64,000 nt of DNA, taken from contig JAEOTR010000016.1 of NCBI GenBank assembly GCA_016839705.1, positions 1 to 64,000 of the forward strand, written 5' to 3'. Position numbers and translations under genes: made by a program. This DNA comes from Promethearchaeota archaeon (GTDB taxonomy: Archaea; Asgardarchaeota; Lokiarchaeia; Sigyniarchaeales; SOKP01). This document shows, piece by piece, positions 1 through 64,000 of the stretch; positions within the stretch are counted from its first letter, which is position 1, and the number at the start of each line of letters is the position of its first letter. The notes below the pieces were generated by a model, which did no database searches, was not told where the DNA came from, and saw nothing but the letters and a program-made list of their open reading frames with translations.

Positions 1-2
1 CA

Positions 3-287
3 TTTTATATCTTCATATTCTTAAATATAATTTTATCAATTTTTATAACTTGGGGATATAATAATACCAAAGGAAGTCTAGTTATTGTGGTATTGTTCCA
101 TTATTGTTGGAATTTCATGGGAACATATATACCAGGAACGTTAGGATTATTACCAATGATGATTTTTTATATTGGAGTGAGTATTATCTTAAGTACATAT
201 TTAATTATAGTATTTGTTTATTATGGCACTAAAAGACTTTCTCGAAAATCTGAGGAAGAATTGCCTTTTGAGATAATAAAAAAGTAA
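3..287 (+). CDS. CPBP/Abi (CAAX-protease-like) intramembrane metalloprotease, 5' end outside window
   Basis: Frame is open from the window edge: ...FITWGYNNTKGSLVIVVLFHYCWN, matching the CPBP C-terminal W.YN.T.GS...H...N motif; hydrophobic. Confidence 0.75.
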   Translation, partial: FYIFIFLNIILSIFITWGYNNTKGSLVIVVLFHYCWNFMGTYIPGTLGLLPMMIFYIGVSIILSTYLIIVFVYYGTKRLSRKSEEELPFEIIKK

Positions 288-496
288 ATATAATTCAAAA
301 ATTCCAAAAATTTTTTTTTTATCTTTAACGCAATTAGAGAGGTAAGTAAACCATAATTTTAATAGAATAAGATTCTACTATAAAAAGAAAAGTGAAGAAT
401 TCTAAAAGAACAAAAAATCTTTAATTTAAAATCAAAATTTTTAAAAATCAAAATACATGTTTTAAAGAACAACAGAATTGGAATCTGTGAAAAATT

Positions 497-895
497 ATGA
501 AGCAAAAAGAAATTTGGAAATGTAATGTGTGTGGAAAAGTAATCGAGATCCTTCATCCCGCAGCTCCTGAGACCATATGTTGCGGTCAACCAATGGTTTT
601 AATGGAAGAAAAGACTGCTGATTGGAAAGGTGAGAAGCATGTTCCAAAGATAACAATTGAAGGCAATAAAGTAACTGTTGATGTAGGAATCTCAATGGGT
701 ACTCCTCATCCTATGGCTGATGAACCCGAACATTACATCATGTGGATCGAGCTAATTTGTAAGGATAATTGTTACAAAAGGCAGATGTTATCCCCCGGAA
801 TGGAACCGAAAGCAGTATTTACAGTTTCTGACACGAGCGGGTTAAAAGCTCGTGAGTACTGCAATTTGCACGGAACTTGGGTTGGGACTGATTAA
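497..895 (+). CDS. dfx: Desulfoferrodoxin (2Fe superoxide reductase)
   Basis: N-terminal CNVC...CCG centre I; EKHVP, HPM, HYI and CNLHG centre II ligands. Confidence 0.95.
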   Translation: MKQKEIWKCNVCGKVIEILHPAAPETICCGQPMVLMEEKTADWKGEKHVPKITIEGNKVTVDVGISMGTPHPMADEPEHYIMWIELICKDNCYKRQMLSPGMEPKAVFTVSDTSGLKAREYCNLHGTWVGTD

Positions 896-1012
896 ATTTA
901 ATTTTAAAATTTTTTTTTATTTTTGAATATTTTAAAATCAAGAAATTTTAAGTTTTTATAACATTTTCTTTATTATTGATCTTACAAAGCCTTATGAATA
1001 TCAGAAATAAAA

Positions 1013-2374
1013 ATGATAATCTTCTTACAATTATTTGTAATCTTTTGTTTTGTTATTGTCATCATCGCACTATTTCGTGAAAAAACAGATTTTTTAACAT
1101 ATAGCGTCGCAGCTATGCTTGCTGCAGCTACTGCAACTTTCCTTTTTTCCCCAGAACCTTTTACAATAGAAGAGTTTATTCTAGCAATAGATTGGCCTGT
1201 AATTTTTTTCTTAATTTCTTTATTTACAATCGTAGTTATTTTAGAAGAGCAACTTATTTTTCAAGAAATTGCATTAAAGATAACCAAGAAATTCAGTACA
1301 AATACACGTGGTTTTTTCTGGGTAATATGTCTAATTTCAACTTTGAGTGCTGCGTTTATTGAAGATGTTTCTGTGGCGATTATTTTTATTCCGATGATTA
1401 TTAGTACCAGTGAAAAGATGAGGATTAATCCTACTCCTATTCTTCTTGGAATGACAATTTGTATTAACCTTGCCTCGACTCTTACTCCTTTTGGGTCTGC
1501 GCAGAGTATTTTAATAGCAAATAAATTTGATTTGTCTACATCTTGGTTTTTCACAAATCTATCAGTTTATTTTATTATAGCAACCTTAGTGACGTTATCC
1601 CTTTTAGATTATTTTGTCCTCAGGAAGCATTTAAATGAAATTTGGATTCCTCACTGTAAGGAATATGATGAGCCTTTAGTACGTAATCATTTAGAAGAAC
1701 ATGAGTTAATAATCTTAGAAGAATCTATTAACCCTAAGATTTTTTATCGTAATTTAGGAGCCTTATTAGCCTTCTTTGCTTTACTAATTATTATCCCAGA
1801 TATTTTATTTGGAGGATTATTGGGAATGATATTATTTGTATTTATGAATCCACGCAGAAGTGAAGCGGGGGGAAAAAAACCAGATATATCTTATTATTTT
1901 AAAAAAGTAGATTTTAAATTACCATTCTTTTTTATTACTCTTTTTGTAATGATATTTTGTTTTGAAAAAGTTGGACTTATAGAAATAATAGGGAATTTTG
2001 TAGTTAATATTACACCTAATAATCTCTTTTTATTGTGTATTTTTATTTTAATCTTAACCTCAGTTCTCTCAGCATTTCTTGATAATGTCCCTGTTACTGT
2101 TCTTTTTATTCCGATCATCCATCTTCTCGTTAGTCCTCCCTTAGGGTTTTCATCAACTCCTTTATTTATTGCATTTATTTTAGGAATAAATCTTGGAGGT
2201 AATTTCCTTCCGCAAGGAAGCGCTGCTGACATGATGACATTGGAACTCTCTACAAAATACTGTGTTGAGGGGATGAATTACAAAAAACTGTTGAAAGTCG
2301 GGGGATTATTTGCTCTTTTACATGTCATTTTAGGAATAGTATATCTTGGAGTTATAATATTCTTATTCTTTTAA
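1013..2374 (+). CDS. ArsB/NhaD/SLC13-family ion permease
   Basis: Multi-TM; LSAFLDNVP and GGNFLPQGSAA repeat motifs. Confidence 0.85.
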   Translation: MIIFLQLFVIFCFVIVIIALFREKTDFLTYSVAAMLAAATATFLFSPEPFTIEEFILAIDWPVIFFLISLFTIVVILEEQLIFQEIALKITKKFSTNTRGFFWVICLISTLSAAFIEDVSVAIIFIPMIISTSEKMRINPTPILLGMTICINLASTLTPFGSAQSILIANKFDLSTSWFFTNLSVYFIIATLVTLSLLDYFVLRKHLNEIWIPHCKEYDEPLVRNHLEEHELIILEESINPKIFYRNLGALLAFFALLIIIPDILFGGLLGMILFVFMNPRRSEAGGKKPDISYYFKKVDFKLPFFFITLFVMIFCFEKVGLIEIIGNFVVNITPNNLFLLCIFILILTSVLSAFLDNVPVTVLFIPIIHLLVSPPLGFSSTPLFIAFILGINLGGNFLPQGSAADMMTLELSTKYCVEGMNYKKLLKVGGLFALLHVILGIVYLGVIIFLFF

Positions 2375-2419
2375 GAAATGGATGAAAACTATAAAAAAAA
2401 CAAGGCATAATATTATATT

Positions 2420-2968
2420 ATGACGAAAAATAGGGCAATCATATTAGATAGAGATGGTGTACTAATAGAAGATAAAGATTACGCTTATAGAATCGAAGAT
2501 CTAGAACTTCTCCCAGGCGTAATTGAAGGTTTAAAAATTCTGAAAGAAAAATTCATATTCTTTATAGTAACGAATCAATCAGGAATAGGGAGAGGATATT
2601 ATACAGAAGAGGATTTTCATAAGTTCAATGACCACCTCATCAAATTACTAAAAAACGAATCTATTGATATTATTAAAACCTATTTCTGTCCTCATTTGAC
2701 TGAAGACTATTGTGAGTGTAAAAAACCAAAAACGAAATTTATTAAGGAAATTATCAAAGAATTTGATGTTAACCTCAAAGAGTCGTGGATGTTTGGTGAT
2801 CATCCCTCGGATATACAATTTGGGATAAATGGTGGCTGCAGAACCGTATTCCTCACAAGTGGTCATGGTGAAAAACATATTGATGAATTGAAGACACTTA
2901 AAATTAAACCCACAATAATTTCCAGCGATTTTCTCTCTGCAGTTAAGGAAGTATTAAATTTCATATAG
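2420..2968 (+). CDS. HAD-IIIA phosphatase (GmhB/histidinol-phosphatase-like)
   Basis: DRDG, VTNQSGIGRG, CPH...C.CKKP and GD..SD motifs. Confidence 0.9.
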   Translation: MTKNRAIILDRDGVLIEDKDYAYRIEDLELLPGVIEGLKILKEKFIFFIVTNQSGIGRGYYTEEDFHKFNDHLIKLLKNESIDIIKTYFCPHLTEDYCECKKPKTKFIKEIIKEFDVNLKESWMFGDHPSDIQFGINGGCRTVFLTSGHGEKHIDELKTLKIKPTIISSDFLSAVKEVLNFI

Positions 2969-3057
2969 GTTGCTTGTTATCGTAAGCGATCATTATAAAA
3001 ACATACAATACTTTTAATCATTTAATATAATGGGTATGAGAATATTTTGAGATTCTT

Positions 3058-3552
3058 ATGTATTACAGAAAGTTAAATAATGCTTCTATGTGGAAAAAGA
3101 TTCAGAAATTACGAGATCTAATCAAACTGGAACATAATTTCAAGGAAAGAAAATGTTGGAATGCTAGCTGTAAAAAAGATTTAAACATTTATGATTTTCT
3201 AAGTGATAACGTTGATTTTACACCAGAATATGTTTTAAAATTATGGCAAGCCCCAATCTTAGAATTCCATTGTTGTGAGTGTTTCAAAAATCTCAAAATT
3301 GATGAATTACAAAAAATAGAACAAGAGATACCAACCCGGATTTGCTTGAACTGTAATTCCCTTATAGATATTTATAAATTTGGGAAATTTCACAATTATT
3401 TAAAAATCCATGAATTACGAAAGCTTTGGTTAGATAGTCATTTTAAGGTCTTCTGCGATAATCTATGTCAAAGAAAATATTATAAGACTTACTATGACTT
3501 TCTGAAAAAAAGAAAGATAAAAAAACAAGAAAAACTAAAAATAAATTTGTAA
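3058..3552 (+). CDS. Hypothetical protein with two internally repeated Cys-rich (zinc-finger-like) modules
   Basis: Two repeats of C..C...IY.F...KLW...C..C. Confidence 0.65.
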   Translation: MYYRKLNNASMWKKIQKLRDLIKLEHNFKERKCWNASCKKDLNIYDFLSDNVDFTPEYVLKLWQAPILEFHCCECFKNLKIDELQKIEQEIPTRICLNCNSLIDIYKFGKFHNYLKIHELRKLWLDSHFKVFCDNLCQRKYYKTYYDFLKKRKIKKQEKLKINL

Positions 3553-3557
3553 AAAAT

Positions 3558-4967
3558 TTATATTTTGGAAAATTGGTCTTTTGTTGCACCGCAAACGGGA
3601 CAATGCCAATCATCTGGAATCTCTGCAAATGCGGTCCCTGGAGCAATTCCCCCATCAGGATCTCCCTTAACGGGATCGTAAACAAACCCACAAACTTGAC
3701 ATTTATATTTCCCACCAAGTTCTTGACTTGTCTGTAATACTTTTGGAGCAGATTCACCTTCTTTCTCTTCAATGCTTATTTCTTCTCTCGGTAATTCAAA
3801 TAAATTAGGCATTGCGTGTTCATATTGTTTTAACAAAAATTTCGAAATAACAATTCTCTGAACCTCTGAAGTTCCTTCGTAAATCTGTAAAAGTTTTGCA
3901 TCCCTGAACAATTTTTCTACGGGGAATGTTCGGACATACCCATAACCGCCAAAAATTTGAATTGCTTCAGTGGTAACTTGCATCGCAACATCAGAAGAAA
4001 ATGCCTTTGCAATAGAAGATGCTAAATTACTATCACGACCTTGATCTCCTTCCCATGCTGCTTTATAAGTTAACAATTTAGCTGCTTCAATATCTTTATA
4101 CATATTTGCTATTTTAAACTGAATTGCTTGATAATTCGAAATAGGTCTCCCAAAGGTTTTTCTTTTAAGAGCATAATCGATTGAATATTCCATAGCAGAT
4201 CTGGCACACCCTATCGCGAATGCAGCAACAGCAGGCCTAGTTTTTTGAAAAGTTTGCATGGCAACAACAAAACCTCTGCCTGGTTTTGCTAACACATTTT
4301 CTTTAGGAATCCTAACATCTTTTAAGACTACAGAACAAGTGTTTGACGCTCGTTGTCCTAGTTTAGGAATATGTTGCCCCGTGGAGACCCCTTCAAGATC
4401 GGTAGGAACAATAAAACCCGCAATACCACGATGTTTTTTCTCGGGATCAACAGTTGCAAATATTGAAATATAATCGGAATATCCAGCATTAGTAATCCAG
4501 TATTTCGTTCCATTTAATACAAAACCATCTCCATCTGGTTCTGCTCTACACTGCATTCCTGCTACATCAGAACCCATTCCTGGTTCGGAAGTAGCAAACG
4601 CTATTAATTTGAAATTCTCTGTAATATCTCTAAGAACCCTTTCTTTTTGTTCTTTATTTCCACCAATAATAACTGGTGCCGAACCTAAATCATTATCGAA
4701 TATAGAAGTAGCTATGCCGGGACAAGCTGCCGCAATTTCTTCAACAACAATTACGGATTCAATCAAGCCATAACCCTGTCCACCATATTCTTTTGGAATG
4801 CCTAAATTGGTTAAGCCTGCCTTCCAAGCTTTTTTAATAACCTCCATAGGCATCATTTCTGCCTCATCATAACTAGCAGCTACTGGTAATACCTCCCTTA
4901 CCGCAAATTCCCTAGCCCTTTTTCGTAAAGCTTCTTGTTCTACTGTTAAATCAAAATTCATAATCAT
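3558..4967 (-). CDS. Acyl-CoA dehydrogenase with C-terminal rubredoxin domain
   Basis: [33 protein letters not shown]; tail [10 protein letters not shown]...WHCPVCG. Confidence 0.95.
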
Positions 4968-4981
4968 TACCTCTTATTTTA

Positions 4982-6178
4982 TCACATTTTTTCAAGTAAC
5001 TTATCTATAATTTCTTTAAAATCTAAATCGTCTGGTTTTGGCACAAATTTGATCTTTATTAACTCATCAAGCACATCAATTTTTGTCTCCTTCATAATAT
5101 TTGCAATTTCCTGTACTGCTTGACCCGACCAACCATAAGAACCAAAAGCTAAACCGACTTTATGCATCGGCTTTAGTCCTTTTTGATATGACAAATATTC
5201 TGCTACAGTTGGATATAACCCATTGTTTAAAGTTGGACTTCCAATTAAGATAGCCTTTGCTTTCATTGCTTCTGTAATTACATCCGAATAGTCAGCGGTA
5301 GTTAAATTAAACCTTTTTACAGTAATACCTCGATGACTAATCTCCTTTGCTAAAGCTTTCGCAATCTTTTCAGTACTTCCCCACATTGAATCATAAACAA
5401 TTAATACGCTTTTTTCCTCAATTTCTCCTTTACACCATTTAGTATATTTCTCGAGTATTTCTGGAATATGACTACGCCAACATACTCCATGTGCAGTACA
5501 TACTATCTCTATCGGCAACGCCCCTACTGTAGGTAATACTTTAGCAATTAAGCCAGATAAATGAAGTAAAATGTTCGCGTAATATTTTTCAGCTTCTTGC
5601 ATTATTTCACATAAATCGTTTTCATCATCCCATCGTTTTGATGTTGCAAAATGTTGACCAAATGCATCGCTTGAGAACAGCACATTCTTACCATTTTCAT
5701 CAGTCATAAATGAAACCATTGAATCTGGCCAATGGATCATAGGAATTGGAACGAAGGTAAATATTTTACCGTTTCCTATGTCTAATGTGTCTCCCTCTTT
5801 AACTCCCCTAATTTTATTAAAAACTTCATCTCCAATCTCCCCATGGAAATGTGCTTTTAACACTTCAACACCTTTCTCTGATGCGATTAGCTCCGCATTA
5901 GGTAGATGATTTAGAATGAGTGGAAATGACCCAGAATGATCCATCTCTACATGATTCGTGATGAAATAATCAATTTCTGCAGGATCACATACTTCTTTTA
6001 TAGAGTCTAAAAAATAATTAAAATACGGTCGCTTTACGGCATCTATGAGTACTGTTTTTTCCCCACTCTTCACTATGTAGGCATTATAACTACTTCCTCT
6101 GTGGGTTGAATAACCATGAAAGTTTCTAACTTCCCAATCTACATAACCCACATAATAGACATCTTTCATTAATTCCAA
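4982..6178 (-). CDS. fprA: Flavodiiron protein (FprA, O2/NO reductase)
   Basis: HVEMDH, HWPDSM and SSDAFGQH diiron ligands; flavodoxin domain YDSMWGST, GSYGW. Confidence 0.95.
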   Translation of the reverse strand: MELMKDVYYVGYVDWEVRNFHGYSTHRGSSYNAYIVKSGEKTVLIDAVKRPYFNYFLDSIKEVCDPAEIDYFITNHVEMDHSGSFPLILNHLPNAELIASEKGVEVLKAHFHGEIGDEVFNKIRGVKEGDTLDIGNGKIFTFVPIPMIHWPDSMVSFMTDENGKNVLFSSDAFGQHFATSKRWDDENDLCEIMQEAEKYYANILLHLSGLIAKVLPTVGALPIEIVCTAHGVCWRSHIPEILEKYTKWCKGEIEEKSVLIVYDSMWGSTEKIAKALAKEISHRGITVKRFNLTTADYSDVITEAMKAKAILIGSPTLNNGLYPTVAEYLSYQKGLKPMHKVGLAFGSYGWSGQAVQEIANIMKETKIDVLDELIKIKFVPKPDDLDFKEIIDKLLEKM

Positions 6179-6319
6179 ATGCGTAATTTCAATTTCACCT
6201 TTTTTAAGGATTTGTATGTTATTTTTTTATAGTAATACAAATCACGTTATAAACTTATATTCTATTGATTATAAAATCTTACAGAAATACAATAAGAAAA
6301 AAATAAAAAGAAAAGTTAG

Positions 6320-6457
6320 TTACTCAATTTTTTCAAACATATCTTTGCCAACGCCGCAAACTGGACACGTCCAATCATCAGGTAGGTCTTCAAACTTAGT
6401 TCCTTCAGCTTCTTCATCGTAAATATATCCGCAAGCTTGACATTCCCACTTTCCCAT
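6320..6457 (-). CDS. Rubredoxin (45 aa; not in ORF track)
   Basis: Manual translation [45 protein letters not shown]. Confidence 0.95.
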
Positions 6458-6608
6458 ATATATCACATTTCTTTATTTTTGAGTCAAAGTATATGATTTG
6501 ATGGATTTGTTAATTGAATGTATATTAAAAATATTAATTTAATATTTTATAAATTGTACTAAAAAGATGTCTATTTGATTTGAAAAAAAAAGATTAAAAG
6601 GGGTTGTA

Positions 6609-8000
6609 TTATAAATTAAGTTCGATAATTCTCTCTTGGTGTAGTTTTACTTTTTCTGGTGTTAAATCATAAAATTTCCAAAAGATTATCGTGGCAAGAA
6701 GCATAAAAATGGCGGGAAGTAAAGCGAAATGAACATGTACACCCCATATTGCTGAAGCGGGTTGAACTCCAACCGCTCCTCCTTCAACAAATCTTGTAAT
6801 TGTATGTACTGATGCGAAACTAATCGCTTGCACCAATATAGCGAATCGTCCAAAGAATTGTAAGAATCCATTGAAAATACCTTCTTGACGTTTCTGGTTA
6901 TTGACGACAGACTCATTTATAACATCTGCGAATGTCGGTGCTAGCATTGTCCAAAAACCTCCAAGGCCAAAACCCCAAAGAATGACTACAATCATAGCTA
7001 TAACGACGGTATTAACGAATATAAACGGAATTGTAAATAGGGTCAACAAAAGGCTATTTATCAACATCACTTTTTTGTTATTATCAGTTTTTTGAGCGAT
7101 GTAAGCCCATAATGGTGAAGAGATTAGAGCTCCAACAAGAAATCCTGCTGATAGTATTGTTTGAACGTCTTCTGCTAAAACAAATTCCGTATAAAATGGG
7201 ATAGAAGCTTGGAAAGATATTACCAATGATCTGTAAAGCGTATAAGTAATTATGAAATATAAGAAAGATTTTTGCTTTAAAGACATTTTGAGGGTTTTAA
7301 AAAATGGAGTTCTATCTTCTTTATTGTGTTGTTTAAGATAAGTGTCAATCGTAACTTGATCTTCCCGACAACCAGGGATAGAAAGCATTAAGACAACTAT
7401 TCCTATTATTATTACTAATCCTGCGTTTATTACAAATAAATTAGCATTTAGTTTATCTCTTATTATCATCGGGGGTAATAATGCACCTAGGGCGACTCCA
7501 ACTATTCCAATAGGGGTTTGTATTCCTGTTGCTTTCCTACGTTCCTCTACAGAGCGAAATTTATCAGGAAAAAGGGATGCAAAATTAACAAAAAATATTG
7601 AATTAAAAGTATCAAAAATAGCTGTAGAAGCGATGAACCAAAGGAAAAAAATCCAAGCTCCTGATTGAGGATCTACATCTGGAGGTGTAAATATTAGAAT
7701 ATAGCTCAATATATATGCGACGCCACCAATCATTATCCAAGGAAATCTTCTTCCCCATTTTTTTGTGAATTTAAAGGGTTTATTTGTTAAATATCCTACA
7801 AGCGGGTCATTCACAGCATTCCAAATAGCATATATTACTACTGCTAATCCGATGATCAATGAATCAACACCGATAGTCTCTACATAAAAAAAGTACAACC
7901 AAACGGTAAATGCCATCTCTATAAATTCAGTTAAGAATTTACCGAAACCATATGAAGCCATATTTAATTTTGAATGTTCAATTAAAATTTTTTCTCCCAT
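6609..8000 (-). CDS. MFS transporter, glycoside-pentoside-hexuronide (MelB-like) family
   Basis: NAVNDPLVG, WGRRFPW; about 12 TM. Confidence 0.9.
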   Translation of the reverse strand: MGEKILIEHSKLNMASYGFGKFLTEFIEMAFTVWLYFFYVETIGVDSLIIGLAVVIYAIWNAVNDPLVGYLTNKPFKFTKKWGRRFPWIMIGGVAYILSYILIFTPPDVDPQSGAWIFFLWFIASTAIFDTFNSIFFVNFASLFPDKFRSVEERRKATGIQTPIGIVGVALGALLPPMIIRDKLNANLFVINAGLVIIIGIVVLMLSIPGCREDQVTIDTYLKQHNKEDRTPFFKTLKMSLKQKSFLYFIITYTLYRSLVISFQASIPFYTEFVLAEDVQTILSAGFLVGALISSPLWAYIAQKTDNNKKVMLINSLLLTLFTIPFIFVNTVVIAMIVVILWGFGLGGFWTMLAPTFADVINESVVNNQKRQEGIFNGFLQFFGRFAILVQAISFASVHTITRFVEGGAVGVQPASAIWGVHVHFALLPAIFMLLATIIFWKFYDLTPEKVKLHQERIIELNL

Positions 8001-8109
8001 ATCTTATCACAATCATGTAAAATTGATTTAATTGAATTAATTCTAGTAGGATTTAGATGTCTGTGTTTTTATAGCTAATGTTTTTTTTGAAGAAAAGTTA
8101 AACTTAATT

Positions 8110-8256
8110 CTATTTAGGAATTTCTTTTGCAATAAAAAAAGTTTTTGAAGAACGACATTTGGGGCATCTCCAATCATCCCCAATTTCTTTGAACTGTATC
8201 TTCTGTTCTTCGTCATCGTATAAATAATTACATCTTTTACATCTATATATTTTCAT
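8110..8256 (-). CDS. Rubredoxin-like protein (48 aa; not in ORF track)
   Basis: Manual translation MKIYRCKRCNYLYDDEEQKIQFKEIGDDWRCPKCRSSKTFFIAKEIPK. Confidence 0.85.
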   Translation of the reverse strand: MKIYRCKRCNYLYDDEEQKIQFKEIGDDWRCPKCRSSKTFFIAKEIPK

Positions 8257-8278
8257 AATATAATCTTAACACTTTCTC

Positions 8279-9625
8279 TCATTCTTTTTTTTTAAACCCT
8301 TCTTTAGGGTTTTTACAATTAGGGCAATTAAAATCATCGGGAAGATCTTTAAAGAGAACTTCCATTACTGCATCATCATATTCCATCCCACACTTTTGAC
8401 AAACATAAATATAGAGTTCTAACAAATCCCTAAGCTCGTTTTTGTCTACATCCTGTTCCATTTTGCTGTAGACATAAGATGTTGCTTTAGAATCTCCATA
8501 TAAGATTGCTCCTTTAAGCTTATTCTCTTTTAACACTAATTTTTGATAACAGCAATCTTTTTTATCTGCTTTTCTCAGAATTTCCCACCCTCCTGATTCC
8601 TCCTTGGAAGGATCAATAATTCCTATAGAGGTTACGTCCAATCCTACTATTTTCAGGGTATTTTTAGGGGTTGTGCCTTGATATTCCACTTTTTTTGCTC
8701 CTAGTACAGAAGCAGCGACAATTTTCGATTGTTCCATGCAGGCAGGAATGATACCCCATATTTGTTCTTTGTATTCTATGCAATCACCTACAGCAAAAAT
8801 ATCTTTTTCGCTTGTTTCTAAAAACTGATTTACAATTATGCCCCTATTTGTATCTAATTCTGCATTCTTTGCCAATTCAATTGTAGGTCGAATGCCTGCC
8901 TGAATTAATACAATATCCGCATCGATTTTTTGTCCTCCTTTTAATCTAATCCCGGAAACAAAATCATTTCCTAATATCTCTTCTGTAGCAGCATCTAACG
9001 CGACTTTTATTCCTCTATTTTCAATTTCTTCTTTTAGCATTGTACCACATTCTCCATCTAGCTGTCTTGGTAATAGGCGAGGGAAAAATTCTACGACGGT
9101 TGTATCTAAATTACTGTTATTGATCTGATTTGCAAGTTCTAAACCAAGTAAACCGCCACCTATGACGATTGCTTTCTTAGCATTCTTGCTTCTAATATAA
9201 TCTTTTATAGCTAAAGCATCATCTATGCTTCGTAAAGTAAATACCCCTTTTTTTTCATTTTTCATTTCAATAGCATTTTTAATGGGGGGCACGTTAGGAG
9301 TACTTCCTAATGCTAAAACAAGTTTATCATACGAAATGGATTTACTTTTACCTTCAACTTCAATCGTTTTAGTTTTCGGATCGATTTTTTTAACATGTGT
9401 ATTAAGATTTAATTGTATGCGCTTATTTCTATACCAATCTTCTTTAAACACAATTAAATCATCAATAGACACTTTCTCAGAGATTAATTCGGGTAAATTT
9501 ACTCTTGTATAATAAGGATACTTTTCTTGAGTGAAAACCTCGATTTCTGTCTCCTCACTCAGAAATCTTATATTTTGGGCAGCAAATGTGCCTGAAACAT
9601 TATTTCCTATTATGACAACTTTCAT
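8279..9625 (-). CDS. NAD(P)H:rubredoxin oxidoreductase-like flavoprotein with C-terminal rubredoxin
   Basis: GGGLLGLE, IFAVGDC; tail CQKCGMEYD...FNCPNC. Confidence 0.9.
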   Translation of the reverse strand: MKVVIIGNNVSGTFAAQNIRFLSEETEIEVFTQEKYPYYTRVNLPELISEKVSIDDLIVFKEDWYRNKRIQLNLNTHVKKIDPKTKTIEVEGKSKSISYDKLVLALGSTPNVPPIKNAIEMKNEKKGVFTLRSIDDALAIKDYIRSKNAKKAIVIGGGLLGLELANQINNSNLDTTVVEFFPRLLPRQLDGECGTMLKEEIENRGIKVALDAATEEILGNDFVSGIRLKGGQKIDADIVLIQAGIRPTIELAKNAELDTNRGIIVNQFLETSEKDIFAVGDCIEYKEQIWGIIPACMEQSKIVAASVLGAKKVEYQGTTPKNTLKIVGLDVTSIGIIDPSKEESGGWEILRKADKKDCCYQKLVLKENKLKGAILYGDSKATSYVYSKMEQDVDKNELRDLLELYIYVCQKCGMEYDDAVMEVLFKDLPDDFNCPNCKNPKEGFKKKE

Positions 9626-9748
9626 AGAGTTAATAGTTTAATCATCTTATTTTAAGGTTTTTATTATGGTTTCTAAATTGAGGGGGGAACTATCTTTTAG
9701 AACATGTTCGAAATTAAAAATATATAATCATCCCCATTTGATCTAAAT

Positions 9749-10537
9749 ATGACTGAAACAAAACAGCAAAGGTTAGTATCAAGAAAGATAATACAAATCG
9801 ATGAGGATCTCTGTAGCGGATGTGGTAATTGTATTGTGGATTGCGCAGAAGGCGCCCTTAAGATAATTGATGGCAAAGCTAGAGTCATAAACGATGTTTT
9901 TTGCGACGGTTTAGGTGCTTGCATTCAGGGATGTCCTGAAGGAGCTTTAGAAATAATAGAGCGAGAGGCTGTAGAGTTCGATGAAGAAGCTGTAGAAAAA
10001 CATTTAGAATCTATGAAACATGCAGAACACACTGAAACGGAGCAAGTAAAAAGGATTGTAGCTGAACATACTACACAATGTGGATGCCCATCAGCTCAAA
10101 CAATGGTTTTTGATGAACCTGAAACTCAAACCGAAGTTGGTACTGGAAAAGTTCCTTCGGCTCTGCGACAATGGCCGGTTCAAATGCATTTGATAAATCC
10201 CCGAGCGCCATATTATCAGGGAGCGGACGTTTTATTATCAGCGGATTGTGTAGGATTTTCTTACGGTGATTTTCACAGAGATTTCTTAAAACAGAAATCA
10301 TTAGCGATTGCCTGTCCTAAACTTGACCAAGGGAAAGAAATTTATGTGGAAAAAATTAAATCGTTAATTGATGATGCCAAAATTAACACACTCACTGTAG
10401 CCATTATGGAAGTTCCTTGTTGCTCAGGCTTATTAGCTTTAGCTCAAGAAGGAGCTAAACAAGCAAGTCGAAAAGTTCCTATAAAATATATGGTTATAGG
10501 CATACAAGGGAATATCATAAAAGAAGAATGGATATAA
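9749..10537 (+). CDS. 4Fe-4S dicluster protein with conserved Cys-rich C-terminal domain
   Basis: CSGCGNCIVDC, CDGLGACIQGCP; WPVQ, ACPKLD, MEVPCC. Confidence 0.85.
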   Translation: MTETKQQRLVSRKIIQIDEDLCSGCGNCIVDCAEGALKIIDGKARVINDVFCDGLGACIQGCPEGALEIIEREAVEFDEEAVEKHLESMKHAEHTETEQVKRIVAEHTTQCGCPSAQTMVFDEPETQTEVGTGKVPSALRQWPVQMHLINPRAPYYQGADVLLSADCVGFSYGDFHRDFLKQKSLAIACPKLDQGKEIYVEKIKSLIDDAKINTLTVAIMEVPCCSGLLALAQEGAKQASRKVPIKYMVIGIQGNIIKEEWI

Positions 10538-10571
10538 TTTTTTTTTAAATATTTTTATTATTTTTATTTAA

Positions 10572-11231
10572 TTATTTTTCAATTAAAACTTTCTTTTTAA
10601 TGATTTTTCGAAGCATTACTGATAATGCTGATTTAGACTTTCCCATTTGATTAGCTAATTCTTCTAATGAAATTTTTCTCGGAACTTCGAAGAAACCTTT
10701 TTCTATCGCTCGATCGAGTATTTCAGATTCATCCAGACTCAATTTATATTTTTCATCCTCAAGATCATAAGGAGCACTCCCAATTCTGAGCAATTCATAA
10801 TCGATTTTCCTATTATCAAATATTGTTAATAATTCATCAATCCTGCTTCTTGAAGATATCAATCTCCAATATGCATAACCTTCTCTTACATTTACAGGAA
10901 AATCGATCAACACTCCACAATTTATTACAGCATACAATAAGTATGGATCTTTTGTCTTTATATTAATCTTTATTCTATTTTCCTCCTGCTCCATAAGACT
11001 AAATTCAACAACAGAGGGATGTTCTTTTATATTTTTTATTATCGATTCAGTATCGTAATGCATTATTTCAAATATGGCATTACCTATAGAATTTTCAAGA
11101 TCATATGGAAGAAAGTATTGAATTTCCATTCTCACGTCAGGAAATTCTTTGAAAATATATGAAATCCACAGTTTATCTGGAAATTTTACTTTTATCCGTG
11201 CCATACTCGATTTATCAGACTTCATATTCAT
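10572..11231 (-). CDS. Bacterio-opsin-activator-type HTH (HTH_10) regulator
   Basis: C-terminal AIEKGFFEVPRKISLEELA...SKSALS. Confidence 0.85.
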   Translation of the reverse strand: MNMKSDKSSMARIKVKFPDKLWISYIFKEFPDVRMEIQYFLPYDLENSIGNAIFEIMHYDTESIIKNIKEHPSVVEFSLMEQEENRIKINIKTKDPYLLYAVINCGVLIDFPVNVREGYAYWRLISSRSRIDELLTIFDNRKIDYELLRIGSAPYDLEDEKYKLSLDESEILDRAIEKGFFEVPRKISLEELANQMGKSKSALSVMLRKIIKKKVLIEK

Positions 11232-11282
11232 CTTCTTTTCTAATCAGTATTTTTTTAATATGGCAGAAAATTAAATAAAATT

Positions 11283-11882
11283 ATGGTTAAAAATAAAAAC
11301 CTAATTCTTGGAATATGTGGAAGTCCGAGGAAACAAGGAACAGATTTTGCAGTCCAATATGCTTTACAATATGCATCAGAGAAATTCGATTTTAACACTG
11401 AGTTCTGGTCAGTAAAGAATAAAAAAATAAAGTTCTGTACACACTGTGATTATTGTATACGAGAGAAAAAAGGGTGTATAAATGTTGATGATCTACAAGA
11501 GTTATATCCGTTACTCGAAAACACGAAATTTCTTTTTATAGGAACTCCGGTTTTTCAAGGCACCTTATCGGGACAATTAAAGACGGTGTTTGATCGCACC
11601 CGAGCATTAGTAGCCAAAGATCCAGAAGTCTTTAAAAATGCAATTGGGGCTGCGTTAGCTGTAGGTGGTGATAGAAATGGGGGACAGGAAATAGCTATAA
11701 GAAGTATCTTAGATTTTTATCAACAAAATCATATTATCAGTGTATCGGGAGGAGCTTTTGGAGCAAATTTAGGTGCAAGTTTATGGAGTCAGGATTTAGG
11801 TATGAAGGGGATTCAAAAAGATGAAGAAGGCTTAAGATCAATTAGAAAAGTAATTAAAAGGTTAGTTGAATTTAAAACATAA
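11283..11882 (+). CDS. Iron-sulfur flavoprotein (Isf, flavodoxin-like)
   Basis: GSPRKQGT; C-x2-C-x2-C-x6-C; GGDRNGGQE. Confidence 0.9.
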   Translation: MVKNKNLILGICGSPRKQGTDFAVQYALQYASEKFDFNTEFWSVKNKKIKFCTHCDYCIREKKGCINVDDLQELYPLLENTKFLFIGTPVFQGTLSGQLKTVFDRTRALVAKDPEVFKNAIGAALAVGGDRNGGQEIAIRSILDFYQQNHIISVSGGAFGANLGASLWSQDLGMKGIQKDEEGLRSIRKVIKRLVEFKT

Positions 11883-11964
11883 CATTTCAAGAATTTAAGG
11901 TTAGTTTATTTCGCTAGCTTGAGCGCGCTTCTCTCAAATCTTAAATAATTTAAAAAAATAGAAA

Positions 11965-12261
11965 TTATTTTACACTAAATAATTTTTTCGCTTCCTTTAT
12001 TCTAAGACCATTAATTCCCCACAGTTCTTTAAACCAATATTTTCCTTTATGCAAAACTGCTGGAGTATTCACAATGCATCCATCTGCGTCGCAAAATGTT
12101 CCAAGAAAATTTTTATCCTGTAATAATTCATGTACAAATTCCTCATCATCAATATCTCGTTCTATAAAGTTAATTTTGTTCTCCTTAAGCCAATCCTTAA
12201 GTTCATGGCAACGATGGCAATCTTCTTTCGTAATAATAATTGGTATATTTGCTTTAGACAT
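11965..12261 (-). CDS. Glutaredoxin-like protein
   Basis: CHRC motif, TP cis-proline, extra C-x4-C. Confidence 0.75.
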   Translation of the reverse strand: MSKANIPIIITKEDCHRCHELKDWLKENKINFIERDIDDEEFVHELLQDKNFLGTFCDADGCIVNTPAVLHKGKYWFKELWGINGLRIKEAKKLFSVK

Positions 12262-12523
12262 AATTAAAGAAAAGGTAATTGCTATTATAAACTTTTTATC
12301 TATGGAATGGAATAAGAAAAGCTGCTAAAAAAAAGCGATTCACGAAAATCACTGAAAAAATTAATATTTAATAAATTAACTTTAAATTAACTTTGACTAT
12401 AAACATTAGATTTCTGATTTTTAATAAATTATTACCATTAGATTATTAATAGAATAGATTCTTTTATTGAATAAGTGGAATTGAGAAATTCTATCTTGTA
12501 AAAAATAAATATTACAGATTATA

Positions 12524-12835
12524 ATGTCAGTAGAAAATTTAATTGAGAAGCTTGCTCAAGAAGTTGAAGGTGAAAAAGGATCAGAAGAAAATATACTCAT
12601 CTTTACTCTTTCAACTTGTATGTGGTGTAAGAAGTGTAAAAGGTTCCTGGATGATCGAAATTTAAAATATAAATATATAGATGTTGACAAGATTGAACGA
12701 GAGGACAAAGCGAAAATATTAGAGCACTTACGATCTAAATACAGTTCAAGAATATCCTATCCTTTTCTTATATGTGAAAAAGGCCATGTAATTGGTTATA
12801 ATCCAAATCAATATGAAGAGTTATTAGGGAAGTGA
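12524..12835 (+). CDS. Glutaredoxin/NrdH-like protein
   Basis: TLSTCMWC motif, SYP; directly upstream of FTR. Confidence 0.85.
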   Translation: MSVENLIEKLAQEVEGEKGSEENILIFTLSTCMWCKKCKRFLDDRNLKYKYIDVDKIEREDKAKILEHLRSKYSSRISYPFLICEKGHVIGYNPNQYEELLGK

Positions 12836-12845
12836 GGGGATAAGA

Positions 12846-13214
12846 GTGGATATGGAAACAAAGGAAGGAATGAAAAAGTATATTGAACAAGTTGCAGAAA
12901 AAAATGATTGGATTTTAAATGGAGAAAAAAGAACTCTTGAAGATTTGATTGAGGGACTAGTTGCTAACAAGAAAAATTTGGGGTATCAATCTTGTCCATG
13001 CAGACTTCCAACTGGTAAAAGGGATTTAGACAGAGATCTAATATGTCCATGCGAATATGCACCCTTAGATATAAAGGAATATTTCGCGTGCTATTGTAAT
13101 CTTTATCTAAGTCGTGATTTCTATGATAAAGGCATAAATTATATTATTGTGCCAGATCGACGACCGGTTGAAAAAGAAAATGCAGCATTGGAATATTTTA
13201 ATAAAACCAAATAA
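12846..13214 (+). CDS. Ferredoxin:thioredoxin/glutaredoxin reductase catalytic subunit
   Basis: CPC...CPC...CYC signature. Confidence 0.92.
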   Translation: MDMETKEGMKKYIEQVAEKNDWILNGEKRTLEDLIEGLVANKKNLGYQSCPCRLPTGKRDLDRDLICPCEYAPLDIKEYFACYCNLYLSRDFYDKGINYIIVPDRRPVEKENAALEYFNKTK

Positions 13215-13310
13215 TATTACTATTTTTTCTCTTTATCTAAAACAAGATAACCAGAATATCAATATTTCATAATCTAAATTTTTATATAATTTTCTTCCCA
13301 TTTGTTAATT

Positions 13311-13466
13311 ATGCCAAATGAAATGTCAGACGATGAATTAGAAGCGGAACTTGATAGAGCTTTTAAAGAAAATGAGGCAAAAAAGGATAACTGTGGAGCA
13401 GCGATACCACCTAATCGAGAAGTAGGAGTTCAACGAACAGATGTGAAGATAAAAAAAGAAAAATAA
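13311..13466 (+). CDS. Small acidic hypothetical protein (51 aa; not in ORF track)
   Basis: MPNEMSDDELEAELDRAFKENEAKKDNCGAAIPPNREVGVQRTDVKIKKEK; coding-like composition within an AT-rich spacer. Confidence 0.6.
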   Translation: MPNEMSDDELEAELDRAFKENEAKKDNCGAAIPPNREVGVQRTDVKIKKEK

Positions 13467-13574
13467 TTTTAATAATAATCTCTTTATACTTATTTTCTTT
13501 ATATTTTTAGAATAGCATTGTTCACATTAGAAATTTATTCTTAAGTATTAAACATCATCAATTTTGTTAAAACC

Positions 13575-14558
13575 ATGGAAGAGCGAATAAAAGGAAGGAA
13601 GAACTATCCTACTGAAGAAGTAGATCCACATCATTTTCTTGATGATGATGAAATTAGAAATCTAATAAAAAGTAAAGATGATATAAATTTTACTCAAAAA
13701 GATTTCTTAGAGCTTTATAATTGTGTTCATTGTGGTGAATGTGAAACAGAAGACGAAAGAATTCTATTAAAACAAAAATATATTGAAGACGGGAATACAT
13801 TTGAAGAGACAGAAGAAATGATTGAGTATTTTCGGAAATATAGATCACCATACCCAACAAATAAAATGCGTATTAAGAGACCAGAGGGAATCCCCCCTAA
13901 ATCTGATACTCTTTTTTTTATGGGATGCCTTTCTACGATAAGAATTCCAAGGTACACTGAACATGCTCTCAAATATCTATTAAACCAAAAAATAGATTTT
14001 ACCATATTAGAAAAAGAAATTTGTTGTGGTTGGCATTTGCTTGCAAGTGGTTTAAGATCTGAATTTGAAACTTGTTGTAATGAAAACATTGAAATCTTCA
14101 GAAAATATAAAAGAGTAATTTGTTTGTGCCCTGCATGCTTTTATCTTTTCAATACTTATTTACAACCTAAATTATCCCCAGATATAAAATTTGAATATAT
14201 ATCTGAATATATTAAACCCTCTAAAGCGAAAAAAGAGGGAAAGATTGGAGTTCAGCATCTATGTCAGTTAATGAATAGGGGGATGGAGGGTGTTGAAATA
14301 TTGGTTGATAAAACTCTTAGAAAAAGTGGGTACGAGGTTATCAATGTCCCACATTGGTGCTGTGGAGGGGGAACAGGATGGATGGGGCGTAAAGATATAA
14401 TTGAAAGTGTCGCTCGTAAAAGAATGTCTGATTTTGACAGAGAAGATATAGATTTTGCTACCACCTATTGCCCTTCGTGTTGGTGGATTTTACGTAGATT
14501 TAGTAAATTATGTAAAATAAAACCAAAAGCAAGGGATCTATTTGAACTTTTATTATAA
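13575..14558 (+). CDS. (Fe-S)-binding CCG-domain protein (HdrD/GlpC-like)
   Basis: Two CCG motifs (EICCG, HWCCGGG), each followed by CP.C; truncated CxxCxxC at the N-terminus. Confidence 0.85.
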   Translation: MEERIKGRKNYPTEEVDPHHFLDDDEIRNLIKSKDDINFTQKDFLELYNCVHCGECETEDERILLKQKYIEDGNTFEETEEMIEYFRKYRSPYPTNKMRIKRPEGIPPKSDTLFFMGCLSTIRIPRYTEHALKYLLNQKIDFTILEKEICCGWHLLASGLRSEFETCCNENIEIFRKYKRVICLCPACFYLFNTYLQPKLSPDIKFEYISEYIKPSKAKKEGKIGVQHLCQLMNRGMEGVEILVDKTLRKSGYEVINVPHWCCGGGTGWMGRKDIIESVARKRMSDFDREDIDFATTYCPSCWWILRRFSKLCKIKPKARDLFELLL

Positions 14559-14566
14559 TGAGTAAT

Positions 14567-14782
14567 TTAATCTAAAACGAGGATTAGTATCACAAAATTA
14601 CTCCCTTTTGAATAATCATCTTTAATGCGGTTTTGAACCCAAATTTCTCCTTGAAAACTTTCGACAATTTTCTTCACTAAAGACAAACCAATTCCCATTC
14701 CTCGTATTTTTGTGTCTTTTTTGTATCCTTTCTCGAATATTAGTTCTTTACTTTCATCAGGAATTCCTATTCCATTATCCAA
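14567..14782 (-). pseudogene. HATPase_c C-terminal remnant of a histidine kinase
   Basis: Only the DNGIGI, F and GMGIGL boxes; in-frame stop a few codons upstream; no N-box or HisKA domain. Confidence 0.75.
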
Positions 14783-14898
14783 AAACTCTGAAAGTAAGAT
14801 TAATTAAATCAATTTAAATTTATGTAAATCACAATCCTTTTTAAGAAGAAGAAAGAGAAGTTTAATTTTATTTGAAAATCTTTTATATATGATTAATC

Positions 14899-16071
14899 TT
14901 GGGATTAGAATCTGATTTAAAGGAGAACTCTGCACTAAAAGGATCTAAAAAATTTACCATTAGAGAATTTGGGGGTGCATTTGGAGATTGGGGAACACTT
15001 ATTCCGTTTATTATTGGTTATATCTCAATAGTGGGTTTAAAACCTGCTGGCATCTTTCTTACATTAGGGTTAACAAATATAATTCTGGGAATTCGTTTCA
15101 ATTTGCCCTTACCAGTTCAACCACAAAAGACAATTGGAACCGTGGCAATATCAGAAAAATGGACTTCTAATATGGTAATATCTACAGGATTTGGGACGGG
15201 AGTTATTTGGTTTTTACTAGGATTTTCTAAAAAACTAAATAAAATAGTGCAGAAAATTCCCATCACTGCCGTACGAGGCATTCAGTTAGGTTTGGCTTTA
15301 ATTTTAGGGTGGGCAGGAATTGTTTTTTTTAGTGGAAATCTATTACTTGGTCTCATTTCAATCTTAATAATATTATTGTTGATAAAGAATAAACCGATCC
15401 CCTCTGCGATAATCCTTACTTTAATGGGTGTTTTAATAGTTATATTCACGGGTACAGTACAGCTATCTGATATTAGATTAGGTTTGCCTATTTTTAGCTT
15501 TGAATTCCCAACCTGGCAGAATTTCTTATTAGGGATGGCTTATGCGGGTATTGCTCAATTATTTTTAACAATTACGAATGTCATGATCGCTACAGTTGTA
15601 TTAATTAAGGATTTATTTCCAGAGAGGGAAGATAATATAGATGCGAATGTCTTAGCATTCAATATGGGTGCTATTAACCTTATTAACCCTTTTTTAGGGG
15701 GAATCCCCTTATGTCATGGATCTGGCGGACTAATGGCTCAATATGCGTTTGGAGCAAGAACTGGAGGATCTATGATTTTGGAAGGAATTCTGGAAATAGT
15801 ACTTGGATTATTTTTTTCTAACACTCTCTTTTTACTCTTTTCCGAGTTTCCGAGTTCCATTTTAGGTGCAATGCTAATTTATACGTCATATTTATTAGGA
15901 AGAATAGCATTTAAAGATTTTAACCGCAAAAGTTTCCCAATAATACTCATATCAGCCATTCTCTGTTGGTATTTAAATATTACAATCGGTTTCTTTATTG
16001 GTCTTATTTTATATCTGATGTTTAAAAAAAAAATTGAAGGAAAGTTGAATATAAATAAAAAATTGATCTAG
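14899..16071 (+). CDS. Molybdate/sulfate transporter (MOT1-like)
   Basis: GAFGDWGT, PLPVQP, PLCHGSGG...FGARTG. Confidence 0.85.
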   Translation: MGLESDLKENSALKGSKKFTIREFGGAFGDWGTLIPFIIGYISIVGLKPAGIFLTLGLTNIILGIRFNLPLPVQPQKTIGTVAISEKWTSNMVISTGFGTGVIWFLLGFSKKLNKIVQKIPITAVRGIQLGLALILGWAGIVFFSGNLLLGLISILIILLLIKNKPIPSAIILTLMGVLIVIFTGTVQLSDIRLGLPIFSFEFPTWQNFLLGMAYAGIAQLFLTITNVMIATVVLIKDLFPEREDNIDANVLAFNMGAINLINPFLGGIPLCHGSGGLMAQYAFGARTGGSMILEGILEIVLGLFFSNTLFLLFSEFPSSILGAMLIYTSYLLGRIAFKDFNRKSFPIILISAILCWYLNITIGFFIGLILYLMFKKKIEGKLNINKKLI

Positions 16072-16236
16072 ATACCGAAAAAATTGTTTAAATAAATTTT
16101 TGAAATATTAGGATATTCCTCTTATCTTTATTTAAAATGTATTAAATTTTTGATTTTTTTATATTTTAAATTAACAATTATTTTAAGGTATAATTCAGAT
16201 ATTCATAATAGAACTAATTAAGATGGTGATATTGGA

Positions 16237-16929
16237 ATGTTTTCTGAAAATGAACTTAATAATGTTAAAAGGGAAATGGCAAAACTTAAGAATCCAGTAG
16301 AGCTCCGTCTATTTACTGATTTCAAAACTCAAGAAGATGGGAGTAAACTTAGAAAGTGTATGACTTGTGAGGGAGTGCACGAGTTATTAACAACATTAGA
16401 AGAGCTCTCTAATGGAAAATTAAAAGTAAATGAATTTTCAACCGAAGAAAATATGGAAGAAGCAGAAAAATATAATGTTTCTAGAATTCCAGCGATATTA
16501 TTCGTTGATGAAAATGACAATGAAATTATTCGATACTTAGCACACCCTACAGGATCTGAGTTTGTACCTTTTCTAAATAGTATACAATATTTTTCAGGAG
16601 TAAGACCCTATTACGCGGATCAAATCATTACTCATCTAAAAAAAATAAAAAAGTCAAATATGAAAATTTTTATTACCCCCACATGCCCGTATTGCCCCGC
16701 AACAGTACCAGTTTTAACGCTTTTTGCAATGGTTTCTAAAGGAAAGATATCCGCAGAAGTAATTGACGTTAACTTGAATCCTGATTTAGGAATGAAATAT
16801 CAAGTTCAAGGAGTACCCCATACAATCGTGAATGAAAAGGATAGTATAATCGGTCAATTTACTCCTCAAGATTTGCTTGATAAACTTGTTGGGTCGAAAG
16901 GAAGAGATTTTGGAGGGATGTATGCATAA
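16237..16929 (+). CDS. Protein disulfide oxidoreductase (PDO/AhpF-N-like), copy 1
   Basis: Two thioredoxin folds, CMTC and CPYC. Confidence 0.88.
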   Translation: MFSENELNNVKREMAKLKNPVELRLFTDFKTQEDGSKLRKCMTCEGVHELLTTLEELSNGKLKVNEFSTEENMEEAEKYNVSRIPAILFVDENDNEIIRYLAHPTGSEFVPFLNSIQYFSGVRPYYADQIITHLKKIKKSNMKIFITPTCPYCPATVPVLTLFAMVSKGKISAEVIDVNLNPDLGMKYQVQGVPHTIVNEKDSIIGQFTPQDLLDKLVGSKGRDFGGMYA

Positions 16930-17613
16930 ATGTCTCAGGATGATAAATATAAGGAAATTATTAAAACAGAAATGGCCAAGTTAAATAAACCTGTTACTCT
17001 GAAGGTATTTACATGTAAGGAGAAACAACCAAGTGGAAGTCAAATACGAGAATGCATGGATTGTGGGCAATTTATGGCTTTACTGAGGGTCTATGAAGAA
17101 AATTCGAATGGGATGCTCACAATTGAAGAACTATGTATTGATGAGAGTCCCGAGTTCGCTAAACAATATGACATAAGTCGAGTCCCAACTATTTTATTTA
17201 TAGATGATCAGGGGAGAGAAGTTATTCGCTATTTAGCCTCGCCCAAAGCGGGTGAAATTCAACCATTCATTCAAGCGGTATTTGCATTTGCCGGGGCATC
17301 CAATTATTATGAGAATACGATACGGCAGAACTTAAACCGTATCAAGCCATCTACAATAAAGGTGATGATAACAGAAACTTGCCCATACTGTCCGCAGGTT
17401 GCTACGATAGTTAACAATTTTGCGATTGCGTCCAATGGAAAAATTAGATCAGTCATAATCGATATAATAGCAAATCCAGATATCGGTCAGTATTACGATG
17501 CCGCAGGTGTTCCCTATACGATAATAAATGATCAAAAAACAATTGTTGGAATGGTTGGTGCACCTGAGATATTAAAGGCATTGATTGGGAGTAATATTCG
17601 AGTTCAGTATTGA
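16930..17613 (+). CDS. Protein disulfide oxidoreductase, copy 2
   Basis: CMDC and CPYC; abuts copy 1. Confidence 0.88.
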   Translation: MSQDDKYKEIIKTEMAKLNKPVTLKVFTCKEKQPSGSQIRECMDCGQFMALLRVYEENSNGMLTIEELCIDESPEFAKQYDISRVPTILFIDDQGREVIRYLASPKAGEIQPFIQAVFAFAGASNYYENTIRQNLNRIKPSTIKVMITETCPYCPQVATIVNNFAIASNGKIRSVIIDIIANPDIGQYYDAAGVPYTIINDQKTIVGMVGAPEILKALIGSNIRVQY

Positions 17614-17734
17614 TTCACTCTAACTAGTTATACTCTATTTTTTTGTATAGAAGAAACCTTTTTAGGCTGTTGTACCCTAGATTAAAAAAGAACTAATATT
17701 TGTAAGGATTATAATATAGAAAGGAGATGAAAAG

Positions 17735-18679
17735 ATGTTTAACATTGATATGGAAAGTATCGATTTAGAAAAAACATATGACCTTATTGTTTTGGGAGGA
17801 GGACCCACAGCAATAGGGTGTGCTATTTATGCTGCAAGGTTTGCCATGGATGTACTGATTATTGGTAAAATGTTTGGAGGATTAATTGCAACAACACATG
17901 TCGTTGAAAATTACCCTGCTATCACCACTATTAGCGGTCAGGGCCTTATGGAGATGTTCAGAGAACATATGAACTCCCTTGATATTCCATACATATCTGA
18001 TGAGATACGAAGCATTGAAAAAGTCGATGATCATTATGAACTTAACTCTTTCTTTCAAAAATTTAAGGCATATTCAATTTGCATCGCTACTGGTTCAGAA
18101 AGGAAAAAACTTGGGGTTCCAGGTGAAGAGGATTTTGCTGGAAGGGGAGTCTCGTATTGTGCAACTTGCGATGGACCTTTTTATAAGGATAAAGTTGTTT
18201 GTGTAATTGGTGGGAGTGATTCTGCTGCAAAAGAAGCACTTTTTTTAGCTCAAAACACTAAAAAAGTTTATATTATTTACCGTGGTAAAGAAATACGAGC
18301 TGAACCGATAAACAAGCAAAGAGTATATGAGAATAATAAAATAGAAATTATATATGAAACGAACATAGTTGAGATCAAAGGAGACACTAATGTGAAATCA
18401 GTTATTTTTGACAATGGAAAAGAATTTGAAATAGATGGTGTTTTTATAGAGATAGGCTCTATTCCAAAGTCAGACTTAGCAAAACGAGTAGGAGTAAAGA
18501 CTAATGAGAAAGGGGAAATCATGATAAATCGTAAATCAGAAACTAATATCCCGGGTATCTTTGCTGCAGGAGATGTAGCTGATGCTCCATTTAAACAAGC
18601 GATTACTGGTGTATCTGAAGGTGTAATTGCCGCTTATTCTGCTTTTGATTATGTAAAGGAAATGGATATAGAATATTAA
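17735..18679 (+). CDS. trxB: Thioredoxin reductase
   Basis: GGGP, GRGVSYCATCDG, FAAGD. Confidence 0.95.
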   Translation: MFNIDMESIDLEKTYDLIVLGGGPTAIGCAIYAARFAMDVLIIGKMFGGLIATTHVVENYPAITTISGQGLMEMFREHMNSLDIPYISDEIRSIEKVDDHYELNSFFQKFKAYSICIATGSERKKLGVPGEEDFAGRGVSYCATCDGPFYKDKVVCVIGGSDSAAKEALFLAQNTKKVYIIYRGKEIRAEPINKQRVYENNKIEIIYETNIVEIKGDTNVKSVIFDNGKEFEIDGVFIEIGSIPKSDLAKRVGVKTNEKGEIMINRKSETNIPGIFAAGDVADAPFKQAITGVSEGVIAAYSAFDYVKEMDIEY

Positions 18680-18859
18680 AATGGTTTTAATCTGTATTTT
18701 GAATGATTTTCAAAAGTATCATTACCTTCTTAAAGATTAATAATTGAGATTTCTTCAGAGGGATTTCTCAAGGGAATTTAGATAAACTTTTATGAATAAA
18801 GGTATAGTTCAGTCAGTTAAATAGTTTTCTTACCTTAAAAAATATAAAAAAGAAAAAAT

Positions 18860-19195
18860 TTATTCGATATTTACATCTATACTATGATATTCAGACTCTC
18901 TAAAAGGCACTTCAATCTTTAAAAGCCCCTGTTTATAAACTGCTTTTGCTTCTTCTGGTTTTACTGGGCAACAAATAGAATAGGTCCCGATATAAATGGT
19001 ATCGTCGGTTTCTCCTTTAATGAAAAAACTATCATCATGCATCTTGAGTTTGATTGAATCTTTTTCTGCTCCAGGTAATTGAATTTCGATTTTGTAAGTT
19101 TCACTTTCATCATCAGCCCAGGAACAAATTTCAGGAGCCATTAAATACTTATCTTCTTTCGAGTCTTCTATAACTTCTTCTTTAACTTCTTCCAT
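18860..19195 (-). CDS. Small heat-shock protein (Hsp20)
   Basis: LPGAEK...AVYKQGLLKIEVP alpha-crystallin motif and C-terminal IDV; ATG at 19195 preferred to the TTG at 19249. Confidence 0.85.
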   Translation of the reverse strand: MEEVKEEVIEDSKEDKYLMAPEICSWADDESETYKIEIQLPGAEKDSIKLKMHDDSFFIKGETDDTIYIGTYSICCPVKPEEAKAVYKQGLLKIEVPFRESEYHSIDVNIE

Positions 19196-19378
19196 TTTTT
19201 TCACTCTAAACCGATTTTTTATTTTTGATTTCTTTATAAATCCATCCAAAGTAGCTGATTTAAAAGTTCTTTCTATAGTTAATTAAAAAATCAAAATTCT
19301 TCGCTTAAAGATTAAATTGAAAATCAGTTTTATTTTTAAAATATAAAAAGTCATAAATTTTCTTGAAATTAAGCACTC

Positions 19379-20305
19379 CTATTGAGGTTTTAGCAAAAGC
19401 GAACCTGTTGATAGTATTTTTAAAATTTTCTCCCAATAATATTCTATTTCCCAATCTTGGGTATTTTTTATCTTTTCAGAGATTTCTTTCAAAACTTCTT
19501 TTACTTTAAGAGAATCAAAATAAGTTATGTTGGGTGCGATTATAGAAAGCATATATTGCTTTTCTCTGAATCTTTCGTTTTTATCTGGAAAAGCATCAAA
19601 AAAAACGTATCCTTGTTTTTTTATATTTTCAATATTGAGTAAAATGCCTTCAGCTTTAGTGATTTTTTGATGTCCATAAATTGAGGTAGCAGCATGGAAT
19701 AATTGTTTACCTATAGTACTGATTGAAAAATGACATTTTTTCTCAGGAGGATGACTATTCCTCAATATGGGGCCCTCAATATCGTCCCAAAACACAATTA
19801 ATAGATAAAAAGGTAAGGTATCATCTTCAGAAATAGATGGTTGCATTTCTATTTGATAGGAGGTTAGTAAATCCGTAATTTTTTTATCTATTAAATCAGT
19901 TTTTCGATTTCGAGCAATCTTTCCTGAGACTGATGCAATAAGGTCTTCCTTATTAAATGGTTTGGTGATGTAATCATCAGCCCCTAGCATTTTACCCAAT
20001 CGAATATCTTCTGGAGTGGATTTTGCTGTTAGAAATAAAAATGGTATACGATTCCATTGAGGATGAGAAGAAACCGCAGAAAAAAATTCGTAGCCATTCA
20101 TATTTGGCATCATTATATCGGAAATGATCACATCAGGAATTGCATTTAAAGTAGAGAGATTCTTAAGTGCTGTTTCTCCGTTAATGGAAGTTATGACGTC
20201 ATAACCCCTTTCTTCTAGCATAATTTTTAGGTTGAAGAGGATATCATGATTGTCGTCGACGACTAGAAGAAGGGGTTTTGCTTTCACCATTCTAATTTTT
20301 CTCAT
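19379..20305 (-). CDS. Response regulator receiver fused to a putative longin/uDENN-like output domain
   Basis: VVDD, SDIMMP, FLTA, ITKPF receiver motifs; C-terminal FWDDIEGP and DKNERFREKQYMLSII. Confidence 0.85.
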   Translation of the reverse strand: MRKIRMVKAKPLLLVVDDNHDILFNLKIMLEERGYDVITSINGETALKNLSTLNAIPDVIISDIMMPNMNGYEFFSAVSSHPQWNRIPFLFLTAKSTPEDIRLGKMLGADDYITKPFNKEDLIASVSGKIARNRKTDLIDKKITDLLTSYQIEMQPSISEDDTLPFYLLIVFWDDIEGPILRNSHPPEKKCHFSISTIGKQLFHAATSIYGHQKITKAEGILLNIENIKKQGYVFFDAFPDKNERFREKQYMLSIIAPNITYFDSLKVKEVLKEISEKIKNTQDWEIEYYWEKILKILSTGSLLLKPQ

Positions 20306-20356
20306 TAAACTAGTAAGAAGATATTTGAATCTATTATTATTTAAAATTTTTTGAAT

Positions 20357-22213
20357 TCAATCAATTAAAGGTAGAAATACATAAAATGTTGTTCCTTTAT
20401 CTAATTCACTTTCCAAGAAAATCTCCCCTTTATGAGCTTCAATTAAATCTTTTGCTATAGCTAGTCCCAATCCTGTCCCAGAAATTTCATTTACATTACT
20501 AGAACGGAAAAACCGTTCAAAAACATGAGGGATATCCTCCTTTGGGATACCACGACCATAATCTTCGAACTGAAAGAGAATTCCTAGAGATTCGTTTGGA
20601 TTATATTTACCTTGGTAATTATTGAAAGCCTGAACTTTAATTTTTGAATTTTCCTTTGAATATTTAATGGCATTATCAATAATATTCCGAAAAATTTGGT
20701 CCACTCTTTTTGGATCACCTTTTAAATGAAGATTATCATCGATATTCATTTCAAAATGAATATTTTTTTCCTTACCAATAGGTTCTAAAAGATATAAAAT
20801 TTCATTAATTATTTCTGACGGATTATAATCTTCCCATTCCAGTTTTAACATATTTTCATCAATTCTCAAAATTAATAAAATATCCTCGGCTAAATCGTTT
20901 AATAAATGGATATTTCGAGTAATCCCATCAATTAATTTCTCTTCTAAATCTTTTTCAAGCTTATCCCGATTTTTAGTAAGATAATCTATTGACATCAATA
21001 AAACGGTGATAGGGGTTCTTAATTCATGTGAAACTGTAGAAACTAATTGTGATAATCTTTCCTCCGCCTTCCTACGTTCTGTTATATCAGTAGCAACACT
21101 GAGAAGAGATGAAAATTTTCCATCAATATCTTTCAAGGGTTGTTCAGTTATCCAATATGTCTTTCTTCCAGTTGGTAAATGAAATGTTCGCTGATATGCT
21201 CGACTAATTCCATTCTGAATTAATTCGCGGTTACTTTTCAAAAATTCTTCTGATTCTTCTCTAGAGAAAACTTCAAAAACCGTTTTTCCAATAAAATCTT
21301 CTGGTTTCCCCCCTAATTCGCTTGCTGCTTTTTCATTTACTAACATATATGTCCCATTCTCGTCCAACATTGTAATCCCTGCTCCAGAATGTGTAATAAT
21401 ATTTTTTAACTCCAATTCACTTCTTCTGATTTTTCTAAATAATAAATTAAAGGGCTCCTTTATCCCAATTTGAATGATAGCTTTGTACAAGAGATAAAAT
21501 GCAATTATTTTAAAGATATGTCCAACAAGGTTAGAAAAATCATAAACTCCAATATAGAAGGTGAATGCTAGTTCAGCTATTATTGTTGCTATAATTGAGC
21601 TGAAAATTAAATATAAGACTCTTTTATCAAACTCAATCTTTTGTTTGAAAATAATTAAGAGGCAAGTTAGGAGTATGAAAATGATAATATATTCACTCAC
21701 AATTTTAAAAGGAGTTAACCGATCAATATAGCAGATGGGAAATAATTCAGCAAAAATGAGAACTATTAATAATATTGTAATGACCAAGTAAGAAACGATA
21801 AGAAAAACGGGTTTTACATTTTTCTTGATTGAAAGTGAAGCTATTAAACATGAACTCGCTTGAAGATACCTTGCCGCAATCCATAAAGAAGTTGGAAGAT
21901 TCGAAGTGTAACCTTCAAAGATATGCATACCAGTATAAGCTAGGGTGTGAATTAAATCGATAATGCCAATAAAAAGAGAAGATACACCGAGAATCAAAAA
22001 GAAGGAATTTTCCATGTATCTTCGTGAGTTCCAACCCACAAAAAACACACCACCAGCAATAACTATACTAAATATCTCAGCAATGCTATGGAATAATAAA
22101 TAGTTTATGAAGCTTGAAAAGAATGTAAATACCAGAGCTATTGAAAAGACTAAAATTTCAAATAATTCTGGATTTACCTTAGGTGAGGTTGTTTGATTAT
22201 TTTCATTCAACAT
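20357..22213 (-). CDS. Sensor histidine kinase (MASE3 - PAS - HisKA - HATPase)
   Basis: NYLLFHSIAE (MASE3), SHELRTP, NIIDNAIKY, GTGLGL. Confidence 0.92.
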   Translation of the reverse strand: MLNENNQTTSPKVNPELFEILVFSIALVFTFFSSFINYLLFHSIAEIFSIVIAGGVFFVGWNSRRYMENSFFLILGVSSLFIGIIDLIHTLAYTGMHIFEGYTSNLPTSLWIAARYLQASSCLIASLSIKKNVKPVFLIVSYLVITILLIVLIFAELFPICYIDRLTPFKIVSEYIIIFILLTCLLIIFKQKIEFDKRVLYLIFSSIIATIIAELAFTFYIGVYDFSNLVGHIFKIIAFYLLYKAIIQIGIKEPFNLLFRKIRRSELELKNIITHSGAGITMLDENGTYMLVNEKAASELGGKPEDFIGKTVFEVFSREESEEFLKSNRELIQNGISRAYQRTFHLPTGRKTYWITEQPLKDIDGKFSSLLSVATDITERRKAEERLSQLVSTVSHELRTPITVLLMSIDYLTKNRDKLEKDLEEKLIDGITRNIHLLNDLAEDILLILRIDENMLKLEWEDYNPSEIINEILYLLEPIGKEKNIHFEMNIDDNLHLKGDPKRVDQIFRNIIDNAIKYSKENSKIKVQAFNNYQGKYNPNESLGILFQFEDYGRGIPKEDIPHVFERFFRSSNVNEISGTGLGLAIAKDLIEAHKGEIFLESELDKGTTFYVFLPLID

Positions 22214-22254
22214 TTTTATTAAAATGTAACTATAAAAATTTCTTCAAAAACTGA

Positions 22255-22803
22255 TTAAGGGATTGTAGATTTTTCAAACGTTGCATATATTGATGTTTTA
22301 TGTAGAGAATAAATTAAATTTGGGGGAATTACTCCTTTTATCTTTTCAATTAATCCTTCAATAATGCTTTCATTTAATTCTTGATTAAATTCTAAGTCTG
22401 GATCGTATTTATGGAGAAAAATCGAAAAATCAATATCATTGAGATCCTTAATTGCTTTCATCATTTTTTTCAAGTAATTAATAGCTAGATCATACCGTTT
22501 TGCATCTTGGACATCAAAAACATATATAATTTTTTTAGTTCCTCTTAAAAGATTTTCGATATCATTAATATATTCATCATGATATGCTTCCTGACCTCCA
22601 AGATCCCAGATGGCATATTTCGATTCTAAGGCTTCAAATCGTTCTATTTCTAAGCCTCTTGTAGGGTTAAGGGAATTGAATGCGGATAATCCCTTGATTC
22701 CTTTCAAACATTTTAATATCGAAGTCTTACCTCCATTATCTAAACCTATTAACAGAATTTTTTTCGAATATTCTGATGAGCCAATATCATTTGGATTATT
22801 CAT
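22255..22803 (-). CDS. Small GTPase, Rag/Arf-like (Asgard type)
   Basis: G1 GLDNGGKT, G2 PT, G3 WDLGGQ, G4 HKYD, G5 TSI. Confidence 0.92.
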   Translation of the reverse strand: MNNPNDIGSSEYSKKILLIGLDNGGKTSILKCLKGIKGLSAFNSLNPTRGLEIERFEALESKYAIWDLGGQEAYHDEYINDIENLLRGTKKIIYVFDVQDAKRYDLAINYLKKMMKAIKDLNDIDFSIFLHKYDPDLEFNQELNESIIEGLIEKIKGVIPPNLIYSLHKTSIYATFEKSTIP

Positions 22804-22845
22804 AATTCTTAGAAATGCATTAAAAATAAATTATAATATTCGAAT

Positions 22846-23190
22846 TTAAGACAGCGTATCAATTATATCAACATCTCTTATATCCTTTAATTTCTCCTTG
22901 TTAATGGTAGTTACAATTGAATTTATTTGGGTTAGAAGATTTTCGATATTAATATTTCTATTTAGTTTGTAGTACTTTATATTACCTCTTTTCTCAAAAT
23001 TTATAAGGTTATTATCTAGAAGCATGTTTAGATGTTTTGAGGTTGTTGATTGAGATCTACTTAATTTTCTTTGAATTTTTGATGAGGGTAGTTCATTATC
23101 TTTTAAAATGTCTAAGACTTCTAATCGTGTGGCATCACCTAATACCCGTAAGAACTCAACGATAGATCGTCTAAATTCAGCAGAAATCAT
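22846..23190 (-). CDS. ArsR/SmtB family regulator
   Basis: LGDATRLEVL, SQSTTSKHL. Confidence 0.9.
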   Translation of the reverse strand: MISAEFRRSIVEFLRVLGDATRLEVLDILKDNELPSSKIQRKLSRSQSTTSKHLNMLLDNNLINFEKRGNIKYYKLNRNINIENLLTQINSIVTTINKEKLKDIRDVDIIDTLS

Positions 23191-23290
23191 ATTTTATAAG
23201 AATGTGTTTTTATAGCTTTTTAAAGCTTATTTTAATGGAATATTAGTGTTTTCTTATTAATACGAAAAACACAAAGATTTAAATATTATT

Positions 23291-23326
23291 TTATCGTAAT
23301 ATTACTATATCGCAATATCGCGATAT
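23291..23326. promoter_or_regulatory. Candidate operator between divergent ArsR and Lrp genes
   Basis: Three TATCG-Y-R-ATA copies; perfect palindromes GTAATATTAC (23296-23305) and ATATCGCGATAT (23315-23326). Confidence 0.5.
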
Positions 23327-23359
23327 ATGAATATTATTAAATATTAAAGGTCATGGAAA

Positions 23360-23893
23360 ATGATAAGTGAAAAAATAGGTATTGATAGTATAGATTGTCA
23401 GATAATGGATTTAATCCAAAAAGCCCCAAATCTCACACATACTGAAATCGCGACTCATGTCAACCGTAGTCAACCGACAGTGGGCATGAGGATTAAAAAA
23501 CTTGAGAAATTAGGTGTTTTAAAGTACCAAGCAGGTATAAATATTAAGGTTGCAGATCTCTGTTTTGCTAGAATAGAACTCCAAACTAAAAATCCTAAGA
23601 AGGCTATAGAAATCGTTAAAAGATGTCCATCGATGATTAACGCGCTTCGACTTAGTGGGGATTCAACTTTATCCATTTTCATGGCTGGTACGAATCTCAA
23701 AGTCCTCGATAGTATTGTGAATGTCAACTTTCGAAATAATCCAGATGTAACAAAGGTTCATATGGACATTATCGAAGACGTTGTGAATGATTTTGTTTTA
23801 CCAATAGATTTAAATCTTAAAAGTGACCAATTAGCATTTACAAAGGAATGTTGTTGCTGCGGAGAATGTAGATGCCATTCGGATTTAATTTAA
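23360..23893 (+). CDS. Lrp/AsnC regulator with Cys-rich tail
   Basis: SQPTVGMRIKKLE HTH; tail ECCCCGECRCH. Confidence 0.9.
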   Translation: MISEKIGIDSIDCQIMDLIQKAPNLTHTEIATHVNRSQPTVGMRIKKLEKLGVLKYQAGINIKVADLCFARIELQTKNPKKAIEIVKRCPSMINALRLSGDSTLSIFMAGTNLKVLDSIVNVNFRNNPDVTKVHMDIIEDVVNDFVLPIDLNLKSDQLAFTKECCCCGECRCHSDLI

Positions 23894-23947
23894 CCTAGCA
23901 AATTTTATCTTAGTTGTACATTCACTAAAGTTTCTAATCTATGGTGA

Positions 23948-24187
23948 TTAGAGTTTTTTATCTTTATAGTATTTATACATCTCTTTAATAAAGGAAAGGA
24001 AGAATGCTATGAAACCAAGAATTACTAAAACTAGTCCATATATTGGATCGGTAAAACCTATCCCCAGTTCCCCAACAGTATTATCTCCATATATAGTAAT
24101 TATTGTTGCCGAATAAAAAATAAGGTAAATAACCCTATTGAAATAACCCATTACTCTCAACGCTCGAAACTCTGAAATCTGTTTCAC
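23948..24187 (-). CDS. Small membrane protein
   Basis: Two hydrophobic segments and a basic tail. Confidence 0.45.
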   Translation of the reverse strand: MKQISEFRALRVMGYFNRVIYLIFYSATIITIYGDNTVGELGIGFTDPIYGLVLVILGFIAFFLSFIKEMYKYYKDKKL

Positions 24188-24453
24188 CTAAAATATCCTA
24201 ATTCAAAACACACTGTAAAAATAAGATGAAGTGAAAAGTGAATAAAACAATTTAAAATTATCGATTGAATGAAACATTTGACGAAATATTGCAGAAAATA
24301 CCTAAGGATTTTGAGGGATTGCTTTCCCATTGTTTCTTTTATCTAAATTATAAACAATCAATAAATTAACAATAAAATGATAATAGATGTTATAACTATA
24401 GACTGTGTAAATTTAGAATTCATTTAAAAATCGAGTAGATAATATTAAAATTC

Positions 24454-24693
24454 CTAATCTATTGTGATCGCTCTCGGTTTGCATGCGGTAGTACACATAT
24501 GACATTTCACACAGCGATCCTCACGATCCTCTACAACAGTACATTTAGGAATAGAATCTTTATTAATAACTTCATAAATTCCTCTAAAACAAGCTTCTTC
24601 ACAGGAAAATTCTCTGCATTCTCGACATTTACTTATGTCAATGTGATGAAATTGATAACTTTCGATGATGCTCTGATCTTCTGCTTCACTCAT
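24454..24693 (-). CDS. 4Fe-4S ferredoxin
   Basis: CRECREFSCEEAC and CVKCHMCTTACKP. Confidence 0.88.
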   Translation of the reverse strand: MSEAEDQSIIESYQFHHIDISKCRECREFSCEEACFRGIYEVINKDSIPKCTVVEDREDRCVKCHMCTTACKPRAITID

Positions 24694-24803
24694 TATAATT
24701 AATCATATAAAAAAATGCATATATCTCTTTAGTTTATAGAGTATAATTCTTTTTTCTTGTTAAATAATATAAGGTAGAAATAGATCAAATTATTCGATTT
24801 TTT

Positions 24804-25472
24804 ATGACTAACCAAAAAATCCCTATTTTTGAAATCCCAAATCTTATGAAGGGAACATTTATAACAAGACCAAATAGATTTGTCGGTGAAATAAAGTCTA
24901 AAGGAAAACGTGAAATTGCACATATTCACGATCCTGGCAGATTAAAGGAATTGCTTATAAAGGGAGTAGACGTATTATTTACGCATTCGCAAGGAAAGCT
25001 AAAGTATTATATAAAAGCAGTAAAAAAAGAAAATGAATGGATTTTAATAGATTCAGCACTTCATTCTAAAATTGCCTTGAAGATTATTAAATTATTACCT
25101 GAATTTGCCAATGTAAAAGAGATAAAAAAGGAAGTATCCTATGGAAAAAGTAGATTAGATTTTACGCTTGATGGTGTTCCTTTAGAAGTTAAAGGTTGTA
25201 CATTAGTTAGAGATGGATTTGCTTTATTCCCTGATGCTCCCACAGAAAGAGGTACTCGTCATGTTGAAGAGATTATAAAGCATAAAGGCATAATTCTAAT
25301 TTTAATATTACGTAAGGCTAGAGAATTCGCACCAAATAAAGAAACAGATCCTAAGTTCACAGAAAAATTGATAGAAGCAAGAAAATCAGGTATTAAAATT
25401 ATCCCTGTCCAATTAAGGTTTGACGGAAAAACTATTTACTATATTGGGAAAATTCCGTTATCAATCTTCTAA
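24804..25472 (+). CDS. sfsA: SfsA DNA/RNA nuclease
   Basis: RPNRF, DPGRLKELL, SRLDF, EVKGCTL, FPDAPTERG. Confidence 0.95.
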   Translation: MTNQKIPIFEIPNLMKGTFITRPNRFVGEIKSKGKREIAHIHDPGRLKELLIKGVDVLFTHSQGKLKYYIKAVKKENEWILIDSALHSKIALKIIKLLPEFANVKEIKKEVSYGKSRLDFTLDGVPLEVKGCTLVRDGFALFPDAPTERGTRHVEEIIKHKGIILILILRKAREFAPNKETDPKFTEKLIEARKSGIKIIPVQLRFDGKTIYYIGKIPLSIF

Positions 25473-25570
25473 ATACTGATCCTAATTAGATAATTTTCCA
25501 AAATATAAAATTGAAAAAAACTATTTATAAGACATATTAGTTTAAAATTATTCAAGATGTTCTTATTGGG

Positions 25571-26371
25571 ATGACAATTTTCATGTTTTTAAGTATTTAC
25601 CTCACCAGTATTATAGTATTCGGCATCATTATGATTACTGTTTATATAAAAAAGTATAGAAATCTTCCAGTTGACGTTTGGAAACCAGGTGCGGCTTGGA
25701 CTCGTGCATTAATCTACTTCTCGTTTTGCAACATTGTCATAGTAACTTCTGGTACAATGGAACAATTAATAAATCAACCATTATTCACTACAGAGCAAAT
25801 AACAAATATATCATGGGTAGTTTTTTGCATTTTCTGCTTTATCTATGTTTTTTTTGCATATTGGATTTTGTGGTCCCGTATGACGCTTACATTTGATCGT
25901 AAGTATTATCTTGGGACGGAGGTGCTATTTGGAATTATCTGGGGATTTTGTACAGGCGGACTGCTTCTTTCCTTTTATCATTTGTGGCGCTTAACTGGCG
26001 TCCCTAGTTGGGCTAGGTATCTACTAAGTTTCGTAAGTATGGGTTTATGGCAATATTTCATTCAGGATTACTTCTGGGATGTCTATATTAGCCCAGAACA
26101 CGATACACCCAGATCAATTCTTATCAAAACTATTGGTAGCCATATCCCTAATATGGCGATTTCCTTGGGTTTTCTTACTATTTGGGGTAACTATTCTATA
26201 TTTATTTCAATTTTTATTATTGCATTAGTTGCATCGACTATTTTCCAGAGATTCCCTGCTCCCTGGGCTAAGGAAATATTTCATGTACCAATGACCAAAC
26301 CAGGAATTGGTGGTTTCTTGCGTGGTGCAGGATATTTAGGAGATATTGACAAACCCGGCAAAAAAAAATGA
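25571..26371 (+). CDS. Hypothetical multi-pass membrane protein
   Basis: About 6-7 hydrophobic segments; polar WDVYISPEHD motif. Confidence 0.75.
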   Translation: MTIFMFLSIYLTSIIVFGIIMITVYIKKYRNLPVDVWKPGAAWTRALIYFSFCNIVIVTSGTMEQLINQPLFTTEQITNISWVVFCIFCFIYVFFAYWILWSRMTLTFDRKYYLGTEVLFGIIWGFCTGGLLLSFYHLWRLTGVPSWARYLLSFVSMGLWQYFIQDYFWDVYISPEHDTPRSILIKTIGSHIPNMAISLGFLTIWGNYSIFISIFIIALVASTIFQRFPAPWAKEIFHVPMTKPGIGGFLRGAGYLGDIDKPGKKK

Positions 26372-26567
26372 AAATTAGATATCATTATTCAACAACAATA
26401 AAAAAAAATCTGATCATATTTCATAAACTTTTTCTTTAAAATCCATTGAAGACAGCTTCCTAGTCAAAAGAGTGAAGACTAATTTTTTATAAATTTACCC
26501 TAATATTTTATAAGTTGTAAAAATTATACATAATTATACGAGAAAAAATAGATTTCGAGGAAATAAA

Positions 26568-27122
26568 ATGATTTCAGAAAAATTAAAGCTTGATGATATT
26601 GACAGGCAAATTATTTCACTTGTTCAAGAGGATCCAGCTCTAACACATACGGAAATTGCGACAAAAATAAATAGATCACAGCCTACTGTTGGAATGCGAA
26701 TAAAAAAGCTAGAAAAGAGTGGGATTTTACAATTTCAGCCAGGTATCAATTTTAAGAAGGTTGACTTACATTTAGCAACAGTCGAGATAAAGACCAAGAA
26801 TCCCGAGGAAATTTTGGCTATGGCTCGACATTGCCCTTTTATGCTCAATGCGTTCCGCCTTAGTGGTGAACATAACATTTTTATCCTTCTTGCCAGCTCT
26901 AAGCTTCAAAAATTAGATAACATTGTAAATTACCATTTTCGAAATAATCCTCAGGTTCAAAACGCTTCAATGGAATTAGTTATTGAAATTGCTAAGGATT
27001 TTATTCTACCTATTGATTTTGATTCGGAGGATCATGACCCTACGTTAGAAGAAGGATGCGGGGAATCATGTAAATACAAAATAGCCAAGAAAAAAGGATT
27101 AGTGCAAGTGACAGGAGATTGA
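26568..27122 (+). CDS. Lrp/AsnC regulator
   Basis: Close paralogue of 23360; tail GCGESC. Confidence 0.9.
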   Translation: MISEKLKLDDIDRQIISLVQEDPALTHTEIATKINRSQPTVGMRIKKLEKSGILQFQPGINFKKVDLHLATVEIKTKNPEEILAMARHCPFMLNAFRLSGEHNIFILLASSKLQKLDNIVNYHFRNNPQVQNASMELVIEIAKDFILPIDFDSEDHDPTLEEGCGESCKYKIAKKKGLVQVTGD

Positions 27123-27203
27123 TCTTTTCTTAAATAATCTCATTTCTATATTTTTAAAGGTAAAATAGTCAGATAATTTCATAAAAGAAAAAGAATTTAT
27201 TAC

Positions 27204-27770
27204 TTATTCTTCATCTACTTTCCTGAATTTGAACTTTGGGAGATCTTCTACCATATTACAGCCTGGTCCACAATACCTTCCGTCAAAATCCTCAATCTGA
27301 AAATCAATTGGTACCACAAAATCATGGATGCTTTCAATTAGGATATTTGTCTTGACGTTTATTACATTTTTATCCCGTCTGAAGCATAAATCGACTAATT
27401 TTTCAATGGTTTGTAGATCTGAAGCAGCGATAAAACAGAGCACATTAAATTCTCCCGAGATTTTGAATGCGTGATTGATAAAGGGGCAATTTTCAACTTT
27501 TTTAACAATCTGTTCAACATCTTTAGTAGAAATATACACTATAGCAACTTTTATATCAACTTGCTTAATATTGAAGCCAACTTGTTTTGTGAGCAAATGT
27601 TTTCTTTCTAATTTAATGATCCGAGCACCTACAGCAGGTTGAGATTTTTCAATCTCTTTTGCGATATCAGAATGAGTGATATCAGGATTTTTTTCAATCA
27701 TTTCGATGATCTTTTTATCATCATCATCAATGCTTAGCAATTCATTGAAACTTTTTTTCTTCATTTCCAT
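27204..27770 (-). CDS. Lrp/AsnC regulator
   Basis: SQPAVGARIIKLE; tail YCGPGC. Confidence 0.9.
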   Translation of the reverse strand: MEMKKKSFNELLSIDDDDKKIIEMIEKNPDITHSDIAKEIEKSQPAVGARIIKLERKHLLTKQVGFNIKQVDIKVAIVYISTKDVEQIVKKVENCPFINHAFKISGEFNVLCFIAASDLQTIEKLVDLCFRRDKNVINVKTNILIESIHDFVVPIDFQIEDFDGRYCGPGCNMVEDLPKFKFRKVDEE

Positions 27771-27960
27771 CTTTAATCAAAATAACCTAGTAATTTAAAC
27801 TTAGTCTCTTTGAATATAAATCTTTATAAATGCTTGTCTTATTTTCAAAAGCTAAAAGACGTGTAACATTAATAGGCTAAAAATAGGTTTTTTGAAATTA
27901 TGAGTATAGAAATTAAGATTGAATTATAGAACATCTTTTAAATGAGACTGTAGCTTCATT

Positions 27961-29118
27961 TCATTTAAAAAAATTAGAATCATGCTCTTTTAAAGTATCT
28001 GTAAGAACCAGACACAGTTTCTCTAACAACCTCGTATCGACCTTGTCGATAGTATCGTTAGGAGTATGCATATATGCATAAGCTTCCACCTCACCAATTC
28101 CAAATCCTTGAAATCCCTTATCTCCTAAAAAACCTCCATCTGAATGAGCACCGAAAACTCTTTCTGTAACGAAATGCTCTATCTTAAGATTTCTATTGTT
28201 ATTCAAAAGCAAATAATCAATGTCCTTGGCGTGATCCCCTTTTACTCCTGGAAATAAATATACATGATTAGCTATGGATTCAAAATTAAATATTATCGAT
28301 TTTTTACGATCAAAATTTTCCAAATTATTATAAAAATACCTAATACCCATTGTTCCGCATTCTTCAGCTCCGGTAAATAGAAACCACATGTTATAATTTG
28401 TTAATCTATTTTCAAGAATAGTATAATAGTTTAACAGTTCTAAATTACACGTTATACCCGAAGCGTTATCAGTAGCACCATCAGAACTATTATCTGTTCT
28501 GTTAAGAAGCATCATTATTGTGGTAAATATGTTAAATATTAAAGGAAACAGCCCAATAATAAAAAAAAGTATTTCAAATCCTCTAAATATCAAGTATTTT
28601 AGGATTATAACAACAGCTAGAATAATTGAAGAGAAGAGCCAAAGTTTTATCATTCTTATCCGTTTTTTAATTGTGAATCTTTGTCCCTTGGAATCTAAAT
28701 GACTTACAAACAATGCTATTCTGTTATTGTTCTCCATTTCATTTGATGTGGATTTAATCTTTATTAGAAGGTTTTGGGAATTTAATTTTGAAATGAATTG
28801 TATTTTTTCGGGTTTTCTTGTCAATATGAACGAACCAATCAATATACATAGTAATGTGAGGTTTAAGATTAAAGATACAATTATTGGTAGACTCAAATAA
28901 AGGAATAATAAAATTAATGAAACGGATAAGGATGCTACTTTAGGATATATTCTCGAATAAAACGAACTGAAAGTAAAATTTTGGATTTTAAATTCTAAAT
29001 TCAAATTCTCTACTTCTTCTTTTACCTTGTTAAAAGCTTTAGTTTCAAATTCCGTCCCAGATAATCGAGGAAAAGAAAACTCCTTAAGATTTTTATTAAT
29101 TCGGGCTTGTTCAATCAT
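27961..29118 (-). CDS. M28 family metallopeptidase with transmembrane insertions
   Basis: SHLDSK, GATDNASG, GAEECG, HTPNDT. Confidence 0.88.
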   Translation of the reverse strand: MIEQARINKNLKEFSFPRLSGTEFETKAFNKVKEEVENLNLEFKIQNFTFSSFYSRIYPKVASLSVSLILLFLYLSLPIIVSLILNLTLLCILIGSFILTRKPEKIQFISKLNSQNLLIKIKSTSNEMENNNRIALFVSHLDSKGQRFTIKKRIRMIKLWLFSSIILAVVIILKYLIFRGFEILFFIIGLFPLIFNIFTTIMMLLNRTDNSSDGATDNASGITCNLELLNYYTILENRLTNYNMWFLFTGAEECGTMGIRYFYNNLENFDRKKSIIFNFESIANHVYLFPGVKGDHAKDIDYLLLNNNRNLKIEHFVTERVFGAHSDGGFLGDKGFQGFGIGEVEAYAYMHTPNDTIDKVDTRLLEKLCLVLTDTLKEHDSNFFK

Positions 29119-29126
29119 TAGAATCT

Positions 29127-29194
29127 TTAGTTATGATTTATTTCTCTAATTCCTGTATTAAATTGTGATTCATGCTCTTTTAAAGTATCTGTAA
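29127..29194 (-). pseudogene. 3' remnant of a deleted M28 paralogue (25-bp exact repeat)
   Basis: 29170-29194 is identical to 27980-28004; reads TDTLKEHESQF...* in frame. Confidence 0.6.
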
Positions 29195-29333
29195 TGAAGT
29201 TAGTTTGGTCTTTCTGTATTATAAAAAAATGTTAAAACTCACCTCAAATGGAATTTTATTAGTTATAAGCAATACAAAAAGAGAAAAAATAAAAGTTTAA
29301 GAGATTTTTATAAATATCCTGACTATAAAAGTA

Positions 29334-30344
29334 CTATAAAGGGTTTGTAAAGGCATTAATAATAATAATCACTACGGTGAATCCTACTAATCCGATTATA
29401 AATTTTATTGGATCTCCTTTCTCTTTCTCAGGTATTACTTCACGTACTATAACATATAAAATAACCCCTGATATAAAAGAATAGAAGATAAAAAGGATCT
29501 CCAGATTTATGGGGATGAGAGAATCTATTAAGAATCCAATCAATATACCAGTAAAAGCTGCAGTTGAGAGAAATATTTTAAGTACGGGGTTATGCTCATG
29601 TTCTGCTTCTTCATATATTTCCAAATCGGTGAAAATTATGTGACGTTCAGATCTTCTAGAAACAAGTGCTCTGAAAAGAGCATAAAAAAAGAAGAGTATT
29701 CCTGATAAAGTATCTATAGATAGTAATCCAATTAATATTATCCCAACAAGGAAATGATATATGTAATCTGTAGTTAATCTGAACTGATGCAAGTCATTAT
29801 TAATATGGTTCTGAATTTTAATTTTATAATTATTTATTTCAGATTTCATTTCTTCTTCTTGATCATTTAATGCTTTTAAAGTTTGAGCTATCTCCTTTAG
29901 TGTAGCTTCATCTAACTTATCGTGTTTTAATTCTCTAGTAAGAATTCTTTCCATATTATGTTCTACAGCCTCTAAGGTCTTCTCTTTTGTAAGTAACTTC
30001 CGTATCTTTTTTTGAGTTCCGAATTCAACTTTTTGTAAAATTAATTTCTCGGTAATGTGGATAAAAACGAAACCAATTAGAACAAAAAGATATTCAAAAA
30101 ATTCTAAGTGAAAAGGAAATTCTGGTAATCTTTCACTAATTTCTGGAAGTACAATAAGGAAAAAATAAGCCACAGATATTCCTGCAATGAAGGAAGCATG
30201 TAATAAGATAAATTTATGTTCAAAATAATCTGCGAGAAAAAATAAGCTTCCAAAAACAAAAGCAAGAACTAAAACGATTATAAAGTTAACAGCCATAACT
30301 AGTGTATTTACTTTTAGATTTTTAAAGTTTTTAGGTAAAATCAA
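29334..30344 (-). CDS. ZIP-like metal transporter with a cytoplasmic coiled-coil insertion
   Basis: AGISVAYFFLIVLPE, SGVILYVIVREVIPE. Confidence 0.7.
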   Translation of the reverse strand: MILPKNFKNLKVNTLVMAVNFIIVLVLAFVFGSLFFLADYFEHKFILLHASFIAGISVAYFFLIVLPEISERLPEFPFHLEFFEYLFVLIGFVFIHITEKLILQKVEFGTQKKIRKLLTKEKTLEAVEHNMERILTRELKHDKLDEATLKEIAQTLKALNDQEEEMKSEINNYKIKIQNHINNDLHQFRLTTDYIYHFLVGIILIGLLSIDTLSGILFFFYALFRALVSRRSERHIIFTDLEIYEEAEHEHNPVLKIFLSTAAFTGILIGFLIDSLIPINLEILFIFYSFISGVILYVIVREVIPEKEKGDPIKFIIGLVGFTVVIIIINAFTNPL

Positions 30345-30432
30345 TAATTTTAAGCATCAACAATAAAGTTATAAAATCTATGCGGATTATGATTAATACA
30401 TCAAAAAGTAATATTTCGCTTGGTGAAAGTCA

Positions 30433-31335
30433 ATGCAATTCCTAATTATCACATCTGAAGAAGATAAAGCTTCAATGAACATTCGAGATAAATTTTTAAA
30501 AGCAAAGGATTACAGTTTTGAGGAAAAAGGAAAATTATGGTATAAACACCCTCTATTTAAATTAATTCAAAATGATGTGAAGAAGGAGGAATACCCTAAT
30601 CTAGGAGACATTGAAGTGTATCTCGGTTTAACGAAAGAACCTCTCATCTTTCTAAATGATTTAAAATTAGAGGAATCGGGTATAAAACCTGATTTTCTCA
30701 TTTTTGCAAGTCGACATACTTCAAAAACAGCCCGACCAGCATTTTTAGTTCATACAACCGGCAATTGGGGTAAAAAGGCTGAATTTGGAGGTGATCCATA
30801 CACATTATCTCGATCCAGTGCTTTATTACTTAAAGCAGGATTTATTTCATTGAGTAAAAAAGATTTACCACCAATATTATCGGATTTTTCATTTGATATT
30901 GAGGTTACACATCATGGCCCTACTAAATTAGAAATTCCATTACTATTCATGGAATTAGGCAGTAGTAAAGTAGAATGGGGAATTGATGATGCAGGTGAAT
31001 CAGTGGCAAATGCGGTAATAAATACAATTTATTATTATTTCGAACTCAAGGAAACAGGGAACCAGAAGATAGGTTTAGGTTTCGGTGGAACTCACTATGC
31101 ACCTAACTTTCAACGGTTAATAGGAACTAAGAACATAGCAATTTCATTCATTTGTCCCAAGTATTATATTCAAGAGCTAAATCGAGAAATGATTTTAAAA
31201 ATGATTAGCAACACTTCTGAAAAGGTAGATTTTTTTCTTATTGATTGGAAGGGAACAAACTCTGCAGATAAACAGCATCTGATTCCATTATTGCAAGAGT
31301 TCGACATTCCAATCAAAAAAACTAAGGACTTTTAA
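30433..31335 (+). CDS. dtdA: Archaeal D-aminoacyl-tRNA deacylase (DTD2)
   Basis: SRHTS, VHTTGN, EVTHHGPT, ELGS, GGTHYAP. Confidence 0.95.
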   Translation: MQFLIITSEEDKASMNIRDKFLKAKDYSFEEKGKLWYKHPLFKLIQNDVKKEEYPNLGDIEVYLGLTKEPLIFLNDLKLEESGIKPDFLIFASRHTSKTARPAFLVHTTGNWGKKAEFGGDPYTLSRSSALLLKAGFISLSKKDLPPILSDFSFDIEVTHHGPTKLEIPLLFMELGSSKVEWGIDDAGESVANAVINTIYYYFELKETGNQKIGLGFGGTHYAPNFQRLIGTKNIAISFICPKYYIQELNREMILKMISNTSEKVDFFLIDWKGTNSADKQHLIPLLQEFDIPIKKTKDF

Positions 31336-31341
31336 AAAAAG

Positions 31342-32211
31342 CTATTTGGCCTCATCCTTAAGTTTTTCATAATATTTTACTAAATTTTTGAAAACATAAT
31401 GAACTGGTGCATATCCTTGGGTTGCAGATTTAGCTAAAACTTTCATAAGAAAATCTTGATGGGTACAATTTTCGTCTAAGGTAACATTCAATTCCCGGAT
31501 ATTATAAAAGCTACGCCAAAATCCCGTAGGAAAATCTATTAAAGGCTGAAGAACTTGGTTGTATCTTTTTTTACCTTCTGAGCTTAATTCGAATTCTTTG
31601 TTTAATTCATAGAAATCATTGCTACCCTTTTTTTCAATGGTAATTATTCCTTCTGATTTCACTTCATTCATAATTTTTTTTAAATCAGCTATCGTAATAT
31701 CAGTGATATTTAATTTTTTTAAGCTATCAATAACCTCGGTATCTGTTTGTCCCTTCAGTTTAATTAAAGTATAATTTCGTGCTATGATGTTATACTTCAT
31801 TGGAACAGATTCGTGATCCATTTTGTTGTATTGTATCAAATTTCCAAGAATTTGTTGAGCTGTTAAATATTTTAAAACTAGCTGATCTTCTTCAGAGAAA
31901 TCGTTCTTAAATAATTCAGAGTCAAAATATACCCCATACAATGTTTCTAATAACGATTTTATTGAATGGAATCCATCAACGATGGCATTTTCAACATTTT
32001 TTAAAACTATTATTCTATAATCTATATCAGAAAGGAATTTTTTTTTATCAAGTGGTATTTGGCGGATGGTATGGGGATTGTCATTCAATGGTTTTAGATA
32101 CTCATCCCATTTATTCTTAAAACGATAAGACTGTGTTTTTGCTATATTTGAGAGTTTATGAACTACATCCAAAAGTTTTATTAAGAATTCCTCTTCAGAT
32201 ACTTCAGTCAT
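31342..32211 (-). CDS. Hypothetical protein, possible winged-helix segment
   Basis: Long ORF with normal composition; family not recognised. Confidence 0.7.
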   Translation of the reverse strand: MTEVSEEEFLIKLLDVVHKLSNIAKTQSYRFKNKWDEYLKPLNDNPHTIRQIPLDKKKFLSDIDYRIIVLKNVENAIVDGFHSIKSLLETLYGVYFDSELFKNDFSEEDQLVLKYLTAQQILGNLIQYNKMDHESVPMKYNIIARNYTLIKLKGQTDTEVIDSLKKLNITDITIADLKKIMNEVKSEGIITIEKKGSNDFYELNKEFELSSEGKKRYNQVLQPLIDFPTGFWRSFYNIRELNVTLDENCTHQDFLMKVLAKSATQGYAPVHYVFKNLVKYYEKLKDEAK

Positions 32212-32405
32212 CCACTAAATACCTTAGCCTTTTAGCTTTATTTTTTTCTAACCTAATAATAATATTAAAATCTATTGATTTTTAAATTTTTAAATTAAAT
32301 TGTGAAATTAAAAATAATAATTTCTTTTAATTATTATGTAACAAAAAAAAAGAGTAAAATAACTTATTACAAGGGTGTATTAAGGTTAAAATAGATCATA
32401 TTGCA

Positions 32406-32771
32406 GTGGGATCCAATTCTGAAAAAGATGCTGACAAATTTTTTATCGAATTACTCGGATTACAAAAGACAAGATCGTTTACAGTCCCTTCAGATTTGAT
32501 GGAAAAGTTTTTTGGTTTAAATTTAGATCAACCTGCTATACGATATGGAAATAATAATTTAAATTTTGAGGTATTCATAACGGAAAATATGGAGAAGGCA
32601 AAGGATGTTTTTACACATACCTGCATAATAATAGATAACAGAGATGACTTTCTAAATAAAGCAATATCTTTGGGATTTCCTACAATAAAGGTTCCTAGAA
32701 AAGCTAGTGATTCCTACTATCTTTTCGTTAAAGATTTATTCGAGAATTTATATGAGATAAAAGAGAAGTAG
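32406..32771 (+). CDS. VOC/glyoxalase family protein
   Basis: In-frame upstream KIDHIAV; FTHTC and KDLFENLYEIK motifs; true start probably a few codons upstream. Confidence 0.8.
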   Translation: MGSNSEKDADKFFIELLGLQKTRSFTVPSDLMEKFFGLNLDQPAIRYGNNNLNFEVFITENMEKAKDVFTHTCIIIDNRDDFLNKAISLGFPTIKVPRKASDSYYLFVKDLFENLYEIKEK

Positions 32772-32784
32772 TATATGAAAAAAA

Positions 32785-33213
32785 CTATTCTAATTTATTT
32801 AAAATTCCAGAACTTTTTATTATATCCAGATGATCAAACGCTAGCTTTAAGGAAGAGATTTTTGACAGTGGAAAAATTTCTAAGGCAGTAGCGTCATTTA
32901 AAGCTTTTGGTTTCTCTTTCTCAGTTAAGGGTCCACATAGGAATGCTATAGATATATTATGTCCTCTAGGGTCGCGTTTAGGGTCAGAAAAAACTCCTAT
33001 CAATTTAATGATCTTTATATTAATATTTGTTTCTTCTTTTGCTTCCCGAATACATGCATCTTCCACAGTTTCACCAACATCAACAAATCCTCCGGGTAGT
33101 GCTAGATCTCCTTTAAAAGGAGGGTTTTTTCGGCGTATTAAGATAAGATCTTGTTTGTTATTCAACAAAATTACCGCATCCACAGCTAACAGTGGGGTTA
33201 CTGGTTTAGGCAT
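32785..33213 (-). CDS. NUDIX hydrolase (ADP-ribose pyrophosphatase-like)
   Basis: GGFVDVGETVEDACIREAKEET; RDPRGH. Confidence 0.93.
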   Translation of the reverse strand: MPKPVTPLLAVDAVILLNNKQDLILIRRKNPPFKGDLALPGGFVDVGETVEDACIREAKEETNINIKIIKLIGVFSDPKRDPRGHNISIAFLCGPLTEKEKPKALNDATALEIFPLSKISSLKLAFDHLDIIKSSGILNKLE

Positions 33214-33247
33214 ATTTTATACAGACTTTTTTTAATAATGGATATAT

Positions 33248-34069
33248 CTATTCATCCCACACCGATGACGCGAGAAGATGCTCTATCCTCGATTTCCGGG
33301 GTCTAAGAAATTTAATGTGGTTCTCTTTTTTTTCCAACAACAAACTTTTTTCAAGAGTATCTGATGTAATCATATATACTTCTAAATCTCCGCCATCAAG
33401 AAAAATCTGATTAAAACTAGGTGTATCATCTGAACGAACTTTTTTTGAAGTTGAAGTACCACAGTAAAGAAAAGTTGTACTTGAGGAATTTCTCCAAGCC
33501 ATTACGTAAGAATGTGCAACATGGCGATGGCCTGATAATACTAAATCCACTTCAAATACTTGGGTGAACTCTAGAATTTCTCCAGCATCTCGGACAGTTG
33601 TGAATTTTTGTCCAGACATTGGGGTAGGAATTAAATGATGATGAAGTGCTATTATTCGATTTTCTAGATTCTTGTTAAATTGGCGCCCTAACCAGTCTAA
33701 TTGTTCATCTCCAATTCTTCCTTCAGCCATATCATCTCTAGCTGAGCAAATTCCTACAAGTATTGTATCTTTATCTTCTAAAATCAATCTGGATCTCCTA
33801 GGTCCAATCAGTTTTTCGAAAAACACAATACCACTGTTTTTAGCATCATGGTTTCCCGGTACTGCGATGAAATTAGTAATTTTTTTTATACGTTCAAGAT
33901 AAGGAAGAACATTCCTAAACTGCACAACTCTTCCTTTATGAATTATATCTCCTGTACAAACTACTACATCTGGTTTTGTATCTTCTATAAAATAAATTAT
34001 ATTTTCCATATATTCGGGAACAAATTCACTTCCATAATGTAAATCAGAAATTTGTATGATTTCAACCAT
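33248..34069 (-). CDS. Metallophosphoesterase (Icc/CpdA-like)
   Basis: DLH, GD, GNHD, HH, GHRH motifs. Confidence 0.92.
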   Translation of the reverse strand: MVEIIQISDLHYGSEFVPEYMENIIYFIEDTKPDVVVCTGDIIHKGRVVQFRNVLPYLERIKKITNFIAVPGNHDAKNSGIVFFEKLIGPRRSRLILEDKDTILVGICSARDDMAEGRIGDEQLDWLGRQFNKNLENRIIALHHHLIPTPMSGQKFTTVRDAGEILEFTQVFEVDLVLSGHRHVAHSYVMAWRNSSSTTFLYCGTSTSKKVRSDDTPSFNQIFLDGGDLEVYMITSDTLEKSLLLEKKENHIKFLRPRKSRIEHLLASSVWDE

Positions 34070-34236
34070 CTTTTCAGCACCCTCTCACATTAGCGTTCTT
34101 ATAGAGACTTTCTAATTGTTATAGATTTAATAATAAGTATTTAATTTAAAATGTTATTACTAACAAAAATGCTTAAAATAAGAAAAAAATATCAAACTAC
34201 TAATTATATCAGCACAAACAGAGTCTCTGTTTAAAT

Positions 34237-34413
34237 TCAATTCTCAACATATAAAGAAATATGTGATCGATTATGGTTTTGCTGCTTGTTACGCTTCCTT
34301 GTTAATTCTTCGAGATTATTCTCATTTCTACAATCGAAACATATCCCATTAACATTAATATAGCGTATCTCCCCACATTGGGGGCACTTAAACTCGTTAT
34401 ATACTGGTTTCAT
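34237..34413 (-). CDS. Small zinc-finger protein (58 aa; not in ORF track)
   Basis: MKPVYNEFKCPQCGEIRYINVNGICFDCRNENNLEELTRKRNKQQNHNRSHISLYVEN; CPxCG plus CxxC. Confidence 0.75.
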   Translation of the reverse strand: MKPVYNEFKCPQCGEIRYINVNGICFDCRNENNLEELTRKRNKQQNHNRSHISLYVEN

Positions 34414-34629
34414 ATTTTATTTTACTTGTATTTATTTATTTAATTTTTTATCTTTCTCTATTATTAAGAAAAAATATAGATTTTTAAACGCTCTCGCCAT
34501 AGTATATAAAGAGTTATATATTCTATATAGAAAGATAAGGTTTTCTCATAAAATTATAGTCTATTAGAGTTAATTTTAAATTTTTATAAAAGATTAGAAA
34601 TGTAATTTAATACATTTATGGTAAAGTAA

Positions 34630-35562
34630 TTGACATCAAATGGAACATCTTTTAAAGAAAAAGTAAGTTTAATTAAAGGTCCTATTGGACAATTCTTTCT
34701 ATTAGCACTAGGTATAACTTGGGTATTTTGGATCCCAACAATACTTATCGCGTCGGTGAATGATTACTTTTTACCAGGGGTATATACGGTATTTGATATA
34801 ACCAATAATGGTTTTAAAGACGGAGTTCATGTTGCTATTTTTATTTTAAATCAAATTGGGGTTTATGGTCCTTTTATTGCAGCCCTAATAGTTTTACAGA
34901 GATCTCAAGGAAGAAGTGAGATTAAGGCTCTTTTTAAGAGAATTACAGTATGGCGTGTGAATCTAAAATGGATTTTAATTATAATTCTTATCCCATTAAT
35001 CTTATCATTAGTATCCCTTGGTGCAAATATTCTCTATGGTGCTGATGCATCAGGAGCATTTAATCCCGGGATGTCTGTCTTCATCCTATTTTTAACTTTT
35101 GTTAACAATATTTTTACAAGTGGTCTTGAAGAGCCGGGATGGAGAGGATATGCTTTTTCAGAACTTAGAAATAAAGATGAGGCATATAGAGTGAGTCTTA
35201 TTATTGGAATTTTTTGGGCAATTTGGCATTATCCTTACATGATTTATCTGAATTATGAGACAGGAATTTTTCTAATGGCTATAGCGTTAATTGGGTTTAC
35301 CGTAACCATTATTGGGGGAAGTGTTATATTCAGTTGGATTTATGTTAACACTGAGAGTTTATTAATAATGGTTATATTTCATGCCTTTCAGAATGTCTTT
35401 CCTATCTTAATCATGGGGCAGGTTGTTGATATGGCAGGTGGTCTTGTTACAGGTCTTATTACATGGGTATTAGTATTTATAATACTGAAGTATTATGGGA
35501 AAGAAACTTTAATGGGACTTACAGAAACCGAGGTCAATGCTAAAAAGAAAAAGATTAAGTAG
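34630..35562 (+). CDS. CPBP/Abi family intramembrane metalloprotease
   Basis: EEPGWRG, WAIWHYP, FHAFQN. Confidence 0.92.
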   Translation: MTSNGTSFKEKVSLIKGPIGQFFLLALGITWVFWIPTILIASVNDYFLPGVYTVFDITNNGFKDGVHVAIFILNQIGVYGPFIAALIVLQRSQGRSEIKALFKRITVWRVNLKWILIIILIPLILSLVSLGANILYGADASGAFNPGMSVFILFLTFVNNIFTSGLEEPGWRGYAFSELRNKDEAYRVSLIIGIFWAIWHYPYMIYLNYETGIFLMAIALIGFTVTIIGGSVIFSWIYVNTESLLIMVIFHAFQNVFPILIMGQVVDMAGGLVTGLITWVLVFIILKYYGKETLMGLTETEVNAKKKKIK

Positions 35563-38518
35563 ATAATTTACTTAGAATATATGATTTGACTTCACTAACA
35601 CTTAAATCCTTATCTTCGATAAAACCCTGTCCATAATCCTTTTTCCCTCCCCCCTTTCCTCCGAATTTTTCAACGCACTCTCTCACAAAATCCCCAATGT
35701 TCAATGTTAACTCTTTGAGTGGCTTTTCTCCTTCCATGGCTAAAACATTAACGCCTTGATTGGTCTTATTGAGAAAAATGCTTATCACATTCTCATTATG
35801 ATTCATGATCCTTATGGAAAAATTCTTAAGATCATTCTGAGCCATTCCTTCGAATGTTTCAAGAATAAGTTTAGAGTTTTTATAATCTTGACTAGTTTTA
35901 ATTAACTCATCTATATAGTCCTCACTAAGAAGATTCTTCATTTGTTTAAATTTTTCTACTCCTTCAGCCCATTCTGAATAAAATTTTTGGATTTTGCTTG
36001 GAACATCATCTTTCTTAATGCTCAAAAATTGAGAAAGTTCTGAAAGCACATCTCCTTCAAAGATTTCAGAGGAGGTCAAGTGCATATCATTTTCATCAAT
36101 TTTGCCAGATTTGAGTGCTTTATTAATATTTTTCCACTTTTCGAATAATTCTGTTACACGACTTACTAATTGTTTGCGTTCTATATTTAAAATTCCCTTT
36201 AACTCTTCCAATATTGCTTTGTGCTTTTCTTTTAATTTATTGGTAGCTTTTCCTGCTGTGAATGTGAGTCTAACCGTCCCATCTTGAATCTTTTGAGATT
36301 TTGTAATGTGAATGTAACCCGTTTCTGAAGTATTATTCAAATGAGTACCACCACAAGCCTCAACATCAATTCCTGGAATCTCTACTATACGTAGATTTTT
36401 ACCTGGAACAGCTCCACCTTGGTATATTGTCATCCCATATTTTCGTTCCGCATCAGATCGAGGTATAAATGAGAGATTAAGATCAATAGCTTTATTAACA
36501 ATTTCGTTTGCTCTCTTCTCAATTTTCATTACTTTTTCTCTAGAAATTTGTTCATAATGAGTAATATCAAGATGAGAGTTCTTTAGAGTTTTCCTTGCAC
36601 CTGCTTGGTTAATGTGATTTCCCAAAATTTCTCGAGCAGCTGCATTAACAATGTGGGTTGCTGTGTGATGTTGGGACAGTTGGGTTCGCCAGGATTTGTC
36701 AACTTCTACCCTAACAGTATCTCCTACTTTGAATTTTGGTTTTTCATCTAACACATGAATAACGAAATTTCCTTGCTTGAAGGTATCATTGAATTTCTGA
36801 CCGTTAATATTCCCAATATCATGAACTTGTCCTCCAGATGTTGGATAGGCAACAGATTGGTCTAATATTACCATTTTACCAATTATTTTTAGTACTTTCG
36901 CTTCATTCGAAGTATCTGTGTAATCATAGTAATAAAGAGACTTTGTTTCGGGTAGCCCTTCTATATCTAGTTCAATTTCTTTGCCAGTAGCATGGATTTG
37001 TTCGGATTTTTCATGTTTTTCCACTACCAGGTTAAAAAAATTGTCAGGGATCTTAACTTTCACATCATGTTTCTTAGCTGCTTCTTTAACCATATCAGGA
37101 CTTATTCCATTTGAATCGTATAATTCTATAAGAGTGTTTACAGAAATTTCACCTTTTTTTAATTCTCTTTCTAAGATTTTCCCAGCTTTTTCCTTGGTAG
37201 CATAAAACTTCTCTTCTTCTACGTCAAGTATCTCTCTAATCTCGTCCAGATGTTCAGAGACTTCTGGAAAGATTCCTTTCAACTCTTCCGCATGCCATTT
37301 ACATACATCAGCCATATTAATAGGCCAGTTGAATTGATCAATGAAACTAATTGCTCTTCGAAAAATTACTCTCAGATTATATCCACCTCCTACATTTGAG
37401 GGGAGTTTTCCATCATTAATCGCAAATAATAAGCTTCGGGAGTGATCTGCAATTGAGTAAAGACCTGTCATTGGCATGATTTTATTTTTAAGCTCTTTTA
37501 CTTTAATCCCCAGTTCACTTGCTACCCGATCCCAGGCTTCATCGATATTATCAACCTCATCAATATTGAGATAAGCAGAAAATTGAGAAAATCGATTGTA
37601 TAAATCATGGTCTAATTCAATTTTGGTAATTTCTCTTAATTTCTTTAATACAAATGGAAAAGTGGCTTCATAAATATTAGGGGTTCCCTGTGAGAACCAA
37701 GCAATACGTTCTTGACCTAAACCCATATCAAGGACTTTAAGTTTCAGCTCTCGCGGACCTTCAGGAGTTTGATCAAACATTGTGTACACTTGGTTAAATA
37801 ATTCTATACCTCTACTGAAAAATTCAAGGCTACATCCAAATGAACCTCCTCCTACCCATGAATCCTCATGGATGGTTATTTCTTCTTTTGGTAGGCCAAC
37901 ACCTTTATGAAGAAAGTCGTGGATATCCATAAAAAGTTCATCCTGGTTCCATTCCTCAGGGGTTAAAAACACATGTTGTCCGATCATCACAAAACCCGTG
38001 TTGTGAGACCCTGTAATCCCAACATTTTCAATATCATTAAATCTTAAACAAAATTGTGGAATTATCAATTTTTTAGCAGGAGGTTCTACTTCTCCGGTAA
38101 TTACATATGGTTGAAACGCATATATCGAAGCTGCTGTAAATTCTGATGTTGGGTTCCATCTGGCAACACAAGGATAACGTTTGACGGGAGTGTATCCTCG
38201 TGGCTCCAAAATTTCTACCATTTTTTCCCAAACTTCAATGAAAGATAACTTGATTTTTGATGGATTATCAACTACTACTTGAAATCCACCCGAACAGACA
38301 GGCTCTCCGCAAACTTCTCTTTCTTTAAGCGTAGTCCAAAAGTAATTACCACAACACTCACAATGCTTTCTCATATAACCTAGATTTCTAAGCTCTTTTG
38401 TAGGGAAATATTTATCTGGATTTTTTGAGGCGATTTTCTTGAAAACAGTTTTTAATTGTTTATCCGTTTGAGCTTCGAAAAGTTCCTTCTGTTCTTTTTC
38501 TGAGAGCACTCTAATCAA
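35555..38518 (-). CDS. alaS: Alanyl-tRNA synthetase (archaeal type)
   Basis: N-terminal zinc motif, QFCLRFNDIENVG, DMGLGQER, HTATH, CGGTH, GGKGGG. Confidence 0.97.
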   Translation of the reverse strand: MIRVLSEKEQKELFEAQTDKQLKTVFKKIASKNPDKYFPTKELRNLGYMRKHCECCGNYFWTTLKEREVCGEPVCSGGFQVVVDNPSKIKLSFIEVWEKMVEILEPRGYTPVKRYPCVARWNPTSEFTAASIYAFQPYVITGEVEPPAKKLIIPQFCLRFNDIENVGITGSHNTGFVMIGQHVFLTPEEWNQDELFMDIHDFLHKGVGLPKEEITIHEDSWVGGGSFGCSLEFFSRGIELFNQVYTMFDQTPEGPRELKLKVLDMGLGQERIAWFSQGTPNIYEATFPFVLKKLREITKIELDHDLYNRFSQFSAYLNIDEVDNIDEAWDRVASELGIKVKELKNKIMPMTGLYSIADHSRSLLFAINDGKLPSNVGGGYNLRVIFRRAISFIDQFNWPINMADVCKWHAEELKGIFPEVSEHLDEIREILDVEEEKFYATKEKAGKILERELKKGEISVNTLIELYDSNGISPDMVKEAAKKHDVKVKIPDNFFNLVVEKHEKSEQIHATGKEIELDIEGLPETKSLYYYDYTDTSNEAKVLKIIGKMVILDQSVAYPTSGGQVHDIGNINGQKFNDTFKQGNFVIHVLDEKPKFKVGDTVRVEVDKSWRTQLSQHHTATHIVNAAAREILGNHINQAGARKTLKNSHLDITHYEQISREKVMKIEKRANEIVNKAIDLNLSFIPRSDAERKYGMTIYQGGAVPGKNLRIVEIPGIDVEACGGTHLNNTSETGYIHITKSQKIQDGTVRLTFTAGKATNKLKEKHKAILEELKGILNIERKQLVSRVTELFEKWKNINKALKSGKIDENDMHLTSSEIFEGDVLSELSQFLSIKKDDVPSKIQKFYSEWAEGVEKFKQMKNLLSEDYIDELIKTSQDYKNSKLILETFEGMAQNDLKNFSIRIMNHNENVISIFLNKTNQGVNVLAMEGEKPLKELTLNIGDFVRECVEKFGGKGGGKKDYGQGFIEDKDLSVSEVKSYILSKLST

Positions 38519-38716
38519 ATTCTAAATGTTCAAATTCTGGGTTATTAATATTTTAAAATAATAGTGGTCATCCCATAATTTTCTTTTAATTTTTTGTTGT
38601 TTAAACAATTTTGCTTTGCTTTTACTATATCAAAATTTTTATGCTAGATTTTCATAAAAACTTTTTAAATCAACTATAAAACTTTAGTTTACAAGTGAAA
38701 AATCACTACTTATTTA

Positions 38717-39637
38717 TTATCCAAGTTGAAACAAATTTCTCGCTTTTTCAACTGTTTCTGCATCAAATTTTCTAAATAAGGCGTAAGCAGTAATCGGTAC
38801 GATACACCCACAATTCTTACACAATTCTGGTGAATTTCCCATGACACAAAATTTCTGTGTTCCATCTGGATAGAAACTTTTTACTTGACCAGTTTTAAAT
38901 ATGCAATGTGGTACAAATTCTTTTGACATGTAAACTTCTAACATTTTTTTGGAATAAAAAATAAAATTTCCATATTCACGCATAACTTTTAAAATGTCTT
39001 TTATTGTCTTTCTTAATATGTTATCTTTTAATAAAAGTGGGCTGTCAGGATAATCGGTATATAATAGAAAGACTAATCCAGAAGCACCATTTGTATAAGC
39101 AATCTTGGCAATTTCTTCAATTTCCTTATAATTTAAAGTCATGATGGTTGATGAAACGACCGGATTGGTTTCACGAATATTTTGTATGACGGTATCAAAA
39201 ACCTTCGCACCTCTTATCTTATTATGAGTTTCCTTGCTACCATCTATACTTACCCAATATTTCGGTTGTTTATATCCATTAAATCGAGGTAATTTTATAA
39301 CTCCATTTGATACAACTTGAACGGAGGGAAAAGTTTTAATCGCTTCTTTAATAACGTCCATTCTTAAAGTAGGTTCCCCACCAGTTAAAATAGCTATTTT
39401 TGTTCCTAATTTTCTATGGTATTTAAAAAGATTAATCCATCCTTCTTTGGATAATTCTGTTCTTTTCTCTTTTAATTCCATTGTTGATGAAAAAAAATAA
39501 CAATGTTGACATTTTAAGTTACATTGCCAAGTTAAATCATAATTCACATAAAATGGAACCTTCCTTACTATTGATTTCAAAAATGATGGTCCCATGGAAA
39601 TAAAACTTGTTATATTTTTCACTTTAAATAATCCCAT
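38717..39637 (-). CDS. Radical SAM protein
   Basis: CNLKCQHC, TGGEP; C-terminal Cys cluster. Confidence 0.9.
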   Translation of the reverse strand: MGLFKVKNITSFISMGPSFLKSIVRKVPFYVNYDLTWQCNLKCQHCYFFSSTMELKEKRTELSKEGWINLFKYHRKLGTKIAILTGGEPTLRMDVIKEAIKTFPSVQVVSNGVIKLPRFNGYKQPKYWVSIDGSKETHNKIRGAKVFDTVIQNIRETNPVVSSTIMTLNYKEIEEIAKIAYTNGASGLVFLLYTDYPDSPLLLKDNILRKTIKDILKVMREYGNFIFYSKKMLEVYMSKEFVPHCIFKTGQVKSFYPDGTQKFCVMGNSPELCKNCGCIVPITAYALFRKFDAETVEKARNLFQLG

Positions 39638-39784
39638 TAGTATAAATATAAGATTTGATGCTTTAAAAAAAACGATCTTTATTTAGTGAAATAGATGCTT
39701 TAAAAAAATCGGGTGGATGTAACTCCCAAAGGTAATATAGTCTTGAAAATTAGTAATACTAAGGAGATAAAGGATAAAGTTAAA

Positions 39785-39988
39785 ATGAATGGAAAAAAGC
39801 GAGAATATATTAAAGCAGGCATGCGCGTTTTAATCGTATTAAAGAAAAACCAACGATCTGGTAAGTTAACCGAAGGTATTGTCAAAGATGTGCTTACAAA
39901 CTCTCCTAATCACCATTATGGGATTAAAGTTCGGTTGAGGAGTGGTGAAATTGGACGGGTAAAAGAAATAATTAGCTCCAAACAATAA
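39785..39988 (+). CDS. YwbE (DUF2196) family protein
   Basis: KNQRSGKLTEGIVKDVLTNS..H.YGIKVRL..GEIGRV; ATG at 39785 preferred. Confidence 0.9.
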   Translation: MNGKKREYIKAGMRVLIVLKKNQRSGKLTEGIVKDVLTNSPNHHYGIKVRLRSGEIGRVKEIISSKQ

Positions 39989-40164
39989 GTTAGTAAAATA
40001 TCCTTACTTTTTAAAATTATTAACTTTACAATTTCTGAATTACCTTTTATTTATAGTAGTAATGTTGCCATTGCTACCCTATTGATAAAGCTTTTATACT
40101 ATTGTGTGTGTTTTTTACTTACAAAGAAATCTAATATTCAATAAATTATAGAGGTAGAGATCAA

Positions 40165-40467
40165 ATGGCTCATATTATGATTACAGGTTGGACTCCCCAA
40201 AGCAAAGGAAATGAAATGCTAAAAGTATCTACGTCAAAAGATAAACCCGCATACCCCGATTTTATAAAAAAAATACAGAATTGGATGGTTATCTCCCCAG
40301 ATGGAATGATTAAAACTTATGCAGTGTATGAATGCCCAGACGATAAAATATTAGAAGGGATGAAAGCCCTTGGTAAAAGATATACAATGTATACTCAAGT
40401 AGAAGGTTACAAATACTATCCTGAAGTCTTGTTTGATGCTCAAGAAGTTATTAATATGTTTCTTTAA
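40165..40467 (+). CDS. Hypothetical protein
   Basis: Clean ORF with upstream GAGGT; family not recognised. Confidence 0.75.
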   Translation: MAHIMITGWTPQSKGNEMLKVSTSKDKPAYPDFIKKIQNWMVISPDGMIKTYAVYECPDDKILEGMKALGKRYTMYTQVEGYKYYPEVLFDAQEVINMFL

Positions 40468-40524
40468 TTATAGTAAATTTCATTTTTTTTAATTATTTTT
40501 AAATCTCCTTTTATGGTGTATTGA

Positions 40525-41466
40525 TTGTATAAAGTAGAAGAACTTAAATATTCAGAGAAAAGATACAAAAACACTCTTAGTAATCTTAGAGAATCATTAA
40601 CACACTATTTCGTAGATACTCTGCAAGAGGATTTAAAAGAAGCTAAATTTTGGATTGACTGGATCGAAAATATTATTAAATCTGAAAGCGACGATCATAT
40701 AAATTTTCAAGTCAGAAGTGATGAAGATGCGCTAGGTTTCATAATAACTAGCTATATCAATGAAAGGTTTGCTTTAATTAGGCATTTTTTTATATTGGAT
40801 GTTATTAATAGGGAAGAAGTTGCCTATATTTTGTTGAAAGAAGCCATTGAAATATTGAAAAATGAATATGGGATAAATGAATTTAAAAATTTTGCTTTTA
40901 CTATTCCAGAAGATTATTTAGCAACCCCACTAAAAAGACTGGGATTTAGCACTCTATTAAGGCATAACCTGACTCTTAACTTAAATTCTTTTGAAAAAAA
41001 TTATGAATTACCCTCCAAATATTCCTTCGCTCCCATTAATAAGGAAAATTTGATCAATATTGCAGAACTTAGCGTTCAGATTTATAAAAATCATCCAGAT
41101 GCATCTTTTTGGGAAGAAGTGAATTCAGTTCCTCTTTATTTAGATTATTTAGAAAAGAGTTTAAAAACCTATATCCTAAAAGATTGTTCATTTGTTATAA
41201 AAGTTGAAAAACAGATTATTGGATTTTGTCTAACAGAAGAAGGAGATGAAGATGGTGAGCTTATTATTCAAAATATCGCTGTTAATAAAGTATATCAAAG
41301 AAAAGGTATTGGAAAAGCTCTACTTTCAGAAGTTTTAGAAGCCACTCGTCAAAAAGGTTATAAAAAAGCAATTCTTACAGTCACAGAAGGAAATCCCGCT
41401 CAAAAAATGTATGAAAATTTCGGATTTAAAAAATATACTTCATTTAATATAATAACAAACGCTTAG
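40525..41466 (+). CDS. GNAT acetyltransferase (tandem domains)
   Basis: YQRKGIGKALL, NPAQKMYENFGF. Confidence 0.9.
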   Translation: MYKVEELKYSEKRYKNTLSNLRESLTHYFVDTLQEDLKEAKFWIDWIENIIKSESDDHINFQVRSDEDALGFIITSYINERFALIRHFFILDVINREEVAYILLKEAIEILKNEYGINEFKNFAFTIPEDYLATPLKRLGFSTLLRHNLTLNLNSFEKNYELPSKYSFAPINKENLINIAELSVQIYKNHPDASFWEEVNSVPLYLDYLEKSLKTYILKDCSFVIKVEKQIIGFCLTEEGDEDGELIIQNIAVNKVYQRKGIGKALLSEVLEATRQKGYKKAILTVTEGNPAQKMYENFGFKKYTSFNIITNA

Positions 41467-41550
41467 AAATGGGGTAAAAAGTGGTAAAAATATAAAAATT
41501 TTATCGAAAAGTTCAATTCAGTTTATGAAATCAAGGATAAAAATAAAATA

Positions 41551-41586
41551 TCATAAGTCCGAGGTTTGAAGGCGTGAATCTCCTTG
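41551..41586 (-). repeat. Degenerate copy of the last 12 codons of the 42287-42733 gene
   Basis: 27/36 identity to 42287-42322 with exact core AGGTTTGAAGGCG; QGDSRLQTSDL* versus KGYSRLQTLDL*. Confidence 0.7.
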
Positions 41587-41588
41587 TT

Positions 41589-42218
41589 TTATTTCTTTTC
41601 TAATTTATTATTGCTTTTTTGAAAAATATAACATTTCCAATTCATTTCTATTAACTTTTTATCTAAATATCCTTTCCGATAAAAATAAAATGAAAATTGA
41701 CTTAAAATAAGTTTTAATTGTTTGAGAGTGAAGAAATATACTACTCTTTTAGTTTTCTCATTTTTAATTATACGTTTAATAATCTTTTGCCCTTCTCCTT
41801 TCTGAATAATTAATTCTAAAAATCCATTATTTTTTACTAAATGAGATAATATCTCAAATAATTGAGGTAGCTTTTCATGCGATATGTGTATTATTGATCC
41901 ACTTGAAAAAATACCATCGAATAAACCTATGCTTTCATTAAGTTCAAAATAATTCTTTACTATGAAAGTGCAATCAGGATTTCTTTTCCGAGCAATTTTA
42001 ATTGACTCTGAGCTAAAGTCTACTCCTACCACCTCAACACCTAAAGAATGTATTCTCATGCTTTCATGTCCTGGACCGCATCCCAAATCCAATATCCTCG
42101 GTTTAAACTTAAAATTAGATAAAAAATCTTTAATTGTTGGCATTAGGATTTCATTTGGATACCAATTCTTTGCTGTTTCTCCAGCTGTTAAATCGTAGTA
42201 TTTTCTAACTTGGTCCAT
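41589..42218 (-). CDS. Class I SAM-dependent methyltransferase
   Basis: ILDLGCGPG, GVDFS. Confidence 0.9.
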   Translation of the reverse strand: MDQVRKYYDLTAGETAKNWYPNEILMPTIKDFLSNFKFKPRILDLGCGPGHESMRIHSLGVEVVGVDFSSESIKIARKRNPDCTFIVKNYFELNESIGLFDGIFSSGSIIHISHEKLPQLFEILSHLVKNNGFLELIIQKGEGQKIIKRIIKNEKTKRVVYFFTLKQLKLILSQFSFYFYRKGYLDKKLIEMNWKCYIFQKSNNKLEKK

Positions 42219-42286
42219 TTGAATACCTTAACTATCAATTTTTTTGATAAAAGTGCTATCAAGAGCACTTATTACTAAATTTAGTC

Positions 42287-42733
42287 TTAAAGATCCAAGG
42301 TTTGAAGGCGCGAATATCCCTTTTTCGCGAAATCATAATCGAGTAATTCTATTTTTTCTGGAATTATCTTTAATAATAATTTCCTCTTCCCTCGTACAAT
42401 CTTCTGAGCTTCCTCGAATTCCTCATCTCCTTCTCTTAGAAAAATCAATCTTTCTCTCCCTGAAGCTGTAATTTGCATACCTTGAATTTTACCTTCAGAT
42501 AAAGGAGTGTAGATTCCTATGCTTATATTTGGATTTTCTTCCATATTTTTTACCTTTCTTCCGGGAGCAGGGCCAACATAGATATTAAAACTGTCTTGTT
42601 CTGTATAAAAATCCATTGGGGTTGCGCGAGGAATATTATTGGAGCATGTACATAAAACTAAAACTTTCCTTTTATCAAGATACTCTCGAATTTCTCGTTT
42701 TAGTTCCTCTACGGGCATTTTCTGATTGGTCAT
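42287..42733 (-). CDS. Pyridoxamine 5'-phosphate oxidase-like (split barrel) protein
   Basis: LCTCSNNIPRATP, RKVKNMEENPNISI. Confidence 0.85.
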   Translation of the reverse strand: MTNQKMPVEELKREIREYLDKRKVLVLCTCSNNIPRATPMDFYTEQDSFNIYVGPAPGRKVKNMEENPNISIGIYTPLSEGKIQGMQITASGRERLIFLREGDEEFEEAQKIVRGKRKLLLKIIPEKIELLDYDFAKKGYSRLQTLDL

Positions 42734-42830
42734 TTGAAATTACCTATATATTAAACTTTAGTTACAAAATAGAATCAGTAAACTCAGATAAATCTTGGAG
42801 AATTTGTATTAAAATAAGTAACTGGATAGA

Positions 42831-43976
42831 TTAAAATCCAAACATGTTAATTGGTGAGGATCCATTACCTGAGTCTACCGCAGCTTGTACATATGGAGAT
42901 ACGGGTCCATTTGCTAAAACCATAATTTTTACCTTGGAACCCATATCTGGTTTATTTTGAACACCAAATTTTAACTGAGCGCTCTCAGGAATTCCATTTG
43001 TAATAGTAGAGATAACACTATCAACTTTAGATAAAGTTAATGTATGATCACCTGTAACAGATACTATACATCTCTCAACTTTACTAGTATCTGGTTCGAG
43101 TAATGGATTATTTAATGCTAATTTTGCTTTCTCTATTAAATCTGATTCATTTCCCACTGATTCTGCGATGCCAACCAACCCAGAAGGATAATTATCTTTT
43201 TTAACAAAGATTCTTTTCACATCCGCAAAATCTATATTAACCAAACCGCAATTGTTAATTAAGTTAACAACTTCTCCAATATTTCGGATTAAGACTTCGT
43301 CCATAATTTTAAAGCCAGTTATCATGGGAATTTTTCCAACTATGCTCAAAAGATTGTCATTTGGAACGGTTATTAGAAAGTCAGAATATTCTGCTAGATT
43401 TTTAAGACCCTGAGTTGCTTTAACTGCTCTTTGAGCTCCTTCTGATTTAAAGGGAAGTGAACAAAAAGTAACGACTATAGCCTTATTCTTCTTCGCTTCT
43501 TCTGCAATAATTGGTGCTGCACCAGTCCCCGTTCCTCCACCTAGTCCGCAGGTTAAAAAAATAATATCCCCATTAAGAAGTTTACTTAATCTGTCGCGAT
43601 CTTCTTCAGCTGCTTCACCTCCTACTGAAGGATCATTACCCGATCCCATGCCTTGACAACGATCTTTACCGATTAAGACTTTATGTTTTGCATTTGAATA
43701 ATACAAATCGTGAGCATCAGTATTAATATTAACGGTCTCAGCATTACTTATGCCTAATTCCTCCAATCGTGAGACCGTATTATTTCCTGCACCCCCAACT
43801 CCAACTACCAATGATTTAATCTTCAAAACTTTCAGTAAATCTGCTAAATAGCTATCATCATCACAATTTGGATTTGTATTAGGATTTTGGTTCTGGTGAG
43901 CTATTTCATTAAACCTTTCTCTTATAGATGATCGGGATTTTGCTAGTTCGGCTAAATCAAAAATATCATCGCTCAT
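42831..43976 (-). CDS. ftsZ: Cell division protein FtsZ
   Basis: GVGGAGNN, INTDA, GLGGGTGTG, T7 loop NIDFADV. Confidence 0.95.
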   Translation of the reverse strand: MSDDIFDLAELAKSRSSIRERFNEIAHQNQNPNTNPNCDDDSYLADLLKVLKIKSLVVGVGGAGNNTVSRLEELGISNAETVNINTDAHDLYYSNAKHKVLIGKDRCQGMGSGNDPSVGGEAAEEDRDRLSKLLNGDIIFLTCGLGGGTGTGAAPIIAEEAKKNKAIVVTFCSLPFKSEGAQRAVKATQGLKNLAEYSDFLITVPNDNLLSIVGKIPMITGFKIMDEVLIRNIGEVVNLINNCGLVNIDFADVKRIFVKKDNYPSGLVGIAESVGNESDLIEKAKLALNNPLLEPDTSKVERCIVSVTGDHTLTLSKVDSVISTITNGIPESAQLKFGVQNKPDMGSKVKIMVLANGPVSPYVQAAVDSGNGSSPINMFGF

Positions 43977-44271
43977 AAATTTTCATCAATAGAATTTAGT
44001 TTTTTATAATATTCACATATTTTCCAAATAATATAACTAAGTAATATGAAGATAATACTAAAAAATTTGAAGATGGAAATGGGAAAAACGCTTTCACTCC
44101 AGTTGCGCACAATTCCAGTGGGTGGTGATAGTGATCATGATATTCGTAAAACCAATTTTGATTTTATAAAATAAATTTTATATCTATTTTTCCATCTGAA
44201 ATAATCGACAAATTGCCTTAGGAAAGATTTATAAGCCCAAATTTCCATGAATATCAAGTAGGAGTGAAAAA

Positions 44272-44511
44272 ATGGAAATCAACAACACTAAAAATGGCAG
44301 CGGAAAGTCGTTAGATGGCTCAGCGGACGGCGAGTTAATAAAAGTTAGGGCTATCATTTCTTGTCCAAATGGAGATTACAAAAAGAAGTTCACAAATCAA
44401 TTTTTAAGAAAGGAAATAGAAATGATGATTGTCAGCTTTAAGGTTTTCGATTGGCTAACCTGTAATAAATGTGGGGAACTATTAAAGTTAGATCTAGAGT
44501 TTAATATTTAA
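44272..44511 (+). CDS. Small zinc-ribbon-like protein
   Basis: CPNG...CNKC; upstream GGAGTG. Confidence 0.7.
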   Translation: MEINNTKNGSGKSLDGSADGELIKVRAIISCPNGDYKKKFTNQFLRKEIEMMIVSFKVFDWLTCNKCGELLKLDLEFNI

Positions 44512-44590
44512 TATATTAAAAAAATTTATTCGCTCCTTTTATCTATACTTATTTTTGGTTAGGGAATTTACTTTTCTGATTTAGCTTTAA

Positions 44591-45901
44591 TCAGATTTCA
44601 AGATTAATTTGTCCATATGTACCACCGCCACCTGGAATGTATTGAATTTCATTATTTCTAAGGGCATTTATAACGGAGGCAGTTGTAGAATCAAATTTTT
44701 CAATTTTACTCATTGGTATATCAATTAAAATTTCGAATTCTTTTCCAAGCTCTTGAATTATTTCGTTATAAGTATTTAAAACCGTCTTACTAGTAGAACT
44801 TTTTATTCCTTTTACGGATCGGATAATATCTATAAGTGGTATCGCATCAATATATTTTGGTCTATGATCTGGGTGTTTTGGTATATCAGATGTAGAAATT
44901 TTTTCAATTCTTTCACTCACTCCTAATTTAACCTTGAAATTTTGATTTTTTTCTTCCTTACATGCAGGGCAAACCATTTTATTTTTAGCAACCTGATCTA
45001 TATATTGTTTTCTTGCCATATCAGGATCGTCAGAATAGTATATAATAAAATTTTCTGACTTGGAATATTGGCTAAAAATAGAAATCCCCGTTTTTTTAGA
45101 TTTCTTGAACATAACTCTTCTACGACATTTATTACAAAACATATTATAATACTTACCAAGTTTAGGATTTAAACCAACATTTAATATTATTTTTCTGTTA
45201 TCTTTTCTCATTAGAGCTAATAAGAGTTCCTCAAAGGAGGGATTATCAAGATCTAGCTTATTGAATTCACGCCCTAAAGAGCGTGGATCTTGCGAATGCG
45301 CATCGCTGTTACTTAAAAAAGTCACATTTTTTAAGCTTCCCAATCTATCCGCTAGATCAGTATTAGCTGAAAGTCCTAATTCCAAAAAGTACACCTTGTT
45401 TGTTGCGTCTTGATAACATTCCTTAATTGTTTCAAATTTCCCCTGACGAAAGATTGCTTTAAAGGGAGTGAAAGCATGTGCAGGACCAACTATGCCACCT
45501 AAATCTGAAATTATATCAACTAAGGCAGGAGGTGAGAGATTAACTCGAGGTCTTCCTCCCCATTCATCTAATATATTTTTTGAATATGATTTTAATTTGG
45601 TTTGAATTTCTTTAACAGAAGCAAAATCAGGGAATAATATAACATGATGTATGCTCTCCATATCTTCTATTTCAGTCTGAAGGATAAAAAAAACATCTTT
45701 ATACGAAAAAGATCCATCTTTTTCCTTTTTTAACCTACGTTCCATGTATTTAAACCATTCTGGTTGTAAAATATCACCGGTACCAAGGATATTTAGACCC
45801 TTCTTTTTACAAGTCTCCAACATCGTATCTAAATTTAATGATTTTGATACTGCGATTGAATGAGGACTATGGATGTGGAGATCAGCGTTAAAAATATCCA
45901 T
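44591..45901 (-). CDS. Endonuclease Q family (PHP domain) protein
   Basis: DLHIHS, GTGD, PAHAFTP, ELGLSA, NSDAHS, LGRE, GKY, PGGGGTYG. Confidence 0.92.
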   Translation of the reverse strand: MDIFNADLHIHSPHSIAVSKSLNLDTMLETCKKKGLNILGTGDILQPEWFKYMERRLKKEKDGSFSYKDVFFILQTEIEDMESIHHVILFPDFASVKEIQTKLKSYSKNILDEWGGRPRVNLSPPALVDIISDLGGIVGPAHAFTPFKAIFRQGKFETIKECYQDATNKVYFLELGLSANTDLADRLGSLKNVTFLSNSDAHSQDPRSLGREFNKLDLDNPSFEELLLALMRKDNRKIILNVGLNPKLGKYYNMFCNKCRRRVMFKKSKKTGISIFSQYSKSENFIIYYSDDPDMARKQYIDQVAKNKMVCPACKEEKNQNFKVKLGVSERIEKISTSDIPKHPDHRPKYIDAIPLIDIIRSVKGIKSSTSKTVLNTYNEIIQELGKEFEILIDIPMSKIEKFDSTTASVINALRNNEIQYIPGGGGTYGQINLEI

Positions 45902-45960
45902 CAGTTATTAAAAACCTTACTTCAATAAAAAGATTTTAATAATGCGTTAATTATTTCTGT

Positions 45961-47010
45961 TCAATTTACGATGAGCATTTTGTCTTTTGTTTGATCAGTC
46001 AATAAAATTCGATAATATTCTAATTCATTCTTGAAAAAAACTTTTTCTAATTTTCCTTCTACTAGGACGGTTTCTCCTTCCTGAGCATGCTCACAAAAAC
46101 GCGCTCGAAAAGAATTTATTTCTAAAATTTCTTTAAGGCTGACTTTTTTCAAGATTGACTCTTTATCTAGGATTTTTAGAGCATTAATTTTATAAGAGCA
46201 AGGAGTAAATATTGAATCCTTAGAGTCAGTTATTAAAACTTTAGCTTTAATTCTTCCATAATTTTTATATTGATAATCATAAAATGTTCCGTTCCAATCA
46301 TTAGGGCTCTTAATGTACCTTATAAAAAAATTGATGTTATGGAATTTACCTTGATGCAGCTTTCTTTGTTCACTTCTCATAAACTCTTTAAACGATATGT
46401 CTGATCCTCCAACCCTCCAGACATAATGAGATTTATAGTCTTCTAGATTATACATTCTAAATTGATTAGATTCGGTGAAAATGTCTTTTAACGTTCCTTG
46501 AAATATATGGGATGTTTCTGTGCCATATACAATTATATCAATATCTGAAACTTCTTTATTTAAACCGACCATAACTGAGCCAGTAATTCCTATTGAATCT
46601 CTGGAAATATTTCCTTTATATATAAACAATTCACATAAATTTTTGGAACACTTTTCAATGGTAGAAAGATTTTCCTTTTCAAATAATTCTATCAAACAAC
46701 CCCGGGGTGTGTAAACTTTTTTAATATCATTATTAAAAACACTTTGTATTTCCATATCAAGCTCCTTTGAATAAAAGAGATAATTAGGATAGAATCTTCT
46801 TAATAATGAATAGCGCTCATCTAAATTGTAAACTTTTTTATACATAACGCCATTTTTTATTCGATCTCCCTCGGGATGTGGATAAAACCTTAAAAAACAG
46901 ATTTTTCTATCAATTGGGTGGAGTAACCCTTTAACATCAAATATTAAATTAGTTTTTTTAGTTTCAATATAATCTCCTTCAATTCCTTTGGTGTATTCCA
47001 TGAATATCAC
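45961..47010 (-). CDS. Archaeal nucleotidyltransferase-domain protein (COG1665-like)
   Basis: GITGS...SDIDIIVYG; C-terminal OB-like GETVLVEGKLE. Confidence 0.8.
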   Translation of the reverse strand: MIFMEYTKGIEGDYIETKKTNLIFDVKGLLHPIDRKICFLRFYPHPEGDRIKNGVMYKKVYNLDERYSLLRRFYPNYLFYSKELDMEIQSVFNNDIKKVYTPRGCLIELFEKENLSTIEKCSKNLCELFIYKGNISRDSIGITGSVMVGLNKEVSDIDIIVYGTETSHIFQGTLKDIFTESNQFRMYNLEDYKSHYVWRVGGSDISFKEFMRSEQRKLHQGKFHNINFFIRYIKSPNDWNGTFYDYQYKNYGRIKAKVLITDSKDSIFTPCSYKINALKILDKESILKKVSLKEILEINSFRARFCEHAQEGETVLVEGKLEKVFFKNELEYYRILLTDQTKDKMLIVN

Positions 47011-47029
47011 AGTAAAAATAATTTGATTT

Positions 47030-48166
47030 TTAATATTTTGAAGGAGTTTTAGATTTTATTTTTTGTTTTGGGATGCCCTTTAACTTTCTTAACTCTTTTT
47101 CAAAATTTCTTTTTTCATTAAGAAATCTCTGTTTGTCTTTCTCTAATTTTTCCCTTTCCCGTTTTATTGTACTTTTATCGTTAGATAAGTCTAATTTCTC
47201 TCTTTCTAAACGTCTGAGGTCAATATTTAACCTTTTGAATTTTTCTTCTAATGGGGGTATTTTTTCAGATATGGAGTAGAATTTATTTTCAGATTTAGGA
47301 ATCTTACTTTCTAATTCTTTCATTCTTACCTCTTGTTGTCTTTTTCTGCTTTCAAGACTTTTTACATCATTTTCCACTTTATTCCTATATTTTCTTAGAT
47401 CTTCCTTTTTCTTATCAATCTCTCGGCCTTTCAGGTTTAGTTCATCTTTTTGATAACGTAATTTCTCTCGATTTTCTTTTAGCTTACTTTTTTCATCAGA
47501 AATCCTGTTTTTTTCATCAACTAACTCCCTCTTTAAGTTATTCACTTCTCGATTGAGGGTATCTCTTTCTTTAGTTAAATATTTAATTTCATTTCTTAAA
47601 TCTTCTAATTTATGCTCTAGATCTTCGTTAGTCTTCTCAAGCGCACTCTTTCTTCTTTCCATCCCAGGTATCTTCGTTTTTATATCCTTAAATTGGTTTT
47701 CAATCCTCTGTTTTTCTTGGTCTATTGAATCTTTTTCATTTCCTAACTCATCTCTAAGCTTATCTAACCTTTTCTGAAATCCCTCTAATTGAGCTTTCCT
47801 TTGATTTAATCTATCGTTTTCTTCTCTTTTTTTATCTTTAAATTGTTGTTCTCTTGCATCTAACTCAATTTTTTGTTTTTCTAAGTCATTTTTTGTTTTT
47901 TTAAGACTGTTCTGAATGATATCCCTTTTTTCACGAAGATTTTTTAGTTCAATTTCTTCCGTTTTCCGCTTTTTTTCAAGATCTTCTATATTTTCTCTGT
48001 AATTCTCAATTTGGGTAATGAAATTTTCCCATTCACCCTTTTCTTTATTAAGTTTTATTCTTTCCTTCTTAATCTTTTTTAACAAATTTTTATCAGCAAT
48101 CATGTCACCCTCGTCGTCGGGAGTTTTTTCTCGAATTTGATGTTTGGGAATAGGTTTATCATTCAT
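47030..48166 (-). CDS. Long K/E/R-rich coiled-coil protein
   Basis: About 330 aa of heptad-like charged helix; no ATPase head. Confidence 0.8.
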   Translation of the reverse strand: MNDKPIPKHQIREKTPDDEGDMIADKNLLKKIKKERIKLNKEKGEWENFITQIENYRENIEDLEKKRKTEEIELKNLREKRDIIQNSLKKTKNDLEKQKIELDAREQQFKDKKREENDRLNQRKAQLEGFQKRLDKLRDELGNEKDSIDQEKQRIENQFKDIKTKIPGMERRKSALEKTNEDLEHKLEDLRNEIKYLTKERDTLNREVNNLKRELVDEKNRISDEKSKLKENREKLRYQKDELNLKGREIDKKKEDLRKYRNKVENDVKSLESRKRQQEVRMKELESKIPKSENKFYSISEKIPPLEEKFKRLNIDLRRLEREKLDLSNDKSTIKREREKLEKDKQRFLNEKRNFEKELRKLKGIPKQKIKSKTPSKY

Positions 48167-48376
48167 ATTTTTTCGATCATCATCTTATTTTACTAATAAA
48201 TCCATATTAATTCTAATTCTAAAGTGTTTGCCAAAATTTTATAAATTTAGAGTAATTCTTTTCTTTCCTAATTCTATTTAAATATTCTAATTTCCTTTAT
48301 GTATATATATTTATAATAAAAGAGTTATACAGATCATACGTTAATTTAGCTTATTTGACAAGGTTGTGTATTTATA

Positions 48377-48769
48377 ATGGGATTTGACAATGAATATGAG
48401 GAGGGTTTAGAATTTGATGAAGATTTGGAAGAAGATTTAGATGATAAGTTGGATGAAATCCCCTCAGAAATTCCTAGCAAAGATATTAATTCTAAAACCC
48501 CCATCCCAAGGGCTACTTCTGAAGGAAAAAAAATTTCTGTTTACTTTATTTCAACCATCGGACCCGAGAAAAAGCAAAAATTGCTTATTAATAGTGGAAA
48601 TCTTGTTGGAGATATTAAGCAGACAGTAGCAAACTTATTCGCTTTAGATCCAGCTGACTTCTATTTGTCAGCACTAGGGATCACCATGGATGAACAAAAT
48701 CCTTTGAAAGAATATGAAGTAGATGATGGAGACGACATACTTTTAATCCCGGCTAGTATTGCAGGATAA
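48377..48769 (+). CDS. Ubiquitin-like protein ending ...IPASIAG, with acidic N-terminal extension
   Basis: beta-grasp pattern VGDIKQ...FYLSALGITMDEQNPLKEYEVDDGDDILLIP; C-terminal Gly. Confidence 0.85.
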   Translation: MGFDNEYEEGLEFDEDLEEDLDDKLDEIPSEIPSKDINSKTPIPRATSEGKKISVYFISTIGPEKKQKLLINSGNLVGDIKQTVANLFALDPADFYLSALGITMDEQNPLKEYEVDDGDDILLIPASIAG

Positions 48770-48787
48770 TCTCAATTTTATTTTTCT

Positions 48788-49582
48788 TTAATTATTCCTT
48801 TTTCTCGATGGAATCAGAGCAATTTCATCATCATCATCAATATCATAGTTTTGGATTTGCTTATCTTCAGATAGTAAAATTCCCCCTGAAGATAGAAGAA
48901 ATCCCTCCAATTCATAATTAAATAGTACTCCCACTCTTTTTTTAACTGTACTAATTAATTCAGTTGTATCAACAATGATCAACTTAGTAATCTCGCCTGG
49001 TTCAACTAGGGATCTAATGTACACACGGATCTGATCCTTGAGATTAATTTTATTTTTAGGTGGTATATAAAATATTTCCTCATCAGTTTGATCTCGATTC
49101 TTAAGCATATTATCGATTAATGCTTTTCGTTCATCCACATCAAAATAGAGCATTTCTCTAATAAAAAGGATTTTGTCAAGCTTTGATAATCCAAGGTTGT
49201 TTATTTTTCCTAATTCTTCCTTACTAAAAACTGAAAAAATATATTTGCTGATTATTGGAGAATCCTCATAAGATTCATTTGAATCAAGATATTCTTCAAT
49301 TGAAGGCAAAACCTCAAGATATTCATCGATAACATTCTCATCTATCCTATTGAAAGACTTAGTTTTCGGTGAAATTTTCTTATCTCTTATTTTATCATGT
49401 TGATGACCTGTCGATTGGATAACGGTATAGATTGTGCTAGTAGAGAGAACTGCAACACTCCCAATTGTTAGAATAAGAAATAATGGGGTGTTGTTTACCC
49501 CAAACAGGAAATAACTTACGTAAATCAACACAAAAATAGTATAAAGGGTTATAACGCTTAATGTTCTATATTTTTTCTTCAT
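48788..49582 (-). CDS. Membrane-anchored protein with C-terminal ubiquitin-like domain
   Basis: Two N-terminal TM helices; C-terminal YIRSLVEPG...FLLSSGGILLSEDKQIQNYDIDDDDEIALIP is paralogous to the flanking Ubls. Confidence 0.8.
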   Translation of the reverse strand: MKKKYRTLSVITLYTIFVLIYVSYFLFGVNNTPLFLILTIGSVAVLSTSTIYTVIQSTGHQHDKIRDKKISPKTKSFNRIDENVIDEYLEVLPSIEEYLDSNESYEDSPIISKYIFSVFSKEELGKINNLGLSKLDKILFIREMLYFDVDERKALIDNMLKNRDQTDEEIFYIPPKNKINLKDQIRVYIRSLVEPGEITKLIIVDTTELISTVKKRVGVLFNYELEGFLLSSGGILLSEDKQIQNYDIDDDDEIALIPSRKRNN

Positions 49583-49667
49583 AATTTTTTAATAAATTTG
49601 TTGGTCTAATTTTCAAATAAATAACTTAAAATATAAATTCCATTGGAATAAAATTGGAGTTTTTTTT

Positions 49668-50339
49668 TCAATCACCTTGAATTAACTTCCTAACCTTATT
49701 ATACTTCTTAATATCTAATTTGAATAATATTCGATTTTTATCTTTCTCAGTTTCTAATAATTTTAGATTTTCTAGAATATTGACATATTTTTTTATAGTG
49801 TTGTGATTTTTTTTCATACCATTTGCTATTTCAGTGATTTTAAATGGCTTATCTTCATTGGTTAGGAATTCTATTAATTTTAGAACAATATCTTTATTCA
49901 AATAATAATAAAACTTATCCAACTTTGGATTTGAATCATATTCAAAGAAAATCCGATGGTTATTGAGTTTTTCTGACCTGACAAATTTAAATTTTTCTAG
50001 ACAAGAAAGGTGCCATAGTGCTTGATTACTTCCGATCTTAAGAGTTTTCATTATTTCATTAATATTAGACGGATTTTTTTTTATGTAATTATAAATCTCA
50101 TTCCTTTTTGGATGTTCAATGATATTATTCTTCATTAACCGAGTTCCAGGGATGATTATTTTCTTTTTTATCAATGATTTTATTATTAACTCAATTTTAT
50201 TTCGGTTTAAATTAGGATTTAACCTTACCCTGTTACTTATAAATTCTATTATATCAGTGATCGAAAAGAATGTTTTTTTTGTTAGATATTCTTTTACTAA
50301 GCCAAGAACAATAGATTCTAAATTATCCAAGGAACTCAT
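49668..50339 (-). CDS. Multi-winged-HTH transcription regulator
   Basis: RNEIYNYIKKNP...WHLSCLEK; ITEIA...HNTIKKYV. Confidence 0.8.
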   Translation of the reverse strand: MSSLDNLESIVLGLVKEYLTKKTFFSITDIIEFISNRVRLNPNLNRNKIELIIKSLIKKKIIIPGTRLMKNNIIEHPKRNEIYNYIKKNPSNINEIMKTLKIGSNQALWHLSCLEKFKFVRSEKLNNHRIFFEYDSNPKLDKFYYYLNKDIVLKLIEFLTNEDKPFKITEIANGMKKNHNTIKKYVNILENLKLLETEKDKNRILFKLDIKKYNKVRKLIQGD

Positions 50340-50602
50340 AAGCCACTTTTAGTTTTTCGTTTCAATATCTTGTTAATACAGTGTAATACTCTCTCTATAA
50401 CAATAGTAAATATATAATATATATTAATAGGCATTCATACAATTTATAATATCATTTCTTTCACCCCCTATCGTATTTTTTTGCAACTATAAAGCTATTG
50501 ATCGCATTTCCTGCTTTACTTTTGCTTTATGAAAAAAGTTTAAATATATATTCAGTAATGTAGTAAAATAATCAATATTTAATCTGTAAAAAGTAATGAA
50601 TT

Positions 50603-51120
50603 ATGGCGAATGGGAAAGGTTTAACCTATTTAGGATTGATTTTAAGATTAATCGGTGCGGGTTTGGGCGGATATGTATTTTTTGATTATATTTAGCTCCA
50701 CTATTAGGATTTGGAGACCCTCCTGCAGAAGGTTCTGAAATAAATTCATACTACGTAGAAACCTACCAAGCAACCCTCACCCTACCTGATACATATGAAT
50801 CCCTTGATGGAATGATAATTTCATTTAATACAACCAAAACAGTTAACTTACACGTATTATATACTGGTTATGTAAGGATTATGACAACCCTTGGATTATA
50901 TGCTCAAATAAAAATCCTTCTTAATAGTACCATATTAACAACTAATCAATATTATGTAGAGGAGATTGGTTTTGTCGTTCAAGAACGATTTGCTGTTAAC
51001 ATGTAAAATTATATCTCTGCGCTACCTCCAGGAAATTATAATGTAACAGTATTAGGGATGTCCGATGATACTTCAACAAGTTTTTTTCAGAACTCACTCT
51101 ATATACAAATTCATACTTAA
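50603..51120 (+). pseudogene. Disrupted exported/membrane-anchored beta-rich protein
   Basis: Signal-anchor MANGKGLTYLG...GGYVFFDYI, frameshift near 50690, in-frame TAA at 51004-51006, then continues NYISALPPGNYNVTV...IHT*. Confidence 0.75.
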
Positions 51121-51346
51121 ATAATTAATTAATTCAAATTCCTCATTTTTTTTACCTCTATTAATAGTTCTTTATACTTTCCTGAAGATTTATTATCTTC
51201 TTTCTCATATGGGATCATGATACTTTTTTTTTAAATGAAAGAAAAACTACAATTTTATGCCAATTGATTTTATAATACCATTTTAACTCAATTTTATTAG
51301 GTTTTTAATAAAAAAATAAAAAAATAAAAAATTGGAAGTGATGTGT

Positions 51347-51688
51347 ATGAGTTTTGAAGATGAGTTTGATGAGGATTTAGGTGGGGAGAGACCTGTAAAT
51401 TCTAAGACCCCTTCATCTAAAACCCCTTCAGCAGGAAGAAAATTGACATTGTATTTTATGTCAACCATAGGCCCTGGCGAGAAGAAAGAAAAATTAACAG
51501 TGAATGACGGAAATTGCGTTGAGGATATAAAGCAGACATTAGGAAATTTATATGGACTTGATCCTAATGATTTTCATTTATCTTCTGGCGGAGTTACGAT
51601 GGATGAAAATAGCTCATTAAAGGATTACCATGTGAGCGATGGAGACGACATTCTTATGATTCCCGCGAGCACTGCCGGGAAAGCTTAA
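51347..51688 (+). CDS. Ubiquitin-like modifier precursor ending ...IPASTAG-KA
   Basis: beta-grasp VEDIKQ...FHLSSGGVTMDENSSLKDYHVSDGDDILMIP; directly upstream of E1; ATG at 51347 preferred by comparison with the paralogue. Confidence 0.88.
   Translation: MSFEDEFDEDLGGERPVNSKTPSSKTPSAGRKLTLYFMSTIGPGEKKEKLTVNDGNCVEDIKQTLGNLYGLDPNDFHLSSGGVTMDENSSLKDYHVSDGDDILMIPASTAGKA
51401..51430 (+). repeat. 15-bp tandem repeat encoding SKTPS-SKTPS
   Basis: TCTAAGACCCCTTCA / TCTAAAACCCCTTCA. Confidence 0.85.
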
Positions 51689-51714
51689 ATATTTTTCTTA
51701 ATATATTATAATAT

Positions 51715-51749
51715 AAGGGCGTTAAGCCCTTCAACTTTTTTTATTTTTT
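51715..51749 (+). terminator. Hairpin plus T-tract between Ubl and E1
   Basis: AAGGGC-GTTAA-GCCCTT followed by CAACTTTTTTTATTTTTT. Confidence 0.55.
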
Positions 51750-51761
51750 AAATAAATAATA

Positions 51762-52997
51762 ATGGTAATACTTATGGATAAGAATTCAGAATTTTTCGGA
51801 AAAGAGTTATCAGTGGAAGAGAGAAGTTTGTATGACCGTCAATTTCGTCTCGAGGGATGGTCTCAGAAATTGGTAAAAAATTCGAGGATATTAATTGCAG
51901 GCGTCGGTGGTTTAGGGTGTGAAATTGCTAAAAATCTATCGATGCTTGGTATCGGTCACTTAGATCTCGTTGATTTGGATATTATTGAACATTCTAATTT
52001 AAACCGTCAAATTCTTTTTGCGGGGGCAAAGATCGGAGAACCTAAAGCGGTTGTTGCAGCAAGAAAACTTAAGGACATTAATCCTAATATAGCAGTTAAA
52101 GGTTATCACACCTCTTTAGAGCGATTAAATCCCGCAATCTATCAAGCCGCTGATGTAATAATTGGAGGTCTTGATTCGATGAATACCCGTCTAAACTTGA
52201 ATGCTCAATGTATTAGGTTTAAAATCCCTCTTGTCGATGGAGGTGTATCTGGATATCACGGTCATGTATACACAATCTTTCCTTATCAAAATGCCTGTTA
52301 TGAGTGCAATCCCTTACCCGTCGTAGAGGGTGATGACATGGCGGCTTGTACAGTAGTAGGAATTCCTCGAAAAAGAATCCATTGTGTCTTTAAAGGAGAC
52401 ATGGCATTTAAAGAAAAACTTGATAGAGGTCCCAATCCTAAAAATGTAAATGATATCAAATTCATTCAAAAGGTTGCAAATGAATTAGTAAATAAACATA
52501 ATTTCTTACCTGAATATACGGTAGATGATATTGTAAGAATAATTGATAGACATGATCCGGGAATAATTACGATTAATGCGGTTATTTCCGCCTTACAATC
52601 CCATGAAGCCGTGAAAATTCTCCATTGGAAAAAGGGTCATAAAGGGCTTGGAGAACCAATTCAAAATTATGTGGTCTATAATGGAATAACTATGAAATTT
52701 TATCATATTGAAAAAAAAAGAAATCCAGAATGTTCTCAGTGTGGAAAGCACGTTAGAAGAGTATCAATAAAATTGAACCCTCATTCACCATGCGAGAACA
52801 TAATCAAAATATTAACTAAAAATGGGTTTAAACCTGATCCAGATTCAGAACCAATTCTTACTTTACAAGATTTTAATGATATTAAGATGGTTGATTTAGA
52901 ACAGAATCCAATTGAAAATGGTTTAAGAAATTATGAATTTATAACCGCAGCAGGCTTCAAAGATGGGGAAATTTTTGTAACCTTAAAATTGAAATAA
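51762..52997 (+). CDS. Ubiquitin-like activating enzyme E1 (UBA2/UBA3-like)
   Basis: YDRQ, GVGGLGCE, DLDIIEHSNLNRQ, CYEC and CSQC zinc pairs, catalytic-Cys segment CTVVGIPRKRIHC. Confidence 0.93.
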   Translation: MVILMDKNSEFFGKELSVEERSLYDRQFRLEGWSQKLVKNSRILIAGVGGLGCEIAKNLSMLGIGHLDLVDLDIIEHSNLNRQILFAGAKIGEPKAVVAARKLKDINPNIAVKGYHTSLERLNPAIYQAADVIIGGLDSMNTRLNLNAQCIRFKIPLVDGGVSGYHGHVYTIFPYQNACYECNPLPVVEGDDMAACTVVGIPRKRIHCVFKGDMAFKEKLDRGPNPKNVNDIKFIQKVANELVNKHNFLPEYTVDDIVRIIDRHDPGIITINAVISALQSHEAVKILHWKKGHKGLGEPIQNYVVYNGITMKFYHIEKKRNPECSQCGKHVRRVSIKLNPHSPCENIIKILTKNGFKPDPDSEPILTLQDFNDIKMVDLEQNPIENGLRNYEFITAAGFKDGEIFVTLKLK

Positions 52998-53078
52998 TAA
53001 TTTAACCAAAAAAACCAAATAATTAAAAAAAATAGAGAATAAAAATTATAAATAAAAATAATAAAAAGGTTTGATAAG

Positions 53079-53606
53079 ATGAGTATAAGAAGTAGTCGTA
53101 TTTCCCAAGATTTTGCAGGATTAAAAAAACTGTTAAAGACGGGTACTATAATTCAATTAAAACCATTTAATCCTAAAAAGAAGAGTATAGATCATTTAGC
53201 TATAACTATTAAAGGGCCAAAAGGCACTGTATATGCGGGAGGTGTGTTTAAATTAGAAATGAAATTCCCTTCCCAGTATCCTAGCCAACCCCCTTTCGTT
53301 AGAATGCATACTCCAATTTGGCATCCAAATTTTTGGCCAAAACCGACTGAATATAAGGGACAAAGAAATATATGTCTAGCTTTGGTAGATCCCTCTTTGG
53401 CGGGTAAAAAGGGTGGATGGAGTCCATCAAAAACAGCAGTGACAATTGTTCAAGCAATAATTGCAATGCTAAACACCCGTGGTAAATTTGTTAACCCAAC
53501 TGATGTTTTTAATAAAAAGGCAGCAATTGAAATGATGAAAAATCCTAAATTTTTCGAGAAAAAGGTTAAAAACTTAGTTAAAAAATATGCAAATACGAAA
53601 TGGTGA
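53079..53606 (+). CDS. Ubiquitin-conjugating enzyme E2
   Basis: GPKGTVYAGGVF, FPSQYPSQPP, HPN, active-site ICL, WSP. Confidence 0.95.
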   Translation: MSIRSSRISQDFAGLKKLLKTGTIIQLKPFNPKKKSIDHLAITIKGPKGTVYAGGVFKLEMKFPSQYPSQPPFVRMHTPIWHPNFWPKPTEYKGQRNICLALVDPSLAGKKGGWSPSKTAVTIVQAIIAMLNTRGKFVNPTDVFNKKAAIEMMKNPKFFEKKVKNLVKKYANTKW

Positions 53607-54442
53607 TTTCGCTAATGGAAGAAAAAGAATCAGCTAACAGTTCAATTAAAGACGTAATAAAGCAGAAAATAAAAGAAAAAATAAAAAAGGAATTATTAGA
53701 TGAAATACGTGAAGAGCTTCAATTAGAAGAAGAAGAATTAACTGAAGAAATTATTTCAATGCTTACACAAAGAGTTTCTAACGGTCTAAATATAAAACAT
53801 TCGAAGGCGCCCATCGTTAATATTTTAGAAAAAAAAGTCATAGAACCTCAATTAGAGCAAGAAGCCCAAAAGGAAACCTACATTACAATAAAGGCAACTC
53901 TTAAAATAGCAAGTCACGCTATAAAATATGCTAATCCTAATATACCTAAATCAAACTGGATTGAAGTTATAGGTATTCTCGCTGGAAAAATAGATAAAAA
54001 GACTGGTTTACTAATAATTGAAGATGCATATCCTGTTGGACATGGCAATGCAATCCATGCAAAAATGGATGATAAGAGAAATCGTAGAACGGGTTTTATA
54101 AAAGCTTTTGAAATAATCAAGAAAAATAAATTAGATATTTGTGGGTGGTATCATTCTCATCCTTGCTATGGATGTTTTATGTCACCCGAAGATTTTGATA
54201 CTCAAGCGAGATATCAGAAATTATGGGATAAAGCCGTTGCACTTGTTATCGATCCGTGCCTTATTGATGGAACTTCAACAGGTTTTGAGATTTATCAGGC
54301 AGATTTGAAATCAAAAACTTTCTATCCTCTATTATATGGAATTAAAGGATCGTTAGATATCCGTATGCTACCCGACATTTTAGAATTTATGAATCCAATT
54401 ATTCAAGGGAAAGCGGCTTATTTAGAATATGATAAAGATTAA
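53600..54442 (+). CDS. JAMM/MPN+ isopeptidase (Rpn11/CSN5-like)
   Basis: EVIG, GWYHSHPCYGCFMSPEDFDTQ, ALVIDP. Confidence 0.93.
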   Translation: MVISLMEEKESANSSIKDVIKQKIKEKIKKELLDEIREELQLEEEELTEEIISMLTQRVSNGLNIKHSKAPIVNILEKKVIEPQLEQEAQKETYITIKATLKIASHAIKYANPNIPKSNWIEVIGILAGKIDKKTGLLIIEDAYPVGHGNAIHAKMDDKRNRRTGFIKAFEIIKKNKLDICGWYHSHPCYGCFMSPEDFDTQARYQKLWDKAVALVIDPCLIDGTSTGFEIYQADLKSKTFYPLLYGIKGSLDIRMLPDILEFMNPIIQGKAAYLEYDKD

Positions 54443-54471
54443 ATTATATTATTGATGGTGGTTATTAAACC

Positions 54472-55677
54472 GTGGCTAAAACTAAGGTAATAATTTTACT
54501 GCTGATTGCATTTGCAATTATCGGCATAATACACGGTGCCATTCTAAATTCAGTTAATGTATTTGTAAGTTGGTTTTTAATAGGGATATGGTTAGTATTT
54601 ACATTTAAAGTTATAAAGAATATAAAGCAACATCGTGAATATCGTAGTCCACACAATACAGCATTTTTTACTATTGGTCCTGTTTTGATTGGAATTTTTT
54701 ATTCAATTTGGGGAAATTTTACAGGATTATTAGGAGAAAATCTCTTAATAAGCACAGATTTATATTTAAGTTGGTGGAGTATACTATTTGGGTTTCCATA
54801 TGTGTTTTATAGTTCAATCTCATTATACCGTTGTTTTAAAAAATACCGAGTAATTTATTTTGGGACAAAATCTGTAAATGCCCGTAAATTTGGCTATTTA
54901 TTAGGCATATCGGTTATATTTTTCATATCTATCTATTGGATTAGTTTCTATTCATTGATCGATTTTTATGAATCTCTTATAATACCACTTCATTTTTTAC
55001 TAGATCTTAATCTTCTAATACTGCTTGTGAGCACTATTCTAATAATAATTATTGCAGGATTATTTGGGTCACAGACTCAATTACCCCAATTAACAAGAGA
55101 TTATATAGCACAGCGTAGGAATAGATTAAACCAACTAACATCACCTAGAAGAAATAGTACACCTAATAGATATAGGGAAAGTGTTCGCAATACCACAAGG
55201 TCAAATCCAACACCTTCAGCTAGCACGGTAACCCGTACATCAAGATCAGTGAACCATTCATCCCGATCTACACCAACCGCACGAAGACGTTCTACAACTA
55301 CAAGAACTAAAACAAGTTCTCGAACTGTGAGTAGAGGGCCAACAGGGACACAGGTAAGAAAGAAACAGAGTACTAAAAAAATAACTAACTTTAATATATA
55401 TAAACCTAAAGCCGCGCGTTTATCATCTGAGGACTTTAAGTGTATTTTTTGCTTTAAATTACCAAAAATTCCTGAGGATAACGGTAGAGGTATAATTTTA
55501 TGTCCAAATTGTAGATACCCTGCTCATGCAGATGAATTTAAGGATTGGTTACAAAGTTCCAACCTCTGTTCTCGATGCAGTGCTCCTATTCCTACAACCT
55601 ATAAGAGAAATCCAAGAATAATACCGATTAAAACTTATTTAGTAATTGTAAAACATTTTATTGGCAATAAGAGATAA
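54472..55677 (+). CDS. Multi-pass membrane protein with C-terminal RING-like domain (putative E3 ligase)
   Basis: About 6 TM, R/S/T-rich linker, CIFC-x16-CPNC-x4-H-x2-E-x3-W-x6-CSRC. Confidence 0.8.
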   Translation: MAKTKVIILLLIAFAIIGIIHGAILNSVNVFVSWFLIGIWLVFTFKVIKNIKQHREYRSPHNTAFFTIGPVLIGIFYSIWGNFTGLLGENLLISTDLYLSWWSILFGFPYVFYSSISLYRCFKKYRVIYFGTKSVNARKFGYLLGISVIFFISIYWISFYSLIDFYESLIIPLHFLLDLNLLILLVSTILIIIIAGLFGSQTQLPQLTRDYIAQRRNRLNQLTSPRRNSTPNRYRESVRNTTRSNPTPSASTVTRTSRSVNHSSRSTPTARRRSTTTRTKTSSRTVSRGPTGTQVRKKQSTKKITNFNIYKPKAARLSSEDFKCIFCFKLPKIPEDNGRGIILCPNCRYPAHADEFKDWLQSSNLCSRCSAPIPTTYKRNPRIIPIKTYLVIVKHFIGNKR

Positions 55678-55700
55678 ATTGGTAATAAATATTTAAGAAT

Positions 55701-56645
55701 CTAATTTCCTGATTTTACCTTTTTTTTTAGTTCCCCTATTGTTGTTTTTAACTCAGCATACACATTATGAGGATGGATAGATTCAAAACTTTCAATTTTA
55801 AATTCTATTTTAAAATCCTCTTCTAGATTTGGGAACTCTCTTAAAATAAAATTTTTTGCCATTTCTCTAATGACATCCTCTGAAAACAAAGGTTTTAAAT
55901 GAGCGCTTCTTACTAGTTCGGCTTCTTCAGGGCGTTTCAGCACAGATTGTATTTTGCCGCTCATAGATTCTTCTATTACATCAATGATGTCTAAAACGTC
56001 AATTTTTTGGCCTGTCAAATCCTTTATCTGAACAATAATCGTACCATTTGACCTTTGATTATGTGAAGAGAAGGGAAAGATATTGATGAGTTTTTTAAGA
56101 TCTTCCTCAGAAACATGTATATCTTTTCTGGTTTTGACAACTTCGGTTGCATATTCTTGAGACATTTCTTTTGCGCAAGGACACACTGTCATTCCTACAG
56201 CAGTTGCCCCAATATAATAAGTGTATTCAATTTCTCCAGATGATTTTCTTTTAGCTTTAACAAAAGATAATATATCATATGATTTTTGGATATTTCTAGT
56301 ATTATTTTCCCGAACTTGAACTATAATCTTTCCTTCTAATTTAACTTCCGCTTTGGAAGTATAAGGGTGTCTTTCTAACAACTTTTTAATGATTCTATCG
56401 CCTACTAATTCTATTGTCGGGGTTGGCTTGTATATTACCTCATTTATGACTTCTTCAATAGTTTCGGAAGTCCGCGACATGTGAATACCTCGTTGCTGGG
56501 CAGGAAGAGCAATTAATGCGGAGATTTTTGGGTAAAACGAGTATTTTTTATTCTCTTGTACTATTTCTACTTTTTTCTCTAGCTCAACTATTCCAACCTT
56601 GTCAATAGCGATGTCTATTGCTGACCCAGAATCTTGTAAGTCCAT
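55701..56645 (-). CDS. mptA: GTP cyclohydrolase MptA/FolE2 family
   Basis: RGIHMSR, TVCPCA, HNQR, FSED, ESIHPHN. Confidence 0.92.
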   Translation of the reverse strand: MDLQDSGSAIDIAIDKVGIVELEKKVEIVQENKKYSFYPKISALIALPAQQRGIHMSRTSETIEEVINEVIYKPTPTIELVGDRIIKKLLERHPYTSKAEVKLEGKIIVQVRENNTRNIQKSYDILSFVKAKRKSSGEIEYTYYIGATAVGMTVCPCAKEMSQEYATEVVKTRKDIHVSEEDLKKLINIFPFSSHNQRSNGTIIVQIKDLTGQKIDVLDIIDVIEESMSGKIQSVLKRPEEAELVRSAHLKPLFSEDVIREMAKNFILREFPNLEEDFKIEFKIESFESIHPHNVYAELKTTIGELKKKVKSGN

Positions 56646-56764
56646 TTTGAATTTAGGAATTTTGTATCACCAGTAACAAAAAATATTTTATTTAGTTCTA
56701 ATCTTAAAAAAGATTAGATATAATATAAAATAATTTCAAAAAAATTGAATATCTTAAGAATTCG

Positions 56765-57934
56765 ATGCCATTAAAAAGCATTTTTAGCGAGTATGCATTA
56801 ATTGGAGAGGATTTAGAACTTAAACAAGATGTTTCAATAGAAATTGATGAAAATGGAATCATTTCAAAAATAACGTATACAAATCCAGAGGATTCCTTAA
56901 TAAGTTTTGAAAGAAATCATTGCTATTTACTAATACCGGGTTTTATTAATTCTCATACTCATATTGGAGATAATTTTGCGAAAGAACTAGGTTTTAATAA
57001 AGAATTAACGGACATAGTAGCTCCACCATTTGGTCTTAAACATAAACTACTTAGACAAACACCAAGAGATGTTATTATTAAAGGGATTAAAAATGCTGCT
57101 TCAGAAATGCTCTCTAACGGGATTACTTGCTTTATTGATTTTAGAGAAGGTGGAGTCGAAGGTGTAAATCTTATTAAAGAGGCTTTAGAAATCTCTCCAA
57201 TAAATTGTTTAATCTTTGGTAGGTTTATGGATGAAAGCGAAATAGAATTAATTTTTAATCTAGCTGATGGAGTGGGATTATCTAGTTATAAGTTCATATC
57301 TGATTCAACTAAGACCTTTGTAGAGGAATCAAAACAAAATTATAAAAAATTAATTGCTTGCCATTGTGCTGAGAAAAATCGTTTTCCTGAATTAATCAAT
57401 AGAGTACTTACTGACAATTTAGTTGATATCATCATTCATGGTACGAAATTTACTAAAGAAGATTTAGGGAGGATTCAAAGAGCGATGAAATCACTTGTTT
57501 TATGCCCCCGATGTAATGGATATTTTGGAGTAGGATTTCCTCCAATTATAGAGATACTAAAACTTGGAATTCCTATATCTTTAGGTACAGACAATTCGAT
57601 GGTAAATAGTTCAGATTTATTTGAAGAAATGCGTTATCTATATAGAATTTCTAGAATACTTGGTAATTATGATAAAACAATACAATTAACATCAAAAGAA
57701 CTCTTAAAAATGGTGACAGTGAATGCTGCAAAAAATTTTCGTTTAGGGATTGAACGTGGTTCAATTTCGGAAGGCAAATTCGCAGATTTTTTTGCAGTTG
57801 ATTTAAAAGAACCAAATTTTTATACACTCGACTTAAATGAAAGCAATGTTTTTGATGTGATTGTACAAAGAACAGGAACAGGGAATATTAAAAGAACTTA
57901 TATAAGAGGAGAAGTAGTTTTTGAAAGAAACTGA
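56765..57934 (+). CDS. Metal-dependent amidohydrolase/deaminase
   Basis: NSHTH, HCAE, LGTDN, GKFADF. Confidence 0.88.
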   Translation: MPLKSIFSEYALIGEDLELKQDVSIEIDENGIISKITYTNPEDSLISFERNHCYLLIPGFINSHTHIGDNFAKELGFNKELTDIVAPPFGLKHKLLRQTPRDVIIKGIKNAASEMLSNGITCFIDFREGGVEGVNLIKEALEISPINCLIFGRFMDESEIELIFNLADGVGLSSYKFISDSTKTFVEESKQNYKKLIACHCAEKNRFPELINRVLTDNLVDIIIHGTKFTKEDLGRIQRAMKSLVLCPRCNGYFGVGFPPIIEILKLGIPISLGTDNSMVNSSDLFEEMRYLYRISRILGNYDKTIQLTSKELLKMVTVNAAKNFRLGIERGSISEGKFADFFAVDLKEPNFYTLDLNESNVFDVIVQRTGTGNIKRTYIRGEVVFERN

Positions 57935-58592
57935 AAAACCTTATATCATCTTAAGCTGTGCAATGACTATAGATGGGAAGATTGCCTCAAAATCAGGAGA
58001 TCCGGGCATTTCGGATGATGATGACTGGAAGGAAGTTCATAAACTTCGTACGGAAGTAGATGGGATCATGGTAGGAAAGGGTACAATATTGAAAGATAAT
58101 CCCAAATTACATATTAAATATTATTATCATCAAGGATATCTAAGAATTGTTGTAGATAGTAATTTAACCATTCCAATTGATTCCAATGTCATTTCATTTC
58201 AACCAGAAACCTACCCTACTATTATTTGTACGACTGAAAATGTACCAATTAACCAAATCAAAAAATATGAAGAAAAAAATGTTAAAATCATACAAGCAGG
58301 GAAAGGCGACCGAGTAGATTTAATAAAGCTTATGCCACTTCTAAAGAAATTGGGATTAAATTCTGTACTTTTAGAAGGCGGGGGAACTTTGAATTGGAGT
58401 TTCATAGAAAAGGATTTAATTGATGAAATCCGCTTAACTATAGCACCTTGGATTATAGGTGGGAAGGATGCTACAAGTCTGGTAGATGGTATTGGTTTTA
58501 GTATAATGAGTGAAGCCCCGAAATTTGAGTTACTCGAAGAAAGATCTAGAAATAATTATGTCATTTTAAGATATAAAAGGAAAACAAAATGA
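57921..58592 (+). CDS. arfC: 2,5-diamino-6-ribosylamino-4(3H)-pyrimidinone 5'-phosphate reductase (RibD-C/Rib7)
   Basis: TIDGKIA, VHKLR, DNPKL, LEGGGTLN. Confidence 0.9.
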   Translation: MKETEKPYIILSCAMTIDGKIASKSGDPGISDDDDWKEVHKLRTEVDGIMVGKGTILKDNPKLHIKYYYHQGYLRIVVDSNLTIPIDSNVISFQPETYPTIICTTENVPINQIKKYEEKNVKIIQAGKGDRVDLIKLMPLLKKLGLNSVLLEGGGTLNWSFIEKDLIDEIRLTIAPWIIGGKDATSLVDGIGFSIMSEAPKFELLEERSRNNYVILRYKRKTK

Positions 58593-59689
58593 GTCAAGAA
58601 GAGATCGGGGATTTAAATCTCCTAACAATAGAAGAAATAAAGAGAAAAGTAAAGGAGATAAGGACTCACTTACCGAGAGATGAGCGTTTTTTCATTACCT
58701 ATTCAAAAAATTTTACCCTTTCATTATCAAATTATTGTCAGAATTTTTGCGGGTATTGTTTTTACAATCATAGAATCCCTAAGCCGAATGGACAAGAAAA
58801 TGCAATCTTACTTGAAAATGAGCAAATGCAAACTGCAATTCAAAGAGGTATTAGTCATGATTGCAAAGAAGCATTACTTATGTCTGGAGAAAGGCCTGAC
58901 AGTTTTAAAGAAGTAAAGGATGAATTAGAAAAGCGGGGTTGTAAAGATTTTATAGAATTTGTGAAGGAGATTTCTAAATATTTATTGGACTTCAAAATAT
59001 TACCCCATACAAATTTAGGTATTCTTACCTATAATGAATTAAAAATACTAAAAGGCTATAATGCTAGTATGGGGTTGATGTTAGAGAGTTCCAACCCGGA
59101 ATTATTAAAGACTGGTGGAGTCCATGAAGAATCTCCAGGAAAAATTCCAGATATACGTATAGAACACATAAATAACGCAGGAAAATTAAAGATCCCATTT
59201 ACCACTGGGCTGTTAATAGGAATAGGTGAATCTTTTGAAGATAGAATAAAGGATTTGTATTTAATTAAGAAAATTCATAAAAAATATGGTCATATTCAAG
59301 AGATTATAATTCAAAACTTTGTGGAGAAACCAGGAATTCCTTACAAACCGGGGGAAGTAATTATGATTAAAGATTTATTAAGAATCTCAGGAATTGCAAA
59401 AATAATCTTAGGTAATGAGATTGCCATCCAAGTTCCACCAAATCTGATTTCAGGTCATGAAAAGGAGTTTATTGAGATGGGTGTAAATGATTTCGGTGGG
59501 ATCTCACCCTTTACTATTGATTATATAAATCCAAGAAAACTATGGCCTCAAATTGATGAATTAAAAAAGATTTGTGAGATGCAAGGGTATCACCTCAAAG
59601 AAAGGTTGCCCATTTATGATAAATATATTCAAAGAAAAGATTTCTGCTCAGAAAATATTAAAAAAACCATTGATAATATTATTTATTAA
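58589..59689 (+). CDS. cofG: FO synthase subunit CofG
   Basis: CQNFCGYC, PHTN, SMGLMLE, PFTTGLLIGIGE, QVPPNL. Confidence 0.95.
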   Translation: MSQEEIGDLNLLTIEEIKRKVKEIRTHLPRDERFFITYSKNFTLSLSNYCQNFCGYCFYNHRIPKPNGQENAILLENEQMQTAIQRGISHDCKEALLMSGERPDSFKEVKDELEKRGCKDFIEFVKEISKYLLDFKILPHTNLGILTYNELKILKGYNASMGLMLESSNPELLKTGGVHEESPGKIPDIRIEHINNAGKLKIPFTTGLLIGIGESFEDRIKDLYLIKKIHKKYGHIQEIIIQNFVEKPGIPYKPGEVIMIKDLLRISGIAKIILGNEIAIQVPPNLISGHEKEFIEMGVNDFGGISPFTIDYINPRKLWPQIDELKKICEMQGYHLKERLPIYDKYIQRKDFCSENIKKTIDNIIY

Positions 59690-59703
59690 AACCCACCACT
59701 AAC

Positions 59704-60819
59704 ATGCTTAATCAGATAGACCCAGAAATTAAAAAAATTTTAAAAAAATCGTTAGACAATGAAGATTTGACTTCTAAGGAAGCTTTAAAATTGTTAAAAG
59801 TTCATGGTAAGGAATTTATTGCTTTACAAAATGTAGCAAATGAAATTTGTTTTAAAAAAAAAGAAGATATTGTGACATTTGTTATTAATCGAAATATAAA
59901 TTTCACAAATGTGTGTTTTCAAGGATGTAAATTTTGTTCATTTAGTCTACCTCCTACTCATGAAGATGCTTTCCTACTTACATTAGAAGAAATTAAAGCT
60001 AAAGTCATTGAAGCGAAAGAATCAAATTGTTCAGAAGTGTGTATTCAAGGGGGAATAAACCCTGAGTTAAATTTTGATTTTTATTTAAATATTCTCAGAG
60101 CTGTCAAAGAAGTTGATAAAGGTATGCATTCTCATGCCTTTTCTCCTCAAGAAATTTATTATATGTCAAAATTATACCATAATTCAGTAGAGAATACTTT
60201 AAAGGAATTAAAAAAAGCCGGATTAGATTCAATCCCAGGTACCGCAGCTGAGATTTTGGTTGATAATGTTCGGAAGGTTGTATGCCCAAATAAGGTTACT
60301 ACTCAACAATGGATTGAGATAATAACAACTGCTCATAATTTAGGAATTCCAACGACTTCAACTATCATGTATGGGCATATTGAGTCACTTAAAGATAGAA
60401 TTCAACATTTAGAGGTGTTAAGAAATATTCAAAAAGAAACAAATGGTTTTTCAGAGTTTGTACCTTTACCCTTTGTAAAGGAAAATCCTGTTCTATCTAA
60501 GTTGGAAGAATATCCATTAGTGCCCAGTTATGGGATGGCTGATTTAAAATTATTTTGTGTGTCTCGAATATATTTGAATAATTATATTGATAATATACAA
60601 TGTTCATGGCCAAAATTAGGCCCCAAATTTTCACAAGTCTCTTTAAATTATGGTGTAAATGATTTTGGTGGTACATTGTTTGAAGAAAACATTTCTAGAA
60701 GTGCTGGAGCAGAGTTTGGTCAATTTTTATCTTCAGAAGAAATTGTTACAATAATAAAAACGGCGGGTAAACACCCTGCTCTGAGAGATACTTTATATAA
60801 TATAAAAAAATACTTTTAA
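59704..60819 (+). CDS. cofH: FO synthase subunit CofH
   Basis: NRNINFTNVC...CKFC, PGTAAEIL, TIMYGH, NDFGGTL. Confidence 0.95.
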   Translation: MLNQIDPEIKKILKKSLDNEDLTSKEALKLLKVHGKEFIALQNVANEICFKKKEDIVTFVINRNINFTNVCFQGCKFCSFSLPPTHEDAFLLTLEEIKAKVIEAKESNCSEVCIQGGINPELNFDFYLNILRAVKEVDKGMHSHAFSPQEIYYMSKLYHNSVENTLKELKKAGLDSIPGTAAEILVDNVRKVVCPNKVTTQQWIEIITTAHNLGIPTTSTIMYGHIESLKDRIQHLEVLRNIQKETNGFSEFVPLPFVKENPVLSKLEEYPLVPSYGMADLKLFCVSRIYLNNYIDNIQCSWPKLGPKFSQVSLNYGVNDFGGTLFEENISRSAGAEFGQFLSSEEIVTIIKTAGKHPALRDTLYNIKKYF

Positions 60820-60822
60820 AAA

Positions 60823-62679
60823 CTAAAGTGCTTGTAGATATTCTAGAATATAGCGTTGGGTTATTAGATCCGAATTAACCATACCCAACACTTTTCCTTC
60901 TTGAACAACTGGCATCGCAGAAATCTGATACTGCTCAAGTTCTCTTACAATATCTAACAAAGAGAAATCTGGTGATGCTGTAATAACTTCCTTCGTCATT
61001 ATTTTTTCAAGGTTGACAACTCCCACTCCCTCAGCAGTAGCTTTAGTTATATCCCAGTCTGTTACAACACCTACTAATCTATCGCTAGAAAGAACAGCAA
61101 CTATTCCGCTATTATTTTCAATCATCAAAGTCGCAGCATCTTGAATACTCCTGTTAACATCAATTGTTGGTATTGGAATCATGATATCTTCTGCTTTACG
61201 CTCACTTTCCTTTGCAGTCAAACGTTGGATACTGATACGTTCAGCTGCTGTGCTTGGGAGCATATCAGGATTTGTTGCTAATAAATTAACCAATTCTATC
61301 ATATTATGATGAATCACGTCTTCGCGATATTCTTCTCCAGCTCTTAACCTTTGCTTTGAAAGTTCTACGAACTCATCAGAATGATTATTTAACCATTTTT
61401 CTACTTTTTTGCGATCTCCTAACATTCTTTCTGGTATTTGTAAATGATCTGGAGATTTGACGATGTGTTCTTGTGCAGCAAAAATCACACCTCCAGAATT
61501 GACTAAGTAATCATTAGCAATCATAACTCCCTTTTCTCTATATACAATTTGTTCCATTCTAGTTCGGGCTGCTTTTCTATTTGGATCAGGGCTATACGTG
61601 TTCGCTCCTTCCACGATTAACGACCACTTCCCCATACGATCAACCGTAGTCGAAGGGGATTCGGAAAGCCTTACTCCTAAATAATTGAATACAGGGGCTG
61701 CAGGAATTAAACAAAAGGCATTCTCAAGAAGTAAATTATTTCGATTCGTTGAAAATTTAGTTGGATGTTTATATCCTTCAGATATGATATTTTTCTGGAA
61801 ATATTTATTAGTTACGAGACGATTTTCTTGCCATAACCTAAAAAGATCATCTGTTGGCAAACCAGATTCATTGTATAAATAACCTTCTAAATCACTAATA
61901 CCAATAACTTTAGATTCAGAAATTCTTTCTTTCAGAATTCGTGCTACGTGAGCCCCAACAGCTCCAAATCCTTGAATCAAAATTTTCAAATCACTGATCT
62001 CGGGAATTTCTAAATTAGCGAATTGAGAGAGTACTCTCAATCTAGGCATGATTTCTAATAATGTTTGTAATGCAATTACAACACCCCCCGCAGCGGCGCC
62101 AAGTTCATCAATTCGATTTCCACCCATGTCAGCTGGTTTTGATACAGCACTATCTAAACCATTTTCTATTGCTATAGTCTTCATATCAGCATCATTTGTT
62201 CCTACATCTGGCCCGGGTACATAAATATCCTTGTATCTATTAATCAATCGGGCAAACCCACGGATTACTTCATCATGATCCTCCGGCGAGAGATCTCGGT
62301 CAGCAACTATCCCCGCCTTCCCGCCACCATATGGTAAATTAGCCGCTGCGTTTTTTAGAGTCATTCCACGAGCCAAATTATGAATATCTGAGGGTAATAT
62401 ATCAGGTAGCATTCTAATTCCCCCCATACTCGGTTTTCCCATACTTAAATTATCAACAACTAAATATCCACCAATTTCCAATAGGGATTCTTCATCCCAT
62501 ATACAAGCGACTAGATGTGGGCCTAATTTATCAACAACTATCCGAAGTCGAGACAATAGATGCTCATCTACATTACTAAACTCTAAATAACACCTCCCCT
62601 TATCCTTTTTAAGCCGAGTTTTAAGAGTAGCTTCTGGTAATCGCTCTTTTAAAAAAGTTTCCATTTCCTTTGGGATCAT
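60823..62679 (-). CDS. Glu/Leu/Phe/Val dehydrogenase with C-terminal CBS pair
   Basis: GGIR, MTLK, GGGK, GPDVGT, QGFGAVG, EGAN, NSGGV; CBS pair (GVVTDWDI, AMPVV). Confidence 0.9.
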   Translation of the reverse strand: MIPKEMETFLKERLPEATLKTRLKKDKGRCYLEFSNVDEHLLSRLRIVVDKLGPHLVACIWDEESLLEIGGYLVVDNLSMGKPSMGGIRMLPDILPSDIHNLARGMTLKNAAANLPYGGGKAGIVADRDLSPEDHDEVIRGFARLINRYKDIYVPGPDVGTNDADMKTIAIENGLDSAVSKPADMGGNRIDELGAAAGGVVIALQTLLEIMPRLRVLSQFANLEIPEISDLKILIQGFGAVGAHVARILKERISESKVIGISDLEGYLYNESGLPTDDLFRLWQENRLVTNKYFQKNIISEGYKHPTKFSTNRNNLLLENAFCLIPAAPVFNYLGVRLSESPSTTVDRMGKWSLIVEGANTYSPDPNRKAARTRMEQIVYREKGVMIANDYLVNSGGVIFAAQEHIVKSPDHLQIPERMLGDRKKVEKWLNNHSDEFVELSKQRLRAGEEYREDVIHHNMIELVNLLATNPDMLPSTAAERISIQRLTAKESERKAEDIMIPIPTIDVNRSIQDAATLMIENNSGIVAVLSSDRLVGVVTDWDITKATAEGVGVVNLEKIMTKEVITASPDFSLLDIVRELEQYQISAMPVVQEGKVLGMVNSDLITQRYILEYLQAL

Positions 62680-62836
62680 AAACTCTCTCCTTTGAGATAT
62701 TATATCTTAGCAATTTCTTTAAGATTTTATAATTAAATATTTTTTCACTTTTGTTACTTTTACAATATGATAAATCTAATTTTTTTTATAGGTAAAACCA
62801 TTTAAATAAGTAATTTATTTAAATCGAAAATTTGAA

Positions 62837-63169
62837 ATGGTGTTATTTATGGCAATAATAACTATCGCAATTCTTAACGTTAAAGAAGGTAAGATGGAAG
62901 AAGCTAAGGAAGCCTTAAGGAAACTCGTCCCGAAAGTTAAAGAATCAGAACCAGGAACATTAGAATATATCCCTCATACATTTAAATATAATCCTAATTC
63001 TATTATTTTTTATGAAGTGTATGAAGATGAAGACGCAGCCAAGGCCCATTCAGCTAACTTACCGAAAAATATGGTAGAATTCGGGCCTTTGTTGGATAGA
63101 GGTATGGTGCTTCTTAATATAGTTAATGATAAATTAGTTTCCGTAAGAAACATAGAAAAAATAATATAA
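62837..63169 (+). CDS. Antibiotic-biosynthesis-monooxygenase (ABM) family protein
   Basis: EPGTLEY, FYEVYEDEDAAKAH. Confidence 0.85.
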   Translation: MVLFMAIITIAILNVKEGKMEEAKEALRKLVPKVKESEPGTLEYIPHTFKYNPNSIIFYEVYEDEDAAKAHSANLPKNMVEFGPLLDRGMVLLNIVNDKLVSVRNIEKII

Positions 63170-63183
63170 ACATTTTTTTTTAT

Positions 63184-63999
63184 TTATTCATCTTGAATAT
63201 AAGGTTTTCCAAGAAGTAAAGATATTTCAGCTTTTTTAAGTTCTCTTCCCAAATAATTTAAATGATACATATCCCTTGTTAAATTTTGCTTAATTACTTC
63301 TTTACTAAGAGCTTCAGCATTTTCCCCCATAAAGGTATAGAGCAATTTTTCTTTATTTGAATAAAATAGAACAAAAATTTTTCTCGTAAATTTATTTACA
63401 TAGATTCTAAAATAACCTTTATCATCGGGAACATAATCTTGCGTTAATTTATCTACAAGAATCGCATTATCGTCTTTAATTTGAGGTATTTTTTGATCTG
63501 TTTTACCTTTAGCTTTAAATAAAGATAATCCTTGATTTATTGGAGGTGTTTTTTTGTATTTTGCTAAATAGTTAAGCTTTATGCTATCTTTCAATTCTCT
63601 TACCCCACCAAATAGTTTAGGGCTATGTTCAACAGTAAATAATACACCCATATCTAATTCAACGGCAATACTTGCAAGTAGACCGTTGATTCCCACAGAA
63701 TCTACGTCCATTAATTCAACCACGTTTGAAATTCCAAAAAAGAGAGGTAACTGTTCGTTCAGGGGAAGTTTATTGTATAGAAAATAGCCCTCGAATGAAT
63801 TACAAATACCGGGAGATATTGGGGTTTCTAGTAAAGGGTCAGCAATCAATTTAGTAAATCCATGATTTTTCAATTTTTTTGTTAAAATCTGTAATTTTTC
63901 AACTCGAGTTCCAGGATCCCTAGGAAAATTTCCCTCCTTAATATTTGTTGGGAGAATGACAATTGGGATATTTTTAGGGATATCGACAAAATCTTTATA
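63184..63999 (-). CDS. Archaeal dihydropteroate synthase-like protein with DUF4346 tail, 5' end outside window
   Basis: Frame open to the window edge; IADPLL, NVVELMDVDS.G.N, YLGRELKKAE...YIQD. Confidence 0.88.
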   Translation of the reverse strand, partial: YKDFVDIPKNIPIVILPTNIKEGNFPRDPGTRVEKLQILTKKLKNHGFTKLIADPLLETPISPGICNSFEGYFLYNKLPLNEQLPLFFGISNVVELMDVDSVGINGLLASIAVELDMGVLFTVEHSPKLFGGVRELKDSIKLNYLAKYKKTPPINQGLSLFKAKGKTDQKIPQIKDDNAILVDKLTQDYVPDDKGYFRIYVNKFTRKIFVLFYSNKEKLLYTFMGENAEALSKEVIKQNLTRDMYHLNYLGRELKKAEISLLLGKPYIQDE

Positions 64000-64000
64000 A

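Follow-up and report, generated by a model that had tools for sequence, protein, structure and literature searches.

Four open reading frames, all on the minus strand, form a cassette in the 64,000-nt window (the whole stretch of DNA that was analysed), encoding an ArsR-type winged-helix protein, a small GTPase, a MASE3-PAS histidine kinase and a response regulator (Table 1). The gaps between them are 42, 41 and 51 bp in gene order and AT-rich when read by eye; a first-pass annotation made from the sequence alone had likewise described four genes on one strand with gaps of about 40-50 bp, and the ORF list bears this out. Downstream of the regulator a 183 bp AT-rich spacer with T-runs precedes an Hsp20 gene, whose start is likely the ATG at 19195 and which is probably transcribed apart from the cassette. 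In the related loci L001-L005 the cassette is identical in arrangement, and an Hsp20 of 104-109 aa comes after the regulator. Besides Hsp20, the neighbours of the cassette comprise genes for a thioredoxin reductase and two thioredoxin-fold proteins.

Table 1. Coordinates of the cassette genes, the domains of the regulator and the flanking features within the window
Feature	Position	Strand	Evidence
ArsR/SmtB-type winged-helix protein, 114 aa	22846..23190	-	HTH_5, NF033788; first cassette gene
Small GTPase, 182 aa, Rag-like G domain	22255..22803	-	Gtr1_RagA, Arf profiles
Membrane sensor histidine kinase, 618 aa	20357..22213	-	MASE3, PAS, HisKA, HATPase_c
Response regulator, 308 aa, receiver and predicted longin	19379..20305	-	Response_reg; longin by predicted fold
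REC domain of response regulator	19928..20266	-	Response_reg 4.8e-25
Predicted longin output domain of response regulator, residues about 165-300	19406..19813	-	AlphaFold2 fold, motifs
Hsp20 small heat-shock protein gene, downstream of regulator	18860..19195	-	HSP20 2e-7, NF041800
Divergent intergenic region, ArsR versus Lrp/AsnC gene	23191..23359	.	CGATAT palindromes, TATA-like AAGCTTTAAAAAGCTATAAAAA box

The product of the first gene matched HTH_5 of Pfam (1.6e-8) and NF033788 of NCBIfam (64.4 bits, cut-off 55), as expected of an ArsR-family winged helix. A metal-sensing ArsR/SmtB protein was considered and rejected, as the sequence contains no cysteine and one histidine and thus lacks a Cys/His metal site. 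The gene keeps its first position in orthologous and paralogous cassettes. Overlapping CGATAT palindromes are present at 23307-23326 in the divergent intergenic region (two matches against 0.13 expected), and CGATA repeats with the TATA-like AAGCTTTAAAAAGCTATAAAAA box are likewise kept upstream of the ArsR orthologues. The ArsR-type protein belongs to the unit and would be either its autoregulator or its transcriptional output.

The small GTPase matched the Gtr1_RagA profile of Pfam (6e-20, 72.1 bits; cut-off 22) and also the Arf profile (5.8e-19, 68.7 bits). Its motifs, unvarying among orthologues and paralogues, are GLDNGGKTS (G1, 22720-22746), PTRG (G2), DLGGQ (G3, 22591-22605), HKYD (G4, 22402-22413) and KTSIY (G5, 22285-22299), of which HKYD and TSI had been pointed out in the first-pass annotation and are read directly in the sequence. 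The DxGGQ signature is unvarying, the catalytic Gln71 is present and the P-loop carries no arginine. An Arf identity was rejected because the N-terminus, MNNPNDIGSSEYS, has neither Gly2 nor an amphipathic helix, and because G4 is HKYD rather than NKxD. The nearest solved structures are Rag-like GTPases of Lokiarchaeota (8yl2, 8.6e-24; 8zla/9m28, 3e-18), which together with Rag/Gtr proteins resemble the cassette GTPase in the G domain, in HKxD at G4 and in TSI at G5; a literature look-up on PDB 8YL2, 8ZLA and 9M28 and on 'LokiRag' names found nothing relevant. Unlike all of these, the cassette protein lacks a C-terminal roadblock/longin domain. It stops at residue 182, 10 residues past G5, and therefore has no roadblock tail, as had been remarked from the sequence before; the next gene begins 41 bp on. 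Such a domain is usual in Asgard Rag-like GTPases (8yl2, 9m28 and the long GTPases in the clusters of relatives, which in other families reach 300-460 aa). The earlier description of the GTPase as Rag-like thus stands for the G domain only, as the C-terminal dimerising domain that marks Rag/Gtr proteins is missing and the score of the Arf profile is almost as high. The cassette has a single GTPase gene, with no Rag-type heterodimer evident.

The kinase matched MASE3 (6e-78), PAS_4 (1.3e-11), HisKA (4.3e-10) and HATPase_c (1.1e-27) in Pfam and NF047874 (MASE3_PAS_HK, 1.6e-102) in NCBIfam. The H-box, SHELRTP, is read directly at 21008-21040, and its combination of HisKA and HATPase_c is that of a class I sensor histidine kinase. 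In the regulator, Response_reg covers residues 14-126 (88.3 bits), and the complete set of two-component receiver residues is present, comprising the phospho-acceptor D63 (20117-20119), the acidic pair D17/D18, T93 and K115; all are unvarying or nearly so across 32 homologues. Alignment to solved receivers with VIA gave Z values of 19-20. In the predicted model, α5 of the receiver extends as a single helix over residues 119-149.

Response_reg is the only Pfam family in the regulator, in agreement with the first-pass reading that a DNA-binding domain is lacking, and residues 135-308 matched no Pfam or NCBIfam family. The regulator does have an output, however, which on its predicted fold is a longin domain (residues about 165-300) overlooked by Pfam. 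Because the full-length model yielded receiver domains only in a fold search, this domain was modelled alone. The AlphaFold2 model, of moderate confidence (pLDDT 79, pTM 0.76), has the topology β1-β2-α1-β3-β4-β5-α2-α3. With VIA-align it matched a Loki longin (8yqg_B, Z 12.6), FLCN (11.7), C9orf72 (11.6), Lst4 (11.0), and DENND1A and FNIP2 (10.4 each), and the best 50 matches were all longin or roadblock domains; the longins of Mon1-Ccz1, TRAPP and DENND1A also match the fold, at Z 8-10. The leading Foldseek matches were FNIP2, GATOR1, SEA, FLCN and Lst4. A roadblock fold was rejected, given that the order of strands and helices is that of a longin and that roadblock matches did not exceed Z 8.3.

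The predicted longin domain contains the sequence WDDIEGP (19769-19789), in which W173, G178 and P179 are unvarying across 37 diverse orthologues and paralogues. A profile of the domain searched against the PDB gave the human C9orf72 longin as sole match at a marginal E value of 0.019, and the alignment pairs W-D-x3-G-P of the regulator with W33-D34...G38-P39, placing G178-P179 on G38-P39. The WD and GP motifs and an arginine finger have been described as hallmarks of GAP longins, with GP specific to that group and missing from DENND, TRAPP and adaptin longins (PMC12290439). In SMCR8 the arginine is R147, the counterpart of FLCN R164, located in the βL4-βL5 loop (10.1101/2020.04.16.045708). 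Arg245 of the regulator (codon 19571-19573) lies between strands 230-240 and 248-257 of the model, in the β4-β5 loop, and is kept in 35 of the 37 members (at least 90%). It is a candidate arginine finger on the strength of the model, and is equated with FLCN R164 and SMCR8 R147 by loop position.

The eukaryotic longin GAPs, namely FLCN-FNIP (for RagC/D), GATOR1 NPRL2-NPRL3 (for RagA/B) and C9orf72-SMCR8 (for Arf and Rab8/11), are heterodimers with DENN domains. The regulator has in common with them the longin fold (β-β-α-β-β-β-α-α), the GP that closes the β1-β2 loop, the WD of C9orf72 and the arginine of the β4-β5 loop, and the client predicted for the regulator as a GAP is similar, being an Arf/Rag-type GTPase with the catalytic glutamine. 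Unlike these GAPs, the regulator ends after the longin with no C-terminal DENN domain, and it is the product of a single gene instead of a heterodimeric pair, with WD, GP and arginine in one chain; there is one longin gene per cassette here, and some relatives have receiver-longin genes in tandem. Its longin moreover shares a polypeptide with a receiver and a gene cassette with a histidine kinase, outside any lysosomal or mTORC1 context. Yeast Lst7 is also without DENN (10.1101/2020.04.16.045708).

Relatives likewise keep the GTPase near the kinase-regulator pair, a point on which the first-pass annotation had staked its proposal: in 79 further genomes of the family, a GTPase orthologue lies no more than 4.5 kb from a receiver-longin gene on the same contig. 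Another family of the same order (locus L062) also has the cassette, with 32-40% identity, two genomes (G184, G224) hold a second complete cassette, and a paralogous triad (G000 C43) comprises kinase, receiver-longin and GTPase. Clusters in other families likewise include Rag-like GTPases, there 300-460 aa long. GTPase and receiver-longin genes are jointly missing from four genomes of 90-100% completeness (G145, G146, G147, G149) and from others. For comparison, such a GTPase lies within 6 kb of 4.9% of random positions in the source genome and of none of its six other receiver genes, and the arrangement is far beyond chance. Outside the orthologous cassette, a GTPase is lacking within 6 kb at 16 of 29 sampled loci with receiver-longin paralogues, and one paralogue in the source genome adjoins CotH-VTC genes instead.

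Trees of the longin and of the GTPase contain the same cassette-type clades, in which paralogues follow the cassette and not the genome they come from. A Mantel test gave a modest correlation (r 0.37, reached in 26 of 5000 permutations), and the matching clades weigh more than this figure. The two domains are also joined in single proteins with their motifs kept, as REC-Arf-like GTPase-longin in Heimdallarchaeota LC_3 (OLS23803.1) and as Ras-like GTPase-longin in another protein.

On balance we favour, with moderate confidence, a longin regulator that is driven by the phosphorelay and acts directly on the cassette GTPase, probably as a phosphorylation-gated GAP. The first-pass annotation had proposed that a phosphorelay controls the nucleotide state of the GTPase, and a longin bearing the GP, WD and arginine motifs of Rag/Arf GAPs would provide a concrete route from phosphorylation to that state. 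The path that we infer runs from the signal sensed through phosphotransfer, dimerisation, binding and GAP activity to a downstream output. The membrane MASE3-PAS histidine kinase would phosphorylate Asp63 of the regulator, and phosphorylation of the receiver would re-set a dimer held via the long α5 helix, joining two longin domains. The longin pair may then build a catalytic pocket resembling that of the eukaryotic longin-longin GAPs, and the folliculin/NPRL2/C9orf72-type longin would act directly on the Rag-like GTPase encoded two genes upstream. The active site of the GTPase, with Gln71 in place but lacking an arginine, would be completed by Arg245, which lies beside the WD and GP motifs. 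More tentatively, the regulator could be a homodimeric, phosphorylation-switched arginine-finger GAP on a bare Rag-type G domain, a minimal archaeal version of the FLCN/GATOR1/C9orf72 off-switch in which a His-Asp phosphorelay replaces the nutrient-sensing complexes and the GTPase controls the ArsR-type regulator and a stress/redox regulon.

Longin domains more often serve as GEF platforms or scaffolds, and the regulator longin might bind the GTPase without being a GAP, as an exchange factor (modelled on DENN, Mon1-Ccz1 or TRAPP), as an effector of the nucleotide state (modelled on SRX on SR-β or RomR-RomX on MglA), or as a dimerisation domain supplied in trans to the tail-less GTPase. The matches of DENND1A, Mon1-Ccz1 and TRAPP to the fold are in keeping with such roles, as is the lack of the tail usual in Asgard Rag-like GTPases, and the GTPase-longin fusions suit a scaffold as well as a GAP. 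RomRX has lately been re-read as an effector and not a GEF (PMC13408092, abstract). We nonetheless consider a non-GAP longin rather unlikely, given the reported specificity of the GP motif for GAP longins (PMC12290439), the near-universal arginine in the same loop as in FLCN and SMCR8, and the GAP group being nearest in both fold and sequence.

The flow of information could also be reversed, with a GTPase-longin-kinase complex in which the nucleotide state tunes the kinase or phosphotransfer and ArsR or another factor is the output. The Streptomyces conservon links a small GTPase to a histidine kinase and a roadblock protein, with interactions that depend on both catalytic activities, and conservon CvnA-D and Myxococcus MglA/MglB/RomR resemble the cassette in uniting two-component parts with a regulator of the roadblock superfamily and a small GTPase (PMC4316618). 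That the kinase nearly always adjoins the receiver-longin gene in the sampled loci, and that hybrid kinase-REC-longin proteins exist, would fit as well. However, a conservon consists of a kinase, a stand-alone roadblock, a DUF742 protein and an MglA-type GTPase, whereas the cassette pairs an Arf/Rag-type GTPase with a receiver-longin fusion, and no DUF742/CvnC-like gene was seen in it. The conservon is also without a receiver; here a canonical one with all phospho-site residues stands between kinase and longin, which argues for the usual kinase-to-regulator direction and makes reversal improbable. Least likely, we believe, is a single stress regulon whose genes are co-regulated without contact between their products, the regulator longin having another target. 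The proximity of Hsp20 and thioredoxin-related genes and the many receiver-longin paralogues with no GTPase nearby would be expected of it, but linkage holds across genera, families and changed gene orders, the paralogues co-diverge, some single proteins combine the domains and both genes are lost together. Direct action of the regulator on the GTPase remains the preferred reading.

Asgard genomes encode dozens of small GTPases and longin/roadblock proteins. According to Tran et al. (PMC10933270), the GTPase genes do not as a rule share operons with longin or roadblock regulators. Fusions of NPRL2-like longins to two-component domains in Asgard archaea have been published, most of them without conserved neighbourhoods (Liu et al., 10.1101/2020.10.19.343400, Fig. 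5c), and the regulator, a receiver fused to the same kind of longin, is a member of that class; kinase-REC-longin and PAS-longin forms occur as well. The finding is thus less novel than the first-pass annotation had assumed. In the accessible part of that source the fusions are presented alone, with no partner GTPase or ArsR-GTPase-kinase-regulator cassette named, and linkage, co-divergence and GTPase fusions add a candidate target to the class. The GP and arginine motifs of Asgard 'FLCN/SMCR8-type' longins, also found in the cassette longin, have been published with a proposal of ancestry shared with eukaryotic GAP longins (PMC12290439). Which GTPases partner the GP-motif longins is a question posed in that work, which leaves ArfR versus Rag open and does not mention receivers, whereas for the cassette the partner follows from gene order and fusions. 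A receiver-longin-GTPase cassette is likewise unmentioned in Vargova et al., in an archaeal two-component census and in a 2026 structural-clustering preprint. The cassette is therefore no system of a new kind, and what is gained is a defined, conserved pairing backed by co-divergence and fusions; it names one candidate regulator-target pair, which is likely a forerunner of the eukaryotic Rag/Arf off-switches. The four cassette proteins are small and soluble or truncatable, and the pair is therefore open to bench testing. If the regulator is a GAP, the arginine-finger longin mechanism of folliculin, GATOR1 and C9orf72 would be older than eukaryotes, and in Asgard archaea would be driven by a bacterial-style phosphorelay.

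The cassette encodes an ArsR-type protein, a small GTPase of 182 residues, a MASE3-PAS histidine kinase and a response regulator of 308 residues, and lies in an AT-rich window (about 30% G+C). As the first-pass annotation had described, the four open reading frames are co-oriented and closely spaced, with gaps of 42, 41 and 51 bp, and profile searches bear out the identities of the products. The Gtr1_RagA and Arf profiles match the GTPase about equally in Pfam/NCBIfam searches. Direct reading of its sequence located the HKYD (G4) motif reported earlier at 22402-22413 and the TSI (G5) motif, as KTSIY, at 22285-22299, together with GLDNGGKTS, PTRG and DLGGQ. The protein ends 10 residues beyond G5 and so, as had also been claimed, has no roadblock tail. 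Because the catalytic glutamine of DLGGQ is retained and the P-loop has no arginine, an arginine supplied in trans is plausible.

Features of the cassette and its surroundings
Feature	Coordinates	Strand	Evidence or remark
ArsR/SmtB-type winged-helix protein	23190..22846	minus	HTH_5 1.6e-8; NF033788 64.4 bits
Small GTPase	22803..22255	minus	Gtr1_RagA 6e-20; Arf 5.8e-19
MASE3-PAS-HisKA-HATPase_c histidine kinase	22213..20357	minus	MASE3 6e-78
Response regulator	20305..19379	minus	receiver domain, residues 14-126, sole family match
Spacer between divergent ArsR and Lrp/AsnC genes	23191-23359		overlapping CGATAT palindromes, 23307-23326 (2 matches against 0.13 expected); TATA-like AAGCTTTAAAAAGCTATAAAAA box
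Hsp20	18860-19249		ORF listed from TTG at 19249
MOT1-type transporter, two double-thioredoxin-fold proteins, thioredoxin reductase	14899-18679	opposite to cassette	adjoin cassette

The regulator had been described as having no DNA-binding domain. This stands, and residues 135-308 match no Pfam or NCBIfam family; the protein is not without an output, since by its modelled fold this region contains a GAP-type longin domain, which makes the proposed wiring of kinase to GTPase concrete. The region is strongly conserved and matches 196 proteins, nearly all of them receiver fusions of about 300 residues, and those with a named source all belong to Asgard lineages. AlphaFold2 models of the whole regulator and of the domain alone (pLDDT 79, pTM 0.76 for the latter) gave the order β1-β2-α1-β3-β4-β5-α2-α3, which is that of longins. 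In fold searches the full-length model retrieved receivers only. With the domain model, the best 50 VIA-align matches were all longin or roadblock domains, led by the Lokiarchaeota longin 8yqg_B (Z 12.6 over 134 residues) and followed by FLCN (Z 11.7), C9orf72 (Z 11.6), Lst4 (Z 11.0), and DENND1A and FNIP2 (Z 10.4 each), while the top Foldseek matches were FNIP2, GATOR1, the SEA complex, FLCN and Lst4. A longin sequence profile built from 37 diverse members found the longin domain of human C9orf72 as its sole match among all PDB sequences (E 0.019, 131 residues), setting the W-D-x3-G-P of the regulator on W33-D34...G38-P39. A language-model look-alike search of the domain returned archaeal clusters, some carrying the NPR2 family, and serves as a lead only.

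Residues W173, G178 and P179 are invariant over orthologues and paralogues, and 35 of the 37 members have R245, which the model places between the strands at 230-240 and 248-257. PMC12290439 describes GP as a motif found only in longins of the GAP type (FLCN, NPRL2, SMCR8 and C9orf72), the WD motif of C9orf72 as essential and the arginine finger as catalytic. R147 of SMCR8, equivalent to R164 of FLCN, lies in the βL4-βL5 loop (10.1101/2020.04.16.045708). All three motifs are present in one class of Asgard longins, whose partner GTPases were posed as a question (PMC12290439).

A synteny survey of Asgard relatives upheld the linkage of GTPase and regulator. Across the phylum, 147 of 400 genomes carry the longin domain; in the window's family the figure is 118 of 134, and 110 of 135 family genomes carry a GTPase orthologue (E at most 1e-30); cross-tabulation of the listed places put the two genes on the same contig no more than 4.5 kb apart in 79 other family genomes from nine genera. 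Four relatives, one of them a closed 3.3-Mb genome, share the exact order ArsR, GTPase, MASE3 kinase, receiver-longin, Hsp20, and in another family of the order the cassette is recognisable at 32-40% identity (L062). Four genomes of one genus, 90-100% complete, lack both genes (G145, G146, G147 and G149), whereas another member of that genus, G148, has the two next to each other. Among the nine receiver genes of the window's own genome, a GTPase lies within 6 kb of two of the three receiver-longin genes versus none of the six others; a random position has such a neighbour 4.9% of the time.

The two further receiver-longin genes of this genome lie on contigs C43 and C85. On C43 (L036:2726-5195) the gene is divergent from a HisKA-HATPase kinase gene and shares 17 bp with the end of a convergent gene for a 197-residue Arf/Rag-like GTPase, a triad also present in G188 and G204. 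The C85 copy (L037:7514-8476; longin part 52% identical) is directly upstream of CotH kinase, VTC-domain and DUF4956 genes. The lack of a GTPase in its neighbourhood points to another target or output. A complete second cassette, from ArsR to regulator, occurs in G184 and G224 at 36-53% identity. In other families the GTPases adjoining receiver-longin genes are of 300-460 residues with Gtr1_RagA as best profile; in one case the neighbour is a true Arf-like protein. At L047:4946-8402, a kinase and a receiver-longin gene are followed by three consecutive GTPase genes, two of Gtr1_RagA type (406 and 416 residues, with N-terminal extensions) and one truly Arf-like (Arf 1.2e-47). Outside close orthologues, a GTPase was within 6 kb in 13 of 29 sampled receiver-longin loci, so that the association is strong but falls short of universal. 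For 38 longin-GTPase pairs, the longin and GTPase trees have cassette-type clades in common, with the paralogues of one genome divided by cassette type instead of grouping by genome, and the Mantel r of 0.37 was reached by 26 of 5000 permutations.

Against 1.84 billion representatives, the domain profile matched only 300 clusters. These include a 567-residue protein of Heimdallarchaeota LC_3 (OLS23803.1, P0390; WDE..GP, RGG) that joins receiver, Arf-like GTPase and longin in one chain. Others are a Ras-family GTPase-longin fusion, a longin-TPR protein and hybrids of kinase, receiver and longin. Every one of these proteins has the WD, GP and arginine motifs. The database name of OLS23803.1 is 'Transforming protein p29 precursor'. 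The longin is also C-terminal in a receiver-less PAS-PAS protein (560 residues, L038:9319-11001) and in a PAS-HATPase-receiver hybrid (686 residues, L056:9858-11918), which makes it a general-purpose output domain of signalling proteins in these archaea. Tandem receiver-longin pairs occur in several genomes, at L045:1168-3042, L046:8752-10623, L077:8973-10856 and L073:5160-7090, with the arginine kept in both copies at L045 and L046; by analogy with eukaryotic longin GAPs, such pairs could form heterodimers.

On comparative-genomic grounds, linkage, paralogues and fusions support the earlier proposal that the two-component system is wired to the GTPase; phosphorelay control is itself a prediction. 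In the reading that fits best, the kinase would phosphorylate D63, and the longin domain would then act on the GTPase, most likely as a GAP, judging from its motifs and nearest structural matches. In the full-length model the receiver α5 runs on into the linker as a 30-residue helix, and receivers with similarly extended helices are among its best fold matches. Eukaryotic longin GAPs work as longin-longin dimers. Taken with the extended helix, this makes phosphorylation-controlled dimerisation of the regulator a reasonable candidate for the trigger.

The cassette is a variation on known kinds and is not a new system. In bacteria, two-component parts are linked to MglA-type GTPases (PMC4316618), and the accessible part of Liu et al. 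describes two-component domains joined to NPRL2-like longins in Asgard archaea and proposes that Asgard growth control stayed centred on two-component systems, with no mention there of a partner GTPase or of an ArsR-GTPase-kinase-regulator cassette (10.1101/2020.10.19.343400). GTPase genes are generally outside operons with roadblock or longin genes (Tran et al., PMC10933270), and the receiver-longin architecture is absent from the archaeal response-regulator census. The value of the cassette is that regulator and target form a well-defined pair that is conserved and can be tested.

The ArsR-type protein contains no cysteine, and its gene accompanies the cassette even in paralogous copies; it may be an autoregulator or an output of the cassette. 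ArsR orthologues of several genera have the CGATA repeats and TATA-like box ahead of them as well, giving the spacer the look of a conserved operator and promoter. Since Hsp20 proteins of relatives have 104-109 residues, the ATG at 19195 is the likely Hsp20 start. A promoter of its own is probable for Hsp20, as the 183-bp spacer that separates it from the regulator contains AT-rich boxes and T-runs. The transporter, thioredoxin-fold and thioredoxin reductase genes are also neighbours at two other loci (L001 and L004), and together with Hsp20 the reductase and the two thioredoxin-fold proteins weakly hint at stress or redox as the signal.

Follow-up and report, generated by a model that had tools for sequence, protein, structure and literature searches.

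Does the locus at 47030-55677 of the window (the whole 64,000-nucleotide stretch of Promethearchaeota archaeon DNA that was analyzed) encode a ubiquitin-type pathway of its own, with a modifier that does not end in Gly-Gly and that acts at the membrane, as the initial annotation proposed?

Organization of the Locus

All nine annotated genes were recovered in place when ORF positions were checked, with their catalytic motifs intact. They are the following.

47030-48166, minus strand: coiled-coil protein, 378 aa (coiled-coil-type matches only)
48377-48769, plus strand: Ubl-A, another free modifier from the Ubl-B family (Pfam ubiquitin, 0.0023)
48788-49582, minus strand: TM-anchored protein carrying a Ubl domain of the Ubl-B family at its C-terminus (Pfam ubiquitin, 2.6e-5, residues 201-256)
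49668-50339, minus strand: double winged-helix DNA-binding protein, ArsR/SdpR-like (HTH_5 and HrcA_DNA-bdg matches)
51347-51688, plus strand: Ubl-B, the modifier of the operon (Pfam ubiquitin)
51762-52997, plus strand: E1 activating enzyme, 411 aa (Pfam ThiF)
53079-53606, plus strand: canonical UBC-fold E2, 175 aa (Pfam UQ_con)
53600-54442, plus strand: JAMM/MPN+ isopeptidase, 280 aa (Pfam JAB)
54472-55677, plus strand: candidate membrane E3 with six TM helices and a RING-like finger (no Pfam family)

The core consists of five co-oriented genes in the order Ubl-B, E1, E2, JAMM, and the six-TM protein with its C-terminal finger. Their spacing is as tight as had been noted: the start of the JAMM gene overlaps the E2 stop, by 7 nt, and the remaining gaps are 73, 81, and 29 bp. 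The winged-helix protein (NCBIfam ArsR/SmtB, 4.5e-10; SdpR, 4.5e-9) may act as a local regulator; its gene occupies the equivalent position in one genus relative, L029. FolE2 and other housekeeping genes flank the locus.

The Modifiers End in Ala-Gly

Ubl-B, which scores 26.7-26.9 bits against the Pfam ubiquitin cut-off of 25.4, has an acidic N-terminal tail with two SKTP motifs followed by a ubiquitin-family beta-grasp core. Its start at 51347 agrees with the MSF(E/D) starts of its homologues, of which there are 846 at 80-97% identity. The protein ends in ...IPASTAG followed by Lys-Ala, and ASTAG is the exact terminus in ~90% of the best 120 homologues. Ubl-A, which aligns with the same family, contains one SKTP, and has a counterpart gene in the genus relative L029, is encoded in mature form, with a stop codon directly after ...IPASIAG. 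The TM-anchored Ubl terminates in SRKRNN and is presumably nonconjugatable because it has no terminal Gly; full-length orthologues are found in four genera of the family, mostly ~5 kb from the membrane RING gene.

The claim of a non-Gly-Gly modifier extends well beyond this genome, since the Ala-Gly end is conserved across the phylum in every lineage examined. All Ubl representatives examined at ≤50% identity keep (I/L)P-x-S-x-A-G followed by 0-6 residues. Moreover, there are tandem Ubl genes, with three (P0241, observed in two samples) or two (P0242) head-to-tail units joined at STAG|SEYM and STAG|ADDD, which points to the Gly as a processing site. The ubiquitin profile matches 18/18 family members, and a search of the PDB with the family profile ranks ubiquitin, BfUbb, and Caldiarchaeum Ub first. 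Judged by sequence, the operon modifier is thus a member of the ubiquitin family and not UFM1.

E1, E2, and JAMM

The E1 (ThiF, 3.2e-59) comprises adenylation and Cys domains and two CxxC pairs, with a C-terminal extension where UBA3 carries its ubiquitin-fold domain. Its best solved relative is UBA3, the NAE catalytic subunit (2.8e-37, 132 bits, residues 35-355 aligned), and UBA5 scores only 57 bits. In the Cys domain, ...AACTVVGIPR aligns opposite the UBA3 segment PMCTIASMPR, in which the catalytic Cys of UBA3 lies. The E2 (UQ_con, 1.9e-26; best PDB matches Ubc15 and UBE2R) displays a WHPN motif and a catalytic Cys (RNICLAL), with 7 residues inserted between the two; the motifs are invariant across orthologues at 72-93% identity. 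The JAMM protein (JAB, 1.1e-12) has a charged, variable N-terminal extension of ~90 aa. The PDB entry it matches best is 6fjv (7e-15), an Rpn11-like protease of Caldiarchaeum, with which EV..G and HSHP..S..D are aligned.

These enzymes bear on the earlier suggestion of UFMylation-like quality control. An archaeal UFM1-type system would fit the IP-x4-G and two-residue tail of Ubl-B, which recalls pro-UFM1, and UFM1 homologues have been reported from nine Asgard clades (PMC12962969). However, the E1 is UBA3-like rather than UBA5-like, the E2 is of the canonical HPN type, and the protease is a JAMM. The Ufm1 profile (PF03671) matches 0/18 family members at E≤10, and UFM1 is absent from the best 60 PDB matches of the Ubl profile. 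Membership of the UFM1 family is refuted by these results, and we regard the probability of a UFM1-type system as negligible.

The Operon Is Conserved and Coexists with a Gly-Gly Cluster

The Ubl-E1-E2-JAMM-TM RING order was found in every relative examined, which bears out the expectation of synteny and puts the arrangement far beyond chance. Besides the same class, other classes share it; carriers include three further families of the taxonomic order (L022-L026, L030) and, among the more distant lineages of the phylum, three families (L035-L041). Throughout the phylum the operon retains no RING-like gene other than that of the TM RING, which invariably comes last. An orthologous E2 is present in 185/400 genomes and the TM RING in 200/400; their presence is nearly identical per family, and most listed genomes without one are also without the other. 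About half of the genomes searched in the phylum gave no sign of the system, and one entire genus within the same family yielded none (0/5 genomes, at a completeness of up to 100%). It is dispensable and is lost as a unit.

The same genome carries, on contig C30, a second cluster encoding a Ubl ending in GG-L, E2-like and E1-like proteins, and a JAMM. Identity between the two systems is 27% for E1 and 33% for JAMM, and no similarity is detectable between the Ubls. The presence of this second, unrelated cluster indicates that the operon is a separate pathway, as had been proposed.

Dispensability and loss as a unit could also suggest an antiviral defense module tagging invader proteins, on the lines of Bil and CBASS Cap2/Cap3, the Ubl-E1-E2-JAB systems of bacteria, whose gene content is the same (PMC10557695). 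We consider this very improbable. PADLOC gave only generic adenylation-domain matches (≤56 bits versus 200 bits to ThiF) and no match for the Ubl or the TM RING, and the neighbors are housekeeping genes such as FolE2. The Ubl identity over hundreds of copies, the fixed gene order, and the family-wide presence make the operon unlike patchy, fast-evolving defense islands.

A Six-Helix Membrane Protein with a RING-Like Finger

In the last protein of the operon, six TM helices occupy residues ~1-200, and a linker of ~115 aa rich in Arg, Ser, and Thr joins them to the finger at the C-terminus. As judged by hydropathy and by eye, its loops follow the positive-inside pattern, which together with the six helices predicts a cytoplasmic finger. 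The proposed link to the membrane is thus upheld by a polytopic E3 candidate. The TM domain, predicted by AF2 as six helices (pLDDT 82, pTM 0.79), has no relative detectable outside its own family and no significant structural match, its match to HRD1 (Z 6.5, rmsd 5.1, 113 residues) lying within helical-bundle noise; it offers no hint of a function. The suggested ERAD- or MARCH-like function is therefore reduced to an architectural analogy.

The finger follows the pattern C-x2-C-x14/15-C-x2-C-x4-H-x2-E...W...C-x2-C, with C15, C18, C35, C38, H43, E46, W50, C57, and C60 invariant. It has only seven Cys/His ligands, with an invariant Glu at the sixth ligand position. AF2 predicts a RING/U-box fold with moderate confidence (pLDDT 77; 58-65 for the other four models), and the Foldseek matches listed for this model are all RING or U-box domains, with weak E-values of at least 3.6e-3. 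In an hhalign comparison with a C4HC3 RING that the same genome encodes (probability 76%, E 2.3e-5), the ligand columns match, the Glu falls opposite Cys6, and the Trp lines up with the RING Trp. The finger nevertheless scores below every Pfam RING cut-off in 17 members, the best match being Prok-RING_1 (1.4e-3; 11.7 bits for the present copy). The multi-pass RING protein of the initial annotation is thus backed by hydropathy, two AF2 models, and weak profile matches but not by a match at the Pfam level, and its finger is a putative RING.

It is conceivable that the cascade is real and that this protein is not its ligase but a membrane anchor, receptor, or substrate, with the E2 acting alone or with another RING. 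The finger is short of one canonical zinc ligand and sits below Pfam thresholds, several better-scoring C4HC3 RING proteins are encoded in the same genome (contigs C56, C64, C18, and C76), and the Caldiarchaeum E1 and E2 auto-modify without an E3 (PMC5654768). We nonetheless find this unlikely, given that the gene is the only RING-like one in the operon, always last, and co-occurs with the E2, that the seven ligands, the Glu, and the RING-aligned Trp are all invariant, and that the structural neighbors listed for the finger are E2-binding RING/U-box domains. We therefore retain the six-helix protein as the candidate E3.

A K-T-P Motif Is Common to the Ubl Tails and a Coiled-Coil Protein

The coiled-coil gene points away from the Ubl genes and adjoins the operon, divergently, in most lineages examined. 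Its product carries K-T-P at each extreme end (REKTPD on the N-terminal side, KSKTPS on the C-terminal side), and terminal K-[TV]-P is present in 11/11 orthologues examined. K-T-P also stands ahead of the core of the Ubls, fusion proteins included, and 4 of the 18 SKTP occurrences in the ORFs of the genome fall inside the locus. A motif common to the Ubl N-terminal tails and to both ends of a co-conserved coiled-coil protein is new, and it may be an acceptor or a docking site.

Proposed Cascade

From the gene content, catalytic motifs, synteny, co-occurrence, conserved Ala-Gly end, and tandem-unit genes, we infer the chemical steps, the topology and E3 role of the membrane protein, and the substrates as follows. 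The mature modifier would end in Ala-Gly, the operon JAMM cutting after the Gly of tailed (Lys-Ala) or tandem precursors; since most operon Ubls need no trimming, this may be a minor role of the enzyme. The UBA3-like E1 would adenylate the Gly of the modifier and load it onto its own catalytic Cys, from where the Cys of the E2, an HPN-type enzyme, would take over the modifier. The six-helix protein would receive the E2~Ubl thioester at its cytoplasmic RING-like finger and as E3 would steer the Ubl to lysines of membrane or membrane-proximal proteins, and removal of the tag would also fall to the JAMM. We consider it likely that the locus encodes such a self-contained ubiquitin-type conjugation/deconjugation cascade, parallel to the Gly-Gly system of the genome. 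Ubiquitin-type tagging at membranes is then probably older than eukaryotes.

One could object that nothing here is new, the Asgard ubiquitin system having been catalogued since 2015, and that the Ala-Gly end and the membrane anchor are minor details. A Ubl homologue (P0100) is found in the LCGC14 marine sediment metagenome, which we take from its name to be Loki's Castle data; if that is right, these genes were already part of the first Lokiarchaeum data, and ESP surveys would include the E1 and E2 in their counts. Archaeal Ub-E1-E2-RING-JAMM operons are also well described (PMC5654768, PMC6043591, 10.1101/2023.07.25.550441). The systems characterized have Gly-Gly modifiers and small soluble RINGs, however, and that type sits in the same genome as a separate cluster. 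The literature searched, beyond whose reach lay Spang 2015 and Burroughs 2011, contained no mention of an Ala-Gly modifier or an archaeal membrane RING, so that the earlier statement that no description was known stands. The public TM RING copies listed all lack a precomputed Pfam domain, and every named one is a "hypothetical protein." We judge the objection rather improbable and keep to a parallel, Ala-Gly cascade.

Comparison with Known Systems

The closest references are the operon of Candidatus Caldiarchaeum subterraneum and the reconstituted Gly-Gly system of a Helarchaeia contig (PMC5654768, PMC6043591, 10.1101/2023.07.25.550441). In common with these, the operon co-encodes a ubiquitin-family modifier, a ThiF-type E1 with a catalytic Cys, a UBC-fold E2, a RING-type finger, and an Rpn11-like JAMM, whose best solved relative is the Caldiarchaeum enzyme; some modifiers likewise have a C-terminal tail, which in the operon the JAMM would remove. 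It differs in the Ala-Gly end and acidic, SKTP-bearing N-terminal tail of the modifier, in gene order (Ubl-E1-E2-JAMM-RING instead of Ub-E2-E1-RING), in the 411-aa UBA3-like form of the E1 with its C-terminal extension, and in the setting of the RING-like finger, which has Glu at the sixth ligand position and belongs to a membrane protein of six helices. The same genome also carries a Gly-Gly cluster of the Caldiarchaeum kind.

The finger shares the ligand order and spacing C-x2-C...C-x2-C-x4-H-x2-X...C-x2-C with Prok-RING_1 (PF14446) and C4HC3 RING-CH domains and aligns with the Prok-RING_1-scoring RING of the same genome. Its nearest named neighbors by feature search, bacterial Prok-RING_1 clusters (score 0.82), are a lead only. 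The sub-cut-off Pfam score, the invariant Glu, and the six-helix N-terminal domain set it apart. The eukaryotic polytopic RING ligases Hrd1, Doa10/MARCH6, and the MARCH family similarly combine several TM helices with a RING in the cytosol, through which a soluble E2 would be brought to the membrane. In sequence, however, the TM domain is not similar to these ligases, nor is it significantly so in structure; ERAD partners are not linked to the operon, and the modifier is a dedicated one instead of ubiquitin.

The NEDD8 pathway (UBA3-NAE1, UBE2M/F) provides, in UBA3, the best solved relative of the E1 over its whole length, and the Ala of the operon Ubl, read by sequence and counted from the C-terminus, falls where NEDD8 has Ala72. 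The operon differs in having only one E1 gene, unaccompanied by any NAE1-like partner, an Ala-Gly end, and no cullin context. Like polyubiquitin genes, P0241 and P0242 consist of head-to-tail units needing endoproteolytic release, but each unit keeps its own long N-terminal tail. Finally, SUMO-2/3 chains form through a consensus Lys in the N-terminal tail. The operon Ubls resemble SUMO in having a flexible N-terminal tail with a Lys-containing motif, here one that recurs in a neighboring candidate substrate, and, purely as a hypothesis, the lysine of K-T-P would be the acceptor.

Results

A Five-Gene Ubiquitin-Type Operon

As contig C87, the window belongs to an Asgard genome of 3.36 Mb and 30% G+C. 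This genome encodes a ubiquitin-type cascade that is real, complete, and ancient, in an operon where a free ubiquitin-like modifier (Ubl-B) is followed by an E1, an E2, a JAMM protease, and a 6-TM protein with a C-terminal RING-like finger, hereafter TM RING. Every gene named by the initial annotation is present in the ORF listing, with the core genes co-oriented, and the same listing contains no small RING gene in the operon. The features of the locus, operon first, are as follows.

51347-51688, + strand: Ubl-B, from the ORF listing, above the cut-off for Pfam ubiquitin
51762-52997, + strand: E1, ThiF
53079-53606, + strand: E2, UQ_con
53600-54442, + strand: JAMM, JAB
54472-55677, + strand: TM RING, hydrophobic, 401 aa, no Pfam family
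49668-50339, - strand: double winged-helix protein, upstream of the core
48788-49582, - strand: membrane-anchored Ubl-domain protein, upstream of the core
48377-48769, + strand: Ubl-A, second free Ubl, upstream of the core
47030-48166, - strand: coiled-coil protein, upstream of the core

Operon genes are separated by gaps of 73, 81, and 29 bp, while the E2 and JAMM genes share 7 nt. The TM-anchored Ubl protein, which is Gly-less, is conserved over its full length across four genera of the family and usually lies ~5 kb from TM RING. No RNA elements turned up when the window was scanned for tRNAs and against Rfam. Within the 1-kb "intergenic" stretch between the winged-helix gene and Ubl-B, positions 50600-51120 (+) look by eye like a decayed gene, in which a short TM-anchor ORF (starting MANGKGLTYLG...) is followed by a frameshift and then by a beta-rich ORF that meets an in-frame TAA and goes on past it.

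The Operon Is Conserved, and Lost, as a Unit

The initial annotation had treated these genes as one locus, which is borne out by synteny since the gene order is kept in relatives across the order, the class, and the phylum. The succession Ubl-E1-E2-JAMM-TM RING was found again in three further families of the order, in three genomes of the same class, and in three more distant families of the phylum (where one contig is too short for Ubl and E1). Identity to the more distant copies is 24-45% for TM RING versus 55-80% for E2. Among public copies, the closest bear the name Promethearchaeota or Lokiarchaeota; the names Thor-, Odin-, Hermod-, and Hodarchaeota on MAG proteins >80% identical to this genus are inconsistent and were left out of claims about range.

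Of 400 genomes drawn from the phylum, 200 have TM RING and 185 have an orthologous E2 (E ≤ 1e-45). Per-family tallies for the two proteins are nearly equal (117/134 for both in family f1, 20/22 and 19/22 in f16, 0/19 for both in f19), and most listed genomes without one of them lack both. One genus lacks both in 5/5 genomes, including two with 100% completeness. This matching presence and absence indicates that the operon is inherited and lost as a unit and that it is dispensable. Of two closed genomes of the same order, one of 6.0 Mb has both TM RING and E2. The other, of 4.4 Mb, has only a 45-residue RING remnant with a TAA stop (G032:C1:594198-594329, locus L031); it lacks an orthologous E2, and none of the remaining operon genes is near the remnant, which has the appearance of a recent operon loss. 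Having a closed carrier and a closed non-carrier in one order makes natural comparisons between the two possible.

Operons with an E1 and an E2 also occur among antiviral defense modules like Bil and CBASS Cap2/Cap3, and PADLOC matched part of the cascade. Its matches are generic, however: the E1-E2 models score ≤56 bits and cover the adenylation core only, the matches of E2 and JAB are marginal (0.002-0.003), and there is nothing for Ubl or TM RING. Since the operon sequences are moreover very strongly conserved and their presence is family-wide, we consider a defense module unlikely.

E1, E2, and JAMM

The E1 matches ThiF (3.2e-59), and its best solved relative is UBA3, the catalytic subunit of the NEDD8 E1 (2.8e-37 over E1 residues 35 to 355), with 132 bits versus 57 bits for UBA5. 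The Cys of its AACTVVGIPR segment aligns with the Cys of UBA3 PMCTIASMPR, the catalytic Cys of UBA3, and the alignment reaches into the region of the UBA3 ubiquitin-fold domain. The E2 matches UQ_con (1.9e-26), with Ubc15 and UBE2R aligned at its WHPN motif and at the Cys in RNICLAL. Orthologs show no variation in WHPN, in NICL, or in a 7-residue insertion between HPN and the Cys. For the JAMM, which matches JAB (1.1e-12), the best PDB match is CsRpn11, the Caldiarchaeum Rpn11-like protease (6fjv, 7e-15), with HSHP..S..D aligned. Judging from these alignments, E1, E2, and JAMM look functional, and the mechanism is well grounded by homology for their three steps. An orphan E2 paralog with HPN and Cys, 38% identical to the operon E2, is found on contig C53 of the same genome (21913-22431, +), away from any cluster.

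The Modifier Is a Ubiquitin-Family Protein Ending in Ala-Gly

Ubl-B scores 26.9 bits against Pfam ubiquitin (cut-off 25.4), and PF00240 (ubiquitin) matches 18/18 members of the Ubl family, at best with 9.9e-10. A PDB search with the family profile returned ubiquitin first, and also the Bacteroides ubiquitin homolog and Caldiarchaeum ubiquitin. Among 5.8 billion proteins searched, 846 homologs of Ubl-B were recovered, the best 120 being 77-97% identical by BLASTP local alignment; the C-terminus is exactly ...IPASTAG in ~90% of these 120, and the rest have 2-4 additional residues. In other families and classes, the E1-adjacent Ubl ends in ASTAG, VSTAG, or TSTAG plus 0-2 residues. A profile search among 1.84 billion cluster representatives yielded 1209 relatives. 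Nearly all the representatives that were read (≤50% mutual identity) display (I/L)P-x-S-x-A-G plus 0-6 residues, and two deviate by one motif residue with the Ala-Gly end retained. The non-GG modifier proposed by the initial annotation is supported, Ala-Gly being invariant in close and distant members of the family. In Ubl-B itself, the end is ASTAG-KA, with a Lys-Ala tail after the Gly.

Two genes on ~1.2-kb metagenome contigs encode head-to-tail Ala-Gly Ubl units, three in P0241 (L048:59-1177), which was assembled from two independent samples, and two in P0242 (L050:205-957). Each unit has its own acidic/SKTP N-tail, and the units meet at STAG|SEYM and STAG|ADDD. These tandem genes with STAG junctions indicate that the Gly is both the processing site and the mature end.

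Ala-Gly Ubls also occur in other settings. Contig C43 of the same genome encodes an orphan 78-aa Ala-Gly Ubl without N-tail, outside any cluster (25283-25519, +). In addition, a C-terminal Ala-Gly Ubl domain is found on larger proteins (L024:9694-11448, -; L025:2225-3961, +; P0286; P0264; and P0249), combined with a VWA, HerA-like ATPase, or Roadblock-like domain; the Roadblock-like domain has no Pfam match and is presumably Roadblock-like from a reading of its sequence. One VWA-Ubl protein has a sub-threshold Cdc48_N match, and a VWA protein with a C-terminal Ala-Gly Ubl adjoins the operon in one other family.

The initial annotation had also likened the pathway to UFMylation. The single C-terminal Gly that UFM1 exposes once a short tail is removed does resemble ASTAG-KA, with tails of 0-6 residues in the family, but this is a resemblance only. 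A UFM1 conjugation system was rejected on three grounds, namely the Pfam matches, the PDB matches of the family profile, and the enzyme types. None of 18 Ubl family members matches Ufm1 (PF03671) at E ≤ 10, the only PF03671 match in this genome (0.025) is on another contig, and UFM1 is not among the best 60 PDB matches of the family profile. Nor are the enzymes of UFM1 type, since the E1 is nearer to UBA3 than to UBA5 and the E2 has an HPN motif. Because PF03671 does not match and ubiquitin comes first in the PDB profile search, the Asgard "Ufm1 homologues" of PMC12962969 most likely belong to another family than the Ala-Gly Ubl.

A Membrane Protein with a RING-Like Finger

TM RING is annotated as "hypothetical protein" in all listed public copies that carry a name. 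Hydropathy and inspection give six helices, as does an AF2 model of residues 2-211 (pLDDT 82, pTM 0.79). Its Lys/Arg-rich loops and a ~115-residue linker rich in Arg, Ser, and Thr are on the same side as the N-terminus, and by the positive-inside rule they would put the C-terminal finger on the cytoplasmic side, along with the E2.

Conservation is highest in the last 92 residues of the protein. In 17 sequences from four families, residues C15, C18, C35, C38, H43, E46, W50, C57, and C60 (numbered within the finger) are invariant, so that seven putative zinc-ligand positions are invariant Cys/His and position six is an invariant Glu. When an AF2 model of the finger (pLDDT 77) was searched against the PDB using Foldseek, all listed matches were RING or U-box domains, with TM-scores of 0.5-0.66, the best being 3lrq (3.6e-3) and RNF4 (6.4e-3). 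Prok-RING_1 matches the finger sub-threshold in 15/17 members (best 1.4e-3; 11.7 bits for the operon copy, cut-off 29.1), and zf-RING_2 does so weakly, also sub-threshold, in 7/17. This genome also encodes a soluble C4HC3 RING whose score reaches the Prok-RING_1 cut-off; aligned with it using hhalign, the finger scores 76% probability (E 2.3e-5), in a register where all ligand columns and the Trp are aligned and Glu46 is opposite the sixth Cys. The model thus suggests a RING/U-box fold, and we read the finger as a probable C4HC3-type RING with Glu as ligand six. That TM RING carries out the E3 step is plausible; a cascade that is real but in which the 6-TM protein is not the E3 seems to us improbable.

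For the TM domain, Foldseek and VIA-align searches with the confident model returned nothing above noise, with a best E of 1.3 in Foldseek and a best Z of 7.8 in VIA-align, to designed helical proteins. HRD1, at Z 6.5 over 113 residues, is within the stated helical-bundle noise and was not counted. Of the ERAD- or MARCH-like character suggested by the initial annotation, the polytopic domain with a predicted cytosolic finger stands, and the Foldseek and VIA-align searches give no clear support to homology of the TM domain with Hrd1, Doa10, or MARCH.

Two further six-helix membrane proteins are encoded on contigs C13 (43279-44256, -) and C8 (2028-3026, -) of this genome. Both have a C-terminal Cys-rich RING-like finger (C-x2-C...C-x2-C-x4-C-x2-C...C-x2-C) and neither has BLAST similarity to the operon TM RING; a gene for a Gly-Gly Ubl (41591-41845) lies ~1.4 kb from the one on C13. 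Given these two proteins, anchoring RING proteins in the membrane seems to be a broader trend in this genome.

A Gly-Gly System Coexists in the Same Genome

Contig C30 (35030-37303; L032:5030-7303) encodes a Ubl ending in VIGG-L, an E2-like protein (UQ_con, 41 bits), an E1-like protein of 294 aa, and a JAMM of 171 aa, beside a small-GTPase-like gene. This second complete cluster represents the genome's system of Gly-Gly type, and a paralogous Ubl ending in VIGG is present on contig C13. Compared with the operon, the E1s are 27% and the JAMMs 33% identical, the E2s can hardly be aligned, and the Ubls cannot be aligned at all. The coexistence of such a divergent Gly-Gly Ubl/E2/E1/JAMM cluster supports the claim, made in the initial annotation, of a separate pathway.

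A Shared K-T-P Motif

The coiled-coil gene adjoins the operon, in divergent orientation, in most lineages, and all 11 orthologs read display x-K-T/V-P within ~30 residues of both ends of the protein. The N-tails of the Ubls have one or two SKTP motifs behind an acidic stretch, with only Ubl-B having two. The coiled-coil protein, at each of its ends, and the N-tails of Ubl-A and Ubl-B have S/E-K-T-P in common, and the motif is conserved in these proteins phylum-wide. SKTP precedes the Ubl core also in fusions with a Roadblock-like domain or a zinc ribbon. A genome-wide repeated motif was ruled out because SKTP occurs only 18 times in the ORFs of the genome (at least 60 residues), 4 of these being within this locus. 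The Lys of SKTP may be a candidate acceptor site, which would allow chains via the modifier's own tail; alternatively, the motif may be a docking site for a shared partner.

Discussion

Ubiquitylation at membranes, as in ERAD, endocytic sorting, and organelle quality control, is considered a eukaryotic elaboration. This view would change with a second, strongly conserved Asgard cascade that has its own modifier, not of Gly-Gly type, and a RING embedded in the membrane, as pathway diversification and membrane-bound E3s would then predate eukaryogenesis. There is a slim chance that the operon is a dedicated membrane-directed pathway already present in the Asgard ancestor. Its polytopic RING ligase would use the Ala-Gly modifier to tag proteins in or associated with membranes at a short consensus, the SKTP Lys, with chains growing via the modifier N-tail. 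Eukaryotic membrane RING ligases and SUMO-like consensus-directed modification would then both have an archaeal forerunner in such a pathway. The operon is a compact five-protein system for studying how E1/E2 tail specificity evolves, with Ala-Gly and Gly-Gly in one cell. It is equally suited to ask whether a RING that has Glu among its ligands is active and what an archaeal membrane ligase targets.

The initial annotation knew of no description of this combination, and in the papers that our literature search covered there is likewise none, only Gly-Gly systems and general ESP surveys. The tandem genes are analogous to polyubiquitin precursors, where the Gly is the mature end as well, except that the penultimate residue is Ala in the Ubl. 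The SKTP Lys as an acceptor would be akin to chain growth through the modifier's own tail in SUMO-2/3. Characterized archaeal systems combine a Gly-Gly modifier with a small soluble RING (PMC5654768, PMC6043591, and preprint 10.1101/2023.07.25.550441). The operon differs from them in the end of its modifier, the form of its E1, its gene order, and its membrane-embedded RING-like candidate E3. It shares with the Caldiarchaeum/Asgard type a ubiquitin-family modifier, an E1 with a predicted catalytic Cys, an HPN E2, and an Rpn11-like JAMM, but neither the mature Gly-Gly end nor the small soluble RING as E3.

Follow-up and report, generated by a model that had tools for sequence, protein, structure and literature searches.

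A membrane-tethered ubiquitin-like protein of Lokiarchaeia as a candidate anchor for a winged-helix regulator

TM-Ubl is a 264-residue protein encoded on the reverse strand at positions 48788..49582 of the window, the 64,000-nucleotide (nt) stretch of Promethearchaeota DNA analysed here. It combines a membrane hairpin, a basic linker, a helical module that we call MID and a C-terminal ubiquitin-like (Ubl) domain that is not conjugatable. We propose that TM-Ubl is a membrane anchor, or anti-regulator, for the triple winged helix–turn–helix (wHTH) factor encoded upstream of it, and that its Ubl domain links this anchoring to the Ubl system of the same locus; we place the probability of this reading at about one half. 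The locus would then hold a compact, testable circuit composed of a non-conjugatable membrane Ubl, a candidate docking domain, a DNA-binding partner and a 21-nt candidate operator placed before the conjugation operon. A search of the full-text literature found no account of the membrane-tethered Ubl family, of MID or of the motif.

Kyte–Doolittle analysis of TM-Ubl gives two hydrophobic stretches, at residues ~9–27 (TM helix 1, 49502..49558, on the reverse strand like all TM-Ubl features) and ~34–56 (TM helix 2, 49415..49483), separated by a neutral six-residue loop, and the AlphaFold2 (AF2) model places helices at residues 2–26 and 32–56. The flanks of the hairpin are rich in lysine and arginine, with MKKKYR at the N terminus and DKIRDKK after the second helix, which is called from charge counts as well as hydropathy. 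Under the positive-inside rule, these flanks and the neutral loop indicate that both ends of the protein are cytoplasmic, so that TM-Ubl is predicted to be an N-in/C-in hairpin with MID and the ubiquitin-fold domain on the cytoplasmic side. The linker at residues 57–82 (49337..49414) is probably disordered (pLDDT 29–39) and contains two invariant lysines, K68 and K75. It leads into MID at residues 83–165 (49088..49336), modelled as five helices (83–100, 109–118, 121–128, 134–144 and 149–161), and the Ubl beta-grasp domain (residues 184–258, 48809..49033) and a basic tail, SRKRNN (48791..48808), complete the chain. The full-length model, built on an alignment of 33 sequences, is of moderate quality (mean pLDDT 64, pTM 0.37) and is uninformative on contacts between domains. 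In the same alignment, mean column identity is 74%, with conservation along the whole length. Homologues number 392, all from Lokiarchaeia/Promethearchaeota metagenomes; they are 60–87% identical, mostly exactly 264 residues long and nearly all within 261–269 residues, and their conservation takes the features of TM-Ubl far beyond chance.

The C-terminal 76 residues of TM-Ubl match the two free Ubls of the locus (BLASTP E = 1e-13 and 8e-12). The match to the Pfam ubiquitin family PF00240 has E = 2.6e-5 and a score of 24.3 bits against a cut-off of 25.4, and a precomputed PF00240 match is present on many orthologues; the one other Pfam result for TM-Ubl is a weak match to DUF2614. The domain is modelled as β-β-α-β-β (pLDDT 77–89 over residues 200–259), and Foldseek aligns it to ISG15, Caldiarchaeum ubiquitin and ubiquitin in the PDB (E ~1e-6, TM-score to target 0.8–0.9, rmsd 1–2 Å). 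Fifteen invariant positions are shared with the free Ubls; they cluster in the β1–β2 loop with its PGE, in the SSGG segment and in the final strand, Y..D.D.I.LIP, and may map onto the Leu8/Ile44/Val70 face of ubiquitin. In the helix of the domain, K214 is invariant in TM-Ubl, and the aligned lysine is invariant in the free Ubls.

The tail distinguishes TM-Ubl from its free relatives. In the 75 orthologues with a complete C terminus it consists of IPSRK followed by 0–10 mostly basic residues, and a terminal glycine occurs in just two, at +6 after the conserved proline versus +5 in the free Ubls, which at the same loci end in A-[STIV]-[TIV]-A-G. Since the usual activation chemistry requires a C-terminal glycine and none is conserved here, the Ubl domain cannot be activated by that route. 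TM-Ubl belongs with the non-conjugated (type-2) UBL-domain proteins, its ubiquitin fold being part of a larger protein and not a modifier. The first-pass annotation had described this gene as a membrane-tethered, non-conjugatable Ubl paralogue, and the hairpin, the Ubl fold and the glycine-less tail all support that description. Its individual observations stand as well: hydropathy and AF2 agree on the two N-terminal TM helices, five helices are modelled in the helical middle between residues 83 and 161, the SRKRNN end is seen in the open reading frame and in the orthologue tails, and structure prediction and Foldseek give a beta-grasp, and not another fold, for the C-terminal domain.

As also reported there, TM-Ubl lies downstream of a co-oriented wHTH gene, with a gap of 85 nt, and converges on a free Ubl gene across 18 nt. 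The wHTH gene (49668..50339, reverse strand) encodes a triple-wHTH, ArsR/HrcA/TrmB-like regulator with matches to HrcA_DNA-bdg, HTH_5 and FaeA above Pfam cut-offs, and the protein clusters with ArsR-type regulators (HTH_24/HTH_5 clusters). The convergent gene, Ubl A (48377..48769, forward strand), encodes 130 residues ending in ASIAG. Also on the forward strand, Ubl B (51332..51688, ending ASTAG-KA) is the first gene of the conjugation operon, which continues at 51762..55677 with E1 (ThiF), E2 (UQ_con), JAMM (JAB) and, last, a polytopic membrane protein ending in a RING-like zinc finger. The first three of these are assigned from Pfam; the last is assigned from hydropathy and its Cys/His pattern, and Pfam returns only weak RING matches for it (zf-RING_16, E = 0.04).

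Gene order is near-invariant in 79 species-representative genomes. An amidohydrolase, a GTP cyclohydrolase, the membrane RING-like protein, JAMM, E2, E1 and Ubl B lie on one strand, followed by the wHTH factor and TM-Ubl on the opposite strand and then by Ubl A, a coiled-coil protein, a nucleotidyltransferase, a PHP protein and FtsZ. Among 400 genomes of the phylum, full-length TM-Ubl is restricted to four genera within a single Lokiarchaeial family (about 49 of 53, 35 of 42, 3 of 6 and 4 of 10 genomes), and those genomes of the four genera that lack it are mostly incomplete assemblies or have contig ends at the locus. The membrane RING-like gene of the operon is distributed much more widely: within the order, 129 of 154 genomes have it. 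Wherever TM-Ubl was found, it was accompanied by a Ubl and by an orthologue of the wHTH factor, which tracks it from genome to genome; the exception is one rearranged genome in which the wHTH gene is truncated. Co-occurrence with the operon across genomes, which the first-pass annotation named as a check, is thereby upheld: the distribution of TM-Ubl is not independent of the operon.

Three loci from relatives without TM-Ubl have a simpler organization, consisting of one Ubl-E1-E2-JAMM-RING-like operon and, divergent from it, the coiled-coil gene, indicating that the segment with the wHTH factor, TM-Ubl and a second Ubl is a derived insertion. Genus g11 has the cassette elsewhere in the genome, with a soluble RING-like paralogue and a Ubl divergent from the wHTH and TM-Ubl genes, and E1, E2 and JAMM remain at the ancestral locus.

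MID (residues ~80–165 of TM-Ubl) is also carried by other proteins. An exhaustive phmmer search locates it at the extreme C terminus of unrelated Lokiarchaeial membrane proteins, in which a WD40, beta-helix/NosD or laminin-G ectodomain is followed by one TM helix, often by a Cys-rich zinc finger, and then by MID; some membrane proteins bear it twice. Residues 83–165 of TM-Ubl match the MID profile with E = 5e-34, and MID folded alone yields a confident five-helix model with a mean pLDDT of 80. Foldseek matched this model to no PDB structure with an E value under 4.8, the highest Z that VIA-align reached over 48,161 chains was 4.9, which lies deep within the noise for helical folds, the MID profile gave only non-significant matches to PDB sequences (YeGT, 0.05; Vta1 VSL, 0.3), and a Pfam search with the MID copy of the window gave no match. 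MID is a module without an assigned fold or family, which does not in itself prove a new fold.

MID-bearing proteins are paired with paralogues of the wHTH factor. At one locus a wHTH paralogue is encoded directly upstream of a MID-tailed membrane protein and at another it heads the same operon, and a family-wide scan finds that the copy numbers of MID and of wHTH paralogues co-vary between genomes. A complete tally of five genomes counts 44 wHTH-family genes, 37 of them with a MID match within 6 kb on the same strand; the MID match is upstream in 27 of these (ending 41–85 nt before the wHTH match in 23) and downstream in 10. Seen from the other side, 43 of 54 MID matches have a wHTH neighbour. 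Four proteins, all from one genome, unite an ectodomain, a TM helix, MID and a wHTH domain in a single reading frame; gene fusion of this kind is a textbook sign that the parts are linked physically or functionally. Adjacency of a regulator and a membrane gene could mean plain cis-regulation, and it is the fusions alone that argue for physical coupling. With its cytoplasmic MID and a wHTH gene 85 nt upstream, TM-Ubl fits the class of MID tails with triple-wHTH partners that we propose. The closest paralogue of its wHTH factor adjoins hairpin-plus-MID proteins that have no Ubl, so TM-Ubl looks like an anchor that gained a Ubl domain. In the first-pass annotation the helical middle was taken for a spacer and the wHTH gene for background; the pairing and fusion of a mobile MID with wHTH paralogues suggest instead that the function centres on these two.

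The 85-nt gap between the wHTH and TM-Ubl genes is conserved in length and sequence, and its 5′ part holds AAACTNCAANNTNATNCCAAT, a direct repeat (TTCNAA/TCCAAT) with its halves about one helical turn apart. We derived a 21-nt motif from the consensus of this gap. In the window it reads AAACTCCAATTTTATTCCAAT (49642..49662, reverse strand), a candidate operator that begins 6 nt past the wHTH stop codon and ends 59 nt before the TM-Ubl ATG (cross-species median 58), with an AT-rich, TATA-like stretch between motif and gene, and 65 of the 69 orthologous gaps carry it. Upstream of Ubl B, the block with the strongest conservation is this motif again, oriented alike with respect to its gene. This second copy, AAACTACAATTTTATGCCAAT (51244..51264, forward strand), lies upstream of the UblB-E1-E2-JAMM-RING-like operon and is present in 63 of 63 orthologous intergenic regions. 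The distance from motif to start codon is about 58 nt for TM-Ubl and 67 nt for the Ubl B operon.

The motif is largely specific to these two sites, which account for at least 117 of 120 matches with up to one mismatch in 1.25 Mb of syntenic loci. The window contains two exact matches against 0.25 expected, and the TM-Ubl and Ubl B sites are the only exact matches in the 3.36-Mb source genome, whose best imperfect match (one mismatch) stands directly before a third Ubl gene, on a different contig. The second copy precedes E2 in genus g5, and in g11 the motif is recognizable only in a degenerate form. Four loci of relatives without the cassette have no match with two or fewer mismatches, and their three-mismatch matches fall outside the Ubl–CC378 promoter region. 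The motif is absent from the promoter of the wHTH gene itself, and the UblB/wHTH and UblA/CC378 intergenic regions have no common k-mer of 9 nt or longer. A 7-mer, TTTAGAG, at about −58 before the wHTH and CC378 genes overlaps a purine-rich, BRE-like stretch and is not claimed as an operator. TM-Ubl carries, close to its promoter, a copy of an element that apart from this belongs to the conjugation operon alone, and the motif, the wHTH factor and TM-Ubl arose together as an insertion into an older Ubl operon.

In the mechanism that we propose, MID would bind the wHTH protein and keep it at the membrane, and the wHTH protein would bind the 21-nt motif, whose position upstream of a TATA-like region suggests activation. 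The tethered Ubl would serve as a decoy or a sensor. It appears to retain the recognition face of its family (the PGE loop, SSGG and Y..D.D.I.LIP), and such conservation suggests that it may be read by the same partner or partners as the free Ubl or its conjugates; E2, JAMM, the RING-like protein and a downstream unfoldase are the candidates. Whether the wHTH factor is released or retained would then follow the state of the Ubl system and feed back on the conjugation genes and on TM-Ubl. The fuller version of this scheme is a feedback switch in which the tethered Ubl acts as a ‘pseudo-conjugate’ and holds a transcription factor through MID, the RING-like protein, JAMM or an unfoldase reads the Ubl and releases or retains the factor, and the whole belongs to a wider, undescribed Lokiarchaeial family of MID–wHTH transmembrane receptors. 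We advance this version tentatively, as a possibility well short of even odds.

It is plausible that the Ubl domain serves as an adaptor or decoy, as the first-pass annotation suggested. Taken as the entire function, this would make TM-Ubl a pure membrane adaptor, with a Ubl that docks E2, E1, JAMM, the RING-like protein or a proteasome/Cdc48-type unfoldase non-covalently, in the manner of HERP/Usa1 with Hrd1 or of MUBs with E2s, a MID that serves as scaffold or for oligomerization, and a wHTH neighbour whose role is transcriptional only. The ubiquitin fold with the conserved surface of its family, the near-invariant synteny with E1, E2, JAMM and the polytopic RING-like protein, and the g11 cassette, which moves with a Ubl and a RING-like paralogue even though E1, E2 and JAMM are elsewhere, all speak for such docking. 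However, a pure adaptor leaves unexplained both the Ubl-less MID carriers that are paired or fused with wHTH paralogues and the copy of the operon motif that TM-Ubl has as its own, and across most of the order the Ubl operon does without TM-Ubl, given the contrast between 129 of 154 genomes for the RING-like gene and four genera for TM-Ubl. We regard this explanation as rather doubtful.

Two further explanations were weighed. TM-Ubl, although unable to act as a donor, could be an anchored acceptor or carry a built-in degron, being modified on its Ubl domain, as ubiquitin-fusion-degradation substrates are, so as to control its own turnover or to seed chains at the membrane; the invariant K214 with its invariant counterpart in the free Ubls, and a membrane RING-like protein encoded at the same locus, would suit this. 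Yet the conserved lysine may be purely structural and no chain formation is known for these Ubls, which leaves the idea unlikely; it is in any case compatible with the regulator-anchor model and not a true alternative to it. A non-transcriptional role for the triple winged-helix protein, as an ESCRT-II-like adaptor that binds the tails of membrane proteins for sorting, with TM-Ubl mimicking a sorting signal, seems very improbable. ESCRT-II does use tandem winged helices as protein adaptors, MID is found on the tails of many surface proteins, and its profile weakly matches the Vta1 VSL region (E = 0.3), but that match is non-significant, the wHTH protein matches DNA-binding families above Pfam cut-offs and not ESCRT-II families, and a conserved DNA motif accompanies the cassette.

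The regulator-anchor reading has partial counterparts in known systems. HERP and yeast Usa1 are UBL-domain proteins that partner the polytopic RING ligase Hrd1 through a two-TM hairpin, and TM-Ubl resembles them in having a hairpin with both ends cytosolic, a non-conjugated UBL and a polytopic RING-type membrane protein alongside. The order is reversed, as HERP has its UBL at the N terminus, before the hairpin, whereas that of TM-Ubl is C-terminal, and neither MID nor the wHTH link has a counterpart in HERP or Usa1. The resemblance to HERP and TMUB is architectural only, with no homology outside the Ubl fold, and a representative search with TM-Ubl returned only Asgard-type relatives. The MUBs of plants and animals are likewise membrane-held ubiquitin folds that are not conjugated, and they bind E2 non-covalently. 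They are anchored by C-terminal CAAX prenylation, in contrast to TM-Ubl, which ends in RKRNN, has no CAAX box and no cysteine near its C terminus, and is anchored by N-terminal TM helices.

Yeast Spt23 and Mga2 and mammalian NFE2L1 are membrane-tethered transcription factors released through the ubiquitin machinery, and they share with our model, by analogy and not by homology, a membrane-held factor whose release is coupled to that machinery. In those cases the factor itself is membrane-bound, ubiquitylated and processed, whereas here the factor is in most cases a protein of its own, and the anchor is not tagged but has a Ubl built in. The Ub-E1-E2-RING-Rpn11 operons of Caldiarchaeum subterraneum and Asgard archaea are of the same kind as the operon studied here and offer the closest Ubl fold (matches to PDB 6fno and 6fnn), yet they are not known to include a membrane-tethered, glycine-less Ubl paralogue or a MID/wHTH cassette.

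Were the feedback-switch version correct, the locus would hold an Asgard counterpart both of ubiquitin-dependent release of membrane-held factors and of the UBL-hairpin partners of membrane RING ligases. If the RING-like protein or JAMM reads the tethered Ubl, signalling at membranes through non-covalent UBL domains would have arisen independently in an Asgard lineage. Because the cassette is a derived insertion in four genera, it cannot date the principle to before eukaryotes.

A bacterial system offers a precedent for this regulatory logic. In Bacillus subtilis, the membrane protein SdpI sequesters the ArsR-family regulator SdpR, which is encoded directly upstream (PMC2910880). Both loci have a regulator followed by a membrane protein on one strand, an ArsR-like wHTH and a sequestration, proposed in our case, that sets expression of the locus itself; the likeness is one of logic and gene order only. 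SdpI is polytopic, binds SdpR through its loops and responds to an external toxin signal, whereas TM-Ubl is a hairpin with a soluble MID and, probably, a cytoplasmic Ubl input. The position of the motif here also suggests activation, not repression.

Beyond this locus, the analysis brings to light a broader class of Lokiarchaeial surface receptors with MID tails that are paired or fused with wHTH proteins, a class that would constitute a lineage-specific form of transmembrane signalling. A profile search for longer MID carriers was dominated by TM-Ubl orthologues and added little. The source genome has a single clear copy of MID and a single wHTH-family gene. Elsewhere in it, a weak MID match on one contig is a TldD/PmbA-like protein and spurious, and a match on another could well be a diverged MID-like repeat within a polytopic Zn-ribbon protein.

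The divergent gap between the gene for the triple wHTH regulator and Ubl B, the free Ubl that heads the Ubl-E1-E2-JAMM-RING-like operon, spans about 1,000 nt (window 50340-51346), compared with 235-267 nt in 63 other species. Approximately 750 nt appear to have been inserted here between the conserved promoter blocks on the wHTH side and the Ubl B side, and the gap is also enlarged in the two closest relatives (L045 and L073). The 21-nt motif, our candidate operator, recurs at a third Ubl gene in the same genome (contig C43:25259-25520; L003 1477-1737), which encodes 78 aa ending in ASTAG and is devoid of the acidic N-terminal extension. A copy of the motif with one mismatch directly abuts the start codon of this gene, leaving no space for a TATA box; gene and motif may have arisen as a truncated copy of Ubl B together with its promoter. 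In genus g5, the second copy of the motif is found in the E1-E2 interval, immediately ahead of E2 (L091 7260-8425; L092 2802-3126), within a gap of about 1.1 kb in L091, and this position suggests that E2-JAMM-RING-like is a unit under separate control in this genus.

Beyond Ubl A, a coiled-coil protein of 378 aa (window 47030-48166, minus strand) is encoded divergently from a Ubl gene across the whole order, including genomes without the membrane-tethered TM-Ubl (L107-L109, L093). The promoters of the coiled-coil and wHTH genes have in common a TTTAGAG element at about -58 (47 of 66 species for the former, 26 of 63 for the latter). Further along, window 42831-47010 encodes FtsZ, a 79-aa Cys-containing ORF, a PHP-like protein of 436 aa and a nucleotidyltransferase-like protein of 349 aa, whose synteny with the Ubl locus is fixed in nearly all examined species.

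In genus g11 (L087-L090; for example, L088 5137-5805, minus strand), the operon RING-like protein has a soluble 222-aa paralogue, which combines a Ser/Thr/Arg-rich repeat region with the same zinc finger, has no TM helices and travels with the Ubl/wHTH/TM-Ubl cassette, apart from E1/E2/JAMM. Many membrane proteins with MID, the five-helix module of TM-Ubl, in their tails (P0164, P0165, P0169, P0170, P0175 and P0177) have, in the segment that links the TM helix to MID, a conserved zinc finger with eight ligands in the pattern CxxH-x11-CxxC-x4-CxxC-x10-CxxC. Its ligand spacing resembles that of cross-brace PHD/RING fingers, and its Pfam matches are to B-box, DZR and RING only, all weak. A polytopic 525-aa protein on contig C82 of the same genome (L085 1345-2922, minus strand), with an N-terminal Zn-ribbon and two MID-like repeats in its C-terminal tail (profile E = 0.02), may be a divergent member of the MID class.

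Other Lokiarchaeial Ubls of the same family (P0132, P0138, P0144, P0146 and P0150) form the downstream part of fusions with other modules: a Roadblock/LC7-like sequence, or a Zn-ribbon and coiled coil, or three tandem Ubls. The Roadblock/LC7 likeness is by eye only, ubiquitin being the sole Pfam match of P0138. Each of them still ends in S-T-A-G or carries a short extension, so that they would be conjugatable, as cargo-bearing modifiers or polyproteins.
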